From assembly GCA_964016885.1 (NCBI GenBank), contig OZ024741.1, positions 114,204,001-114,268,000 of the forward strand: a stretch of DNA of 64,000 nt, written 5' to 3'. The position numbers and the translations under genes were made by a program. Positions within the stretch are counted from its first letter, which is position 1, and every line of letters begins with the position of its first letter. This stretch comes from Eledone cirrhosa. Taxonomy: Eukaryota. The notes beneath the pieces are model-generated. The model was not told the origin of the DNA. It saw only the letters and a list, made by a program, of their open reading frames with translations, and did not search any database. Below are positions 1-64,000 of this stretch, piece by piece.

Positions 1-30
1 GAGGTAATTATATTGTATTGTTTATTATAC

Positions 31-66
<36 letters not shown>

Positions 67-340
67 TAAACGGAAAAAATGAAACGAAATTTCATTTCTC
101 ACTCTTAGTACGGCTGTTACTTAAATATAAGTATGTATACGTACATACATATATGTATACAGATGTACAGTAGTATATATATATATATATACATACATGC
201 ACACATATATATATGTACGTATGGATTTACTGAGCATTTATTTATTATAATGCTCGGTTTGTTTGTAAACAAACATCCCGAATTAAGCCGTACAGTGTTT
301 AGCAACCATTTTTGCCCTTTTGTTCAACACTGACAAAGGA

Positions 341-383
341 AGGATGTACTAGTTTCAAGCTTATTAGCTATCGTCAGCACCGT
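341..383 (-). ncRNA. Minimal type-I hammerhead ribozyme (inverted copy)
   Basis: Reverse complement of the 853-895 motif, with one stem I mismatch (catcct). Confidence 0.75.
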
Positions 384-852
384 ATACCTTCCTGCCAGAT
401 GATTGAAAGTCTGAAAGTATATACTTTCCTTATGCCTATTAACAGCTGAGCAGCCTAATTTGCATATCGAGTGAGTTAATCGGCCGGGCGCACCGAAAAC
501 TTAATTTGGGATGTTTGTTTACAAACAAACCGAGCATTATAATAAATGCTCGGTAAATCCATACGTACATATATATATGTGTGCATGTATGTATATATAT
601 ACATACTACTATACGTCTGTATACATATATGTATATACGTATACATGATGATGATGATGATGATGATACTTATATTTAAGTAACAGCCGTACTAAGAGTG
701 AGAAATGAAATTTTGTTTCATTTTTTCCGTTTATCGTTTTCGGTGCGCCTGGCCGATTAACTCACTTGATATGCAAATTAGGCTGCTCAGCTTTTAATAT
801 GCATAAGGAAAGTATATACTTTCAGACGTTCAATCATCTGGCAGGAAGGTAT

Positions 853-895
853 ACGGTGCTGACGATAGCTAATAAGCTTGAAACTAGTACATCGT
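853..895 (+). ncRNA. Minimal type-I hammerhead ribozyme
   Basis: acggtg-CTGACGA-t-agct(aata)agct-t-GAAA-ctagt-A-catcgt: stem I acggtg/catcgt, stem II agct/agct, palindromic stem III ACTAGT, predicted GUA cleavage after 889. Confidence 0.85.
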
Positions 896-1282
896 TCCTT
901 TGTCAGTGTTGAACAAAAGGGCAACGATGGTTGCTAAACACTGTACGGCTTAATTCAGGATGTTTGTTTACAAACAAACCGAGCATTATAATAAATGCTC
1001 CATAAATCCATACGTACATATATATATATGTGTGCATGTATGTATATATATACATACTACTGTACGTCTGTATACATATATGTATGTATGTATACATACT
1101 TATATTTAAGTAACAGCCGTACTAAGAGTGAGAAATGAAATTTTGTTTCATTTTTTCCGTTTATCGTCTTCGGTGTGCCCGGCCGATTAATTTACTCGAT
1201 ATGCAAATTAGGCTGCTCAGCCGTTAATATGCATAAGGAAAGTATATACTTTCAGACATTCAATCATCTGGCAGGAAGGTAT

Positions 1283-1325
1283 ACGGTGCTGACGATAGCT
1301 AATAAGTTTGAAACTAGTACATCGT
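1283..1325 (+). ncRNA. Minimal type-I hammerhead ribozyme (second tandem copy)
   Basis: Same as 853-895; stem II agct/agtt keeps pairing through G-U; predicted cleavage after 1319. Confidence 0.85.
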
Positions 1326-1527
1326 TCCTTTGTCAGTGTTGAACAAAAGGGCAACGATGGTTGCTAAACACTGTACGGCTTAATTTGGGATGTTTGTTTA
1401 CAAACAAACCGAGCATTATAATAAATGCTCGGTAAATCCATACGTACATATATATATGTGTTTGCATGTATATATATATATACATACTACTGTACGTCTG
1501 TATACATATATGTATGTACGTATACAT

Positions 1528-1993
1528 GTATCCCAGTACAACCTGTCTCATGGTCGGGTCATTGGCGACTAAACTGGCAACCCCACCAAGGTTTCTTGGT
1601 GAGGAGGGTGACTTTGGACATCCTGCAGGACTAAAAACAAAACCTGTCAAAGGGTAAAGGAGCTCTTAAGCGTCAATGGCCATCCAAAATCACCGGGAGA
1701 GATGACCCCTTAGCCTTTGTTAAGGCAGAATTCTAGGAGAAGGAAAACTCTGATATAACACCTGCAACCCTGATGGTATCGAATGATGTTGACTTGTTCT
1801 TCTTTTTGGTAAATATCATCTTGATTAAGAGAGTGGGAGTGGCTTTGTGCAGTGCCTTTGCTCACTATAAAAGCTTCACGGCACAGGCATTGCTTTATAT
1901 CTGGAGATTTCTCTGCACTTGTCGTCACATGATAGCATGGGCCTACATGGATATAAAGTAGTGGCCGTACTCGAAAACGAGTTGGCAGCCACC
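1528..1993 (+). mobile_element. Short non-autonomous RTE-derived retroposon inserted into the third hammerhead unit
   Basis: 14-bp target-site duplication ATGTACGTATACAT (1514-1527, 1994-2007); contains an RTE 5'-UTR-like motif ctaggagaaggaaaactctgat; no credible ORF. Confidence 0.65.
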
Positions 1994-2035
1994 ATGTACG
2001 TATACATACTTATATATATATATATATATATATAT

Positions 2036-5000
2036 CATATCCTTTTTACATCTGCTTTTCCATGCTTGCATGAGTTGGATGGGTCCTTCTCATCACGGTA
2101 TCTCTCCTCACATCTCGGTCCTTTGTCATCACTTCTGTGAGTCTCAGCGATTTGCGGTCAGCTCTCACAACCTCTGCCCGGGTCATTTTTGGTTTACCTC
2201 TACAGCGACCTTCTTCCACTGGCATTTCCTCCCACAATGATCATTGTCCATGTGAATCACATGTCCAAATCAATAGTCTTCTCTACTGCACATCACCTAG
2301 GATTCCTCTTAAACCTAATTTCTCTTTCAACTCGTCCAAGCTCTGCCCCTCTCTCCCACTTACATTGCACATCCAATGAGCCATGGTTGCTTACTTTCTC
2401 TCCAGTTTATGCACATCCTCTGCAGTCACAGCCCATGCAGCATCTCATTTTGTGTACACAAGATTTACATTGTATGGGGTTTAAGCCTACTCTTTTTCTC
2501 CATATTGAGCAGAGCAGCTTGTCTGGTGGAACCTGGGTTCCATCTTCTTTCCTAATCACTAGTACTTTAGTTTTGGCTAAGTTTACTATCAGGCTTTTTG
2601 ATTCTAAATTCTGTTTCCATAGACAGGACTTATTTTCTAGGTCCTTAATGGATTCAGCTATAAGAACCAGCTCATCTGCTTAGAGAAATTCCCATAGGCA
2701 GCCAGTCTTAAACTGCTCTGTTATTGCCTGGAGGACTATAATGGCTAATAGTGGGCTAAGAACCGAACCTTGATGAACTCTTACTTGTACATTGAATTCC
2801 TCACTAAACTCATTTCCTACTCTCACTTTGCTGACAGCTCCTCTGCACTTCTCTCAACAACCATTCTTCTACACCTAATTTTCTTAAGTACCACCAGATA
2901 GTAGATCAGTGTACTCTGTTAAATGCTTTTTCTAGATCAATGAAATCTATGGATAATGGCTTATTTTTGGCTTAGAACTTCTCTTGTAGTTGCCCCACTA
3001 AAAAGAGGGTAGCATCTGTAGTACTTTCCCCAAACATGAAACCAAACTGCATCTCATCTAATTTAACTTTTTCTCTAATTAGTTGCACTGTAACTCTTTC
3101 CATCACTTTCATAACGTGGTCTATTAGTTTTATTCCACTATTGTTGCTCCTCTCTAGGGCATCATCTTTGCCCTTGTAGCAATTTATGATTGTATCGCTG
3201 TGCCAGTAATTGAGTATCACAGCACCATATATTACCTGATTGACTATGCAGGTTTGACTCCTACTTCTCCCAATGCTTTTAGCATCTCAGCAGCTATCTC
3301 TGATGATCCTGCAGCTTTACCATTTTTCATTTCTTTAATTGCTACTTTAACCCTATAACTTTCAACTTCAATAGCTGGCCCTTCTGTTGAGTGGGTTGGG
3401 GGTAGTTTCTCTTCCTCCCATTCATTCTCTATATTCATCAGTCTCTCATAGTAACATTTCCAGGCCTCTTTCTTCTGAGCATCAGAGGAGATAAACACAC
3501 CAGTGTTGTTTCTAACACACTTTCCCCCAACAACATCTTTATTTACACTGACACACAGCCTTGGAATGTGGAACACTTTAGATCACTGATCCTCACATCT
3601 CAGGATGTTGGCAAAATTTTTTTCTACAGCCTCTCTCCAAGCTGTGTATACTTGTCACTTAGCTTCCAATCTCTGCTACCTCCATTTTACCAGGCTTTTC
3701 AACCTGTCTATTGGTGTTGGTGGCTCTATCCACTGAGCTGTTCCATCACCTTCTGTCTGGCTGGTGGTCTATTCCAGCCTCAAGTTTCTTCAGTAGTTTC
3801 TGAAAGGTTGTCACATAAGAATTTCCTGTTGTCCTCTGTCATAGGTATTTAGCTCGGCACTTTTCTCATCAAATGCATCTCATAGGGCCTTTCTAAATTT
3901 ATATTTAACTGAGAGTTCCTTTAGCTTCCAGACCCATCATCTCCATATTTTTCTGCATGTTTTATTCTGTCTCATGCTTATTTTGATATCACTAATATCT
4001 AACTTGTGCTGAGTGGTGCATTCTTTCTCAGGGAATCCCTTAGTCTTTATTACAGTCCGTTTGTCTTATTGTCTAACAAGTAAATAGTTAATTTGGCTTT
4101 TGTGTTCACCTGATTGATATGAGATCGGCTTGCTGGCTGGTTTCCTGAAATTCCAGGAGTCTCAATTCCTCTTCATTTCTTGAGCCATAACCATATCCAC
4201 CATAAACTCTCCTGAATCCATCCTGGTACTGCCCACATGACCATTGAAGTCACTTGCCAAGATGATAAGGTCACCTTTATTGGTACCTGAAGTCGTCTGT
4301 AAAAGTTCTTCATAGAACCTGTCTTTTTGTTCTTTACTCAGTCTGGTCTGTGGGGTATAGATAGATGTAATTGACACCATTCTATTTCCTACTGCTAATC
4401 TAAGCTTGATAATTCTGTTGCTTACTCTTACTTTTATTACTTTATCCATTTCTCAGCTAGTAAGATTCCTACATCTCCTACCCCATCGTCATTTTCTATC
4501 CTGTAAAGCTTGTATCTGTGCTGTTTGTTTTTCAGTAATCTTGCTGAGGCACCCTCCATCTCACCTCTTGTATGCAGCAAATGTCCACTTCTTTCCTCTT
4601 TAGCAGTTCCATAATTTTGCCTTCCTATCACAAACCACCTTACAGTATGGACTGGGGACATTATTCGTGCCACCAGCACTAGAGAGCTTGCTTACTGAAA
4701 TTAAGGGTCCTCTCCATCCTGTGTTACTTTTTATTTGGAGTGTCTACTCTCCTAGATGAGTTGCTTTCACTACAGCTTACAGGGCCCATGTCTACCCCAT
4801 GCAGTAGTCTTTAATTGTAGTTACTGCCTTCGTAGATGAGTTGCCTTCACTACAGCTTATGGAGCTCATGTCTACACCATTCAGTCGTTTTTAATTGGAG
4901 TTACTGCTCTCCTAGGCACACTACCTTCATTTCAGGTACAGGGTCTATGTCTACTCTTGGAAATTATTTGTTAGTTTTTTCATTTTACCATCTTATACGA

Positions 5001-5355
5001 CTTGCTGTCACACTAGCTCACAATGTTCAGGGAAGTGTGTGTGTGTGTGTGGGGGGGGGGGGGGTAACTGATGTCAGAGGGGGAAGTGTGGTGGTGAGGA
5101 AAGCAACAGGCAGGAAGTTGATAGGATGGGTGACTTTGAAAGCAGGGTATGCAGTTCATGATGCAGTCCAATTGCCTTGGCGGAGAGTGTGACTATGGAG
5201 ACTTGCTCCCCACATTTGTGATGTGATATGAACTAATTTTAATGTGAGTAAAAGCATTTCTACCAACAGGCCTCGCTTTGGGTTTGATAACCCTCTCCAC
5301 TGGACTTGATGTCCCCCTGTTAGTAACAGCCTGGCACCAGGCCTGCCATGATGAT
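2036..5355 (-). mobile_element. Degenerate near-full-length RTE LINE (APE endonuclease + RT, frameshifted, internal deletion)
   Basis: Fragments GVGILLAEKW, SDFNGHVG, YKGKDDALE..GIKLIDHVMK, QFGFM, RGKPKMT; start of the PHD finger followed by a deletion near 2460; ~80-bp tandem repeats at 4753-4960. Confidence 0.85.
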
Positions 5356-5374
5356 GCTTATTGATTACAAGAGA

Positions 5375-6130
5375 AATCAGTAAATCAGTTCAATTCTTCT
5401 TTTTGGCAAATTCATCAATCACTTTGCTATAAAATGTATCACCACCACGCTCTACATTCATTTTCTTCAAAAGGTCTTTATTTATGGAAAGGAAGACCAA
5501 ATTGCTCAATCTCTTTTCTTTTTGAGAACCCCCTCATATAATTATTTACTCGCATTAATAAAAAAAAAACAACCTTTCACATGAAGCAGATGTGGCAGAA
5601 ATGGTCAGATCAGGCATAATACTTTTGTTATTTCTGCTAGAGCTTGATTTAGTTCAAGTTTCGCTTTGCAAAATCTGCAGGCATAAAATGATTTCAGCTC
5701 ACATTTCAATCCATCGAAATCCAATATGTTTATATAGACATCCAAAGATGAAAATTCTTCCATCAGAAATTTCTTTGTAAGTTTGAAAAAGCTCCAGATT
5801 CAACAATTCAACAAATCTGAACTCTCCCACCATTTAAAATCTTTACTCAATAACTTCATCTAAAACGTTGTTAAACAAAGTTCTTAAAACAGCTTCTGGT
5901 TCTTGATATTGACCATGCTTCTTTGGTAGTTCAGTGACATCTTCCAGAACCCAGCAGTAAAATTCCTCAAACTTGTTATTCTTGATATTCACCAATTGTT
6001 TTTTGAAGTTTTCAACCTCACAAATGCATATCGAAATATCAAGCGAACCTTTTTGAAGAATAGAAAACCACTAATAAAAATTTAAACTGAAAATCTGCTA
6101 GGATTGCATTCCAATCATCTAGATTTTCTA
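5375..6130 (-). pseudogene. hAT-superfamily transposase relic (C-terminal dimerization domain)
   Basis: Minus-strand translation near 5460-5620 gives LTISATSASCER..RVNNYMR..QKEKRLSNLVFLSINKDLL, the hAT dimerization signature; broken by indels. Confidence 0.7.
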
Positions 6131-6765
6131 ATATGGTTGAAAATAGCTAAAAAAAAACACAGCCATGGGTTGGATAGTCATTACAGTCCGAGTCAGTTCC
6201 CATTCAAAGTTACTGTCCTGTTAGTTGAGTCTGTGGACCATAGTTAGCTTGTACATTCCATTATTGGTATGATATCTGTAGTTGGTTGCTCTTTACAGTA
6301 TCCTTCACTTTACAGAGTGTACTGGGTGCATTTTATTGTGACACCAACACTAGAGATGTCATGTCCTCAACACATCTAAAGCGTCCACTATCCACTGTAT
6401 TGAAGACAACATAGGATATATAAAAGAAACCTTAATTGGTCCAGGTGAGAAATTCTTTTCCCTCTTGGTATTCATTACTGTTGTTATATACTATGGCTAT
6501 ATACTCCCTAGACTATATATTATTCATTGTTTCTCCTTTATATAACTTAACATTTTTACTCTGGTGGAGAAATAAATTTATCCATTTCTCTCATCACCGA
6601 GTGCTTTGGTACTGCCTCAAGAATTCAAATGGTGTATTCCCTATAGCAGCTTAATATAATATAAGATATATATAATATATAAATATACATTAAACTGTGA
6701 TGATGATAATACACACAGACACACATACATGCACACATATATCTACGTGTGTGTGTGTGTATATA

Positions 6766-7090
6766 TCATCATCATCGTTTAACATCTATCTTCCACACTA
6801 GCATGGGTTTAGACAGGAATTGTCCCACTTGAGGCAAGATTGGTTGTCTTGCTCGTGTAGGACTGTCTGGCCGGTTTTCTATGGCTGGATGCCCTTCCTA
6901 ACACCAACCACGTGTACAGTGTGGACTGGGAGGTTTTTACCGTGTTATCTACAAGGCCACATTACAGCGTGGACTGTGTGTTTTTTTTGTTGTGACACCT
7001 ATACGACCTCATTTATTTAGGATTGGATGTAGCGGTACCAACATAGCTTTACAGCGAAAGGGGTGATGTAGATGGGGGTGAGGGTGAGTT
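6766..7090 (-). mobile_element. Solo 3' UTR of RTE family A (5'-truncated insertion)
   Basis: Aligns with 8652-9000; (CAT)n tail next to a TA tract. Confidence 0.75.
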
Positions 7091-8164
7091 TTGGTTATTT
7101 ATATATATCATCATCACAGTTTAATGTATATTTTTCATGCTTTCAAGAGTTAGATGGGTGACCATGTCTTGTTCATATGATCTGATTTTGGTTTGGTTTT
7201 CTATAGCTGGATCCCTTTCCTAATGACAATCAATTTACAGCTCATACTGGGAGCTTTCTTTTTGTGGATCCACTCCTATCACCCTACCCAGTTCTTTTCG
7301 TTGTGGCTTCAGAATGATTTCCTTACTGGGTGGACTTGGTGCATTTTGTTGTGGCCCTAGGTACTCCTATTACACAGGGTGGACTGCATGCTTCTGCTTT
7401 GGCTTCAGCTCTGTGGCAGAGCAAATGGTATGTTATGGCGGTGGCTTTGAAGTGTGCAAGTTAATCTTTTAAAATATCTTCTTTTCTGTCCACTTATTCC
7501 TGGGAGGGTCGTGTGGGTAGAGTCCTCAAACACACCTGCCAGCTGGTCCTGTGAGAAACAGCGCCATCACCAATTGATCCAACTGGATCCCCAAGCATGA
7601 CCAACCAAGCTCATGGATGTTATCCAACCATCTTGCTCAGGGTTTATCTATGGGTCTTCTGCCAGCTGGTTTTGCCCATAAAATCTCTCCAGCAATTCTT
7701 TCCTGTGACATTCTAACCACATGTCCATAGTATCAGAGCTGTGATATCTCAATTTAGAGAAGTAGCAGCTCAACAGAGTTTGACTCTCTGTAACTGGAAG
7801 GTGAAACCAAAAGTATATTTTTATGAAACTTTGTATCAATTTCATGTTCAATAATATTGGAGAACTTGTTATGTGTTATTTATAAACTACTTTATTGCAT
7901 CCTTTCAAAGGTGAAATGACAATGTTCGAACCACTTTTAAATATTTCATTGATATTCATAGAAATAGAAATTTGAAGAATTGTAAAGTGGTTACATTTGA
8001 AAGTTGTGTGCATTAATGGTATCTGTCTGGATTTAGTGATTGCCCCTTCCCCTTACTCTACATCTGTCCCTATTGTACAAACACACATTCATTATACATA
8101 CACATATATATATCATCATCATTGTTGGCTTTTCCTGTTAGCAAACGTTGGACATATATATATA

Positions 8165-8540
8165 TCATCATCATCATCATCATCGTTTAACGTCCCTGTT
8201 CCATGCTTGCATGGGTTTGGAGGGGGTTTTCCCACTTGAGGCAAGAGTGGTTGTCTTGCTCGCATAGGACTGTCTGGCGGGTTTTCTACAGCTGGATGCC
8301 CTTCCTAACACCAACCACATTTACAGTGTGGGGCTGGGAGGTTTTTACCGTGTTGCCTACACGGCCACATTACAGCATGGAGTGTGTGTTTTTTGTCGTG
8401 ACACCTACACGATCTCGTTTGTTTCGGCCTGGATGTTGTGGCACCAACATAACTTTGCATTGAAGGGGGCAGTGTGGATGGGGTGGGACGGGGGTGTATT
8501 TTGTTAGAGATGCCTACTGACTAGTAGGTTTTACTTTGTA
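8165..8540 (-). mobile_element. Solo 3' UTR of RTE family A
   Basis: Near-identical to 8652-9043, with (CAT)n tail. Confidence 0.85.
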
Positions 8541-8651
8541 TTTATATATATATATATACACATGTACATGTATATATATATTTATATATATACATGTCCA
8601 AGTATATATATATATATATAAATATATATAAATGTATATATATATATATAT

Positions 8652-10625
8652 CATCATCATCATCATCATCAACGTTTAACGTCCGTGTTCCACGCTTGCA
8701 TGGGTTTGGACGGGGGTTTTCCCACTTGAGGCAAGAGTGATTGTCTTGCTCGCATAGGACTGTCTGGCAGGTTTTCTACAGTTGGATGCCCTTCCTAACA
8801 CCAACCACATTTAGAGTGTGGGTCTGGGAGGTTTTTACCGTGTTGCCTACACGGCCACATTACAGCGTGGACTGTGTGTTTTTTTGTCGTGACACCTACA
8901 CGATCTCATTTGTTTCGGCCTGGATGGTGTAGCACCAACATAACTTTACATAGAAGGGGGCGGTGTGGATGGGGTGGGGGTGGTGGGACGGGGGTGTATT
9001 TTGTTAGAGATGCCTACTGACTGTAGTAGGTTTTACTTTGTATTTAGGTAAGGCGGGTCTTCTCTATTACTGAGTACCGCCAAAGGTCTCGGTCCAGTGA
9101 CATTGTCTTGGTGAGGTGTAAGTGTGTGAGGTCGGAGTTTATCAGCTCGTCCCAGGTTTTTCTCGGTCTGCCTATTCCGTGGCTACCGTCTATCTTTATT
9201 GCCCTGCACTTTGTTATACAGCTATCGTCCTTCATGCCCATCACGTGACCATACCAACGTAGCCTTCTCTCTAGTAAACAACATCTGATCCCTCTTATTT
9301 CTAATTTTTTCCTTAGTTCGTTTATGCTTTGTCGTTCACGTATATTACTATTACACATCCAGCGGAGCATGCAAGCTTCGTTTCTCTCTAGTCTGCGTAT
9401 ATCCTCTGCACACAATGCCCAGGTCTCACTGCCATGCAACATTGCTGTTCGTATGCAGGCATCGTACAGCCTGCCTTTCATTTTTAGGGAGAACCCTTTA
9501 GCGGCTAATAGTGGTATAAGCTCTCTGAACTTTTTCCACCCAGTTCTGACTCTAGCTACTGTACTTTCAGAGCACCCTCCCCCACTGCTGATTTTGTCAC
9601 CCAGGTAACGGAAGCTGTCCACTATTTCTATAGAACCCTCTGCGCAGTTGAAAGAGCTAGTATTTTGTGGACACTTGCTACTACTTATTGCCCCAGAACA
9701 CCGGCCACATGTAAAATCTATGTTCTTAGTTAGCTTACCTGTGATCCCACTACATCTTTTATGCACCCAAACTTTGCATTTGGGACACAAAATGGAATTT
9801 CTACCTACGCCTTTCCTACACTCTGCGCATGGCCACTTCCCGGAGGGGACCGCCGCCTTATTTTCTTTCTTACAAACTAGAACTTTAGTCTTAGCCAGGT
9901 TAATTTTAAGGCCTTTTGATTCTAGGCCGTGCTTCCATGTTTGGAATTTCTTCTCTAGCTCGGCCATTGATTCAGTTATGAGCGTTAGATCATCTGCGTA
10001 TAGGAGTTCCCATGGGCAGCCGGTCTTGAACTCCACTGTTATAGCCTGGAGGGCAATAATAAATAGTAGGGGGCTAAGAACAGAGCCCTGATGAACACCA
10101 ACTTTTACACTAAACTCTTCACTATATTCGTTGTTAATTCTAACCTTGCTGACTGTTTCTTTATACATGGCTTGTATAGCTCTCACAAGCCATTCATCAA
10201 CACCTAGTTTTCTAAGAGCCCACCAGATAATGGAACGGGGGACTCTGTCGAAGGCCTTCTCCAAGTCGACGAAAGCTAAGTATAGGGGTTTACTTTTAGC
10301 TAGGTACTTCTCCTGTAGTTGTCGTACAATGAAAAGAGCGTCTGTGGTACTTTTTCCTGACACAAACCCGAACTGCATTTCATCTAGATCAATTCGCTCT
10401 CTGATTAGTTGCGCTATTACTTTTTCCGTGACCTTCATGACCTGGTCGATTAATTTAATGCCTCTATAGTCACTCCTATCTAGGGCATCTCCTTTACCCT
10501 TATAACAGTTAACGATAATGCTGCTACGCCAGTCCTTCGGAACAACCCCATTCCGTATGACTTGGTTGACTATCCGGGTGACCATGGTGTGTCCCACCGT
10601 ACCAGATGCCTTCAGCATCTCGGCA
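8652..10625 (-). mobile_element. 5'-truncated young RTE LINE (family A)
   Basis: Uninterrupted 524-aa frame plus 3' UTR and (GAT)n tail; close copy at 62506-64000. Confidence 0.95.
9044..10618 (-). CDS. RTE reverse transcriptase (partial) with inserted PHD finger
   Basis: Motifs FVDLEKAFD, GVHQGSVLSP, YADD, FRYLG, LRWYGHV; C4HC3 finger at 9698-9829. Confidence 0.92.
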   Translation of the reverse strand: MLKASGTVGHTMVTRIVNQVIRNGVVPKDWRSSIIVNCYKGKGDALDRSDYRGIKLIDQVMKVTEKVIAQLIRERIDLDEMQFGFVSGKSTTDALFIVRQLQEKYLAKSKPLYLAFVDLEKAFDRVPRSIIWWALRKLGVDEWLVRAIQAMYKETVSKVRINNEYSEEFSVKVGVHQGSVLSPLLFIIALQAITVEFKTGCPWELLYADDLTLITESMAELEKKFQTWKHGLESKGLKINLAKTKVLVCKKENKAAVPSGKWPCAECRKGVGRNSILCPKCKVWVHKRCSGITGKLTKNIDFTCGRCSGAISSSKCPQNTSSFNCAEGSIEIVDSFRYLGDKISSGGGCSESTVARVRTGWKKFRELIPLLAAKGFSLKMKGRLYDACIRTAMLHGSETWALCAEDIRRLERNEACMLRWMCNSNIRERQSINELRKKLEIRGIRCCLLERRLRWYGHVMGMKDDSCITKCRAIKIDGSHGIGRPRKTWDELINSDLTHLHLTKTMSLDRDLWRYSVIEKTRLT

Positions 10626-10716
10626 AATATATATATATAGTTGTTTTATAGTAAGGTGCATTATTGGTTGTGTAAAATGGTCCAATAACTTTATGTTAGC
10701 AATATTAAGTTCTCCA

Positions 10717-11067
10717 CATCATCATTCATCATCATCATCATTTTACGTCCACTTTTCCCTGCTTGCAAGGGTGGGACTGGAACTGATTCTGGCTTGAATT
10801 CTACAGCTGGATGCCCTTCCTAATACCAACCTCATTTACAGTGAGTGCTGGCTGCTTTTTTGCCATGGCACCTACACGACCACTTTGCAGTGGAATGATA
10901 GGGACCCCAGTCCCTATCATCTCATTTCTACCGCTGAGTAAACTGGAGCAATGTGAAATAAAGTGTCTTGCTCAAGGAAACAACACATCACCCGGTCTGA
11001 GAATTGAACTCACAACCTTTCGATTGCAAGCCCAATGCTCTAACCACAAAGCCATGTGCCTCCACGC
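10717..11067 (-). mobile_element. tRNA-derived SINE family 1 (full length) with RTE-derived 3' part
   Basis: Head with A box TGGCTTTGTGG and B box GTTCAATTCT, central ccttgagcaagacac block, RTE-like tail ending in (GAT)n. Confidence 0.85.
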
Positions 11068-11173
11068 TTTCGTATATCTCCAATTCCATTCAAATGAACA
11101 GCTAGATGATGTAAAACGGAGTATAAGTATCAAAATGAAAATCCAAAGGCAAGGTAAAATTCCATTCATTTAA

Positions 11174-11247
11174 TCACGACACATGTTTCAATAAGAGATA
11201 GATTGATTGTGAAGCCATGATCGATTATCACTGATCTCATCAGGTGA
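11174..11247 (-). ncRNA. Hammerhead-like motif in the PLE 3' pseudo-LTR (long stem II)
   Basis: Minus strand tcac-CTGATGA-(47 nt)-GAAA-catgtgt-C-gtga. Confidence 0.6.
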
Positions 11248-12587
11248 AAATGAATTGTCTTCAAATTCTTGATATGAGGGAGAAAAAATAATGATGTTCT
11301 CTCACAGAATTCATTCCCTCATATGGAGACACACCAGTCAGAAACACGGCGACTGCTATTAGCTTCAGTTGAGGTCATAAAAGTTTTTAGATTTCTATCG
11401 CTGCAAAAGACGCTGGACATCAATCAAATCTGTAGGGATACAGTCAGTCATAGTTAATGTGAGTGGGTATACACACATTCCACACCCACATTCACTGGCT
11501 CGAGGTCAAAGGAAAATATATACATATATATATACACACATCAACACAGTATTAAACCTGTAGAGTTAGTTTGGGTGGGTACACACACACTTTTACACAC
11601 ACCGAAGCGATGTCCGAGAAAAAACAAATATAAGAAAACAAATATAAGAATGTACCAACACAGCACTCACCGAAAGTTAGTTCACAAAGCAACAGAAGCT
11701 ATATTGGTCAAATCTCAATTTGACGATGTAAATTGGAAATATTGGGTTAACCAATGCCCCACACATACACACACACACACATGCAAGTAAGTTCAGTTCA
11801 GTGTTCTGCTATACGTGTATAGATCGAATTGTAACATCCATATCTTCAAGTGTATGTTATGGTATATACACATCCAAATGGTCCAAAAAAGGGGGTATGT
11901 CCGGGTATATACACATCCATGTGGAGAGCAAGCAATCAGCTCATGTCGAACTCAGTATGTACCGCTGTCCCATTGAGAATCCAAGTCACCAAATCCGTGC
12001 ATGCAAGCAACCGCAATGTAGGCCAGCAAAGGGCTCCATGTAGGGTTGGGTATTGGGTAAATGCGTCCGCAACTGCGATTTCCCGTCATATGGGCCAATG
12101 AGCTTTTAAGATAGTTGTTTGAGTGGTGGAGATGTGTTATCCAACACAGAAGGTGAAGTAAAAAAACAACAACACAGGATATAAAATCCAAAGGATGTGT
12201 GTAGGCCCATTAATGGTATGTCAGTATTATTATTCAATCCGTAACAGTGAGTCCTCTATGGTTAGATGATCACGGATCAAAACCTGGTGTAGTGTTCAGT
12301 CGGTAGGAACGTGACAGTCGTAATTATGGGAGCTCAATGTCTAAAGGAAATGGGTACTGTGTGTAGAGTTATGTATAGAGAGCGTAATCGGTCCTAACTA
12401 AGTGTGTAATCAATCTAACTATTTACTAGCTAGGTATTCTAAAAAAGAGCACTCAGCTGTGAGAACTCCGTGGAAACAGGCCGAGTATCGTTTGTAAGTA
12501 CGCAAACAATCTTAGCCGTCTAACTACCTAAGTGTGTGACTGTCTGTTTATTGAGAGAACTCTATGGTTAAAGTAGAGAGGGAGGAG

Positions 12588-13529
12588 TTAGTGGTAGGTT
12601 ACCTTCCAAAAAATCCTGCGGAAGGTTTTCGAAGTTCTATGTTGGCAGTTGCTGAAAAAATCTGCTCTCCTATTAATTAATAGGGGGCTGCCTCTAATAA
12701 TATTAAAAGTTTCAGCTATACATAAATTGCAGACGCCACTGCAGCCGTTATAAGGTTGGGCTGAGCAAACTATGGACCAGGATAAGGAGTGCTCTATATT
12801 CTGATGTTTAAGCTTCCAGACTAATTCTGAAAGTGGCGTGCTATTTTTTTTATCTAATCTATTATAGGTATGGCGGTGATTATACCATCTATCCTTAAAT
12901 TCTGTGGCAGTTGCCCCAACATACCTAAAAGTTCTATCAGGACTGGAGACCTTAGAGTCGTAGACTATGTTTTTGGTAAGGCATTTCCCAGCCATGGGGC
13001 AGGTGGCGGTGCTTCTGCAGTTACATTTTTTGCTATCGACCTGGGTAGTTCCAGATGGACCACGGTACCTTTGGGGTCGGGTCTCAGTTCCAGTCTGCTC
13101 TATGGGTAAATTCCCTGGGGTTGGGGAGACCTGACTCGCCTCACGTGTATGAGTCAGTTCCTCAATAGAGCTGCTATTGTTTCTGCCATGCCTAATTCCC
13201 TCATGGGCTGTCCTAAGTCTACTATAATTCATCTTAGTTATATTCTGAGCTATGTTACTAGTTGTGGAGTAGGACAGCTTGATGGTATTTCTATTGAATA
13301 TTTTATAATATCTGTGCGATCTAGGGAAGCATTTGTCTAAGGCCCTAAAGAAAAGCTTAGCTATACTAGTGGTGAGGCCAGTGGAGTAAGGGGTATTATA
13401 CCACAGGACTTTTCTGGTCCGATGCCTCCTGTTCCTACTAACTATATTAGAATTACTTGTCTCCCTAGTAGTTACTGGTCTATTGTAACTGGAAATTACC
13501 TGTGGGTCGATGGTGTCCTGGGGTGTCAT
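12588..13529 (-). CDS. PLE polyprotein C-terminus with GIY-YIG endonuclease
   Basis: WYNTPYS..KIFNRNTIKLSYS, CNC..CP..GKC, NIVY..YVGAT..FKDRWYNH, CNLCIAE motifs. Confidence 0.9.
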   Translation of the reverse strand: MTPQDTIDPQVISSYNRPVTTRETSNSNIVSRNRRHRTRKVLWYNTPYSTGLTTSIAKLFFRALDKCFPRSHRYYKIFNRNTIKLSYSTTSNIAQNITKMNYSRLRTAHEGIRHGRNNSSSIEELTHTREASQVSPTPGNLPIEQTGTETRPQRYRGPSGTTQVDSKKCNCRSTATCPMAGKCLTKNIVYDSKVSSPDRTFRYVGATATEFKDRWYNHRHTYNRLDKKNSTPLSELVWKLKHQNIEHSLSWSIVCSAQPYNGCSGVCNLCIAETFNIIRGSPLLINRRADFFSNCQHRTSKTFRRIFWKVTYH

Positions 13530-14107
13530 GATTGTGTTCGGAATCGTCCCAAGTCTCCAGGGCGGTGTACCCCCGTGTGACCATTGGGATTACCCTCGAT
13601 AGCCGGGGTTGTATCCACTATGCGTCTGCTACACCTGTCCCTATTCCCCTTACTTGACCCTCGTTCCATACTGCGTTCAACGGTAGTTTTATCGGTTCCA
13701 CAATTAAGGTTACCATTAGAGTTTCCGCTGGCGTTATGTTGCTCAGACCCAGTGTTAGTACCTGGGTGGTTGTTTCTATTGGTACCAACAGCATTGGGAC
13801 CAGGTGGCAGTACAACATGAAGACTATATAAGTCCTCCCTCGTATCACGCCTGCTGTTAACTAGAGTGTCACTATTTAGGCCTAAGCTATCGCAGGCAAT
13901 GTTGCTTCTACTATTTAAAGGACGTTTGAATGAGATTCCTCGCTATGCCCCGTGGGTTCCAGGGCGCTATTATAGTAATTCAAGATCTTATTAAAGGTAT
14001 CTTCATTGGAAGATAGTCCTGAAATTCTACTAGAGACGCTTTTGGTAATACCGTTAGTGACTATTTTTATTTTTCCCTCATATCAAGAATTTGAAGACAA
14101 TTCATTT

Positions 14108-14181
14108 TCACCTGATGAGATCAGTGATAATCGATCATGGCTTCACAATCGATCTATCTCTTATTGAAACATGTGTCGTGA
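14108..14181 (+). ncRNA. Hammerhead-like motif in the inverted PLE pseudo-LTR
   Basis: tcac-CTGATGA(14112-14118)...GAAA(14166-14169)-catgtgt-C-gtga. Confidence 0.6.
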
Positions 14182-14241
14182 TTAAACGAGTGGAATTTTA
14201 CTTTGCTTTCTGATTTTCATTTTGATATATATATATATATA

Positions 14242-15530
14242 CAGGGTGCGAACGATATTTGTTCGCAAGATTACTGTCTAGGAAAAAATAACACAGTAGT
14301 TTTATTTTTTAAGATTTATTGATCAAACTTGGGTCAGTTTGTCTTCACGACTTATTCTTTTGATCTCACTCGATAAACCCGCCATTGGCTTTGATGACGG
14401 CCTCAAGGCGGCCTCGGAACCGGCTACAGGCTTTCGTCACTGTCCCCAGACTTAGGCCCCTAAAGGCAGTGTGATCCTGGCCTTCAGATCGTCTTTCGTA
14501 TTGCAGCTAAATCTATTGGTGTCTTGTTCCACTGCGCCCCACACAAAGAAGTTGAGGGGGTTGCAGTCAGGCGAGCTGGGAGGCCAGATGTCAGGTGAAG
14601 TGTGGTCGACGAAGTTCTCTGACAGCCAGGCTTGGGTCTTTCAGCTGGTATGGCATGGCGCTGAGTCTTGCTGCCACACGTACAGCCTACCTGCAGCTAC
14701 CTAGTCGATCCAGGGCTTTACTACCTCGCTCAGAATGCGGATGTAGCCATTGGTGTTCAGCTTGAGACCCTCAGGGAAGAAGTGAGGTGGCATGACGTCA
14801 CCTTGAATGCTGACGACACCTAAGACCAATGTTATCGCTAGAAACTTTGTCTGCATGACTCTGGACACGTCTTTGGATGAGACAGCGAGCCACCTGTTGT
14901 CCTGTTGAGCAGAAGTTTTTCACGTCGGATAAAAGCCACAGCATGTCTGGCTCCAGTGGGTGTTTCAACTTGTTGATCAGCTTCTTTGCGTGCTTCAGTT
15001 GCTTTTCTTGCATCGCCTTTGACAGAAATTGTCATTTCCTCATCTTGTATGAAACGTAGCGCATGTCTTCATGTACCACCAGCCTAATGAGCTTTACATC
15101 CACGCCTTTCCCCCTTGCTATGGCACGCATCGACTTGCTAGGTACATTGTTGATGATATCCTGAACTTCAGCGACGAACTTGGGCGTTCTGAAGGTGTCA
15201 GATCGTCGATCATGTGTTTTCCTCTCTGATGTTGCTTCGTAGTCGAATCCTGAATCTTCGACTTCCTTTCTGACCTTTTCCACCATTCTCCTGGTGACGC
15301 TGAGAAAGTCTGAAATTTCCTTATTTGTCCTCCCGGCGCGGATTCCAAGAAGAACTCCGTGTCTCTTCCACAAATTTGGAGGTTCAAAATTATTCATAAT
15401 CGATTATTCTGAAAATAAATAATGGAAATATAGTCTCTGTTTTTATGAAGACAAGAGTGACAACGGAAGTAAAAATAATTTGCATAAAATTAGCAGTTGA
15501 AAATTGCGAACAAATATCTTCCGCACCCTG
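14242..15530 (-). mobile_element. Tc1/mariner DD37D (maT-type) transposon, full length, inactivated
   Basis: ~27-bp TIRs CAGGGTGCG.A.GATATTTGTTCGCAA, TA TSDs; QQDSAPCH-x-WPPSSPDCNPLN with 37-residue spacing (last D changed to N); frameshifts. Confidence 0.92.
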
Positions 15531-15900
15531 TATAGCTGTGTGTGTGTGTGTGTGTTTTTGTGTGTATAATGGATGAAATGTTACTTGTTAAGATCATTAT
15601 TCAACTTAGCACTCTATACTTAAGATAAGTAGAGTAGATGTTTTATAAGTGTTCCCTCTCTACAGTTAAGGTTTTACTGCTTGGAAATAATAGCAGCTTA
15701 ATAGTAAGGCAGAGAATCCTTATAATAATAACAATAGAGAGTGACTGGTCTATTGGATTGTAGTTAATCCTGGCATAAAACATCTTCAACATTCAATGTG
15801 AGTTGATATTGTGTCAACCTGGGGATTTACTAATTTCTTTTGAAAATATGTGTGTATACATGTGTGTGTATAATAATAATAATAATAATAATATATATAT

Positions 15901-18900
15901 ATCATCATCATCATCATAATCACTGTTTTACGTCCGTTCTTCCATGCTAGCATGGGTTAGACGGGTTGTCCTGTTGTGAGCAGTGTCTGGTCGGCTGACC
16001 ATGCCTTGTTCATACAAGAACTGATTTTGGCTTGATTTCTACAGCTGGATGCCCTTCCTAACACCAACCTCATTTACAGTGAGTGCTGGGTGATTTTTTT
16101 CTGTGGCGCCTACACGTCCACTTTACAGTGTGGGCTGGGTGTTTTTTTGCCATGGCACCTCCACGACCACTTTGCAGTGGGAGGGTGTGGGGGCATATTG
16201 TCTATATGCTTCAGCTTGTACTCATGGGAAGTCGGGAACTCTGTATTACTGCGTGGCGCCAGAGGTCACGGTCGTGTGTCATCACCTTTGAGAGGTGTAA
16301 TTGGGTAAGGTCGGCTTTTATCACCTCATCCCAGGTCATCTTGGATCTCCCCACTCCGTGGTTTCCATTGACTTCTAGTGCTCTGCACCTTTTTATGCAG
16401 CTGTCATCCTTCATACGCATCACATGTCCATACCAATGCAACCGCCTCTCCTGCACACAGCATTTGATTCCTCTTATGCTCAGTCTCTCTCTCAATTCAT
16501 TTATGCTTTGATGTTCGCGTATATTACTATTACACATCCATCGGAGCAGGCAGGCTTCGTTTCTTTCTAATCTACATAAGTCTTCCACCTTCAGCGCCCA
16601 GGTCTCACTACCATGTAACATTGCTGTCCGTATACACGCATCATACAGTCTGCCTTTCATTTTGAGGGAAAAGCCTTTTGCAGCTAGCAGTGGCAGTAGC
16701 TCCCTGAACTTCTTCCATCCCGTTCTTACCCTAGTTATTGTACTTTCCGAACACCCACCTCTGCTGCGAATTCGGTCACCTAGGTAGCAGAAGCTGTCTA
16801 CTATCTCTACAGAGCTCTCCCAGAGATTGGTGGTACTTGTTTCCTGTGGCAGTTTGCTGCTTGCTGTCCCAGCACAGCTGCTGCATGTTGTGAAGCCTAC
16901 ATTCTTAATTAAGCTTCCTGAGATCCCGCTACATTTCTTGTGTACCCATTGTTTGCATTTGGGGCAGAGAATGGAGTTCCTACCTACACCTTTCCTACAT
17001 ACTGAGCAAGGCCATTTCCCTGAGGGGATCTGGGTTTTGTTTTCTAGTCTACTTACAAGTACCTTAGTCTTTGTCAGGTTGACTTTGAGACCCTTTCTTC
17101 CTAGTCCCTGCTTCCAAGTTTGGAATTTCTTCTCTAGTTCTACCATAGATTCAGCTATAAGTGCAAGGTCATCTGCATACAGGAGTTCCCATGGGCATCC
17201 AGTCTTAAACTCCTCAATTATTGCTTGCAGGACTATGATGAACAGGAGAGGGCTAAGAACAGAGCCCTGGTGGACACCAACCTGTACGCTAAATTCCTCG
17301 CTATACTCATTGTTAATCCTAACTTTGCTGACTGCTCCCCTATACATGGCTTGTACAGCTTTCATAAGCCATCCATCTACTCCTAGTTTTCTAAGAGCCC
17401 ACCAGATTATAGCACGTGGAACTCTGTCAAAGGCTTTCTCGAGATCGACGAATGCCAGGTAGAGTGGCTTACTTTTAGCTAGGTACTTTTCCTGTAACTG
17501 CCTCACAAGGAAGAGGGCATCAGTGGTGCCTTTCCCTGGTACATACCTAAATTGCATCTCATCTAGTTTCACCCGGTCCCTAATCAACTGTGCTATAACT
17601 CTTTCTGTTACTTTCATAACCTGGTCCATCAGCTTTATACCTCTATAGTTTCCTCTATCTAGTACATCACCTTTACCTTTGTAGCATTTGACAATGATGC
17701 TCCTGCACCAATCTTTTGGTATGACACCTTCTAGTATTACCTGGTTAACAATACGTGTGGCTACAGACCCAGATGTTCAGCATCTCGGCAGCTATACCTG
17801 ATGGACCAGTTGCCTTCCCCATCTTCATATCTTTGATTGCCTTACTTACTACACTGCTGCTGACTTGTACTGCTGGCCCCTCTATAGGGTCTACTTGGGG
17901 TAGGGTCTCTTCTTCCCATGCATTCTCCTCATTTAGTAATCTATCATAATGGCTCTTCCATGCATCTTTCTTCTCAACACTTGTGAGGGCAAGCTCACCT
18001 TTATCATTCCAGATACACTTCTCTCCAATGACATCACAATTCTCTCTGACATACTGCCTCGCAATCTTGAACACCTCCTATTTCTGGTCCTCATGTTGCA
18101 AAACATCCTTGAATTTTCTATCCTCTGCTTCACCTCCTAGCTATGTATACTTGTCGCCTAGCTTCCCTCTTGGTCTCTATGTAATGTGCCCTGCTTCCCC
18201 CGTTCTTCCATTCTTTCCATGCCTGTCTCTTGGCCTTAACTGCCTCATCTACTTTATTGTTCACCACCAAATCACTGTCCTCCTGCTTGTGGTCTTACTC
18301 CAGCCACAGATCTCATCCGTCGCCTCTAGTAAGTTATTTTTGGGAACTCCCAGTGCTCTTCTACATTGAATGTCTCTATCTGTTCTTCTTTACTGTCGTA
18401 GGCGTTGAGTAAAATATCTTTAAATCTGTTACTGGCTGAGGGGTCTTTCAGCTTCCAGATCTTACTTCTCCAGGTTGGTCTCTGTTTCCAGGTTCGTCTA
18501 GTTCTGACCGTGAGGTCGCTGACAACTAAGCTATGTTGGGAGTACATTCCTCACTAGGGAAGTCTTTTGTGTTTACGACCGTCCATCTCTCACGTCCTTG
18601 ATGAGGATAAAATCTATCTGACTAGAATGCTCCCCTGATCTATAGGTGATCAGGTGGTTGTCGGGTTTTTTTAAGTTTGTGTTACATATCGACATGTCAT
18701 TGGCGTCACAGAATTCTAGAAGTCTGAATCCTTCTTCATTTCTTGTGCCAACCCCATGGCCTCCATGGACTTTATTGAAGCCGTCACAGTGTTTACCTAC
18801 ATGTCCGTTAAAATCTCCTGCAATGATTAGGAAGTCATTGTCATTTGTTAGAGCAGTAGTGTGCATTAGGGACTCGTAAAACCTATCCTTAAGTTCGTAT

Positions 18901-19400
18901 GGCAACCCCGATTGGGGTGCGTAAGCTGATATTATTGTGGTAATTGTTTTATTCAGGACTAATCTGAGTTTAATGATTCTTGCATTCACCCAGTTCACTG
19001 AGATTACCTTATCTACCCATTTATCAGCTAATAGAATACCTACACCACCCATCCCGTTGTCATTTCTCACCCAGAAAAATGTGTAGCACTGACTTTTGCT
19101 CTAGCGGACTCTCCTCTCCATCTAGTCTCTTGTACACAGCATACATCAATTTCCTTTTGCCCTAGCATCTCTACGATTTCTCTTGCTCTTCCTTTCATTG
19201 TACTTACATTGATGGTACCAACTCGGAGTTTTGGGCATTTATTTGTCAACATTCGTGGGGAAGGGTCGATTTTTGCAGGGGAGTGTGTGTGCTTCCTGTC
19301 TCTGAATTGAAGCTTCCCATGGGTGCTTGGTAGCTCGCGGATTCATATTCATTTTCATTGTTTAATTCAGGGCTGCTCCATTTATTCTCAGCTCATCCAT
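15901..19400 (-). mobile_element. Near-full-length RTE LINE (family B), frameshifted, APE + RT + PHD
   Basis: APE (LRVGTINV, VQETRW, GDFNGHVG, QIDFIL) and 472-aa RT ORF 16211-17629; (GAT)n tail at 15901. Confidence 0.93.
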
Positions 19401-19465
19401 ACATAACGGTAGGAAAATTCAGTGCTAGAAGAACATATATATGTATATAATAATAATAATAATAA

Positions 19466-22400
19466 GAAGAAGAAGAAACTCAAAATGAAAACAATGAGAT
19501 CATAAATGATAAAGAAATGAATGAGAATGAACTTGCCAACTTGAAGGATGAAATTATGATCGAATGGATGAAAATGAAAGAATCTGACATGGGGGAACGA
19601 GACACTCTCCCTAAGATCCAGAACTCCAAACAGAACCAAATGATAATACACAAGACTAACATAATTCTCAAAAACATTATCATCACAAACAAACTAAACA
19701 TTACTGATTTAAATCATCTCTATTATGCATAGGCTAAAGTCACCACTCACTTATGTGGAGTGAAAATGAAAAAACAAAGGAATTCCCACAAGAAATCTAC
19801 TTGGCAAGAGAACATCAATCGCCAAATAAACCTTCTCCGATCTGACAGAAATTTTAACAAACTACAAAGTAGGTGAACATGTTAAACAAACTAAACATAG
19901 AAAATTGAAAAGAAAATACAGTATAAAATCAACAAGTGACATAGACATGCTGATAGAAATAATCAAGCAAAAAGTGTCGGGCAAAGCTGCTCGTATAAAG
20001 CACTTGGAAAAGCGATCTAGATTCTATAAGGACAATAATATGTTCAAAAACAACCAAAGAAACTTCTACAGAAAAATAGGCAAGTCAACAATAACTGCTA
20101 AATCAATACCACCCAAGGAGGAAATGCAAGAATTCTGGGAAAAGATCTGGGCCGAAGAAAAAGTTCATAGTATACATGCCCCATGGATAGACAGACACAT
20201 GAAAGATACAGCTCACCTTGAGGAACAAATATGGAAAATATAACAGTTGAACAGTTGCGTTTGACTCTTAGAAAAACCAGCAAATGGAAATCCTCAGGAA
20301 AAGACAAAATACCAAATTTTTGGATAAATGCCTTCACAGAGTCTCATGAGCTGTTAGCCCAACTTTACAATGAAATAGTTAAGGAGCCAGAAAAGATACC
20401 ATCATGGCTAGTTAACGGCATTACATTCCTACTTCCGAAGAATGATGAGACAAACAATCCCAAAAATTACAGACCGATAACTTGCTTGACCACAATGTAT
20501 AACATTTTAACATCAGTCCTAACTGAATATACATATGACCACCTGATAACAAATGATCTATTTCCCAATGAGCAGAAAGGGTGTAAATGAGGATCATATG
20601 GCTGTAAGGATCAGCTTTTGGTTAACAAAATGATACTGGAAGATTGTCACAAAAATCTATCAATTGCTTGGATAGATTATAAAAAAAGCATTCTATAGTT
20701 TGCCACACAGTTGGATTGAAAAATCTTTAGAGATTTTCAAAATATCTCCCATTGTCAGGAGGTTCCTGTCATTCAGTATGAAGACATGGAAAACGACACT
20801 CCTTTTGAATAGTGAAACAAAATCACTGGAAGCTGGAGAAGTTAATATTAATTGTGGAATTTTTCAGGGTGACTCTTTATCACCACTTTTATCATCGCAT
20901 TTATACCATTAAGTAAAATGCTCAATGAAACAAAACATGGATATAAAGTCTATGACAAAACCATTAATCACTTGTTCTACATGGATGACCTGAAACTATT
21001 TACAAAAAATGATGAATAATTACAACGGCTATTATCCACTGTGAAGCAGTTCAGTGATGACATTAAAATGGAGTTTGGACTAGATAAATGCACCAAAGCA
21101 ACGTTCACCAGAGGAAAGCTGCTGAAAAGTTCAGACATTAATCTTGATCGGGGGAATGTGATAAGAGAACTTGATCAAGACGAAACTTACAAATATCTAG
21201 GTGTTTGTGAAGGAGACGGAATCAAGCACTCAACAATGGGGGAAAGGATAAGGAAGGAATGTTACCGCAGAGTAAGAGCAATCTTAAGAACGGAATTGAA
21301 TGCAAGGAATAGGATCGATACCATAAACATGCTTGCTATACCAGTAGTAACCTACAGTTACAATGTCATCAACTGGTCAAGCACAGAGATCCGTCGGCTC
21401 GATACAAAAATTAAAAAATTTTTAACCATGCACAGAATGCATCACCCTAAGGCAGATACAGATAGAATATATCTCCCTAGGAAAGAAGTAGGACGTGGGT
21501 TAATCCAGTTAGATATTGCGTTGAAAACTGCAACAATTGGATTATTTACATATCTAAGGGAATCACATGATTGGATGATCAAACTCGTTTTGAAACACGA
21601 AAGCATCAAAAGATCATACTCCATTACAAAAGATGCACAAAGATACAGTAATGGACTACACATTTCAGAAGTTCCATTTACTGCTGAAATGGAAAACACA
21701 GAAAAAGCAAAGCAGGTAAAAGTAACTGCAAAGAAAGAACTGCTACAGAAACTGGCCAAGAAAAGCCTCTGTATGGAAAATACCCAGAAAGAGCTAACAA
21801 TCCTGATGTTGACAAAACTTGAACCCATCAGTGGTTGGCATCCTCTGGACTGAAATCGGAGACTGAAGGAGTGATTATATTAGCACAAGATCAGTGTCTG
21901 CCAACAAAAAATTAACAAACCAACATAATAAAAAATGGATGCAACCCATTATGCCGTGTATGTAAAAAACAACCAGAGACCATTGATCATATAATTTCAA
22001 TGTGCATTCCTATAGCTCCAACTGAATACCTAAACAGGCATGACAGAGCTGCACAATACATACATTGGATAATGTGTAAGCATTTTGACCTGCCCCATCA
22101 AAAGAATTGGAGGGAGCATCAACCACCCCCATACTTGAAAAAGATCACATCTCAATCTTGTGGAACCGAAAAATAGATGCAAACAGACCGAAAAATAGAT
22201 GGAAATAGACCTGATATAATACTGAAGGACTTTAAAAAGAGGGTATGCCTGCTAATTGATATGCCCGTTCCAATAGACAAGAATGTATCTATAAAAACAT
22301 TTGAAAAATTGAGCAAGTATAAGGACCTGGAGATAGAAATTGGAAAAATGTGGAAATTGAGAACTAAAACAATACCAGTGGTTGTAGGCACTCTAGGAAT

Positions 22401-22665
22401 GATACCTAAGGGGTCTAATGATTACTTATCACAAATCCCAGGAAGCCCGCATATAGGAGAAATACAAAAGATAGTACTAATGGGAACTGCCCATATACTA
22501 AGGAAGATTCTGTCAATATAAGTACATCACAAGTCTAAACACCTAAAGATGCATGTGTGTGTATGTATGTTCTTTCTTGAACATGGCAGATCTTGTTGTC
22601 TCTTGAGGTCACTGGTTATGACTTGGTGATAACTCGTATGAACATAAAGCAAGATAAATGCAATT

Positions 22666-22708
<43 letters not shown>
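19466..22708 (+). mobile_element. R4/Dong-clade LINE (RT + restriction-like endonuclease), 5'-truncated, in a (TAA)n tract
   Basis: [48 protein letters not shown]; (TAA)n on both sides. Confidence 0.92.
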
Positions 22709-22709
<1 letters not shown>

Positions 22710-22839
22710 GAGCAGGATCGAAGTATCAATATGACATCAATATATTTATTTACACTTGACATGCATTTTGTGATTGATCATCTCAATGCACAATCGGTAG
22801 TGATAGGGACTCGATAGCTCATTGGACTTGTGTAATATA

Positions 22840-23980
22840 CGAGGGAGGATCAAAAGGTTCGTGGAATTTTTCAGAAAATAATCTATTTTTCAAAAAATAT
22901 CATTTACCTTCAATTTATTTTACTACATAGTTGCCATCCAGGTCAATACACTTCACAAGGCGATGCTTCCAGCTTCGTAAGCCGTCTCTAAAGAAAGTTG
23001 AAGGCCTTGTTCGAAGCCATGTGTTGGCAGTGATTTTAGCTTCTTCAACACCACTAAAACAGGTGCCTTTTAGCATTTCTTTGAATTTTGGAAAGAGGAA
23101 AAAGTCTGATGGGTCCTAAATCTGGACTATAAGGCGGGTGAGGAAGCACTTCCCATCGAAATTCTCGAAGAACTTCTTTTGCAACCCGTGCAGAATGCGC
23201 TAGTGCATTGTCATGGTGAAACAAGATCCCACCATGAAGTTTCCCTTTTCGTTTCTTGACTAATGCTTCTTTCAGCTTCCTTAAAACATTTGCATAGTAA
23301 GCTCCTGTCATTCTATTAGTATCATCCCATCTGAATCCCAGAAAATGGTAGCCATCACTTTTTGATCCGACTTTTGAGATTTAAACTTGATTGGCCACGA
23401 TAATCCACATGGAAGCCCCTGTTCTGACTGCTGTTTGGATTCAGGATCATACTGGTAGATCCAGGTTTCATCTCCGGTGATGATTCTGGTCAGGAAATGC
23501 TTCAATTTTGTTTAATATCGCCAAAGACAGATCACTTCGAAGAATCAGCAGATCAGGGCCCAACGCTTTTGGGACCCATCATGCTGAAAGCTTGTTTAGT
23601 CCCAAATTATCGTGCAGAATTGAATTTACCGAACCATATGATTAACTGTTATTCTTCGATCTTCTTCAATTAAAGTCTGAGCAGCCTCAACGTTTTTGTC
23701 ATTTTTTTTACTAAAGCCTCCATAATCTGTGTCCCTTTCCATTTGAGTTTCACCAGAAACTTGATATTCGATCTTATCTCAAAATAACTATTTTCCATTG
23801 TTCCAAAAAGAGGTTTTTTAAAGAGTGTCAGTACTGTACAATAGTCCGCGCATAACTGACTGCAAGTGACTAATAGCAAGGTAAACACCCAGTGACAATG
23901 TTCTGACATGTTTAATATTGTTTTAATCTGATTTTTTTCTTGCTACGATAAAATTCAGCGAACTTTTTGATCCCCCCTCG
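22840..23980 (-). mobile_element. mariner (DD34D) transposon, internally deleted, inactivated
   Basis: TIRs CGAGGG.GGATCAAAA.GTTCG, TA TSDs; WVP, ITGDETW, HHDNA, HPPYSPDL motifs. Confidence 0.92.
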
Positions 23981-25567
23981 TATATATATATGAAAATTGG
24001 GTATGTTTTTAAAACTGCTACAATACAGGTGGGGTTATAAATATTAAGGCAACAAAATCGACAACAAAAAAGAGGTGATGTGTGTGAAGAGGAAGAATAG
24101 AAAAAAAAAACACTGATTAGAGATTAGTGGATCAATCAGTCTCTATATTTTGGGGTCTGATGGCAATCTTGAATAATACCAGAGAGGACCTTTCTATACC
24201 TCTGTGTGGTTTATGTTGGAGATAGAACAATTAACATACATTTTTCATGTTTGCATGAGCTGAACATATAATCACAGATCACATGAGTGCATAATCAGAA
24301 TTTCAGTACTCCCTCTGACAGATCAGAGGGGACAGCCGACTTTTGTCCTGTTGTATATATGCATGTATGTATTCTGTACTGTCACATACAGTTGGCAGTT
24401 GCCACAATGCTTATGCCTTGAAACCTAAAGTAGTGCAATACATAATAGATGTATGAATCATAACGGACATATATGTATATATATACACACACATACATAT
24501 GTATCTTTGTTTTGTCATTTCCTTGAGCTATAATATATATATCCAATCCAATCCAATCCAGTGCTTTCTGTGTTGGGACCTGTGTTGGCTCTTGCTGTTT
24601 CAACAGCTAGTTCCAATGTTGAAACAGCAAGAACTGAGTCATTGGGTCCTGACTCTTTATGATATAGCCATATTCTACTACCCCAAGTATCGAGTACTCT
24701 GTTGAGTAATAGTCTAACAAGTTTCAAACTGGTTCTATCCTGATTTATATGTATATATATACACACACACACACATGCTTAGTGCTGATGGTCTGCCAAC
24801 CCTATGAGAATGCAAGAGAAACTCCACTATAACAAGACTCAAACTTGGCTTCAGTATAGAATATATATAAGTGTGTGTATGTGTGTGTATCTGAGTCTGT
24901 TTTTATATGTACTGTTTGCTTATGTTCCAAAACTGCAGTTTAACAAAAAGAGAAAGATAAAATAAGTACTAAACTAAAAAAAAGTACTGGGGTCAATATG
25001 ATAGACTAAATTGACTAAAACAAGTAAAAGAATAAAAGAATATATTCACTTTATACAGTTTGCTATTAAAGATTTTGTTAATAGATTTTAAGTAGATTTC
25101 AGAGAGACACTTTAGTATGAATAGCTATTGTGATTGGTTATTGTAAATGGCTCTTGTGAATGACCATTATGGAGGGTTATTGTGTATTGGCATTGTCATT
25201 TCAAAGCATGATATTACTTTGTAGGGATGTGTATATAAGCAGAAACTATAGTAAACACAAGATAATTTTATTGAAATTACTTTAAAGATTTTTCAGTCTC
25301 ATTCTGATCAAATAGTACTGAGTGTATCTGGCTTAGAATAAGTACACCATATCCCTGTTTGTTGAAGGAGGCAATTAAAAAAGTTCATGCCAGGAAGAAC
25401 TGATTGTAAGACATTGCCTCAAAATCACTTCATAATACATATGAAGCCTGTTATCGGGCCTGGTTTATAATAGGCATACTGTATTCCTGTGTCATATGAG
25501 GTAACTAAAAGCATGGCACCAGTAAGGGCATCTGACTGCAAAAGATTGCCTAAAAAAGCAACCCATG

Positions 25568-25748
25568 ATCATCATCACTTCATTTCATTTTATGTCCGCT
25601 TTTTCCCTGCTTGCAAGGGTGGGACGGGAACTGATTCTGGCTTGATTTCTACAGCTGGATGCCCTTCCTAATACCAACCTCATTTACAGTGAGTGCTGGG
25701 TGCTTTTTTGCCGTGGCACCTCCACGACCACTTTGCAGTGGAATGATA
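25568..25748 (-). mobile_element. Truncated SINE family 1 / RTE tail
   Basis: Matches 10717-10900. Confidence 0.8.
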
Positions 25749-26329
25749 TATATATATATATCATGGGTTGCTTTTTTAGGCAATCTTTTGCAGTCAGATA
25801 CCCTTATATATATATATATAATATCTAATGCATCCTTCCATGTTTTAAGTGATTTCAGTGTAGTTCTAGGGATATTTGTCTACTATTTCTAGTAAGGTGT
25901 GCAACCCTAGCACTAATCTTATCAATCGACAAGATCCCATACCTCATTTGCTTACTGAGTTGGGTGGAATTCATCAAGTTGGACCAAAGAAAGAATGTTT
26001 CCATTGAACTTTCCATTGCTGATACTATCTACTAGTTGCAACTCTTTGCAGAAAGAACAATTTGAAATAAAGTGCCTTACTCAAGGACATAAGATATCAC
26101 CCAGACCGGGAATTGAATTCACAACCTTATGATTGTGAATCCAATTTTCTAGCCACTAAGTCATGTTCCTTCACTTATTTTATCAACCTCAAATGGATGA
26201 AAAGAAAAAAAGTAAATCTGGATATCTTTTAAATTCAGAACATAAAGAAACTTACTAAATTTCAATCACACAGTTTATTTTACCTGTTGCTCTATCAATT
26301 CTGTCTATGGTTTATTTTAATTCATTTAA

Positions 26330-27176
26330 CCCTTTTGATATCAAACTACCTGAAACCACTCCTGGTTCTATGATACATAAATGTTTGTTTTTAATTGCTT
26401 ATCATCATCATAATCATTTATCTTTGTTTTCCACACTGGCATAGGTTGGACAGATCCTCAAAGTCCAGGACTAGACTGGCTAATGAGTCATATCTTTCTC
26501 ATACATTCCATATTTAGCAAGGTTGCTATGGCTGGATGCCCTTCCTAATGCCAAAAAATTTACAGAGTGTATCTCAAACGAGTGAAAAATGTTTTTAAAC
26601 TTATACCTGTGAAGTAATATAATTATCTAAAACCCTTCCATCATAATTTTATATAAGAACCGTTGTTAAGCTATGTTCCAACACCAGATAAGCAATAAGA
26701 AAGTTACTTATAAAACTACAACACTGATTTTCTGGCACCCTTAGTTCCAGACCCATGCTGGATCACCTATTTTGCTGGAATATATAATAATTCACTAGAA
26801 ACATTGTTTACCTAGTGGGGTGGAACTCTTCAAATAAGACCAAGGAAACAATGTTTCCACTGGTCTTTCCATTGCTGATACTATCTGCCAGTCATAACTC
26901 CTGGCAGAAAGAACAATGTAAAATAAAGTGCCTTGCTCAAGAACATAATGCATTGCCCAGTCCGGAAATTGAACTTGCAACCTCATAATTGCAAATCAAA
27001 TTCTCTAGCCACTAAGCCACGTCCCTTTACAAATTTACACCAAATTCTAATCATTTAATCATTTAAAAATTTAAAGGTAAAGTCTTTCATTATCAATATG
27101 GCAATGAAATAGTTACAATAAACAGTTTTGCATTGTAGAACTAGATGTGGTTTCAGGCAGGTTGTTATCAGAAGGG
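26330..27176. mobile_element. piggyBac-like non-autonomous element with nested SINE fragments
   Basis: TTAA at 26326-26329 and 27177-27180; imperfect TIRs CCCTT.TGAT..CAA.CT.CCTGAAACCAC; related pieces at 54500-54760. Confidence 0.7.
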
Positions 27177-27191
27177 TTAATCTTTTAAGAA

Positions 27192-27212
27192 TTCCTTAAC
27201 AATTGATGCCAC
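27192..27212 (+). promoter_or_regulatory. U12-type (minor spliceosome) branch site and AC 3' splice site
   Basis: TTCCTTAAC at 27192-27200 is the U12 branch consensus; AC at 27211-27212 lies 13-14 nt from the branch A and restores the reading frame. Confidence 0.75.
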
Positions 27213-27295
27213 TTTGTGCAATTGAGTGATAAACGTGCCAGTTTCCAGCAGAGCATCGAGCTGTTACAGAAGGCACATTCCATTGCAGCTGCCAA
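27213..27295 (+). CDS. TTC23: Internal exon of a TTC23-like TPR protein gene (FVQLSDKRASFQQSIELLQKAHSIAAA+AA)
   Basis: Open frame ending at GTAAGT donor (27296-27301), phase 2, joining in frame to the exon at 50270. Peptide resembles the TTC23 segment LEQ..KAIE..QAHSI as I recall it. Acceptor is CAC preceded by U12 branch site TTCCTTAAC (27192-27200). Confidence 0.8.
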
Positions 27296-29099
27296 GTAAG
27301 TAGATATAATCTCCTCCTCCTTCTTCTTCTTCTTCTTCTTCTTCTTCTTCTTTCACTCTAAATATGTGTGTGTGTGCATATCATCACTGTCTGTATGTTA
27401 TATACCAACACAAGACTGTTTAACATCTATTTTCTATGCTTTCATGGATTATGGATTAGACTGTCACATTATCAGTGACCAAGTTATAAAATACAATTTT
27501 ATTTTGCATGGTTTTCTATGGTTGAATGCCCTTCTTAATACTAAACACATTCTAGCATGTACTGGAGACTTTTACATGGAACCAGTACTACCACCTTACT
27601 GGGTAGTGCATATCTGCATCTCTCTCTCTCCAAATGTATATATACATATTCACACACTGCAAGTGTGGTTGGCATTAGGAAGGGTATCCAGCCATAGAAA
27701 CCTAGCCAGAAATAGTTCTATATGAGCAAGGCACAGTCACCTGACCTAACTTGCCTCTAATTGGACCACCCATCTAACCGCTGCTGTGGAAAACATATAG
27801 TATTTTCTAACGTATACATTGGCTGATTAGTCTCATTTGCATACTGAGTGATTACATTTATGTAAACTACTATTTGAGAGTGAAAAATCAAATTCTAATT
27901 TTGTTTTTAATTTTCAGCAAAGCCCACCATAAAATTGCCCAGTTATACAAATATTTAGATAAAATAATATATAGTATATTTAGAACATAGCATTGTAAGT
28001 AAAGAATATATTTAGGGAAAAACTTGCTTGGACTGCATTTCCACTATGACCAAAAAAAATAGCAATTAATATAATTAGAATGGTTAATTAGTGAATTAAG
28101 ACAGTCCTAACTCACCAGTAAGCAAGTCTTAAAACATACATAACAAAGATTTTTCGAGAAAATTCAAATGAATCATCTGTGTTGGTATATAACATCCAGA
28201 CAATGACTAATTTCTCTGCCAAGAAAACATGTAATATTATAAAAACCATGTAGTTTAGCATAAAATAAAAGTTAGTATAACATTAAAAAAATAGAGGTCA
28301 AGAAGGAGGCTAGAAATAGCTTACAAGCTCCTCAAAATTAATAACTCAACCCAGATTAAATTAATTAACTAAAAGGGAGTAGCAACATCATAAAAATAGA
28401 TCAAAATAAAATTATTTCAATCATATTATACGATAAACAACTCAGTACTTATACAGGCTAAAAACTATATTTTTTTCCAGAACTTTATTTATACAAAGTA
28501 TATTTGGGTACTATAGTATATAGTATTATTTAAAAAAATTTTTATAGTTTCAAAATGTTTATTTTCAATATAGAAATAATAAAAAATGGGAAACAAAAGG
28601 AAAGAAAGAATAGGGAAATATGGAAAAAAAAGAGAGAAAGAAAGAAGGAAAAGAACAGGAAGGAGAGGAGATGGCAAGAGCTCTAGTGTTGCAGAAGAGG
28701 GGCGAGGGTGATTGGGCTTTGGGCTTTGGGCAAAAGGGCAGATGTGCTGCGCCCTGCTGACAAGACGGCAAAAGCATTCTCCCAGACGATGGCCAGTGAC
28801 ACTTGCTGCAACAGCCACTCTGGTTTTTAGAAACTCCTCAAAACATTGTCTTCAGCCCATGCCAATATGGAAAAGTGAATGTAAAAACGATGGAAGTTAT
28901 CCAACCACCTTGCTTCAATTATAGAGAGATCTCCTTGTTAATCTTTTCTGGTAAAGTCTATCCTAAGTGTCTCGTAAAGTGATGTAAGGATATTGTTGAC
29001 TCCAAACTAGCTGACAATAATGTGGTTTTCACCCCAGATGCAGCACTGCCAACCAAATATTCACTCTGGGCAGGTCTTTGAGAAATTGTAGGAATATTG

Positions 29100-29520
29100 C
29101 CAGGTAAAGTATGCTTGTTCGTAGACCATGAAAAAGTATATGATTGCACAGCACCTGCTGTAGAAGGTTCTGCAGGTGTATGGGATCGATGGACTGCTTC
29201 TTGTTGCTTTGATATCTCTGTATGAATGCCCTAGTATTTGTGTTCAGATAAATAGTGCTAAGCTGAAACAATTCAATGTGGGTGTCAGATTCTGCCAAGC
29301 GTGCATACTGCCACCCTTCTGTTCATAATCTTCATGGACAGGTTTTACATGTGTAGCTGGGTTGGAAGTGGTATTAAGACTAGTGGGTGTGGGATCAGTT
29401 GGCTGGAATTTGTAGATGACATGGTATAACTTAACTCATCAGGTCATCTCCAACATGATAAGATTGTTGCCAAATGTTGGATGGCAGGAATGAAAATCAG
29501 TGCTGTGAAGTCTGAAACAC
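29100..29520 (+). pseudogene. Old non-LTR reverse transcriptase fragment
   Basis: Degenerate FVDHEKVYD, LLFIIFMDR, LEFVDD motifs. Confidence 0.6.
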
Positions 29521-29999
29521 ATTTTTTCTAAACTTACCAAAAGCTATAGTAGTTGTGGATGATCTTTTGGTAGGCTGGAATACAATTGTACTTTAGTTTT
29601 AAATAGGCAATGATAGATTGTCTGATTATTTGGGTTAGTGTTGCTATCCTTCAAAGATCATTTGTTTATAATAAATTCATAAATATCTGTGTATAAGTGA
29701 AGCCTAGACAAAACATTTTGTTGTAGCTACTGTATACAGCTTCCAAATTGATTTGTTTTTTTTTCATTTTACATTAAGCATTACATTTTCTTTTTCTTTT
29801 TTATATTACCATTTAAAATTTAATATAGAATATTTATGAGTTTTCCTGTAAAACATTTTCTATTGTTTTCTTATTAAATACAGATTAACATTTATGTGTT
29901 TCTTTTAACCATTTTGATACCAAAGTATCTGAAACCAGTTCCAATTTTAAAGTTTCATACATATAACATTTCAATCGGGCAGACAAGACATTTTCCAGT

Positions 30000-30046
<47 letters not shown>

Positions 30047-30084
30047 AAGTAAATGAGATAATGTTTAAGGTTACCTAAGCCCAG

Positions 30085-30945
30085 GTTACAAATAATCTGT
30101 ACCGAGGAATATTTCAGCATACGGTGCTAGTTGACTCGTATCCAATTAGTGACCTTTCTGCAGGCATATGATTTTATAAGATACCATTAAAAGTAAAGCT
30201 TGTTAAAAATGTGTTAAGAAAAAAATGTATTATAACAAAGGTAAATAACTCTAAGATGTAAATATGAAATTTGAGATCATTCACGTGTTTGTGTTCATAT
30301 GTTATAGCAGAATTATTATATTATGTGGTGGAATGTAGCAGGGGGTAATATTTATTAAGGTATAGAGTAGTATAGAAAGTGTATTTTATTATCTAAGAGT
30401 GGAAAGAGAAAGAAAAAGAAAAGATATAACTGAAGCATTTAAATCAAATTTAGGTGGTTGAATTTGTTGAGTATTTCCACTTAGTAAGCAGTTGGATTTT
30501 GAGATCATCCTCTAAAAATGTTGCTCTTTGAATTCAAATAATTTTGTCCAGAGATGACAAACTTTGTAATATCTTAAATTTCTCACTCAGATAGAGATGC
30601 TATTTCTTGCTATCATTGGTGTCAGGACTGGATCTTTCAAATGTCTTCCAAGAGATCTTATGTGGGACTTCTTTTTCCTTCAATTGCCAGACATGATTAT
30701 TCAGGCCTGTACTGTTTCTCATATCAGGATTCCTGAAGGATTGGGGATGCATGTAAAAACGTTGTTTAAAACGATCTTGCATCATATCGATGTATATTTC
30801 ACTGCAAAACGTGTTTTAGCACACTTTATTTTTAACAGTATCTTATAAACTTATATTAATGCCTGAAGAAAGGTCACAAATTTGAAGCCTATTGTATTCT
30901 GGAGGTATGGAAAAATTTGTGTCTTGAAACATTGACTAGCATTAT
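30085..30945 (-). mobile_element. Degenerate PLE fragment (GIY-YIG) with hammerhead-like ends
   Basis: FKQRFYMH..NSTGLNNHVWQLKEK..ISWK (30600-30785); atgcCTG.AGAaaggtcac occurs inverted at ~30150-30168 (-) and 30859-30877 (+). Confidence 0.7.
30857..30944 (+). ncRNA. Hammerhead-like motif with long stem II
   Basis: taatgc-CTGAAGA-aaggtcacaaattt..aaatttgtgtctt-GAAA-cattgact-A-gcatta; stem III imperfect. Confidence 0.5.
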
Positions 30946-31039
30946 TGTTCCATGTATGTACATAAAAAGATAATGTAGTGTAAGTTCAAACAGATTGATT
31001 TCCTTCACTGACGATCCTGATCGATTATCGAAATGCACT

Positions 31040-31228
31040 TCATCATCATCATCATCATCATTTTACGTCCACTTTTCCCTGCTTGCAAGGGTGGGACGGG
31101 AACTGATTCTGGCTTGATTTCTACAGCTGGATGCCCTTCCTAACACCAATCTCATTTACAGTGAGTGCTGGGTGATTTTTATCCGTGGCGCCTACACATC
31201 CACTTTACAGTGGAATGATAGGGACCCC
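31040..31228 (-). mobile_element. Truncated SINE family 1
   Basis: Matches the 3' half of 10717-11067. Confidence 0.8.
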
Positions 31229-31544
31229 ATATTGGTGAAATGTATTCATGATTATTGAATGATAATTATGAAGGAATATATATAATTTTTGCCAGGTATC
31301 TATAATTTATTTATTTTTGTTAAATTTTAATGTTACCTTACTGTTCTTACATTCTATACAGATTGTCTCCTGTTAAAGTTTGATGTTATATTGTACATTT
31401 ATATTACTCGATATATATGTATGTATATATATCATTCAGTATTTTTATAATAAATGCTTGGATTTATTCCTTGAGCTTATTCTACAGGTGATAAGGCACA
31501 TATTTGAGATTTTCTCAAACATGACATTTATATTTTTCAATGTA

Positions 31545-31576
<32 letters not shown>

Positions 31577-31935
31577 ATACTTGGGGAGGGTCATATTTGT
31601 GTAATATTGCCAGAATTAATAACAGAACACACTCACTGTTTGGTTGGTTTTCATATAAAAAACCTCGCAAAACTAATTCATCGCCGTTATATATATATAT
31701 ATACAAATTAAAATGAAGAATTAGAAATAGAAGCCAGGACTATCCATCATCAGTGGTCTACTAGCCATCATAGGTATTTCTTCTCATTAAAGACCAGATA
31801 CCTCAGGCTAGCGCGAACAATAACTAAAATAAGTTATTGGGATAAAAAGAATTGGGTGGAGAAAGAGAGACAGGTAAACAAACACGACTGGTGAGGCAAC
31901 GTAATATATATATATATATTAAGGCGAAGAAGTGA

Positions 31936-31986
31936 GTCTTATTACTCTGGAGTTTCGTCTGTTTATCACAGGGTCATCAGACTAGA
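31936..31986 (-). ncRNA. Degenerate hammerhead-like motif
   Basis: Minus strand tctagt-CTGATGA-ccctgt(gataa)acagac-GAAA-ctccagagt-A-ataaga; stem I partly mismatched. Confidence 0.45.
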
Positions 31987-32949
31987 ACTAATGTTTCAAT
32001 GACAGACACAGTATAAATAAGGAAGACTTGGGTTGGGGGAAGGAGGATTTAATTGAGGTGTAATTATGATAGGATGGGCAGAGTGGTGGTGGCAGTGGGG
32101 GTAGAAGGAGAAGGTGATAGTGGGTGTAGCCATAGAAAATAGGAATTTAGCAATAGAAATTTAGCTGGTTGGTGGAAGGTGGAATGCAGGTAGTGAATGT
32201 AGAGGTGGGTGTGTAGAGGGGGCGGAGTAGTGAAAATGTTGGTGGGATTGGTGGATGGAAGTTACATATGTAAACAATCATACACAAACATAGCTACACA
32301 CACATACATCTAAGAACAAAATATAAAGTACGGATATATATATATATTTATATATATAAAGAACAAAATGAAGTTTCAAATGAGAACCTCAATGTGAAAC
32401 CTTGATTTGTTCTTCTTAATATATACTCTTGGCTATAGCATAATGTGCTAATATTGGTACTTTTCTCAGTAAACCACAAATCAACTGAATTACCTATTAT
32501 ATATATATATATATCTCAAGCATGAAACTAATAATAATTGTTTCTATATTTGGCACAAGGCCAGCAATTATCCTAGTGCATTACTGGTACTTTATTTTAT
32601 CAACACCATACGGATGAAAGGCAAAGTCAACCTTGGCGGGATTTGAACTCAGACCATAATAATGAAACTAATAATAATAACATTTGTACTGTCTCTTCGT
32701 TTTTCTGTTTTTGTTCTCTGTATATTTAAAAAAAAAATAAATATATATATACATTTAACATTTTTTTCCATAGTTGAAAACACCTCATGTCCATTGTGCC
32801 TTGAATGCATGTTACATAAAATCTAGGCGAAATTATAAGGAGATACAGATATATTAAGAGATTGCACAGTTTAATGCTATCCCCCTAAAAATGCAAAAAA
32901 AAAAAAAAATTATTTCAACACTTGCTGATTGTAACCAGGTTGCATTGTA

Positions 32950-35830
32950 CTTGTAGCCTGTGTACAACCTAAAGTCCAACCCTCCTCAATGTGGCAGGGT
33001 GGTGGCAACAGGTAGTGTCAGAGCTATGCCATCGGTCTGGCACCCAGCGGTATTAGGGCCGCAAACCGGCAAAAGGGACTCTGGTGAAAATCTAAGAGGT
33101 GTCTGTTCCGGCAACCGGTGGCTTCGGGTCGTTTCTATCCCTGTGTCTGTGGAGAATCTGCGGCAAACAGGACGTTTTTTCCCCTCGTTTGGGATATACA
33201 TGCGGGTTTTTTGGGGACCGCTTGTGAATTCACTACTCCCATGACACTTCTTCCATAAATCCTACAAATACGAACTATGAATACGAATTGCCTTCCCACT
33301 ACGAATGCAATGCAAAGCAACAGCGCTCCTACCGCTATGGCTCTACAGACTGCTCCTGCAGTAGTCCCGCTTTTCAGACGAAAGAAGGAATTGAGGGTGG
33401 TGTGCTGGAATGTCCGAACACTTCGTGACGACGGTGTCCAGGCACTTACAATGGAGGCTCTGTACAGGTACTGCGTTAGTGTTGCTTGCCTTTCAGAAGT
33501 TCGACTTCCCGATGTTGGTCATCTTCTGATCAAAGTTCCTGGCGAGGACATCTCCTACCACTTGTACCACAGTGGCGTGACTGACAACAGTGGCTTTCAT
33601 GGGGTCGCTGTAGCTCTCAGCCCCGATGCGCAAGCGGCTCTGCTGGCGTGGCAGCCGAACTCACACCGACTTGTGCTGGTTCGATTGAATGGTCAAATCT
33701 CCAACATCAGCGTAATTGCCGTCTACGCTCCCACACTCAATGCGGACGAGGCGGACAAGACGTAGTTCTATGCCGATCTCCAAACAACCGTGGATGGCGT
33801 CTCCTCCAGTGATGTTCTCATTGACGCTGGGGACTGGAATGCACGGATGGGGCCAGCTGATGATACAACACGGCATATTCTAGGACGCTTCACCCTAGGC
33901 GTACGCTGTGACAATGGTGAACGGCTCGTATCCTTCATGGATGCCAATTGTCTTATTGTCACCAACACACGGTTCCAACATCCTCGTGATCCAATGACGG
34001 AAGAATGGCCAATCAGATTGACTACATCCTGGTCAGATCTCAGTGGGCCAGCTCAGTGATGGACTCGCGTGCGTATCGAGGGGCTGATACGGGCAGTGAG
34101 CATGGATCAGACCATACACTTGTTCGAGCAACCCTTCATCTGTGGCTGCAGGCGAAACCTCCTCCCAACCGCCAGAAAAGGATCGACATCTCGCGACTCA
34201 AGCTCGATGCTGGAAATGCTTTCTGGCTAGAGCTGCGAAGTCGATTCCAAATGCTGAGTAACGAAGTGGAACAGCAACCAGAGCAGGAGTGGAACGCGCT
34301 CAGGGCGGCAACAGTTGAGGTGGCCAGGGAGCATCTCCTGTCGATCCAAAGATGCCATCTCCGGTGGCACTCTTAAACTTGCAGAGAGGGCGAGAGTGGC
34401 CCAACTCGAGGGTGCACCCAATCTTCGAGATCTCCGACGTCACACATCTTGGGCTATTCGGGCCGATCGGAATGCACACTGGTGCGAATTTGTGGGGCAG
34501 ACGGAGAGGGTAGCAGCCTGTGGTGACTCGCGCAAGCTCTACTAACTGGTGAAGTGGGCCAGCCGAAGCAATACGGGTATCAGCGAGACGATCTGTGATT
34601 GGAACGGGGTGGTCATTACCAATCTTAATGACCGGCTGCTCAACCACCCGCCACCACCCACTCCAACCTACGTGCAGCCTTCCCGAGAAGAATACGGGTG
34701 CAGCACTGCCCCTCCAATGTACGCAGTGTCCTGACACATCTCCGGAACAACAAGGCGCCGGGCGAAGATGGCGTTCCAGCTGAGGTCTACAAGGCCGAGC
34801 CTGATGTCTTCACAGCTTGGCTCCATCGAGTCTTCTCCTCGGTGTGGGCGATGGAGCGGTTCCCTGGTGACTGGAGCGAGGCAACTCTCCTACCCTTCTT
34901 CAAAAAAGGTGATAGGAAACTGTGTTCCAACTACAAGGGTATCAGTTTAATTGACATTGCTGCCAAAATCTTCGCAATTCTTCTGCTGAAGAGGTTGAAG
35001 ACCATCTGTGATGTCCGTACTTGTCCTCAGGATGACATCGTGCTGATAGGTGCTAGCGGGACAGATGTACAAGGTGCTCTCAAAGCCGCCAAGTCGAAAG
35101 TCATGACGTCACTGGTCTCGGCTGATGCCTGGCAGCCAATATCTCTCGAGGGTGTGGACCTGGAGGCTGTGGAGTCCTTCGTTTACCTGGGCTCAACAGT
35201 GGTTCCAACGGGACAGGGCGCAGCCGAGGTCAAACATCGCATAGGTGCTGCCAGATCCACTTTTGGGCGCCTCCAGCGGTGTCTGTAGAACAAAAGAGAG
35301 AGAGATCACCTTGGTGACCATAGGGCAAATCTACCAGGCCATCGTTCGCACTATTCTCCTCTATGGCTGTGAAACATGGCCTATGAGGGTAGTCGATCAA
35401 TGATGGCTGGAGGTCTTCGACAATGACTGTCTCCGCCACATTCTTCACTGCCAACGCGTTGATCGAGTACCTACCACCAGTCTTCGTCTCGCCCGAATCT
35501 TCGACCCCTTCCTTCAGTGCTTGCGATAGTTTGGTTACGCAACCCGGCGCCATGAGGGTGAGCTGATCCGCGATATTCTCCTCCCACCTCCACTCTCCAA
35601 CTGGCGCAAGTGCGTTGGTGGGCAGCGATGATCAAGGAGGACCTCTCCGAACTCAACGGTCTGCAGGTGGTCGGCCTGCGCTGATGGAACCATGACTGGC
35701 TCGCTATCTCCAGTGACCTAGCCCGGGACCGTCGTGCGTGGGATGCCATGGTTCGGTATGCCACCAGGACAAAGGAAGAAGCCGGCTCAACCAGTCCAGG
35801 GTGAATGTCGACACAAGTACAAGTAAGTAC
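32950..35830 (+). mobile_element. GC-rich RTE LINE, APE retained, most of the RT core deleted
   Basis: LRVVCWNVRTL, AVYAPT, GDWNAR, NQIDYIL, SDH, KAPGEDG, NYKGISL, FVYLGS; RT jumps from RTCPQ directly to DDIVL; CAAGTA-type tail at 35813-35830. Confidence 0.88.
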
Positions 35831-35834
35831 TAGC

Positions 35835-37270
35835 AGGATACATTTTTAGATGGCTCAGGAAATTGAGTTATCCACTTTCCCACCTGAAGACAGATCCTGA
35901 CTAATCCTCCACTGGGATGGAGAATTATTACCATTGGCTTCCTGATCTAGCACACTCAAAGATTGGATTGCAGTTTTAGTTACAGGAAAAGTAAAGGAGG
36001 AACTGTTATGTGTTCCTATTGCAAGAGATGGAACTGAACAGCAAGTTGCTGAAGTTGTCTTGAAGGAAATTCAACGGCTCAAAATTAAGGATAGAATAAT
36101 TAGTATGTCGTTTGATACTACTGCCAGTAACACTGACACATACAAAGGAGCAAATACAAACATTGAAGCAGCTCTGAAAAAAATCCCGCTGGCTTGCCAC
36201 CATCACATTCATGAACTGGTTTTGAAGAAAGTCTTGAAGGTCTTTTTCTTATCATGGAGGCACATGGCTTAGTGGCTAGAGCATTGGCCTTGCAATCGAA
36301 AGGTTGTGAGTTCAATTCTCAGACCGGGTGATGTGTTGTTTCCTTGAGCAAGACACTTTATTTCACATTGCTCCAGTTTACTCAGCTGTAGAAATGAGAT
36401 GATAGGACTGGTGAGGTCCCTATCATTCCACTGCAAAGTGGACATGGAGGCGCCACGGCAAAAAAGCACCCAGCACTCACTGTAAATGAGGTTGGTGTTA
36501 GGAAGGGCATCCAGCTGGAATCAGTTCTCGTCCCACCCTTGCAAGCAGGGAAAAAGCGGACGTAAAATGAAATGATGAATGATTCCAATGTTCCAAAAAT
36601 TCCAGAAAAGTTGGGACTCCATCAATTAGTCTTATTATCAAACTATCTTGGATGATGATGAAGCCTTGGAAGATTTTTACAAGCAAATGAGGGAGGAGAT
36701 GAATGAATATTTACTGACTGTACTGCTTTCTGAGATAATCCCAGAGAAGAATAAGCTGAGTTCATAAAATTATCCCTTCTCTGTCTTGGTGGTTTGCCAC
36801 TCATCTAGATCTTCTTCTTGGTCTCTGGAGCTTTCCACCAGGGTTGTTGGATAGCTAAGGCCATATATGTGATCAAGATAGTTCTGTTCAAAGAAAACAA
36901 CTTAAGTTTACATCATGTAAGTCAAAAGATCTATAAAAAGTAGTTTCTGGTTATGAATTTCATTCATAAAAAATGTTTCTCTCTTTATCCCCAATATTAT
37001 TGCATATTTAGAACATATTCCTCCTCATTATTTTCATTTAATTTCATTCTGTCATATGGTTTCCACATTGGATGCAGTAAAGTGAACAAAAAGGACAATA
37101 TACTAGTTCCAAAAAAATCATCATAAATAAAAAAGATGTGAAGGTGTGCAACCTCTAAATATCATTCAAATCAATCTATAATTTGGCATACATTGTAATT
37201 TCATCAACTCTAACATGGGTGTAACTGACATGAGATGATTGGCAAATAGTTTGCAAAATGGAACGCCCTA
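35835..37270 (+). mobile_element. hATm-like DNA transposon relic, interrupted by a SINE
   Basis: SFDTTASNT..GA..LACHHHIHELVL and GAFHQGCWIAKAIYVIKIVLF motifs; right end reads TAGGGCGTTCC on the minus strand (37260-37270). Confidence 0.7.
36255..36583 (+). mobile_element. tRNA-derived SINE family 1 (full length)
   Basis: Reverse complement of 10717-11067. Confidence 0.88.
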
Positions 37271-37683
37271 GTATATATTCGTGTGTGCATGATCTTTTTG
37301 TGTATTTATAGGTGTATGTGTGGCTGTATTTATGGGTGTCTTCAGTGTGTGTTTGAGTGAAATTATATGGTTATTAGTATTTATATGTTAGTGTTTACAC
37401 ATGTGTGTGCATAAGCTTGTATGACTGTCTGTATCTATGTATCTATATATCAAATGGGAAGGGACATATATATCCAGAGCTTTTGGTAGTTGGATGAGAA
37501 AAGGTGGTTATAGCAGAGAGTTAAGGGAGTCATATATCTACAGCTTGTATTACAAAGTTTCGGATGGGAAGAGGTGATATGTAGTGGTCAGTGATGTGGT
37601 CACTGGTGACCAGAGAGAAGGAGTGCATGGTGGGGTGGACATGTTAAGGTGTGTTCTAGCTTGGTAGATGTGTATGTATGTGA

Positions 37684-37739
<56 letters not shown>

Positions 37740-37744
37740 ATGTA

Positions 37745-37797
<53 letters not shown>

Positions 37798-37983
37798 AAT
37801 TTATATCTAGTAACATTTATATACATACAGATGCATATCAATGCTAGCAAATAAATAGGTTTTGTCTTAGTAACATTGTGGTTCAATGCATGGGGTTGCA
37901 GAACAATAATATGAGAGACGTAAGATAAGAAAATTATAAAATTATAAAAAAAATTATAAAATTGACTTACTTACTAAAATATC

Positions 37984-38065
37984 ACTTCCAACTAATTAGT
38001 TTCTGGAATGGAGTAAATATATTTTCCGAAGAATATACAGAAAAGCATTCCGTCGTCAGGAAAGT
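37984..38065 (-). ncRNA. Type-I hammerhead ribozyme (inverted copy of 38579-38660)
   Basis: Reverse complement of 38579-38660. Confidence 0.75.
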
Positions 38066-38578
38066 CTCTTTTCATGTAAGTTTCCAGGCATAGCGAGGAC
38101 TCTGGAAACTTATTAAAAAATAATTCAGTGGAAAGGAAATAGCGAAGCGTGGACTGAAATCCTAGCCCTTGAGAAAACTTACGTCTCTCATATTATTGTT
38201 CTGCAACCCCATGCATTGAACCACAATGTTACTAAGACAAAACCTATATATTTGCTAGCATTGATATGCATCTGTATGTATATAAATGTTACTAGATATA
38301 CATTCTTTATAATTATCTCCAATTCATTTGTCGAGCAATATTGGCCATGACTGCTGCTATAGTAGTAGGCAGGCCGCTGTCTTATTAACAACTCGCTTTC
38401 CACTGATTGACCTCGATGCCACGTGATTGATTCTTTTTGAATTTGCCACAGACGTAGAGGCAGTGATTTTCTCAAGGGCTAGGATTTCAGTCCACGCTTC
38501 GCTATTTCCTTTCCACTGAATTATTTTTTAATAAGTTTCCAGAGTCCTCGCTATGCCTGGAAACTTACATGAAAAGAG

Positions 38579-38660
38579 ACTTTCCTGACGACGGAATGCT
38601 TTTCTGTATATTCTTCGGAAAATATATTTACTCCATTCCAGAAACTAATTAGTTGGAAGT
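38579..38660 (+). ncRNA. Type-I hammerhead ribozyme with extended stem II
   Basis: actttc-CTGACGA-c-ggaatg..cattcc-a-GAAA-ctaattagt-T-ggaagt; palindromic stem III ACTAATTAGT. Confidence 0.75.
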
Positions 38661-38928
38661 GATATTTTAGTAAGTAAGTCAATTTTATAATTTTTTTTAT
38701 AATTTTATAATTTTCTTATCTTACGTCTCTCATATATATATATATATGTATATATATGCAAAAGTTCTATTTAAATTGTTGGGATACAACAAGCAAATAT
38801 TTTTATAACTGATATAATGCACTCAACAACTGATATAATGCACTCAACAACTGATATAATGCACCAACAGTAATGGTTGCATTTTTTAAGGGTATGTCAA
38901 TATTTATTTATAAAACTGATCTATATTG

Positions 38929-38993
38929 TATTTTGTCTGATGAAAGCACACCATAATTTAACGTGGTGTCCTTGAAATATGTATAATAAAATA
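38929..38993 (+). ncRNA. Type-I hammerhead ribozyme
   Basis: tattttgt-CTGATGA-aagcacacca..tggtgtcctt-GAAA-tatgtat-A-ataaaata: 8-bp stem I, long stem II, short stem III. Confidence 0.7.
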
Positions 38994-39033
38994 AATATGG
39001 TTTGATAAATATAGTTTCCATTTGTTAATATCG

Positions 39034-39068
<35 letters not shown>

Positions 39069-39203
39069 CGAAGGAAATGTGGTAAGGAACAAGATGGACC
39101 ATAATGCACCAAAGTACTCACCACTTAGGGTAGTAGAGTGGGTAATAGGAACAAGTATGACCCCGACGGCAGAGCTCAAGCCATTTTGATGGTTAATTCT
39201 GGA

Positions 39204-39271
<68 letters not shown>

Positions 39272-39340
39272 TTCGTTTCTGAATTTGTTTAGCAAGATTC
39301 TTTATATGTGTGTTGTTTCCTTAAGAAAGACACTTTATTT

Positions 39341-39387
<47 letters not shown>

Positions 39388-39395
<8 letters not shown>

Positions 39396-39693
39396 TCCTT
39401 GAGCAAGACACATTATTTCACATTGCTCCAGTTTACTCAGCTGTAGAAATGAGATGATAGGACTGGGGTCCTTATCATTCCACTGGAAAGTGGTCGTGCA
39501 GGTGCCACGGCAAAAAAGCACCAAGCCCACACTGTAAAGTGTAGGCGCCATGGAAAAAAAGCACCCAGCTCTCACTGTAAATGAGGTTGTTGTTAGGAAG
39601 GGCATCTAGCTGTAGAAATCAAGCCAGAATCAGTTCCCGTCCCACCCTTGCAAGCAGGGAAACCGGACGTAAAATGATGTTGATGATGATGAT
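39388..39693 (+). mobile_element. 5'-truncated SINE family 1
   Basis: Central block plus RTE-like tail; the central block start is duplicated at 39308-39343 across a TA tract. Confidence 0.8.
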
Positions 39694-39786
39694 ATATATA
39701 TAAACTATAATAAATTAATGAGTGCGGGACTGTATACGGTTTATTTCTTTTAATTCAGTTAGTAAAATAAGTTTTGGATTATTTTG

Positions 39787-40290
39787 AATAAATAATTGTT
39801 TCTACTTTTGGCACAAGGCCAGCAATTATTCCAGTGTATTACTGGTACTTTATTTTATCGACCCCGTAAGGATGAAAGGCAAAGTTAACCTCGGCGGGAT
39901 TTGAAATCAGATCGTGAAGAGCCGTAACTTTTTGCTGCAAAGCATGGCGTCCGACCCTCTACCGATACTGCCAATCCACTGCCCTTTGAATAAATAATTG
40001 TTTCTACTTTAGGCACAAGGCCAGCAATTACCCAGTGCATTACTGGTTCTTTATTTTATCGATCCCGTAAGGATGAAAGGCAAAGTCAACCTCGGCGGGA
40101 TTTGAACTCAGATCGTAAAGGGACGTAACTATGCTGGAAAGCATGGCGTCCGACCCTCTACCGATACTGCCAATCCACCGCCCTTATAAATAATTGTTTC
40201 TTCTATTGGCACAAGGCCAGCAATTATCCAGTACATTACTGGTACTTTATTTTATCGACCCCGTAAGGATGATAAACTAAAGTACCAGTA
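39787..40290 (-). mobile_element. Three stacked copies of tRNA-derived SINE family 2 (Nin-domain-like core, (ATT)n tail)
   Basis: Core GCCTTTCATCCTTACGGGGTCGATAAAATAAAGTACC on the minus strand; B box GTTCAAATCC; heads at 39984 and 40183. Confidence 0.85.
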
Positions 40291-40729
40291 ATGAATGAAT
40301 ATTACATAATTTATCTACTAAATTTCGTAGCTGTTGATTAAATATATTTTATTGCTTATTTGCAGATTCACTTCTTTAAAATTTTCAAATGTCAACACTT
40401 CCAGTTAGCGATCGCTTAAATAAACATTCATATATTTCCATCACTAATTTTTTTCTAATGCAGTTTATATAAAATATCTTCTTTTTTTAACGCAGTCTTC
40501 GTTCAATTTCTGTTTATATTGTCAATTATGATTTTATTTGATGTATCATATCTACATGCATATATACTTGTGTATAATATCAATATACACACTACACATG
40601 GTAGTAGAAAACCACCCGAAGGGTGATCTTTCTGCTAGTGTATGTAAAAAGTAAACAGAAATAAAACAATTGGTACAGTATATGGAAGGAATATATATTA
40701 GTATAACGCTTGCAATAGCAGGAAGAGAG

Positions 40730-40765
40730 TCTTAACGTTTCGGGCACTAGTCCTTCATCAGAAGA
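40730..40765 (-). ncRNA. Minimal PLE-type hammerhead motif
   Basis: Minus strand tctt-CTGATGA-aggactagtgccc-GAAA-cgt-T-aaga; palindromic ACGT stem III. Confidence 0.65.
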
Positions 40766-41364
40766 AAGAACGAGAAATTAGAAAGATTGTAGGGACGAGC
40801 AGGGCGGAATCAGAAAACATGTCTTTAGAGAAAAATAACAGGACCATTTATATTTCCATTTCTTGCAAAACTGACGATGCTGGCGTTTTGTGTATGATAT
40901 ATATATATTTAGAAAAGCGAATCTACCTGAAATGGGGAAAAAAAAAAACGTTTTGTATATAGAGCTATGTGTGTGCGTGTGCATGTGTGAGTGTGTGTGT
41001 GTGTGTTATTGTACGCCTGTACGAAGCTAAGAGGATATTTGTGTGTATATGTAAGTAAAATAAGTGTGTGTGCTTGTAAGTACAAAGCTGTGAGCAAAAG
41101 TATGTTAATAAAAGGGAGTGTGTGTGTGTGTATACAGAGCTGTGAAAGGAAAAGTATGTGTGTATACAGAGATGTGAAAGGAAAAGAAGGTGTGTGTGCA
41201 TATTTTGTTTGTCTGTATCAGCTGTAAGTGTTTTGGACCATAAATGAGCCATAGGAATCTAGGGGTGAATGTACAAGCACATCTGTGATAACGGACGGGG
41301 TCAAACAGTAGAGAAGTATGCACGAACGTGTATGTGTAATATTAAAGAAATTGGGGAGGAGAGT

Positions 41365-42190
41365 TGACCTCAACCTTTTAGCCTGAGAGCAGAAAGCCCT
41401 TAGATGGGTTCCTTCACCTCAAACGTCACACCTAGGCCTTCTGCCATCGACGATTACGGTGAGGTGGCTGCCGTCAGCGGGGGTGAGGCTGACCCTGTAC
41501 CTATCTTTCTTTACCATTCTCTTGGCTTCATCTAATTCCTCCTGACTTACCTGGATTGCTTCGCACTTTTTTGCTAATCTGGCAAAAGACAGGGTGGTTT
41601 TCTTATTCTCATTGTTGTTGTTGCTGTTGCTGTTGTTGTTATCGTTATTTTTGTTATTGTTATTTTTTTAGTTTCAGTTGTGGTGGTGGTGGCGTCAGTG
41701 GTGTTCGGTGGGGAAGAGTCCATTCTGGGTGAATCCATTTCGATATCACGAGATAATTTATTTTTTTCTTTTGTTTCTGTTGTCGCTGTGGTGGTGGTGG
41801 CTTCAACACCTGCAGTCATTGGTAATGGCGGGAAATGAATGTCTGCATGAGACAAATTTAAATTATTGCTACTGCTTATATTTTTAGTGTTGGCAAACGT
41901 AGTAATATTTACAATGGTGGTGTCGGTGTGAGGTGTTAGTTTGTGAGGAAGGTGTGACTGTGAGTCGTCCATGATTTTTTTCAAAGAAATTCTTTTTTCT
42001 TTGATAATTATAAAAGTTTAAATTTTGGGCTCAAGGCCCCAATCTTTTTGAGTGTCCTTTTCCGAAAGCAAATTTTGTGACCTTATAAATAGTTAACAAC
42101 AAAATTTTTCCATAAATGGCAATTTTAAACAAACGAAAACAACAAACCTTTGCGGAGCTCACGATGATACGATTTCCTATGTAGGTCGCC
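41365..42190 (-). pseudogene. 5' part of an L1/Tx1-like LINE: ORF1 remnant with CCHC zinc knuckle
   Basis: Thr-rich N-terminus (41574-41984), then VIVDGRRPRCDV*GEGTHLRAFC (CX2CX4HX4C with a stop at Cys2) at ~41388-41457. Confidence 0.6.
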
Positions 42191-42191
<1 letters not shown>

Positions 42192-42226
<35 letters not shown>

Positions 42227-42377
42227 TGTTTCTACTTTTGGCACAAGGCCAGCAATTACCCAGTACATTACTAGTACTTTATTTTATCGACCTCGGCGGG
42301 ATTTGAACTCAGATCGTAAAGAGATGTAACTAGGCTGGAAAGCATGTCCGACCTTCTACCGATACTGCCAATCCACA
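42192..42377 (-). mobile_element. SINE family 2 copy with internal deletion
   Basis: Long (AAT)n tract and same body as 58344-58533. Confidence 0.85.
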
Positions 42378-44929
42378 ACGACTGAATGGTCAAATTAAGG
42401 AAATGAGAAAAGACATTGGAAAGCTTGAGTCCTTACTGAATGGGACATTACAAAACATAGACACTAAAGATAGATTGGAAATAAAGTACAAAACTAGAGG
42501 GAAAAAGCTAAATATTATCATAGAGGAACTGAAGCAACACATTGTAGCAAAAAGTGCAAAGATTAGGCAGTATGAGAGCAGAGTCAGTCAGTATAGACAG
42601 AACTGCATGTTTGACAACAACCAGAAGATGTTGTTTGAACAGCTTGAAGGGAAAGAAAGAGGCAACAACTTGATCCCTGAGGCGGAACAGACTAAGACAT
42701 TCTGGAGAGGAATATGGGAGCAGGATGTTGAACATAATAGTCAGGCAGTGTGGATTGAGACAGTTCAAAAGGAGATTAGTGAACAAGTACACCAACAACC
42801 TGATTTGAGTATCACAGTTGAAACTCTTAAAGGGCAGGCCAAAAAACTAACCAACTGGAAATCACTAGGCCCAGATGGTGTGCAAGGGTATTGGATTAAA
42901 AATATAACATCCCTCCACCCAAAACTGACAACCATGTTCAATGACTGCTTGATGTCAGGTGAGGTACCAGAGTGGTTGACAAAAGGTACCACCGTTCTGG
43001 TAATGAATCAAGGGTAATGATGTTACCAACTATAGGCCTATCACATGTCTGTCCGTAATGTGGAAGCTGTTAACATGCATTGTGTCTGAGGAAATCTACC
43101 ATCACCTCCACATAAACAACTTGTTACCGGACGAACAGAAAGGATGCCGAAAGAAGTCCTGTGGTACAAAAGACCAGTTACTTATTAATAAGATGGTAAT
43201 GAGGAATTGCAAGAGGAGACACACTGGTCTTGCCATGGGATGGATAGATTACAAAAAGGTATTCGACATGGTACCTCATTCTTGGATAACCAAAATCCTA
43301 GAGATCTTCAAGGTGGCAGATAACATCAGACAGTTGTTGAGCAAAAGTATGAAGTCCTGGGAAACAGAGTTAACATCGGGTGGAGAATCCTTGGGAGGCG
43401 TGAAGATCAAGAGAGGTATCTTCCAGGGAGATAGTTTGTCCCCTCTGTTGTTTGTCCTTGCCCTGGTACCCCCAGACCGTTATATTGCAAAAAGTGAGAG
43501 CAGGATACAAGTTGGGAAAGGGAGAGCTTACCATCAATCACCTCCTCTTCATGGACGATCTTAAACTCTTTGGGAAGAGTGAGAAGGAGTTGGATGCACT
43601 TGTTGACACTGTCCGTATTTTCAGCAATGATATATGTATGGAATTTAGTATTAATAAGTGTGGAGTCCTATTGATGAAGAGGGGTAAATTGAGCAGAAGC
43701 AACGGAATTCAGGTATCAACAGGTGAGATGATAAAGGAAATTGCCACTGAAGAGGGATACAAATATATATAAATAGTAGGAACGTCATAAGTGCAGTGAA
43801 TTCCCGAGCTGTGTTTATTATTAGTTACAGTGCGGGAATTCTGAAATGGAATGTTGCTGAACAAAAAGAAATGGATAGGAAGGCTAGGAAGCTATTGACT
43901 ATCTACAACATGTTCTACAAGAGGAGTGATGTCGATAGAGTACTTAAAGAGATCTGAAGGTGGAAGAGGTCTTATCAGCATAGAGGACTGTGTTCAGATG
44001 GAGAAAAACAACCTACACAAATACATGACCGACAGTAGGGAGCCAATGCTCAAAATTGTACTGAAGGAGAAGACAATAGACCAGGGGATGTCCAAGGAGG
44101 AAGAGCAACCTTCATGAAAAATCCCTTCATAGTACCTTCTTTAGGAAAACTGAATTTAGAGATCCACAGACATGGAACTGGTTAAAAAGAGGAGACCTTA
44201 AACAAGCTAGAGAAGGAATGCTAATGGCTGCACAAGAGCAAGCCCTCAGAACGAAGTGGGTGAAACACCATATTTACAAGGAGGAGGCTAGCTCACTGTG
44301 TAGGATCTGTGGAGTGAGGAGACTGTGGCTCACATTGTATCTGAGTGTAAACACCTAGCCCAGACTCACTATAAAGGCTGGAGACATGATGTGATGGGCA
44401 GGGTGATCCACTGGCACCTATGCAAACTAAACAATTCACCACATTCTGAGAAGTGGTATGAGCATAAGCCAGAGGCGGTGATAGAAAACGATCAGGTGAA
44501 GGTGCTATGAGATTTTAGGATACAGACGGACAATAAACTGGAACACAATAGGCCTGACCTGGTGGTTTTGGACAAAGAAAAAAGATCGTGCCTGATTGTG
44601 GATGTGGCCTGCCATTTGACACGAGAGTGCAAGAGGAGAGGCAGAAAATTGACCGATACCAGGACTTAAAGTGGGAGGTAAAAAGGATTTGGAACTGCCA
44701 TGAAGTCAAAGTGGTCCCGATTGTCATAGAGTTTCCAAGGATGGTTAAAGAAGATTAGTCCAGCCCTGCTTTTTGGAACACTTCAAAAGGCATGCTTGCT
44801 GGGAACAGCAAGAACCCTCCGATATGTCCTGAATATCTGAGGGTGCAGGTAGCAGCATGATATTCATTTCAACAAACTTTCCAGTTGAATAACATCAATG
44901 ACTGACACTCAAAGGATAATAATAATAAT
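42378..44929 (+). mobile_element. Second R4/Dong-clade LINE (different family), 5'-truncated
   Basis: [55 protein letters not shown]; ends in (TAA)n. Confidence 0.9.
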
Positions 44930-44937
44930 GACGATTC

Positions 44938-45336
44938 GGCCGCCACACCCGCCGCCACACCCGCCGCCACAGCCGCTGCCACAGCCGCCGCCACAGCTGC
45001 CGCCACAGCTGACGACACCGCCACAGCTGACGACACCGCCACAGCTGACGACACCGCCACACCCACCGCCACAGCCGCCGCAACAGCTGACGCCGCCGCC
45101 ACAGCTGACGCCACCGCCACAGCTGACGCCGCTGCCACAGCTGATGCCGCTGCCACAGCTGACGACACCGCCGCAGCTGACGCCACAGCCGCAGCTGACG
45201 CCGCCACCACAACCGCCGACGTGCCACAGCTGCCGCCGCCGCCACAACCGCCAACATGCCGCAGCTGACGCTGCCGCCACAACCGCCGACGTGCCACAGC
45301 TGCCGCCGCCACAGCCGCAGCTGACGCCGCCGCCGC
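44938..45336. repeat. GC-rich minisatellite (12/18-bp variants of CCGCCACAGCTGACGACA)
   Basis: Direct reading; lies between two (AAT)n tracts. Confidence 0.9.
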
Positions 45337-48144
45337 ATGACACAAGCCAAATAATAATAACAATTTCTAATATATATAGGCACAAGGCTAATAATTTTTG
45401 TAGGAGTAGAAAGCCAATTAAATTGACCCTAGTATGTGACTGGTTATTTTATTAATCCCGCTGGTGATGACGGTGACAATGATAATGAAAATCACTGCCT
45501 AGGATTTTCAAATAATTAAAAAGATAATACTACATTTGAAGAGATTTAGAAATATAATTAAGTTTCTCCTTATTAAACTGCTTCTTGGGCTGTAACATAA
45601 TAAAGGTTCTTACTTAAAAGTATGATAAAAGGTTTTTAGATCAATATAAACATTTTAAAACAAACAGCTTTGTATCAGAGAACCAGGAGCAGTTTCAGAT
45701 GGTTTCTATGTATTTTGAACTATATAAAATTATCAAATGAGCTTATATTTTGAGCTAATAAGGCAGTCTCTGTGTGGTTGCTTCATCTGCTATAAACAGC
45801 AGTGAAATTACTTAAATTATGTCTAACTGTCTTAAAAAAGGAAGGATGCATTGGACAATGTAGTCATAGATACACACACACAAATGGGATGGTCATAACT
45901 GGAATATGACTGCTCAATCAGGGTTGACATGGTGTTCAAGCCACATTACTAATAACATTTAGTATCAATTCATGTCTGTATAGAAACTATGGGTTATGGT
46001 GCACACACACATATATATATGTCTGTCTTTCCATTTTTTTTTGTGTTTTGCACCCCGCAATTTGAATTCATATTCTAAAGACTTAGCCATGTAGGTTTTT
46101 GTTTTTTTAAATTATCACACCACCTTGTCTGTCTTACCTTTTCTATGCCTCGGTGTCATTTTTCTTTGTCTGCACATTAGACTGCAGTCCATATTATTAT
46201 CTTCTGTTTTTCTATTTCTTTCTTTCTATATTATTTTTTCTCCTTAACTAAGCCCTAATGCATCATTCTCTCCCTTCTTTGTCTGTTCACAGGCTTGAGA
46301 TTCTTTTTCATCTGTATTTGTGTTATTTACTGACAGTGATAATTTGTCCTGTCTTTGTCCCTATCTGTTTTATTATGTCCCAATGTGCACTGGAATGATG
46401 GTATCAATGTTAATGCACCAAAACTGTAGTGATTACCAGAGGTTGACTGAGGAGATGGGACTGTCTTTCTTTCCATTGTTTTTTCCATTGCCTTTGTCCT
46501 GTGAACCTCCTATTTTGTATATATATATATCACCATCATTTAACACCTATTTTTCCCTGCTAGCAAGGGTTGGGCAGGATGTCACAGACTGAGTCTCAAG
46601 CAGAATTAATCACCTCTCAGATGGGCAGGGGTCCTGCATCTCATATATGTATATATATATTTATATATATGCACACACACACAAACACACATACATGCAT
46701 ATATATAGATAGATATAGATATATGGGCCAAAAGTAGAAACAATTATTAAGCTAGTAATTAGGGCAGGGTATTGACAGAGTTTATAAAGTATCAAAATAC
46801 ATGGTTTATGGCATATAGTTAAGTCCCTTTACATTCCGAGTTCAAATCCTACTGAGGTTAGCTTTGCTTTTCTTTTCTTCTTTAAGGCGTTGATGAAATA
46901 AAGTACCAGTGACACACTGGGTTTGGTTTAATTGACTTTCCCCTCCTCCAAAATTGTTGGCCTTGTACCTAAATCAGAAACCATTATTAAGCTGGTAATT
47001 GGAAAATAATTTAATAGAGATTTTACATGAAATTATGACGGAAGGCTCTTAAATAAATATATACACTTTAAAACAAACAGTTTTACATCATAAAACTAGG
47101 ACAGGTCTCATGAGGTTTAGTATCAAAAGGGCTAATTTGAATCTTAGCAGCCATTTTGAATTGTTGCAATTGCAGAGAAGAAGAAGCTTAACTGAGCTGA
47201 AGAAAAGAACTAATAAACCTGAAAGGACACAAAAAAAGAAAAAGAAAAAAAAGAGGCTGATAGATACAGCCGATCATAGGTTTGTTCAATCAAGGTTGAA
47301 TTTGTATTCAACCAACAATAGCAACATTTACTTTTATTAACATTTATAATAAAAGTGAGAAAGACGAAATATTTCAGAACTAAAATTACATCTGTAATAT
47401 CTTCAGAACTCTCTCCTTCCTTATATGTTTAGCTGGATTCTGTAAATTATTGCAGGGGAAACTTTTTTCTTGTCACTCTTAAAAGGATGTTATGTACATG
47501 ACATGCATAAAGTGTACTGTGACATGAAGTAAATTTGCTCTCTTAAAATTTCTGTGGCCATTTGGAGTGCTGGCTTCATAGGAAGGTGAAGCTTAACTTA
47601 GCTGAGAACAGAGCTAATAAACCTAAAGGCACTTAAGAAGACATTCACTTGACAAGATAAATAAGAGAAATAAAAGTAATAAAAATTTGAAACTTTAAAT
47701 AAAACTATTGGTTAATTTTCTGGAGGAAGGATAAACCTGGAGATATAAAGTTGTTTCATTCTAATTTCATTGAGGAAGAGAATGTTGAAGCCTGGATTTA
47801 TCTGTCATTGACAAGAAAAACTGCAAATAAAGCCATTCAATTACTTTTATTAGTTTCATTAAAAACATAAGGCAATATCTTATCAATGTTTAAAAGCTGT
47901 CAGCAAAGAGCCATGAAAGTTCTGCTCTGAATTATAACTCTCAGGTTGGTCTAGAACATTGGAATTTACATTGCAATAACAAACATATGGAAATGGTTAC
48001 TGGATGTTGAAATTTCTATACACACTGACACACACACATGTATATACACTGGTATCTTCATATCTATGGTAGGGCCAATAACACTGTTAGAACTCTAACT
48101 CTAACGGGATCAGGTAATGAGAGTTTCTATTTTTGTAGTAGGCT

Positions 48145-48330
48145 TTCATTTGGCAGTATCAGTAGAGGGTTGGATGCCATGCTTTCTAGCATAATTACAT
48201 CCCTTTATGGTCTGAATTCAAATCCCGTTGAGGTTAACTTTGCCTTTCATCTTTACAGGGTCGATAAAATAAAGTACCAGTAATGTACTGGGTAATTGCT
48301 GGCCTTGTGCCAAAAAGTAGAAGCAATTAT
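48145..48330 (+). mobile_element. Older SINE family 2 copy
   Basis: Diverged match to 58601-58790; other old or partial copies at 32530-32655, 46760-46990, 55225-55395. Confidence 0.8.
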
Positions 48331-48377
48331 ATTGGATTCCATTGAGCATTCACACAATCTACAAGGTTATATATATA

Positions 48378-48624
48378 TGTTGAACAATAAAAACAAAAGG
48401 CAAAGTTTAATGGTTAATTAGTTCACTGTTTTACAATTGTTTCAGAAGGTTGATTGATCATGATAAATCGATATAGTAACTAATCGATAGTAGTTCTGTA
48501 ATTCCATATTATTTGTCTCAATACAATAGATCCATCTCACAGTCATTGTCAGAAAGAATCTTATGATTATAAAACAATGAACTGATTAAGCACTAAATTT
48601 CACCTTTTGTTTTCATTGTTCAAC
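48378..48624. mobile_element. Old inverted-repeat element with a decayed hammerhead core
   Basis: ~60-bp inverted repeats 48378-48437 / 48566-48624; minus strand CTGACAA...GAAACAATTGTA. Confidence 0.5.
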
Positions 48625-50269
48625 AGCCCTTCTTTTATACATGTCTTGTTTGAGACTTTCCTGTATCAGTTTCTTTATTGGAACTTTCTCATGACAGTTC
48701 ATTTGGAATAACAAGTTTCCTTAGTCCATAAATTTGTCAATGTTTCTAGACCTTCATGGTCTCATCACTAGGAATGTTATTATTTTTATTGCCTCTTTTA
48801 TTTCATGAAGTTATATGCAGTTCTTACTTCAGTTTTCATACTGGAATTTATATCTTAAAAAAAAGTGTTTAATCATAGAGGCAATGTTAGATTGCAATTT
48901 AGTGCCAAGATAAATATTTAGTATAATGTCAACATGAACACATTATGAGCACATAACTTGAGATGTGCTGTACCTTTGCCATGGGTTGGCTTGGTGTCAC
49001 AGAAATTGTGGATATACTTTGACTCAATCAAATCACAGATTTGTTTCATTAGAGTCTACCACCTTTCTACCAGTAATATAGTAGTACAACAGCACTCAGG
49101 AAGACAATGGACCAAATTTACATCATCTCTTCTAAAAATTGCCTTCTACCTTACAAAGGACCAACTCCTTTCTGAATATAAAAATCACCATCACCATTTT
49201 ACATATATTTCCATGTTTGCTTGCTTAGATTGGCTGTCATATACTGAGTTTAGACTTGTCTGGTAACTATGTTTTGCTCATATGCTCCATTTTTGGCTTG
49301 GTTTCTACAGTGCCATTTCTAATGCCAATCCCCTTGCAGCATTTAATGGGAGGATTTTATTGTGACTCTGGCACTACCACCTTACAAGATGGACCAGGTG
49401 CTTTTTGTCATACAGCTTTTCAGGGTTGAGTAGGTGCTTTTTTGTAGCACCAGCACTACCATCTTCCAGTGTAGACTGGGCTCTTTTATTGTGGCAGCAC
49501 TTACAAAAATTCATATTGAAACATGATTGGAAGAATCATTATGACTTTAGAATAAAAGCCTGCAGTGTTTAGTGCAATGTTGCATAGTAATGATACACGA
49601 GAAGAAGATATGGGAAGATCAGAAAGAAATGAACAGAGCATGCTCCATTGGATGTGTAATGTTAATGTGTATGATTGGTGACATACAGATAATTTGAGAG
49701 AAAAAAGCTGAGCAAAATCATACAATCTACCTTTAGAGAGAGAATCCTTTCATTGCCACATTCATATTTTTGAAAATATGACATCTGCATATAGATTGTC
49801 TTACCATTAGCTGTAGTAGGGTTTTAACTCTTAAAAGTAAAATCCAACACTTCAATATCATAACCATGATTCTTTTAATCTATGACTTCAGTGATATAAC
49901 TCATTTATGCTTCGTTGTTTATGTGAATATAATTAATGTTAGTGTTCTGTGGTTTCCTAAATTTACAATTTAGTTTGTTGTATACTATATAGGAAGAAAG
50001 AAAAGAGGAAGGAAAAAGGCATACTCTACACCCTATTTAGATAGTATAACTCATCTGTGTCCTGCAAACAAGATGGCAAAATCATTACCATGGAGAAAAG
50101 TGAATGATATCTGCTGCATCTCATGGGACTCATTCCACAGTGGGGGATGCATTTCTCCCAATTTTGTGGAGGAAAACAGCAATCCGTTATAATGTTAATG
50201 TATATAGTTCTTTGTCTTTTATTGCTCCTAAATAGTTTTTATAATGTTATTATTGCTTTATTTTCCAAG

Positions 50270-50349
50270 TTGTAATCAGAATGAATTGATAAAGACTGCT
50301 TTGATTTTGGCTCAAACCTACTCACATCTTGCAGATGAAGATGCTTATG
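50270..50349 (+). CDS. TTC23: Internal exon of TTC23-like gene (T+CNQNELIKTALILAQTYSHLADEDAY+G)
   Basis: ttttccaag acceptor, GTAAGT donor at 50350, 80 nt; phases match both neighbouring exons. Confidence 0.85.
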
Positions 50350-51424
50350 GTAAGTTGAAATAACTATTTTTTTCATAAATCATGGGATACGCTGAATGTT
50401 CACATACAGTTTCTCTAACAAGGAGGGAGTACATTGACAAAGTCATTAGACACCTACTTCTCCCATGCTTCCATGAGCCAAATAGGCTGCCACATTCTGA
50501 GACTAGGCTGAACAGGAGACCACACCTAGTTTAAACATTCCATTCTTGGTTTGGCTTGGTTTCCCTTGTCAGATGCCTTTCCTAGATCTAACCAAGCATT
50601 TTGGCATGGTAAATGGGGGTGGGGGTGATGTCCAGTCTTCTATGTTGGCATGGGATGGATTGTGGGGACATCTGTCTTTGTATATTGGCATGGGTTGGGC
50701 TGGGTCAGTAGGAGGTGATGGGTCAGTAGAAGGTGATGAAAGTGAGGGTGTGGTTCGGCTGTCTTTCCATGTTGGAAGAAGTTGGATGAGAGGAGAGGGA
50801 GGGCTGTCCTTCAATGATGATAAGAGTTGCTGTTGGATGTACAAGGTAGGGTGGTGATGGAGGAAGTGAGTGGAGTAAGTCTAAGGTGGGGCATTTAGAA
50901 AATGAGGGGATTAAAATGACTCCCATGCTGTAATTGTTTTAGTTTCAATACATGGATCTCAGATTAAGTCAGTTGCCTGATAAGTACAACTGCAAAATCC
51001 TGTTTCTGATTTTCAATTGCATTTGAAGATAACAAGAATTTAAAACAACTTTTTCTTATATAAAATTTATGATTATAGTCTAGATTTAAATATGAACATT
51101 TTAAAACAAACAGCCCTGTATCATTGAACCTGGTTTGGAGTCAGAAAGTTTAATATTATAGTCAGAGGATAAAGAGCCATGCTAAGTTTCCTTCTTAGAG
51201 AGTAACATTATTATGAAGACATTATCCTCAAATCAGAGACCTGGCTGGAATACTTGCAACAGATTTTATTTCACTAAACGCTCTCAAGAGCAATGTTAAA
51301 CTGGACAACTAATTAAGTCTACCACCCAAGCCTCTTCCACACAGTTTTCATCTCCCAAATTCCACTTACTTAGAGTCATGGTAGAAGATATTTTTCCAAG
51401 GTACTCAAAACCTTTTGGTATTAA

Positions 51425-51645
51425 CTCTTTAGCATTTACATTACTCTATATTTACTATTATATTTTCACAGTAAAGACTTTACCTCACATAATTATCTCA
51501 CATAATATCGAATCTATTAGATTTTGTTATTATTTATTATGAGAACGATACCCTAACATCAGTATGAGTGGCCAGTTACAGCTGGTTTGAACAGAAAGAG
51601 TTGAGAGAATTCTGGACAGATACAGCCGATTTAAATGCTAAAGGG
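51425..51645. mobile_element. TTAA-flanked MITE
   Basis: TTAA-C.CTTTAGCATTTA ... TAAATGCTAAAGGG-TTAA. Confidence 0.65.
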
Positions 51646-51704
51646 TTAAACTGCTTAAAACTGCCCCTAGATCTATGATACTACGCTGTTTGTTTTAAAG
51701 TATT

Positions 51705-52295
51705 CATCATCTTCATCATCATTTTACATCCGCTTTTCCCTGCTTGCAAGGGTGGGACAGGTCCTATTCAACACAGCATCTCTCCACTTGTCATGGTCCT
51801 TTGTCTTCTCCACCGTGAGCTTCAGCTATCTGAGGTCCGCTCTCACCAGCTTCGCCCATGTTTTTTGTGGTCTTCCTCTACTACGTCTTCCTTCAACTGG
51901 CATTTCTTGGCACTTCTTCACCCATCGGTCATCCTCCATATGCATCACATGTCCATACCATCGCAGTCTCCTCTCTCGCACACAACAATTTATCCCTCTC
52001 AGACACAGTTTCTCTCTCAATACATCCATACTCGGCCGTTCACGCACATTGACATTGCACATCCAAAGGAGCATGCTTGCTTCATTTCTCTCCAGCCGTC
52101 GCATATTCTCTGTAGTTGCTGCCTATGTCTCACTACCATGCAGCATCGCGCATCTCACACAGGCATCATATAACCGGCCTTTCGTATGCAGGGAGAAACG
52201 CTTCTTCGTCAGCAGAGGAAGCAGCTCCCTAAACTTCTTCCAACCCGTCCTTATTCTAGATACTATGACCTCGGAACACCCACCTCCCATGCTAA
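51705..52295 (-). mobile_element. 3' fragment of RTE LINE (family C)
   Basis: SRIRTGWKKFRELLPLL, ERNEASMLLWMC, LRWYGHV, RGRPQKTW; short 3' UTR with (GAT)n; related piece at 52485-52708. Confidence 0.85.
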
Positions 52296-52828
52296 TATTT
52301 TATGTAAGAATCCCTTATTAAGTTATGTTCCAAACACCAACTCAATAATGACAAAGTTAATTATATTACTAAATCCCTCCAAATTCTTGATCATCTTCAC
52401 AATGATCTGAAAATTATAGACAGTGTCTTTCATTAGAAATATGGTAATGAAAGAGTTAAACATAGCAGTGTCTTTCATTAGAAATCATCATCATCATCAT
52501 TGATTTTACATCCATTTTTCTACACTTGCATAGGTTGGACAGGTCCCTTTCAGCCCATCCACTCACCGCGTTTCTTTGTCACAATTAGTTAGTTTCAGCA
52601 ATTTGAGATCAGTTCTCACCAGCTCTGCCCAGGCCTTCCTTGGTCTACCTCTACTGCAGCTTCCTTCCACTGGGATATCCTGGAACTTCTTCACCCAATG
52701 ATCATTGTAACTTGACAGTGAAATATGGTAATGAAATGGTAAAACAAAAAATTGCTATGTTAGGTTAGTTGAGATTTGAACACCAGAACTGCTTGCATTG
52801 AGTTAATTATTAGTCTGGCAATTTTCAG

Positions 52829-52956
52829 AATCTGCTGAAAGTTATCTCAGGGAATGTTTATCAAACAGTAAAACTGTTCATGGAGAGAACCACCTTAAAA
52901 CATTGACTGTCGAAGATGAACTAGTTAGAGTTTTACTGAAGACAAATCGTCACAAG
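52829..52956 (+). CDS. TTC23: Internal exon of TTC23-like gene (SAESYLRECLSNSKTVHGENHLKTLTVEDELVRVLLKTNRHK)
   Basis: attttcag acceptor, GTTAGT donor, 128 nt (2+126); TPR-like motif HGxxHxxTLxVxDEL. Confidence 0.9.
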
Positions 52957-53271
52957 GTTAGTAAAATTCTTTTACTCTTTTATTGGTTTCAGCTGTTAAA
53001 CTGTGGTCATGCTAGGACAGTGCCTTTAAAGGATTTAATCAGCTCTACTATTCATTTTTTAACTCTGATATTTATTTTATCGATCACTTTTTTGTTTTTT
53101 TAAATTGCTAAGTTACAAGATATAAACACACATACACAGATGCGTACACACAGACATGCAGCAAACACACACACATACACACATGAAAGCACTTAGACAC
53201 AGGCATGCATACATACACACATATGCATATGCATACACACATGCATGTATACACATATGCATACACACACA

Positions 53272-53510
53272 CTATAGTAGTAGACACTTGGCCAAGGTGC
53301 CATGCAGTGGGAATGAATTCAAAATCACATAGCTGCAAAGTAAATGCTTTAACCATACAGCTATAGCTGCAAAGTAAGTGCTTTAACCACACAGCTATAG
53401 CTGCAAAGTAAATGCTTTAACCACATAGCTATAGCTGCAAAGTAAGTGCTTTAACCACATAGCTATAGCTGCACAGTAAGTGCTTTAACCACACAGCCAT
53501 GCCTGCACCT
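53272..53510 (-). mobile_element. CORE-like tRNA SINE with its head amplified into five 34-bp tandem repeats
   Basis: Period 34 starting at 53331, 53365, 53399, 53433, 53467; ccttggccaagtgtct core on the minus strand. Confidence 0.7.
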
Positions 53511-53603
53511 ATATCCACTGATCTCAACACTAAAATTTAACTATATCACCAGACTTTCCTTTGTTTGTTTAACAATTGATTTCTAAAAACAATTATTTTA
53601 CAG

Positions 53604-53753
53604 CAAGCTCTCCAGATGCTTCAGTCAGGAACCAACAGAAAATGTGCTCTATATGGTTACTACTCAGAGGAAATTAGTAACACACACAGTCTTATTGCTT
53701 CTGTTCATCTGGCTGATGGCAATATTATTAAAGCTTTGAAATCTCATCAACAG
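53604..53753 (+). CDS. TTC23: Internal exon of TTC23-like gene (QALQMLQSGTNRKCALYGYYSEEISNTHSLIASVHLADGNIIKALKSHQQ)
   Basis: ttttacag acceptor, GT donor at 53754, 150 nt phase 0/0; TPR-like YGxxSEE..GNxxKAL pattern. Confidence 0.9.
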
Positions 53754-53994
53754 GTACAATGATTGATTAACTTTTATAATGAGAGAATTACTTTCTGTTA
53801 AAATTTCAATATAAATATAGTCATTATTTTTGTTGTTGTAAAAGGTGAAATATTTGTTGTTGTTGTTATCATTATTATCATGGTCATGATCAGTGTTATT
53901 AAGGCAGCTGAAAAAAGGAGAGGTAGCTTATCCATTAAGAATAGTCACTGAGATACTTAAAACATAAAAAAAAGAATATTCTACTAGACACAAT

Positions 53995-54272
53995 GGAGCT
54001 ACGTGGTCTAGTGGTAAGGGTGTTGGACTTATGATTATAATGTTGTGCATTTGATTCCTGGGCTGGGTTGTGTGTCGTGTTCTTAAGCAAAACACTTCAT
54101 TTCACATTGCTCCAGTATACTCAGCTGAGTACCAGCAATAGCTGGGGTTTTAACCCTGTGATGGACTGACATCCTGTTCAGGGGTGGGGGGAGTCTTGTA
54201 TTCTCAGTCGCTTCAAGCCATGAAACCAGGATAAGCACCATCCTAATGAGCCTTCTGGTTTAAGACAGACTT
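53995..54272 (+). mobile_element. Older tRNA SINE sharing the family 1 central block with a different tail
   Basis: A box TGGTCTAGTGG and gtgttcttaagcaaaacacttcatttcacattgctccag block. Confidence 0.7.
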
Positions 54273-56722
54273 TAAATAGATTTAGACTAGACACAGACAT
54301 GGCTAAGTGGTTAAGGAGTTAGTTCACTGAGAAACCATGTGATTTCAGGTTCAGTCCCACTACATGGTTCCTTGGGTAAGTGTTTTCTACTATAGCCTCA
54401 GGTTGACCAATAACATGTGAGTGAAATTTGGTAAGAGGAAACTGAAACACAATGTGGATGTAAATACTAAATAAAACATTTTTTCTCTTTCAAAAATGAA
54501 ATTAACATCTTTGATACCAAACTGCCTGAAAATAGCTCTGTTTCTATGATACAAAACTGTTTATTTTTAAGTTTTTGATGTTTATTAAAACAATCCATCA
54601 TAATTTTATGTAAAAAAATTTAAGTCATGCCCCAAATACCAGATAAATAAGGAGAAAGTTAGTATACTACAAAATCTCTTCAAATTCTTGATTATTTAAA
54701 AAACTATTTGAAAATAATAAGTAGTGTCTTTCATGAGAAATATGGTAACAAAAGGGTTAAATATCTACACTTCATGGTACATGGCAATGGCCTGATCACA
54801 ATTCTGGACATGCCTGTACAGGCTGACAAGTAGATCAAGGCAAATATGCCAGATATAATCATCCCAGACATGCATGGATATCTTTATGTGCTAGACACCC
54901 ACCAGGTAAATGATATTAAAGTTGGTTATATTACATCAAGTTATTGATTATTTTCAAAACTATTTGAAAATCATAGGCAGTATCTTTCTTTAGAAATTTG
55001 GTAATTACAGATTTAATAATTAAAAGATGCATTAGTTTTTTTCAATAACTTATTTCAGAGATGAGGAAATTTGATTAATATTACATTCTATAAATCCAAA
55101 GGATGGATGTACAGCTGAAAGAATCTTGTGAATGGAATCAAAATATTGTCATCACATAACGGAAGATAATAGTCAGTATTTATGATAGATAAATAGCTGC
55201 AGATAAACAACAACAACAACAATAATAATAATTATTATTTCTACATTTGGCACAAGGCCAGCAATTACCCAGTACAGTACTGGTACTTTATTTTATCGAC
55301 CCCGTAAGGATGAAAGGCAAAGTTAACCTCGGCGGGATTTGAACTCAGATCGTAAAGGGACGTAACTATGCTGGAAAGCATGTCCGACCCTCCACGCAAT
55401 AATAATAAATGAGGTGTTTGAACTATTCAGAAATTTTTAGGAAATATATCTTGTGAAAGAAAGGTGAGAAGGGGAAAAAATGATTTTTTTCAGATGATGT
55501 GAAAATAAAAAAAAAATATCTCATAAGACAAAAGCTATTTAAAAAAAGAAAATAGTGTGATATTGTACTGAAAGATTGAACCCAAATAACTCATAGCTGG
55601 GTGCAGGTATGGCTGTGTGGTTAAGGCGTTTGCTTTGTAATGATGTAGCTACTTGGGCAAGTGTCAATTAAACCAATGCCTTGTAAGTGAAATTTTGTAT
55701 ATAATACTGTAGAAGGCCTTTATATACATATATGTGTGTGTGATAAAAAGCATCCAGTCCACTCTATAAGGTGATAGTGCTGGTGCTGCAAATAAAAGCT
55801 CCTAGTCCACCATGTAAGGTTGTATTGCTGGTGTCACAATAAAATGCTCCCAGTACATGCTCTAGTTGGCATAAGGGCATCCAGCCATAGAAACAATATC
55901 AAAATTCAAGTGTACAAACTGGATGTAGTCATCATACCAGTTTGTTTTTTGTGGCATCAGAACTAACACTTTACAGCATTAACTAGATTAGTGTTGGTAT
56001 TTTTTATGATACCTGCTCTACCACTTTACAAAGTGGACTGGGTGCTTTTTATCATGGGGCTAGTGTGACCACTTTACATTGTAGACTGGGTGTTTTCTTG
56101 TCATAGCACCTGCATGACTACCTTACAAGAGTATACTGAATATTTTTTGCCATGGCACGAAACCTTCCATCATAATTCTATCTAAAATCATTTGTTAAGT
56201 TATGCTTCAAACACCAACTTAATAACAAGATCGTTATATTACTAAAACTCTCCAATTTTTTATACTATTTTCAAAATTATTTAAAAATCATTGGCAGTGT
56301 CTTTTATTAGAAATAGGATAATGAAAAGGTTAATGGATAATGAAATATAAACCAACTGCACACCCCTCCAGCATTGGTGGAACCTTGTACCAGAGTGAAA
56401 AATCAATATATGCAACTACATGTATAAAATTAAGTGGTCATATAAGATGATATATTTAGTTTTTTTAATTCTTTGATTAGAATATTTCTAATGAAAAAAA
56501 ACTGTATATTATTTTCAGTTTATTTTTAATAATAATCAAGAATTTTGAGAGATTAAGTAACATAACTAACTTTCTTGGTATTTATCAGGTGATTGGAACA
56601 TAACTTAAAAGTTGTTACATAAAACTATGATGGATAGAACAGTTTCAGATGGTTTGGTATCTGAAGTGTTATATGTAACAGTTTCATTATATTTACTTAG
56701 TTTTTTTTCCCTCTAATTTCAG

Positions 56723-56805
56723 TGTTTTGAGATCCAGAACTTTCTATGGGGTCCCAAACACAGGAAAACCATTAATACAAAGAATACTATTGAAATTCTA
56801 AAAGT
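56723..56805 (+). CDS. TTC23: Internal exon of TTC23-like gene (CFEIQNFLWGPKHRKTINTKNTIEILK+GT)
   Basis: Polypyrimidine tract + tttcag acceptor, GTGAGT donor at 56806; continues the frame; GxxHRKT motif. Terminal exon not identified. Confidence 0.85.
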
Positions 56806-58343
56806 GTGAGTTATTTATTTCCATTTTCCTCATTTCTGTTTGTCATGTATCACAGTTTTTAGAACAGGTATACCATATCCCTACATGTTGTAAGAGGCAA
56901 CTGAAAGGGTTGGTGTAGAATATTGTCTCAAACCATCATGTCTGTATGTTCTGTAACATAGTATTTCAACAAAAATAGATTGATAAGATAAGTCTCAGAT
57001 TTGAAAACAATAAGTTCTGAGGTTGATATTATTGACTGAGGAAGTGTTATAGCAAGGTAGCAGTGTAATGGCTGAAACATGTTAAAGAATAAAAAGAATA
57101 GAAAATCAAAGCCTGCTGAAAATATGTTAGAATATTTATATATTTTTTTGCAAGCAGGGAAAAGTGGACGTAAAATGATGATGATGATGATTTACAATAC
57201 AAAGACACTAAATAATAGTTATTATTTCTTTATTTCATCATAATTACAATGCTAAAACATTATGAACTAAAGATCAATGCTTATATAATTTTGTTATTTA
57301 CTTATTCATTATATTTATTTATTATTTTTTTTTTTGCAAAAGAAATGTCTTTTCTTCAAATTGAACCAATTATGATTAAAGTTTCTCCTGTATCTCATAG
57401 AAATCATTGGAAATATTTTCTAAGTGATTGATGTCTATCTTGTTTAAGTTTTGAGTAAAAATATTTAAATTCTACAGGAATTCTAAATGGTAATTTCAGT
57501 TGTGGACTTGATAACATCTGTTCTAAGGTAGAATGGACAACAAACAAAGTAATTCTACAATAATAAAATTAGAGTTAGCAAAACAAACAAAAAGAGACCA
57601 TGGTGCTCCAGCATGGCAAAGTAGATGAAAGTACAGAAATATATGTACATGTATAGATGAAGGCATGGCTATGTGGTTATGGGGTCCACTTCACGACCAT
57701 GTGATGTTGGGTTCAGTCTCAATGCTGTTGTATATTGTGAGTGAAATTTGGTAAACTGAAACTAAGTGGAAGCCTGCTACACACACACACATAAATATAT
57801 GAATATTTACATCATCATCATCATCATCATTAATGTCCATTTTTCTGTGCTAGCATGGGTTAGGCGAGTTATCCTGTTGTGAGCAATGCCAGGTCAGGTG
57901 ACCATATCTTGCTCATATAGAACTTATGCTGGCTTGGTTTCTACAGCTGGATGCCCTTCCTAGTGCAACACACACTCACACACACAGTCACACACACGCA
58001 CACACACACACACACACATGGATATATGTATATGTATCATCATCATTATCATTTAATGTCTGTTTTGCCTTTTAGCAAGTCAGTACTTAATGAGAGCCAC
58101 TGGTCTCTCAGCTGGGCCAGAAGCCAATTTCACAAACGTTCAAGCACTCTACACAAAAACATTTAATATTTATATAAAGAATGATGTGCTCATGCACAGA
58201 GATGCTATAAAATGGCTTATAAAAGAGAGTGTATACCTTTAAAAACGAATATGAAAAAAGAAGTTGTTATTGGCTACTATGATTTCCTAACAATAGGAGA
58301 TCATCAAAAAAGTTATAAAAGAAGCCAATAATCAAAACAGAAA

Positions 58344-58533
58344 AATAATTGTTTCTACTTTAGGCACAAGGCCAGCAATTACCCAGTGCATTACTGGTAC
58401 TTTATTTTATCGACCCCGTAAGGATGAAAGGCAAAGTCAACCTCGGCGGGATTTGAACTCAGATCGTAAAGGGACGTAACTATGCTGGAAAGCATGGCGT
58501 CCGACCCTCTACTGATACTGCCAATCCACCCCG
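58344..58533 (-). mobile_element. SINE family 2, young copy
   Basis: Full head-core-tail; flanking duplication aatcaaaacaga..aaaataat. Confidence 0.9.
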
Positions 58534-58600
58534 CAATCAAAACAGACAAAACAGAAAAATAATAATCAATAAACAATTATTAATTATTATTAATTACAAA

Positions 58601-58790
58601 GGGCGGTGGATTGGCAGTATCGGTAGAGAGTCGGACGCCATGCTTTCCAGCATAGTTACGTCCCTTTACGATCTGAGTTCAAATCCCGCCGAGGTTGACT
58701 TTGCCTTTCATCCTTACAGGGTCGATAAAATAAAGTACCAGTAATGCACTGGGTAATTGCTGGCCTTGTGCCTAAAGTAGAAACAATTAT
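58601..58790 (+). mobile_element. SINE family 2, young copy
   Basis: TSD ATTATTAATTACAAA at 58586-58600 and 58786-58800. Confidence 0.9.
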
Positions 58791-58984
58791 TAATTACAAA
58801 TGATTAATTAACAATCATTAATAATTATTAAATACTAATCACTAATATGTTGATAAATATCATTTTAATGAAAATATAGAGAAAGGAATTATATATAACT
58901 GTAGAGAATAGATACATTTATGTATTTACATTACTGGTCCTTTATTTTATGTATTTACATTAATAGCATTTATAACCAAGATCT

Positions 58985-59195
58985 ATCGGTTAACTACCTT
59001 TTCGAGACTGTGGTGTTCGAGATGTTTGGGTAAGTCGGGCTACTGACTGCGAGATTCCTATCTTCACTGGCGACTTGCCTAACTGAGGTAACTGGTGATG
59101 CTCTTGAAGGCACTTGACTGTTCCAGCACATCAGCCTCGCCATCACCCGAGGTAACGCTGCAAACGTGCTGGGTTGCTTTAAAAGTTATTAGAGA
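58985..59195 (+). pseudogene. 3' end of a CRE-clade LINE (RLE C-terminus)
   Basis: YLFETVVFEMFG*..LFQHISLAITRGNAANVLG matches the CRE-type QRISLAIQRGNA motif. Confidence 0.7.
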
Positions 59196-59756
59196 GGTTT
59201 TCCAGTGCTCCCCATGATATCGTTGTCTTTTGTTCTGGTAGCAGTTCGTTTGTCCACCCCTTTCACCTGTTTTTTGTTGTAAGTAGTTCTAGATGTATGT
59301 ATTACCTCATTGTGTATATTTCTTTTCCTTTCCTTTTTCTTTCTTTTTTCTCTTTTTATTTGTAGTATTATGATTATGGTTATATTGACAAATAAATTTC
59401 TATATTTTAGATATTAAACATACAAAATCAAATATAATTTATAGAAAGGTTATGATTATCAATTTAGATAATATTATGTATACAATAGTGTGTTAATTAA
59501 AAAAGGGGGGAATTATTTATATCAAAGTTGAGTAAATATATTAATACATAAATGTTAAGCATGTTCAAATTTAAAAAATGGCAGGTGGTCGGGAGGGAAT
59601 AAAGTCTACATTAAAAGAGTATGGACATACAGAGAAAGTAAATAAACTTTTAATGTAGGAGATACTAAAACTATTAATTTTGCAGTTCAAAATCAATTAT
59701 GAATTCTAAAAAAAATAATAGTTATAATGTTATAAAATCAGGTATATATATATATT

Positions 59757-60160
59757 GATATGGCTTAAAAGAGGCTTGTTTGCATAATTGCAAACAAATC
59801 GAATATCATCATTAATATTCGATTTATTGTATTCAGCCATGTAAAGCGATAACTTTTTGTTAGTTATTTGAATATGGCAAAGCCGGCCATTAATCGCTCA
59901 TATACATGAAACTGACTGGCCTATCTGCTGATATGCAAATCTGGCTGATCAGTCGCTGTATATTTTAGAAAATATCATATATTTTCACTAGTTCTCATAG
60001 TTGGCAGGTGAACAGTGAACTGCACTGATGAAGGGTAATCACCCAGAAACATTAGTGTTTGCAGTTCTGTTTTCATGCTAACACAAGAGCAAAACTGACA
60101 TGGCTTAAAAGAGGCTTGTTTGCATAATTGCAAATGAATCGAATATTATTATTAATATTC
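59757..60160 (+). mobile_element. ORF-less hammerhead-bearing element, 340-bp unit with ~60-bp terminal redundancy
   Basis: 59761-59820 is repeated at 60101-60160. Confidence 0.8.
60017..60067 (+). ncRNA. Type-I hammerhead ribozyme
   Basis: gaactgca-CTGATGA-a-gggt(aatc)accc-a-GAAA-ca(ttag)tgt-T-tgcagttc: perfect 8-bp stem I, 4-bp stem II, 3-bp stem III; predicted GUU cleavage after 60059. Confidence 0.88.
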
Positions 60161-60205
60161 AAAAAACTCAGATTACATTAATTATATATATATATAATAA
60201 ATGTA

Positions 60206-62490
60206 CATTACATAGAGACCAAGAGGGAAGCTAGGCGACAAGTATACTTAGCTAGGAGGGAAGCAGAGGATAGAAAATTCAAGCATAATTTGCAACGTGA
60301 GGACCAGAAATAGGAGGTGTTCAAGATTGCGAGGCAGTGTGGCAGAGAGAGTTGTGATGTCATTGGAGAGAAGTGTATCCGGAATGATAAAGGTGAGCTT
60401 GCCCTCACAAGTGCTGAGAAGAAAGATGCATGGAAGAGTCATTATGATAGATTACTAAATGAGGAGAATGCATGGGAAGAAGAGACCCTACCCCAAGTAG
60501 ACCCTATAGAGGGGCCAGCAGTACAAGTCAGCAGCAGCGTAGTAAGTAAGGCAATCAAAGATATGAAGATGGGGAAGGCAACCGGTCCATCGGGTATAGC
60601 TGCTGAGATGCTGAAGGCATCTGGGTCTGTAGGTCACACTATAACCACACGTATTGTTAACCAGGTAATACTAGAAGGTGTCATACCAAAAGATTGGTGC
60701 AGTAGCATCATTGTCAACTGCTACAAAGGTAAAGGTGATGCACTCGATAGAGGAAACTATAGAGGTATAAAGCTGATGGACCAGGTCATGAAAGTAACAG
60801 AAAGAGTTATAGCACAGTTGATTAGGGACCGGGTGAAACTAGATGAGATGTAATTTGGGTTTGTACCAGGAAGAGGCACCACTGATGCCCTCTTCCTTGT
60901 GAGGCAGTTACAGGAAAAGTACCTAGCTAAAAGTAAGCCACTCTACCTGGCATTCGTCGATCTCGAGAAAGCCTTTGACAGAGTTCCACCTGCTGTAATC
61001 TGGTGGGCTCTTAGAAAACTAGGAGTAGATGAATGGCTTGTGAAAGCTGTACAAGTCATGTATAGGGGAGCAGTCAGCAAAGTTAGGATTAGCAATGAGT
61101 ATAGCGAGGAATTTAGCGTACAGGTTGGTGTCCACCAGGGCTCTGTTCTTAGCCCTCTCCTGTTCATCATAGTCCTGCAGGTAATAACGGAGGAGTTTAA
61201 GACCGGATGCCCATGGGAACTCCTGTACGCTGATGACCTCGCACTTATAGCTGAATCTATGGTAGAACTAGAGAAGAAATTCCAAACTTGGAAGCAGGGA
61301 CTAGAAAGAAAGGGTCTCAAAGTCAACATGACAAAGACTAAGGTCCTTGTAAGTAGACGAGAAAACAGAACCCAGATCCCCTCAGGAAATGGCCTTGCTC
61401 AGTATGTAGGAAAGGTGTAGGTAGGAACTCGATTTTTGCTCCAAATGCAATCAATGGGTACACAAGAGATGTAGCGGGTCTCAGGAAGCTTAATTAAGAA
61501 TGTAGGCTTCCCATGCAGCAGCTGTACTGGGACAGCAAGCAGCAAACAGCCACAGGAAACAAGTACCACCAATCTCTGGGAGGGCTCTGTAGAGATATTA
61601 GACAGCTTCTGCTACCTAGGTGACCGAATTAGCAGCGGAGGTGGGTGTTCAGAAAGTACAATAACTAGGGTAAGAACAGGATGGAAGAAGTTCAGGGAAC
61701 TGTTACCCCTGCTAGCTGCAAAAGGCTTCTCCCTCAAAATGAAAGGCAGACTGTATGATGCGTGTATCCGAACAGCAATGTTACATGGTAGTGAGACCTA
61801 GGCGCTGAAGGTGGAAGACTTACGTAGATTAGAGAGAAATGAAGCCTGCATGCTCCGATGGATGTGTAATAGTAATATACGCGAACGACAAAGCATAAAT
61901 GAATTGAGAGAGAGACTGAGCATAAGAGGAATCAAATGCTGTGTGCAGGAATGGCGGATGCGTTGGTATGGACATGTGATGCATATGAAGGATGACAGCT
62001 GCATAAAAAGGTGCAGAGCACTAGAAGTCGATGGAAACCGCAGAGTGGGGAGACCGAAGATGACCTGGGATGAGGTGATAAAAGCCGACCTTACCCAATT
62101 ACACCTCTCAAAGGCGATGACACATGACCGTGACCTCTGGCATCACGCAGTAATACAAAGTACCCGACCTCCCATGGGTACAAGCTGAAGCATATAGACA
62201 ATATGCCCCCACACCCTCCTACTGCAAGGTGGTCGTGGAGGTGCCACGGCAAAAAAGCACCCAGCCCACACTGTAAAATGGACGTGTAGGCGCCACGAAA
62301 AGCACCCAGCACTCACTGTAAATGAGGTTGGTGTTAGGAAAGGCATCCAGCTGTAGAAATCAAGCCAAATCAGTTCCTGTATGAGCATGGCATGGTTAGC
62401 CGACCAGACACTGCCCACAACAGGACAACCCGTCTAACCCATGCTAGCGTGGAAGAACGGACGTAAAACGGTGATGATGATGATGATGAT
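60206..62490 (+). mobile_element. 5'-truncated RTE LINE (family B) with stops and frameshifts
   Basis: Reverse-complement match to 15901-18185; (GAT)n tail. Confidence 0.93.
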
Positions 62491-62505
62491 ATATATATAT
62501 ATATA

Positions 62506-64000
62506 TCATCATCATCATCATCATCAACGTTTAACGTCCGTGTTCCACGCTTGCATGGGTTTTGACGGGGGTAGTCCCACTTGAGGCAAGAGTGATTGTC
62601 TTGCTCGCATAGGACTGTCTGGCAGGTTTTCTACAGTTGGATGCCCTTCCTAACACCAACCACATTTACAGTGTGGGTCTGGGAGCTTTTTACCGTGTTG
62701 CCTACACGGCCACATTACAGCGTGGACTGTGTGTTTTTTTGTCGTGCAACCTACACGATCTCATTTGTTTCGGCCTGGATGGTGTGGCACCAACAAAACT
62801 TTACATAGAAGGGGGCGGTGTGGATGGGGTGGGGGTGGTGGTGGTGGGACGGGGGGTATTTTGTTAGAGATGCCTACTGGCTGTAGTAGGTTTTACTATG
62901 TATTTAGGTAAGGCGGGTCTTCTCTGTTACTGAGTACCGCCAAAGGTCTCGGTCCAGTGACATTGTCTTGGAGAGGTGTAAGTGTGTGAGGTCGGAGTTT
63001 ATCAGCTCGTCCCAGGTTTTTCTAGGTCTGCCTATTCCGTGGCTACCGTCTATCTTTATTGCCCTGCACTTTGTTATACAGCTATCGACTTTCATGCGCA
63101 TCACGTGTCCATACCAACGTAGCCTTCTCTCGAGTAAACAACATCTGATCCCTCTTATTTCTAATTTTTTCCTTAGTTCGTTTATGCTTTGCCGTTCACG
63201 TATATTACTGTTACACATCCAGCGGAGCATGCAAGCTTCGTTCCTCTCTAGTCTGCGTATATCCTCTGCACACAATTTCCAGGTCTCACTGCCATGCAAC
63301 ATTGCTGTTCGTATGCAGGCATCGTACAACCTGCCTTTCATTTTTAGGGAGAACCCTTTAGCAGCTAATAGTGGTATAAGCTCTCTGAACTTTTTCCAAC
63401 CAGTTCTGACTCTAGCTACTGTACTTTCAGAGCACCCTCCCCCACTGCTGATTTTATCACCCAGGTAATGGAAGCTGTCCACTATTTCTATAGAACCCTC
63501 TGCGCAATTGAAAGAGCTAGTATTTTGTGGGCACTTGCTGCTACTTATTGCACCAGAGCACTGGCCACATGTAAAATCTATGTTCTTAGTTAGCTTACCT
63601 GTGATCCCACTACATCTTTTATGCACCCATACTTTGCATTTAGGACATAAAATGGAGTTTCTACCTACGCCTTTCCTACACACCGAGCACAACCATTTCC
63701 CAGAAGGGACCGCCGCCTTATTTTCTTTCCTACAAACTAGAACTTTAGTCTTAGCCAGGTTAATTTTAAGTCCTTTTGATTCTAGGCCGTGCTTCCATGT
63801 TTGGAATTTCTTCTCTAGCTCGGCCATTGATTCCGCTATGAGTGTCAGGTCGTCTGCGTATAGGAGTTCCCATGGGCAGCCGGTCTTGAACTCCTCTGTT
63901 ATAGCCTGAAGGGCAATAATAAATAGTAGGGGGCTGAGAACAGAGCCCTGATGGACGCCAACTTTTACGCTAAACTCTTCACTATATTCGTTGTCAATTC
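62506..64000 (-). mobile_element. RTE LINE (family A), runs off the window; open RT-PHD frame
   Basis: Near-identical to 8652-10140; ORF 62904-63827. Confidence 0.95.

Follow-up and report, generated by a model that had tools for sequence, protein, structure and literature searches.

A probable hammerhead retrozyme with a snRNA promoter-like upstream block in the genome of Eledone cirrhosa

The window analysed here is a stretch of 64,000 nucleotides of the Eledone cirrhosa genome (contig OZ024741.1, positions 114,204,001 to 114,268,000 of the forward strand), and window positions are counted from its first letter. To judge from its sequence, the element at 59760-60179, termed B, is probably a decayed, protein-free hammerhead retrozyme that carries an upstream block resembling an snRNA promoter, is likely transcribed, yields an RNA predicted to cut itself and is likely copied by Penelope-type elements. 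The class is already described as the non-LTR retrozymes, including examples in mussel (PMC7229834). Like them, the units carry a type I hammerhead, occur as short non-coding tandem or multimer copies and have neither an LTR nor an ORF of their own. Features of B and of the related A elements are collected in Table 1.

Table 1. Features of the B and A elements in the window, with strand and basis.
Feature	Position	Strand	Basis or remark
(TA)n, 5' flank of B insertion	59743..59758		sequence
5'-truncated end of upstream B unit (partial tandem)	59760..59822	+	93% identical to 60100-60160
GGCTTAA in truncated upstream B piece	59762-59768	+	its two hairpins at 59776-59822
Full B unit	59823..60179	+	lacks ~18-19 nt near 60094 that relatives carry
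Octamer word TATGCAAAT-NNG	59932..59943	+	matches -76 to -78 of own-genome U6 genes
TCAGT box (59949-59953) and TATA-like CATATA (59976-59981)	59946..59984	+	spacing as in U1/U2/U5 promoters
Predicted transcription start, A of GGC|AG, 57 nt past TCAG	60006	+	inferred from box at -55 to -58 in 14 snRNA genes
Type I hammerhead with extended stem I	60000..60082	+	sequence, folding, lineage covariation
B outer helix (gttggca : tgctaac)	60000-60006:60076-60082	+
B hammerhead stem I	60017-60024:60060-60067	+	CTGATGA at 60025-60031
B hammerhead stem II	60033-60036:60041-60044	+	GAAA at 60046-60049
B hammerhead stem III	60049-60051:60056-60058	+	predicted cut after 60059 (GUU)
3' part of B unit: GGCTTAA (60102-60108), two hairpins, fixed 3' end	60100..60179	+
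(TA)n, 3' flank of B insertion	60180..60199		sequence; 20/23 B loci end in such a run
Lineage A insertion: 5'-truncated piece and two 430-nt units	500..1527	+	sequence, profile, stem pairing
A units: octamer	771/1201	+	TCAG at 787/1217, TATATA at 813
A units: predicted start	843	+	cores at 859-883 and 1289-1313; predicted cut after 889/1319 (GUA)
Inverted 5' copy of A unit (core 353-377)	66..500	-	~70-nt extension, ends in (TA)n

The B element consists of 63 nt of an upstream unit followed by one full unit, the whole set in (TA)n. Contigs from run X1 reproduced the tandem junction, joining 60165-60179 back to 59822, and covered B throughout; run X4 gave five low-depth pieces and run X5 none, so that the X4 and X5 reads were too few to place B in another species. 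The copy is degraded, with GUU at the cleavage site against GUC in the family, a loss of 18-19 nt and a single ribozyme (monomer); the GUU triplet was also present in the run X1 contigs. Folding z-scores were -3.2 for 59995-60090 and -7.5 for 59760-60160. The AT hairpin of this copy (59968-59986) overlaps the TATA-like word, and the predicted start at 60006 lies 54 nt ahead of the predicted cut. At gathering score the window had no Rfam match, and by E-value there were only chance matches at 59600-60300. Just past the insertion, at 60314-62188 (+), begin the broken reverse-transcriptase frames of a LINE, which we take from their motifs to be RTE-like; they had no Penelope match.

In the A insertion the predicted start (843) precedes the predicted cut by 47 nt. 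Among sequencing runs no RNA run was listed as containing unit A, an outcome that has no bearing on expression. A separate insertion at 1528-1990 breaks the AT-rich end of the A array and had no Rfam match; its first 60 nt, by eye, presumably resemble a LINE 5' end with an HDV-type ribozyme. Further hammerhead-like cores at 40738-40761 (-) and 31953-31980 (-) are without the octamer block and are probably minimal Penelope-type motifs, and 38023-38059 (-) and 38585-38621 (+) form an inverted pair of another repeat that ends in (TA)n.

The initial annotation had presented A and B as one architecture shared in spite of diverged sequence. Its observations were borne out: the upstream word ATGCAAAT was found at 771 and 59933, 88 and 92 nt before CTGANGA, all architectural features, including the AT hairpin and the two adjacent hairpins, lay where they had been placed, and the cut position predicted from sequence, after 60059, was correct. 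The 23-nt upstream pattern common to both elements occurs four times in the window, in three A copies and one B copy, where 0.01 occurrences would be expected. The outer helices are present (ctggca 838-843 : tgtcag 901-906 in A; Table 1 for B) and 6 of 7 pairs were formed in 108 of the 119 copies scored (of 152), with arms that differ by lineage, but a cross-lineage control failed to separate own from foreign arms. GGCTTAA occurs in both elements but is limited to lineages A (34/57) and B (16/37), with 2/58 in the other five lineages described below. The GGCTG match is real but partly an accident of the window copy, since the word adjoining the ribozyme in B is usually CAGGCCG (26 counts, against 6 of CTGGCTG). 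A second copy of the octamer word is common in B, and a 33-nt duplication that doubles it is present in many B copies (B loci L001-L030, L091-L120 and L294-L333); CpG decay as the source of GGCTG in the window copy was considered and dropped, since the distal octamer repeat normally reads GGCTG. The A and B units are, however, plainly homologous by blastn (104/166 positions, 63%, E 3e-9, plus 42/62), so that their likeness is one of ordinary homology and not of fold alone.

First-look candidates for the two units in the genome numbered 4,043 and 2,264, of which the best 40 of each were scored; among these best-scored matches, near-full-length relatives were 78-90% identical to B and 91-97% identical to A. 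Patterns running from the octamer to the hammerhead core gave 11,428 and 5,734 matches genome-wide, disjoint and mostly of lineage A, and patterns with other words after the octamer gave 2,619 and 1,552; the sets overlap in part, and reversed controls gave 0-3 matches. With more than 17,000 exact-pattern matches and thousands of dispersed and tandem copies, the hammerhead repeat is very abundant. From the fetched loci 159 distinct copies were taken, of which 152 were kept in seven lineages (A 57, B 37, E 32, C 11, D 9, G 4, H 2; D and G were grouped by eye) and 7 singletons were left out, so that A and B are two of at least seven related lineages; the invariance of the octamer across them is built in, as the search patterns demanded it. 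Inspection by eye showed neither terminal inverted repeats nor long terminal repeats, and descent from a Helitron-type or LTR element was set aside on that ground. A long tandem array of lineage A units with a period of ~428 nt and higher-order variants occupies G000:C1:51772507-51793523. At G000:C1:143343540-143791156, near-identical C-type copies recur every ~50-105 kb and are probably a segmental repeat carrying one element.

Stems I and II of the hammerhead covary between lineages. Pairing by lineage majority held at 45 of 49 positions of stem I, a figure that leans on a cut register chosen to maximise that stem, and at 25 of 28 positions of stem II; permutations of the lineages did as well in 2 and 8 of 5,040 cases, respectively. 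With the stem I register set, features independent of it came into line, among them A15.1-U16.1, present in nearly all copies, and the cleavage triplets. On a plain, unfitted alignment of 32 copies, stem II was 77.5% paired with 36 double changes (0/500 shuffles), and its covariation was 0.489 against no more than 0.141 in slid controls. The commonest cleavage triplets were GUA in A (50/57), GUC in B (27/37), GUU in C (8/11) and AUA in E (18/32). RNA of the units is predicted to cut itself at the hammerhead; for A and C, whose stem III is palindromic, the prediction is that a dimer is required. A hairpin around the TATA-like word reached -3 kcal/mol or better in 122 of the 152 copies, a count made without a shuffle control, and its arms likewise differ by lineage. 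Absence of covariation, which would have told against the initial annotation, was not what the collected copies showed, and its view of a family of structured non-coding mobile elements is upheld by several diverged lineages, covarying hammerhead stems and spread without an ORF of their own.

Upstream of the ribozyme the units share a block composed of the octamer, TCAG at +16, a TATA-like word at +42/43 and C|AG at +72/73, which was compared with the snRNA genes of the same genome (L206-L293), where U1, U2, U5 and U6 all lie in tandem clusters. U6 genes carry ATGC(A/T)AAT at -76 to -78 in 6 of 9 distinct upstream rows (three separate loci), followed as in the elements by (T/G)AG, and a TATA at -30. 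For U1, U2 and U5, 14 distinct upstreams were chosen from 25 rows, and every one has YCART at -55 to -58 together with a TATA-like word around -30; U1/U2/U5 genes mostly have the word AATTAAAT near -85 as well, and the octamer was found at its place in 0/25 rows. A profile built from the 14 upstreams peaked at octamer+16 in 36/37 B and 9/11 C copies, with medians of 10.0 and 8.9 bits against a 99.9th percentile of 2.7 bits in a background of 59,280 windows; the window B copy scored 16.8 bits. In lineages A, D, E, G and H the profile was weaker, the site falling within the top 1.4-3.8% of background and ranking 4-11 (median) among ~315 positions, and the window A copies scored -13.8 and -8.4 bits. 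The unit of a 201-nt tandem repeat at window 39783-40272 was also encountered inserted upstream of a U6 gene (L232), displacing the octamer to -270.

Spacing within the block is held closely. C|AG lies 56 nt past TCAG in 53/57 A copies, 56-57 nt past it in 11/11 C copies and mostly 57-58 nt past it in B and E. TCAG, TATA and C|AG were absent from the patterns that gave 2,619 and 1,552 matches, and copies found by similarity alone showed the same spacing in 19/23 A and 10/21 B copies that could be anchored (30 of each taken). In its layout, then, the block looks like an snRNA promoter of the host, and in its composition it is a hybrid of U6 and U1/U2/U5 words absent from every host gene examined, because no U1/U2/U5 row has the octamer at that place. 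The best-kept block of the units is conserved in sequence and spacing and matches host snRNA promoters, so that the proposal that the shared features were kept for fold and not for sequence is not supported; the earlier interpretation as a whole is partly supported.

That proposal nevertheless deserves weighing in its own right, as a reading in which the upstream words are RNA structure or RNA-protein signals and transcription comes by read-through from host promoters. The hairpin around the TATA-like word and the well-paired outer helix, with their lineage-specific arms, speak for it, as does a review by whose account retrozymes seem to lack promoters (PMC7761336). Against it, host snRNA promoters show the same words at matching distances from a fixed C|AG, and the distance from TCAG to C|AG stays at 56-58 nt when that from octamer to core, on the ribozyme side, varies over 87-99 nt; the limits of the helix and hairpin controls given above weigh on the same side. 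We regard it as quite improbable. The pairing of the hairpin and outer helix upstream of the predicted start could mean that the real start lies further upstream; it also fits the mechanism proposed below, because that stretch belongs to the monomer. Another reading accepts a promoter but makes it U6-type, with polymerase III producing a short SINE-like RNA from GGCAG to the next T run and the promoter DNA being regained by rare read-through only. Octamer plus TATA is indeed the U6 layout in this genome, and T4 runs are rare past the predicted start (11/152 copies), features that would suit polymerase III. The octamer-to-TATA distance, on the other hand, is 42-43 nt in A, B, C and E against 46-50 in U6, and U6 upstreams score below 0 on the U1/U2/U5 (polymerase II) profile, on which B and C reach ~9-10 bits. 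T4 runs fall between octamer and predicted start in 85/152 copies and T5 runs on the promoter side in 86/152 inserted copies, so that a template RNA would have to cross such T-rich stretches routinely. This second reading appears unlikely. As to the enzyme, polymerase II is about twice as likely as polymerase III in view of the box, its spacing and the T runs that the template RNA must cross. In insects SNAPc serves both promoter types, according to the account in PMC1761439.

Insertions of the units bear the marks of Penelope-like elements, for which partial tandems, an inverted 5' copy, a tail at one end and microsatellite targets have been described (10.1101/2021.04.23.441226); all four were present. 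A (TA)n or (CA)n run lies past the 3' end in 16/19 A, 20/23 B and 6/18 E loci taken in genome order. An inverted 5' piece adjoins 33 of the 63 B insertions that aligned (out of 70 loci) and 26 of 59 A insertions. Where it does, 14 of the B cases have a tail on the main copy alone, 13 on the inverted copy alone, 0 on both and 6 on neither; the A cases divide, in the same order, into 10, 3, 1 and 12. Two or more cores occur in 18/59 A loci, with periods of 427-538 nt (one of 934), and about 9 of the 63 aligned B loci extend over two cores; the tandem junctions run unit to unit. In a pattern spotted after the fact, on which we base no claim, 7 of 28 B 5' ends fall within 256-274, near the cut at 270. 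The units behave as non-autonomous elements and are likely copied by Penelope-type elements.

A candidate source of enzymes is resident. A very young, near-identical Penelope-type family gave 36,578 first-look candidates, of which 150 were scored, with open frames of up to 1,218 aa; its protein, which by motif reading we take to be GIY-YIG and Neptune-like, had only a sub-threshold RVT_1 match in Pfam. Its members target (TA)n, end in a ~55-nt tail and carry a minimal hammerhead towards the 3' end. One member (L171, G000:C4:359080500-359090400) sits inside an A array, and the family was tried as the parent of the units from its position beside A (L058/L171) and rejected: it had inserted into the (TA)-rich part of the array, and its 3' end has a minimal hammerhead of its own. 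A second Penelope family beside an E copy (L172) was rejected as well, lying downstream of the copy and lacking the octamer block. The units are thus not the ends of either Penelope family examined, an identity that would have told against the initial annotation.

These data also bear on the idea that the units are simply 5'-truncated ends (pseudo-LTRs) of an autonomous Penelope-like element rather than independent elements. Their insertion anatomy is that of Penelope-like elements, and in Xenopus 24 of 57 retrozyme families are reported to match known elements, nearly all of them Penelope ends (bioRxiv 10.64898/2026.07.22.740005). Against this stand tandem junctions that run unit to unit with periods of 427-538 nt. 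Direct joining of a unit to a Penelope ORF was seen in 0 of 244 octamer-ribozyme loci (flanks of 1-4 kb, two protein families), and a same-strand Penelope ORF upstream within 2.5 kb in only 4 of 244 (three sites), each parted from the unit by 22-86 nt of (TA)n. No sequence block was common to the units and the tested Penelope family, and the octamer preceded the core in 0 of the 25 young-family copies in which a core was found (30 examined). We consider this origin very improbable.

For the preferred reading, a retrozyme with its own promoter-like block, the following cycle may be proposed. Polymerase would start 45-58 nt ahead of the cut site of unit n, so that a dimer would be transcribed from its first unit and the first ribozyme would cut. 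Transcription would continue across the AT-rich junction into unit n+1 and through its promoter DNA as far as the second ribozyme, and because it runs through that promoter, the cut-to-cut monomer (~360-540 nt) would carry it. A host ligase would circularise the monomer, as shown for other retrozymes (coral, mussel, axolotl; PMC7229834). Resident Penelope-type reverse transcriptase and GIY-YIG nuclease would then nick (TA)n and copy the RNA, once around or several times, from a primer placed at the AU-rich junction. A whole monomer could come only from two-ribozyme insertions (18/59 A and ~9/63 B loci), and not from the window B copy. The wider proposition is more tentative, and we put it at somewhat under an even chance: that these are self-promoting, circular SINE-like elements, in which a captured hybrid of U6 and U1/U2 promoters lies inside the cut-to-cut RNA, is rebuilt in each Penelope-driven round and is under dual constraint as DNA promoter and RNA fold.

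Of the systems already described, the nearest are the animal non-LTR retrozymes (Cervera and de la Pena 2020, PMC7229834), as characterised there: short, AT-rich, non-coding units of 350-500 nt in tandem and dispersed form, thousands of copies, a type I hammerhead with a short palindromic stem III and Penelope-like elements in the same genome. Circles were shown for those retrozymes and are a prediction for the units here. The strong transcription of animal retrozymes and the enzyme that copies them are treated as unsettled in the same work and in a 2020 review, by which retrozymes seem to have neither promoters nor conserved motifs pointing to a helper (PMC7229834, PMC7761336). Unlike in that account, a promoter-like block extends here across seven lineages and the insertions carry Penelope marks. 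The family makes both transcription and copying testable: it offers three promoter words and a start base to examine, the latter predicted, and its insertion marks implicate the young Penelope-type elements. The comparison also defines which words make up snRNA promoters in this animal, and shows tens of thousands of promoter-like blocks of this kind scattered in the genome.

Pseudo-LTRs of Penelope-like elements with hammerheads, as described in PMC4209133 and 10.1101/2021.04.23.441226, share the partial tandems, inverted 5' copy, one-end tail, microsatellite targets and type I hammerhead. The units differ from them in having no ORF, a hammerhead that is canonical, not minimal, and has an extended stem I, and a snRNA-type block that is missing from the resident family tested. 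Retrozymes have been proposed to be non-autonomous Penelope derivatives (Li, Clavereau and Pollet 2026, bioRxiv 10.64898/2026.07.22.740005); those too occur with Penelope-like elements and are proposed to use their enzymes, and only 1 of 9 predicted Xenopus retrozymes is reported to have cut in vitro, which tells against taking cutting for granted here. The link drawn there is sequence kinship with pseudo-LTRs, whereas here it is insertion anatomy, no parent having been found, and as far as the available text of that preprint goes, no promoter is described. In the literature searched no description of a promoter-bearing hammerhead repeat in a mollusc was found, although the family may already have been named, and the word 'ribozyme' is absent from the main text of the Octopus vulgaris repeat annotation (PMC13282606).

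The surprise is limited in that the class and the promoter idea both have precedents. For the latter the precedent is newt satellite 2, which reportedly has an octamer and a PSE and starts ~47 nt ahead of the cut, the same figure as is predicted for lineage A. It is a hammerhead repeat of ~330 nt in which polymerase II uses an internal promoter of snRNA type, as reported by Coats, Zhang and Epstein (1994), cited in PMC2220036. The present units differ from it in that the host is of invertebrate type, the words match the host's own U6 and U1/U2/U5 promoters, the octamer directly adjoins the box at ~-73, and the promoter is predicted from sequence. If the proposal is true, then, together with newt satellite 2, it would make the snRNA promoter a general and overlooked part of animal retrozymes and not a newt oddity.
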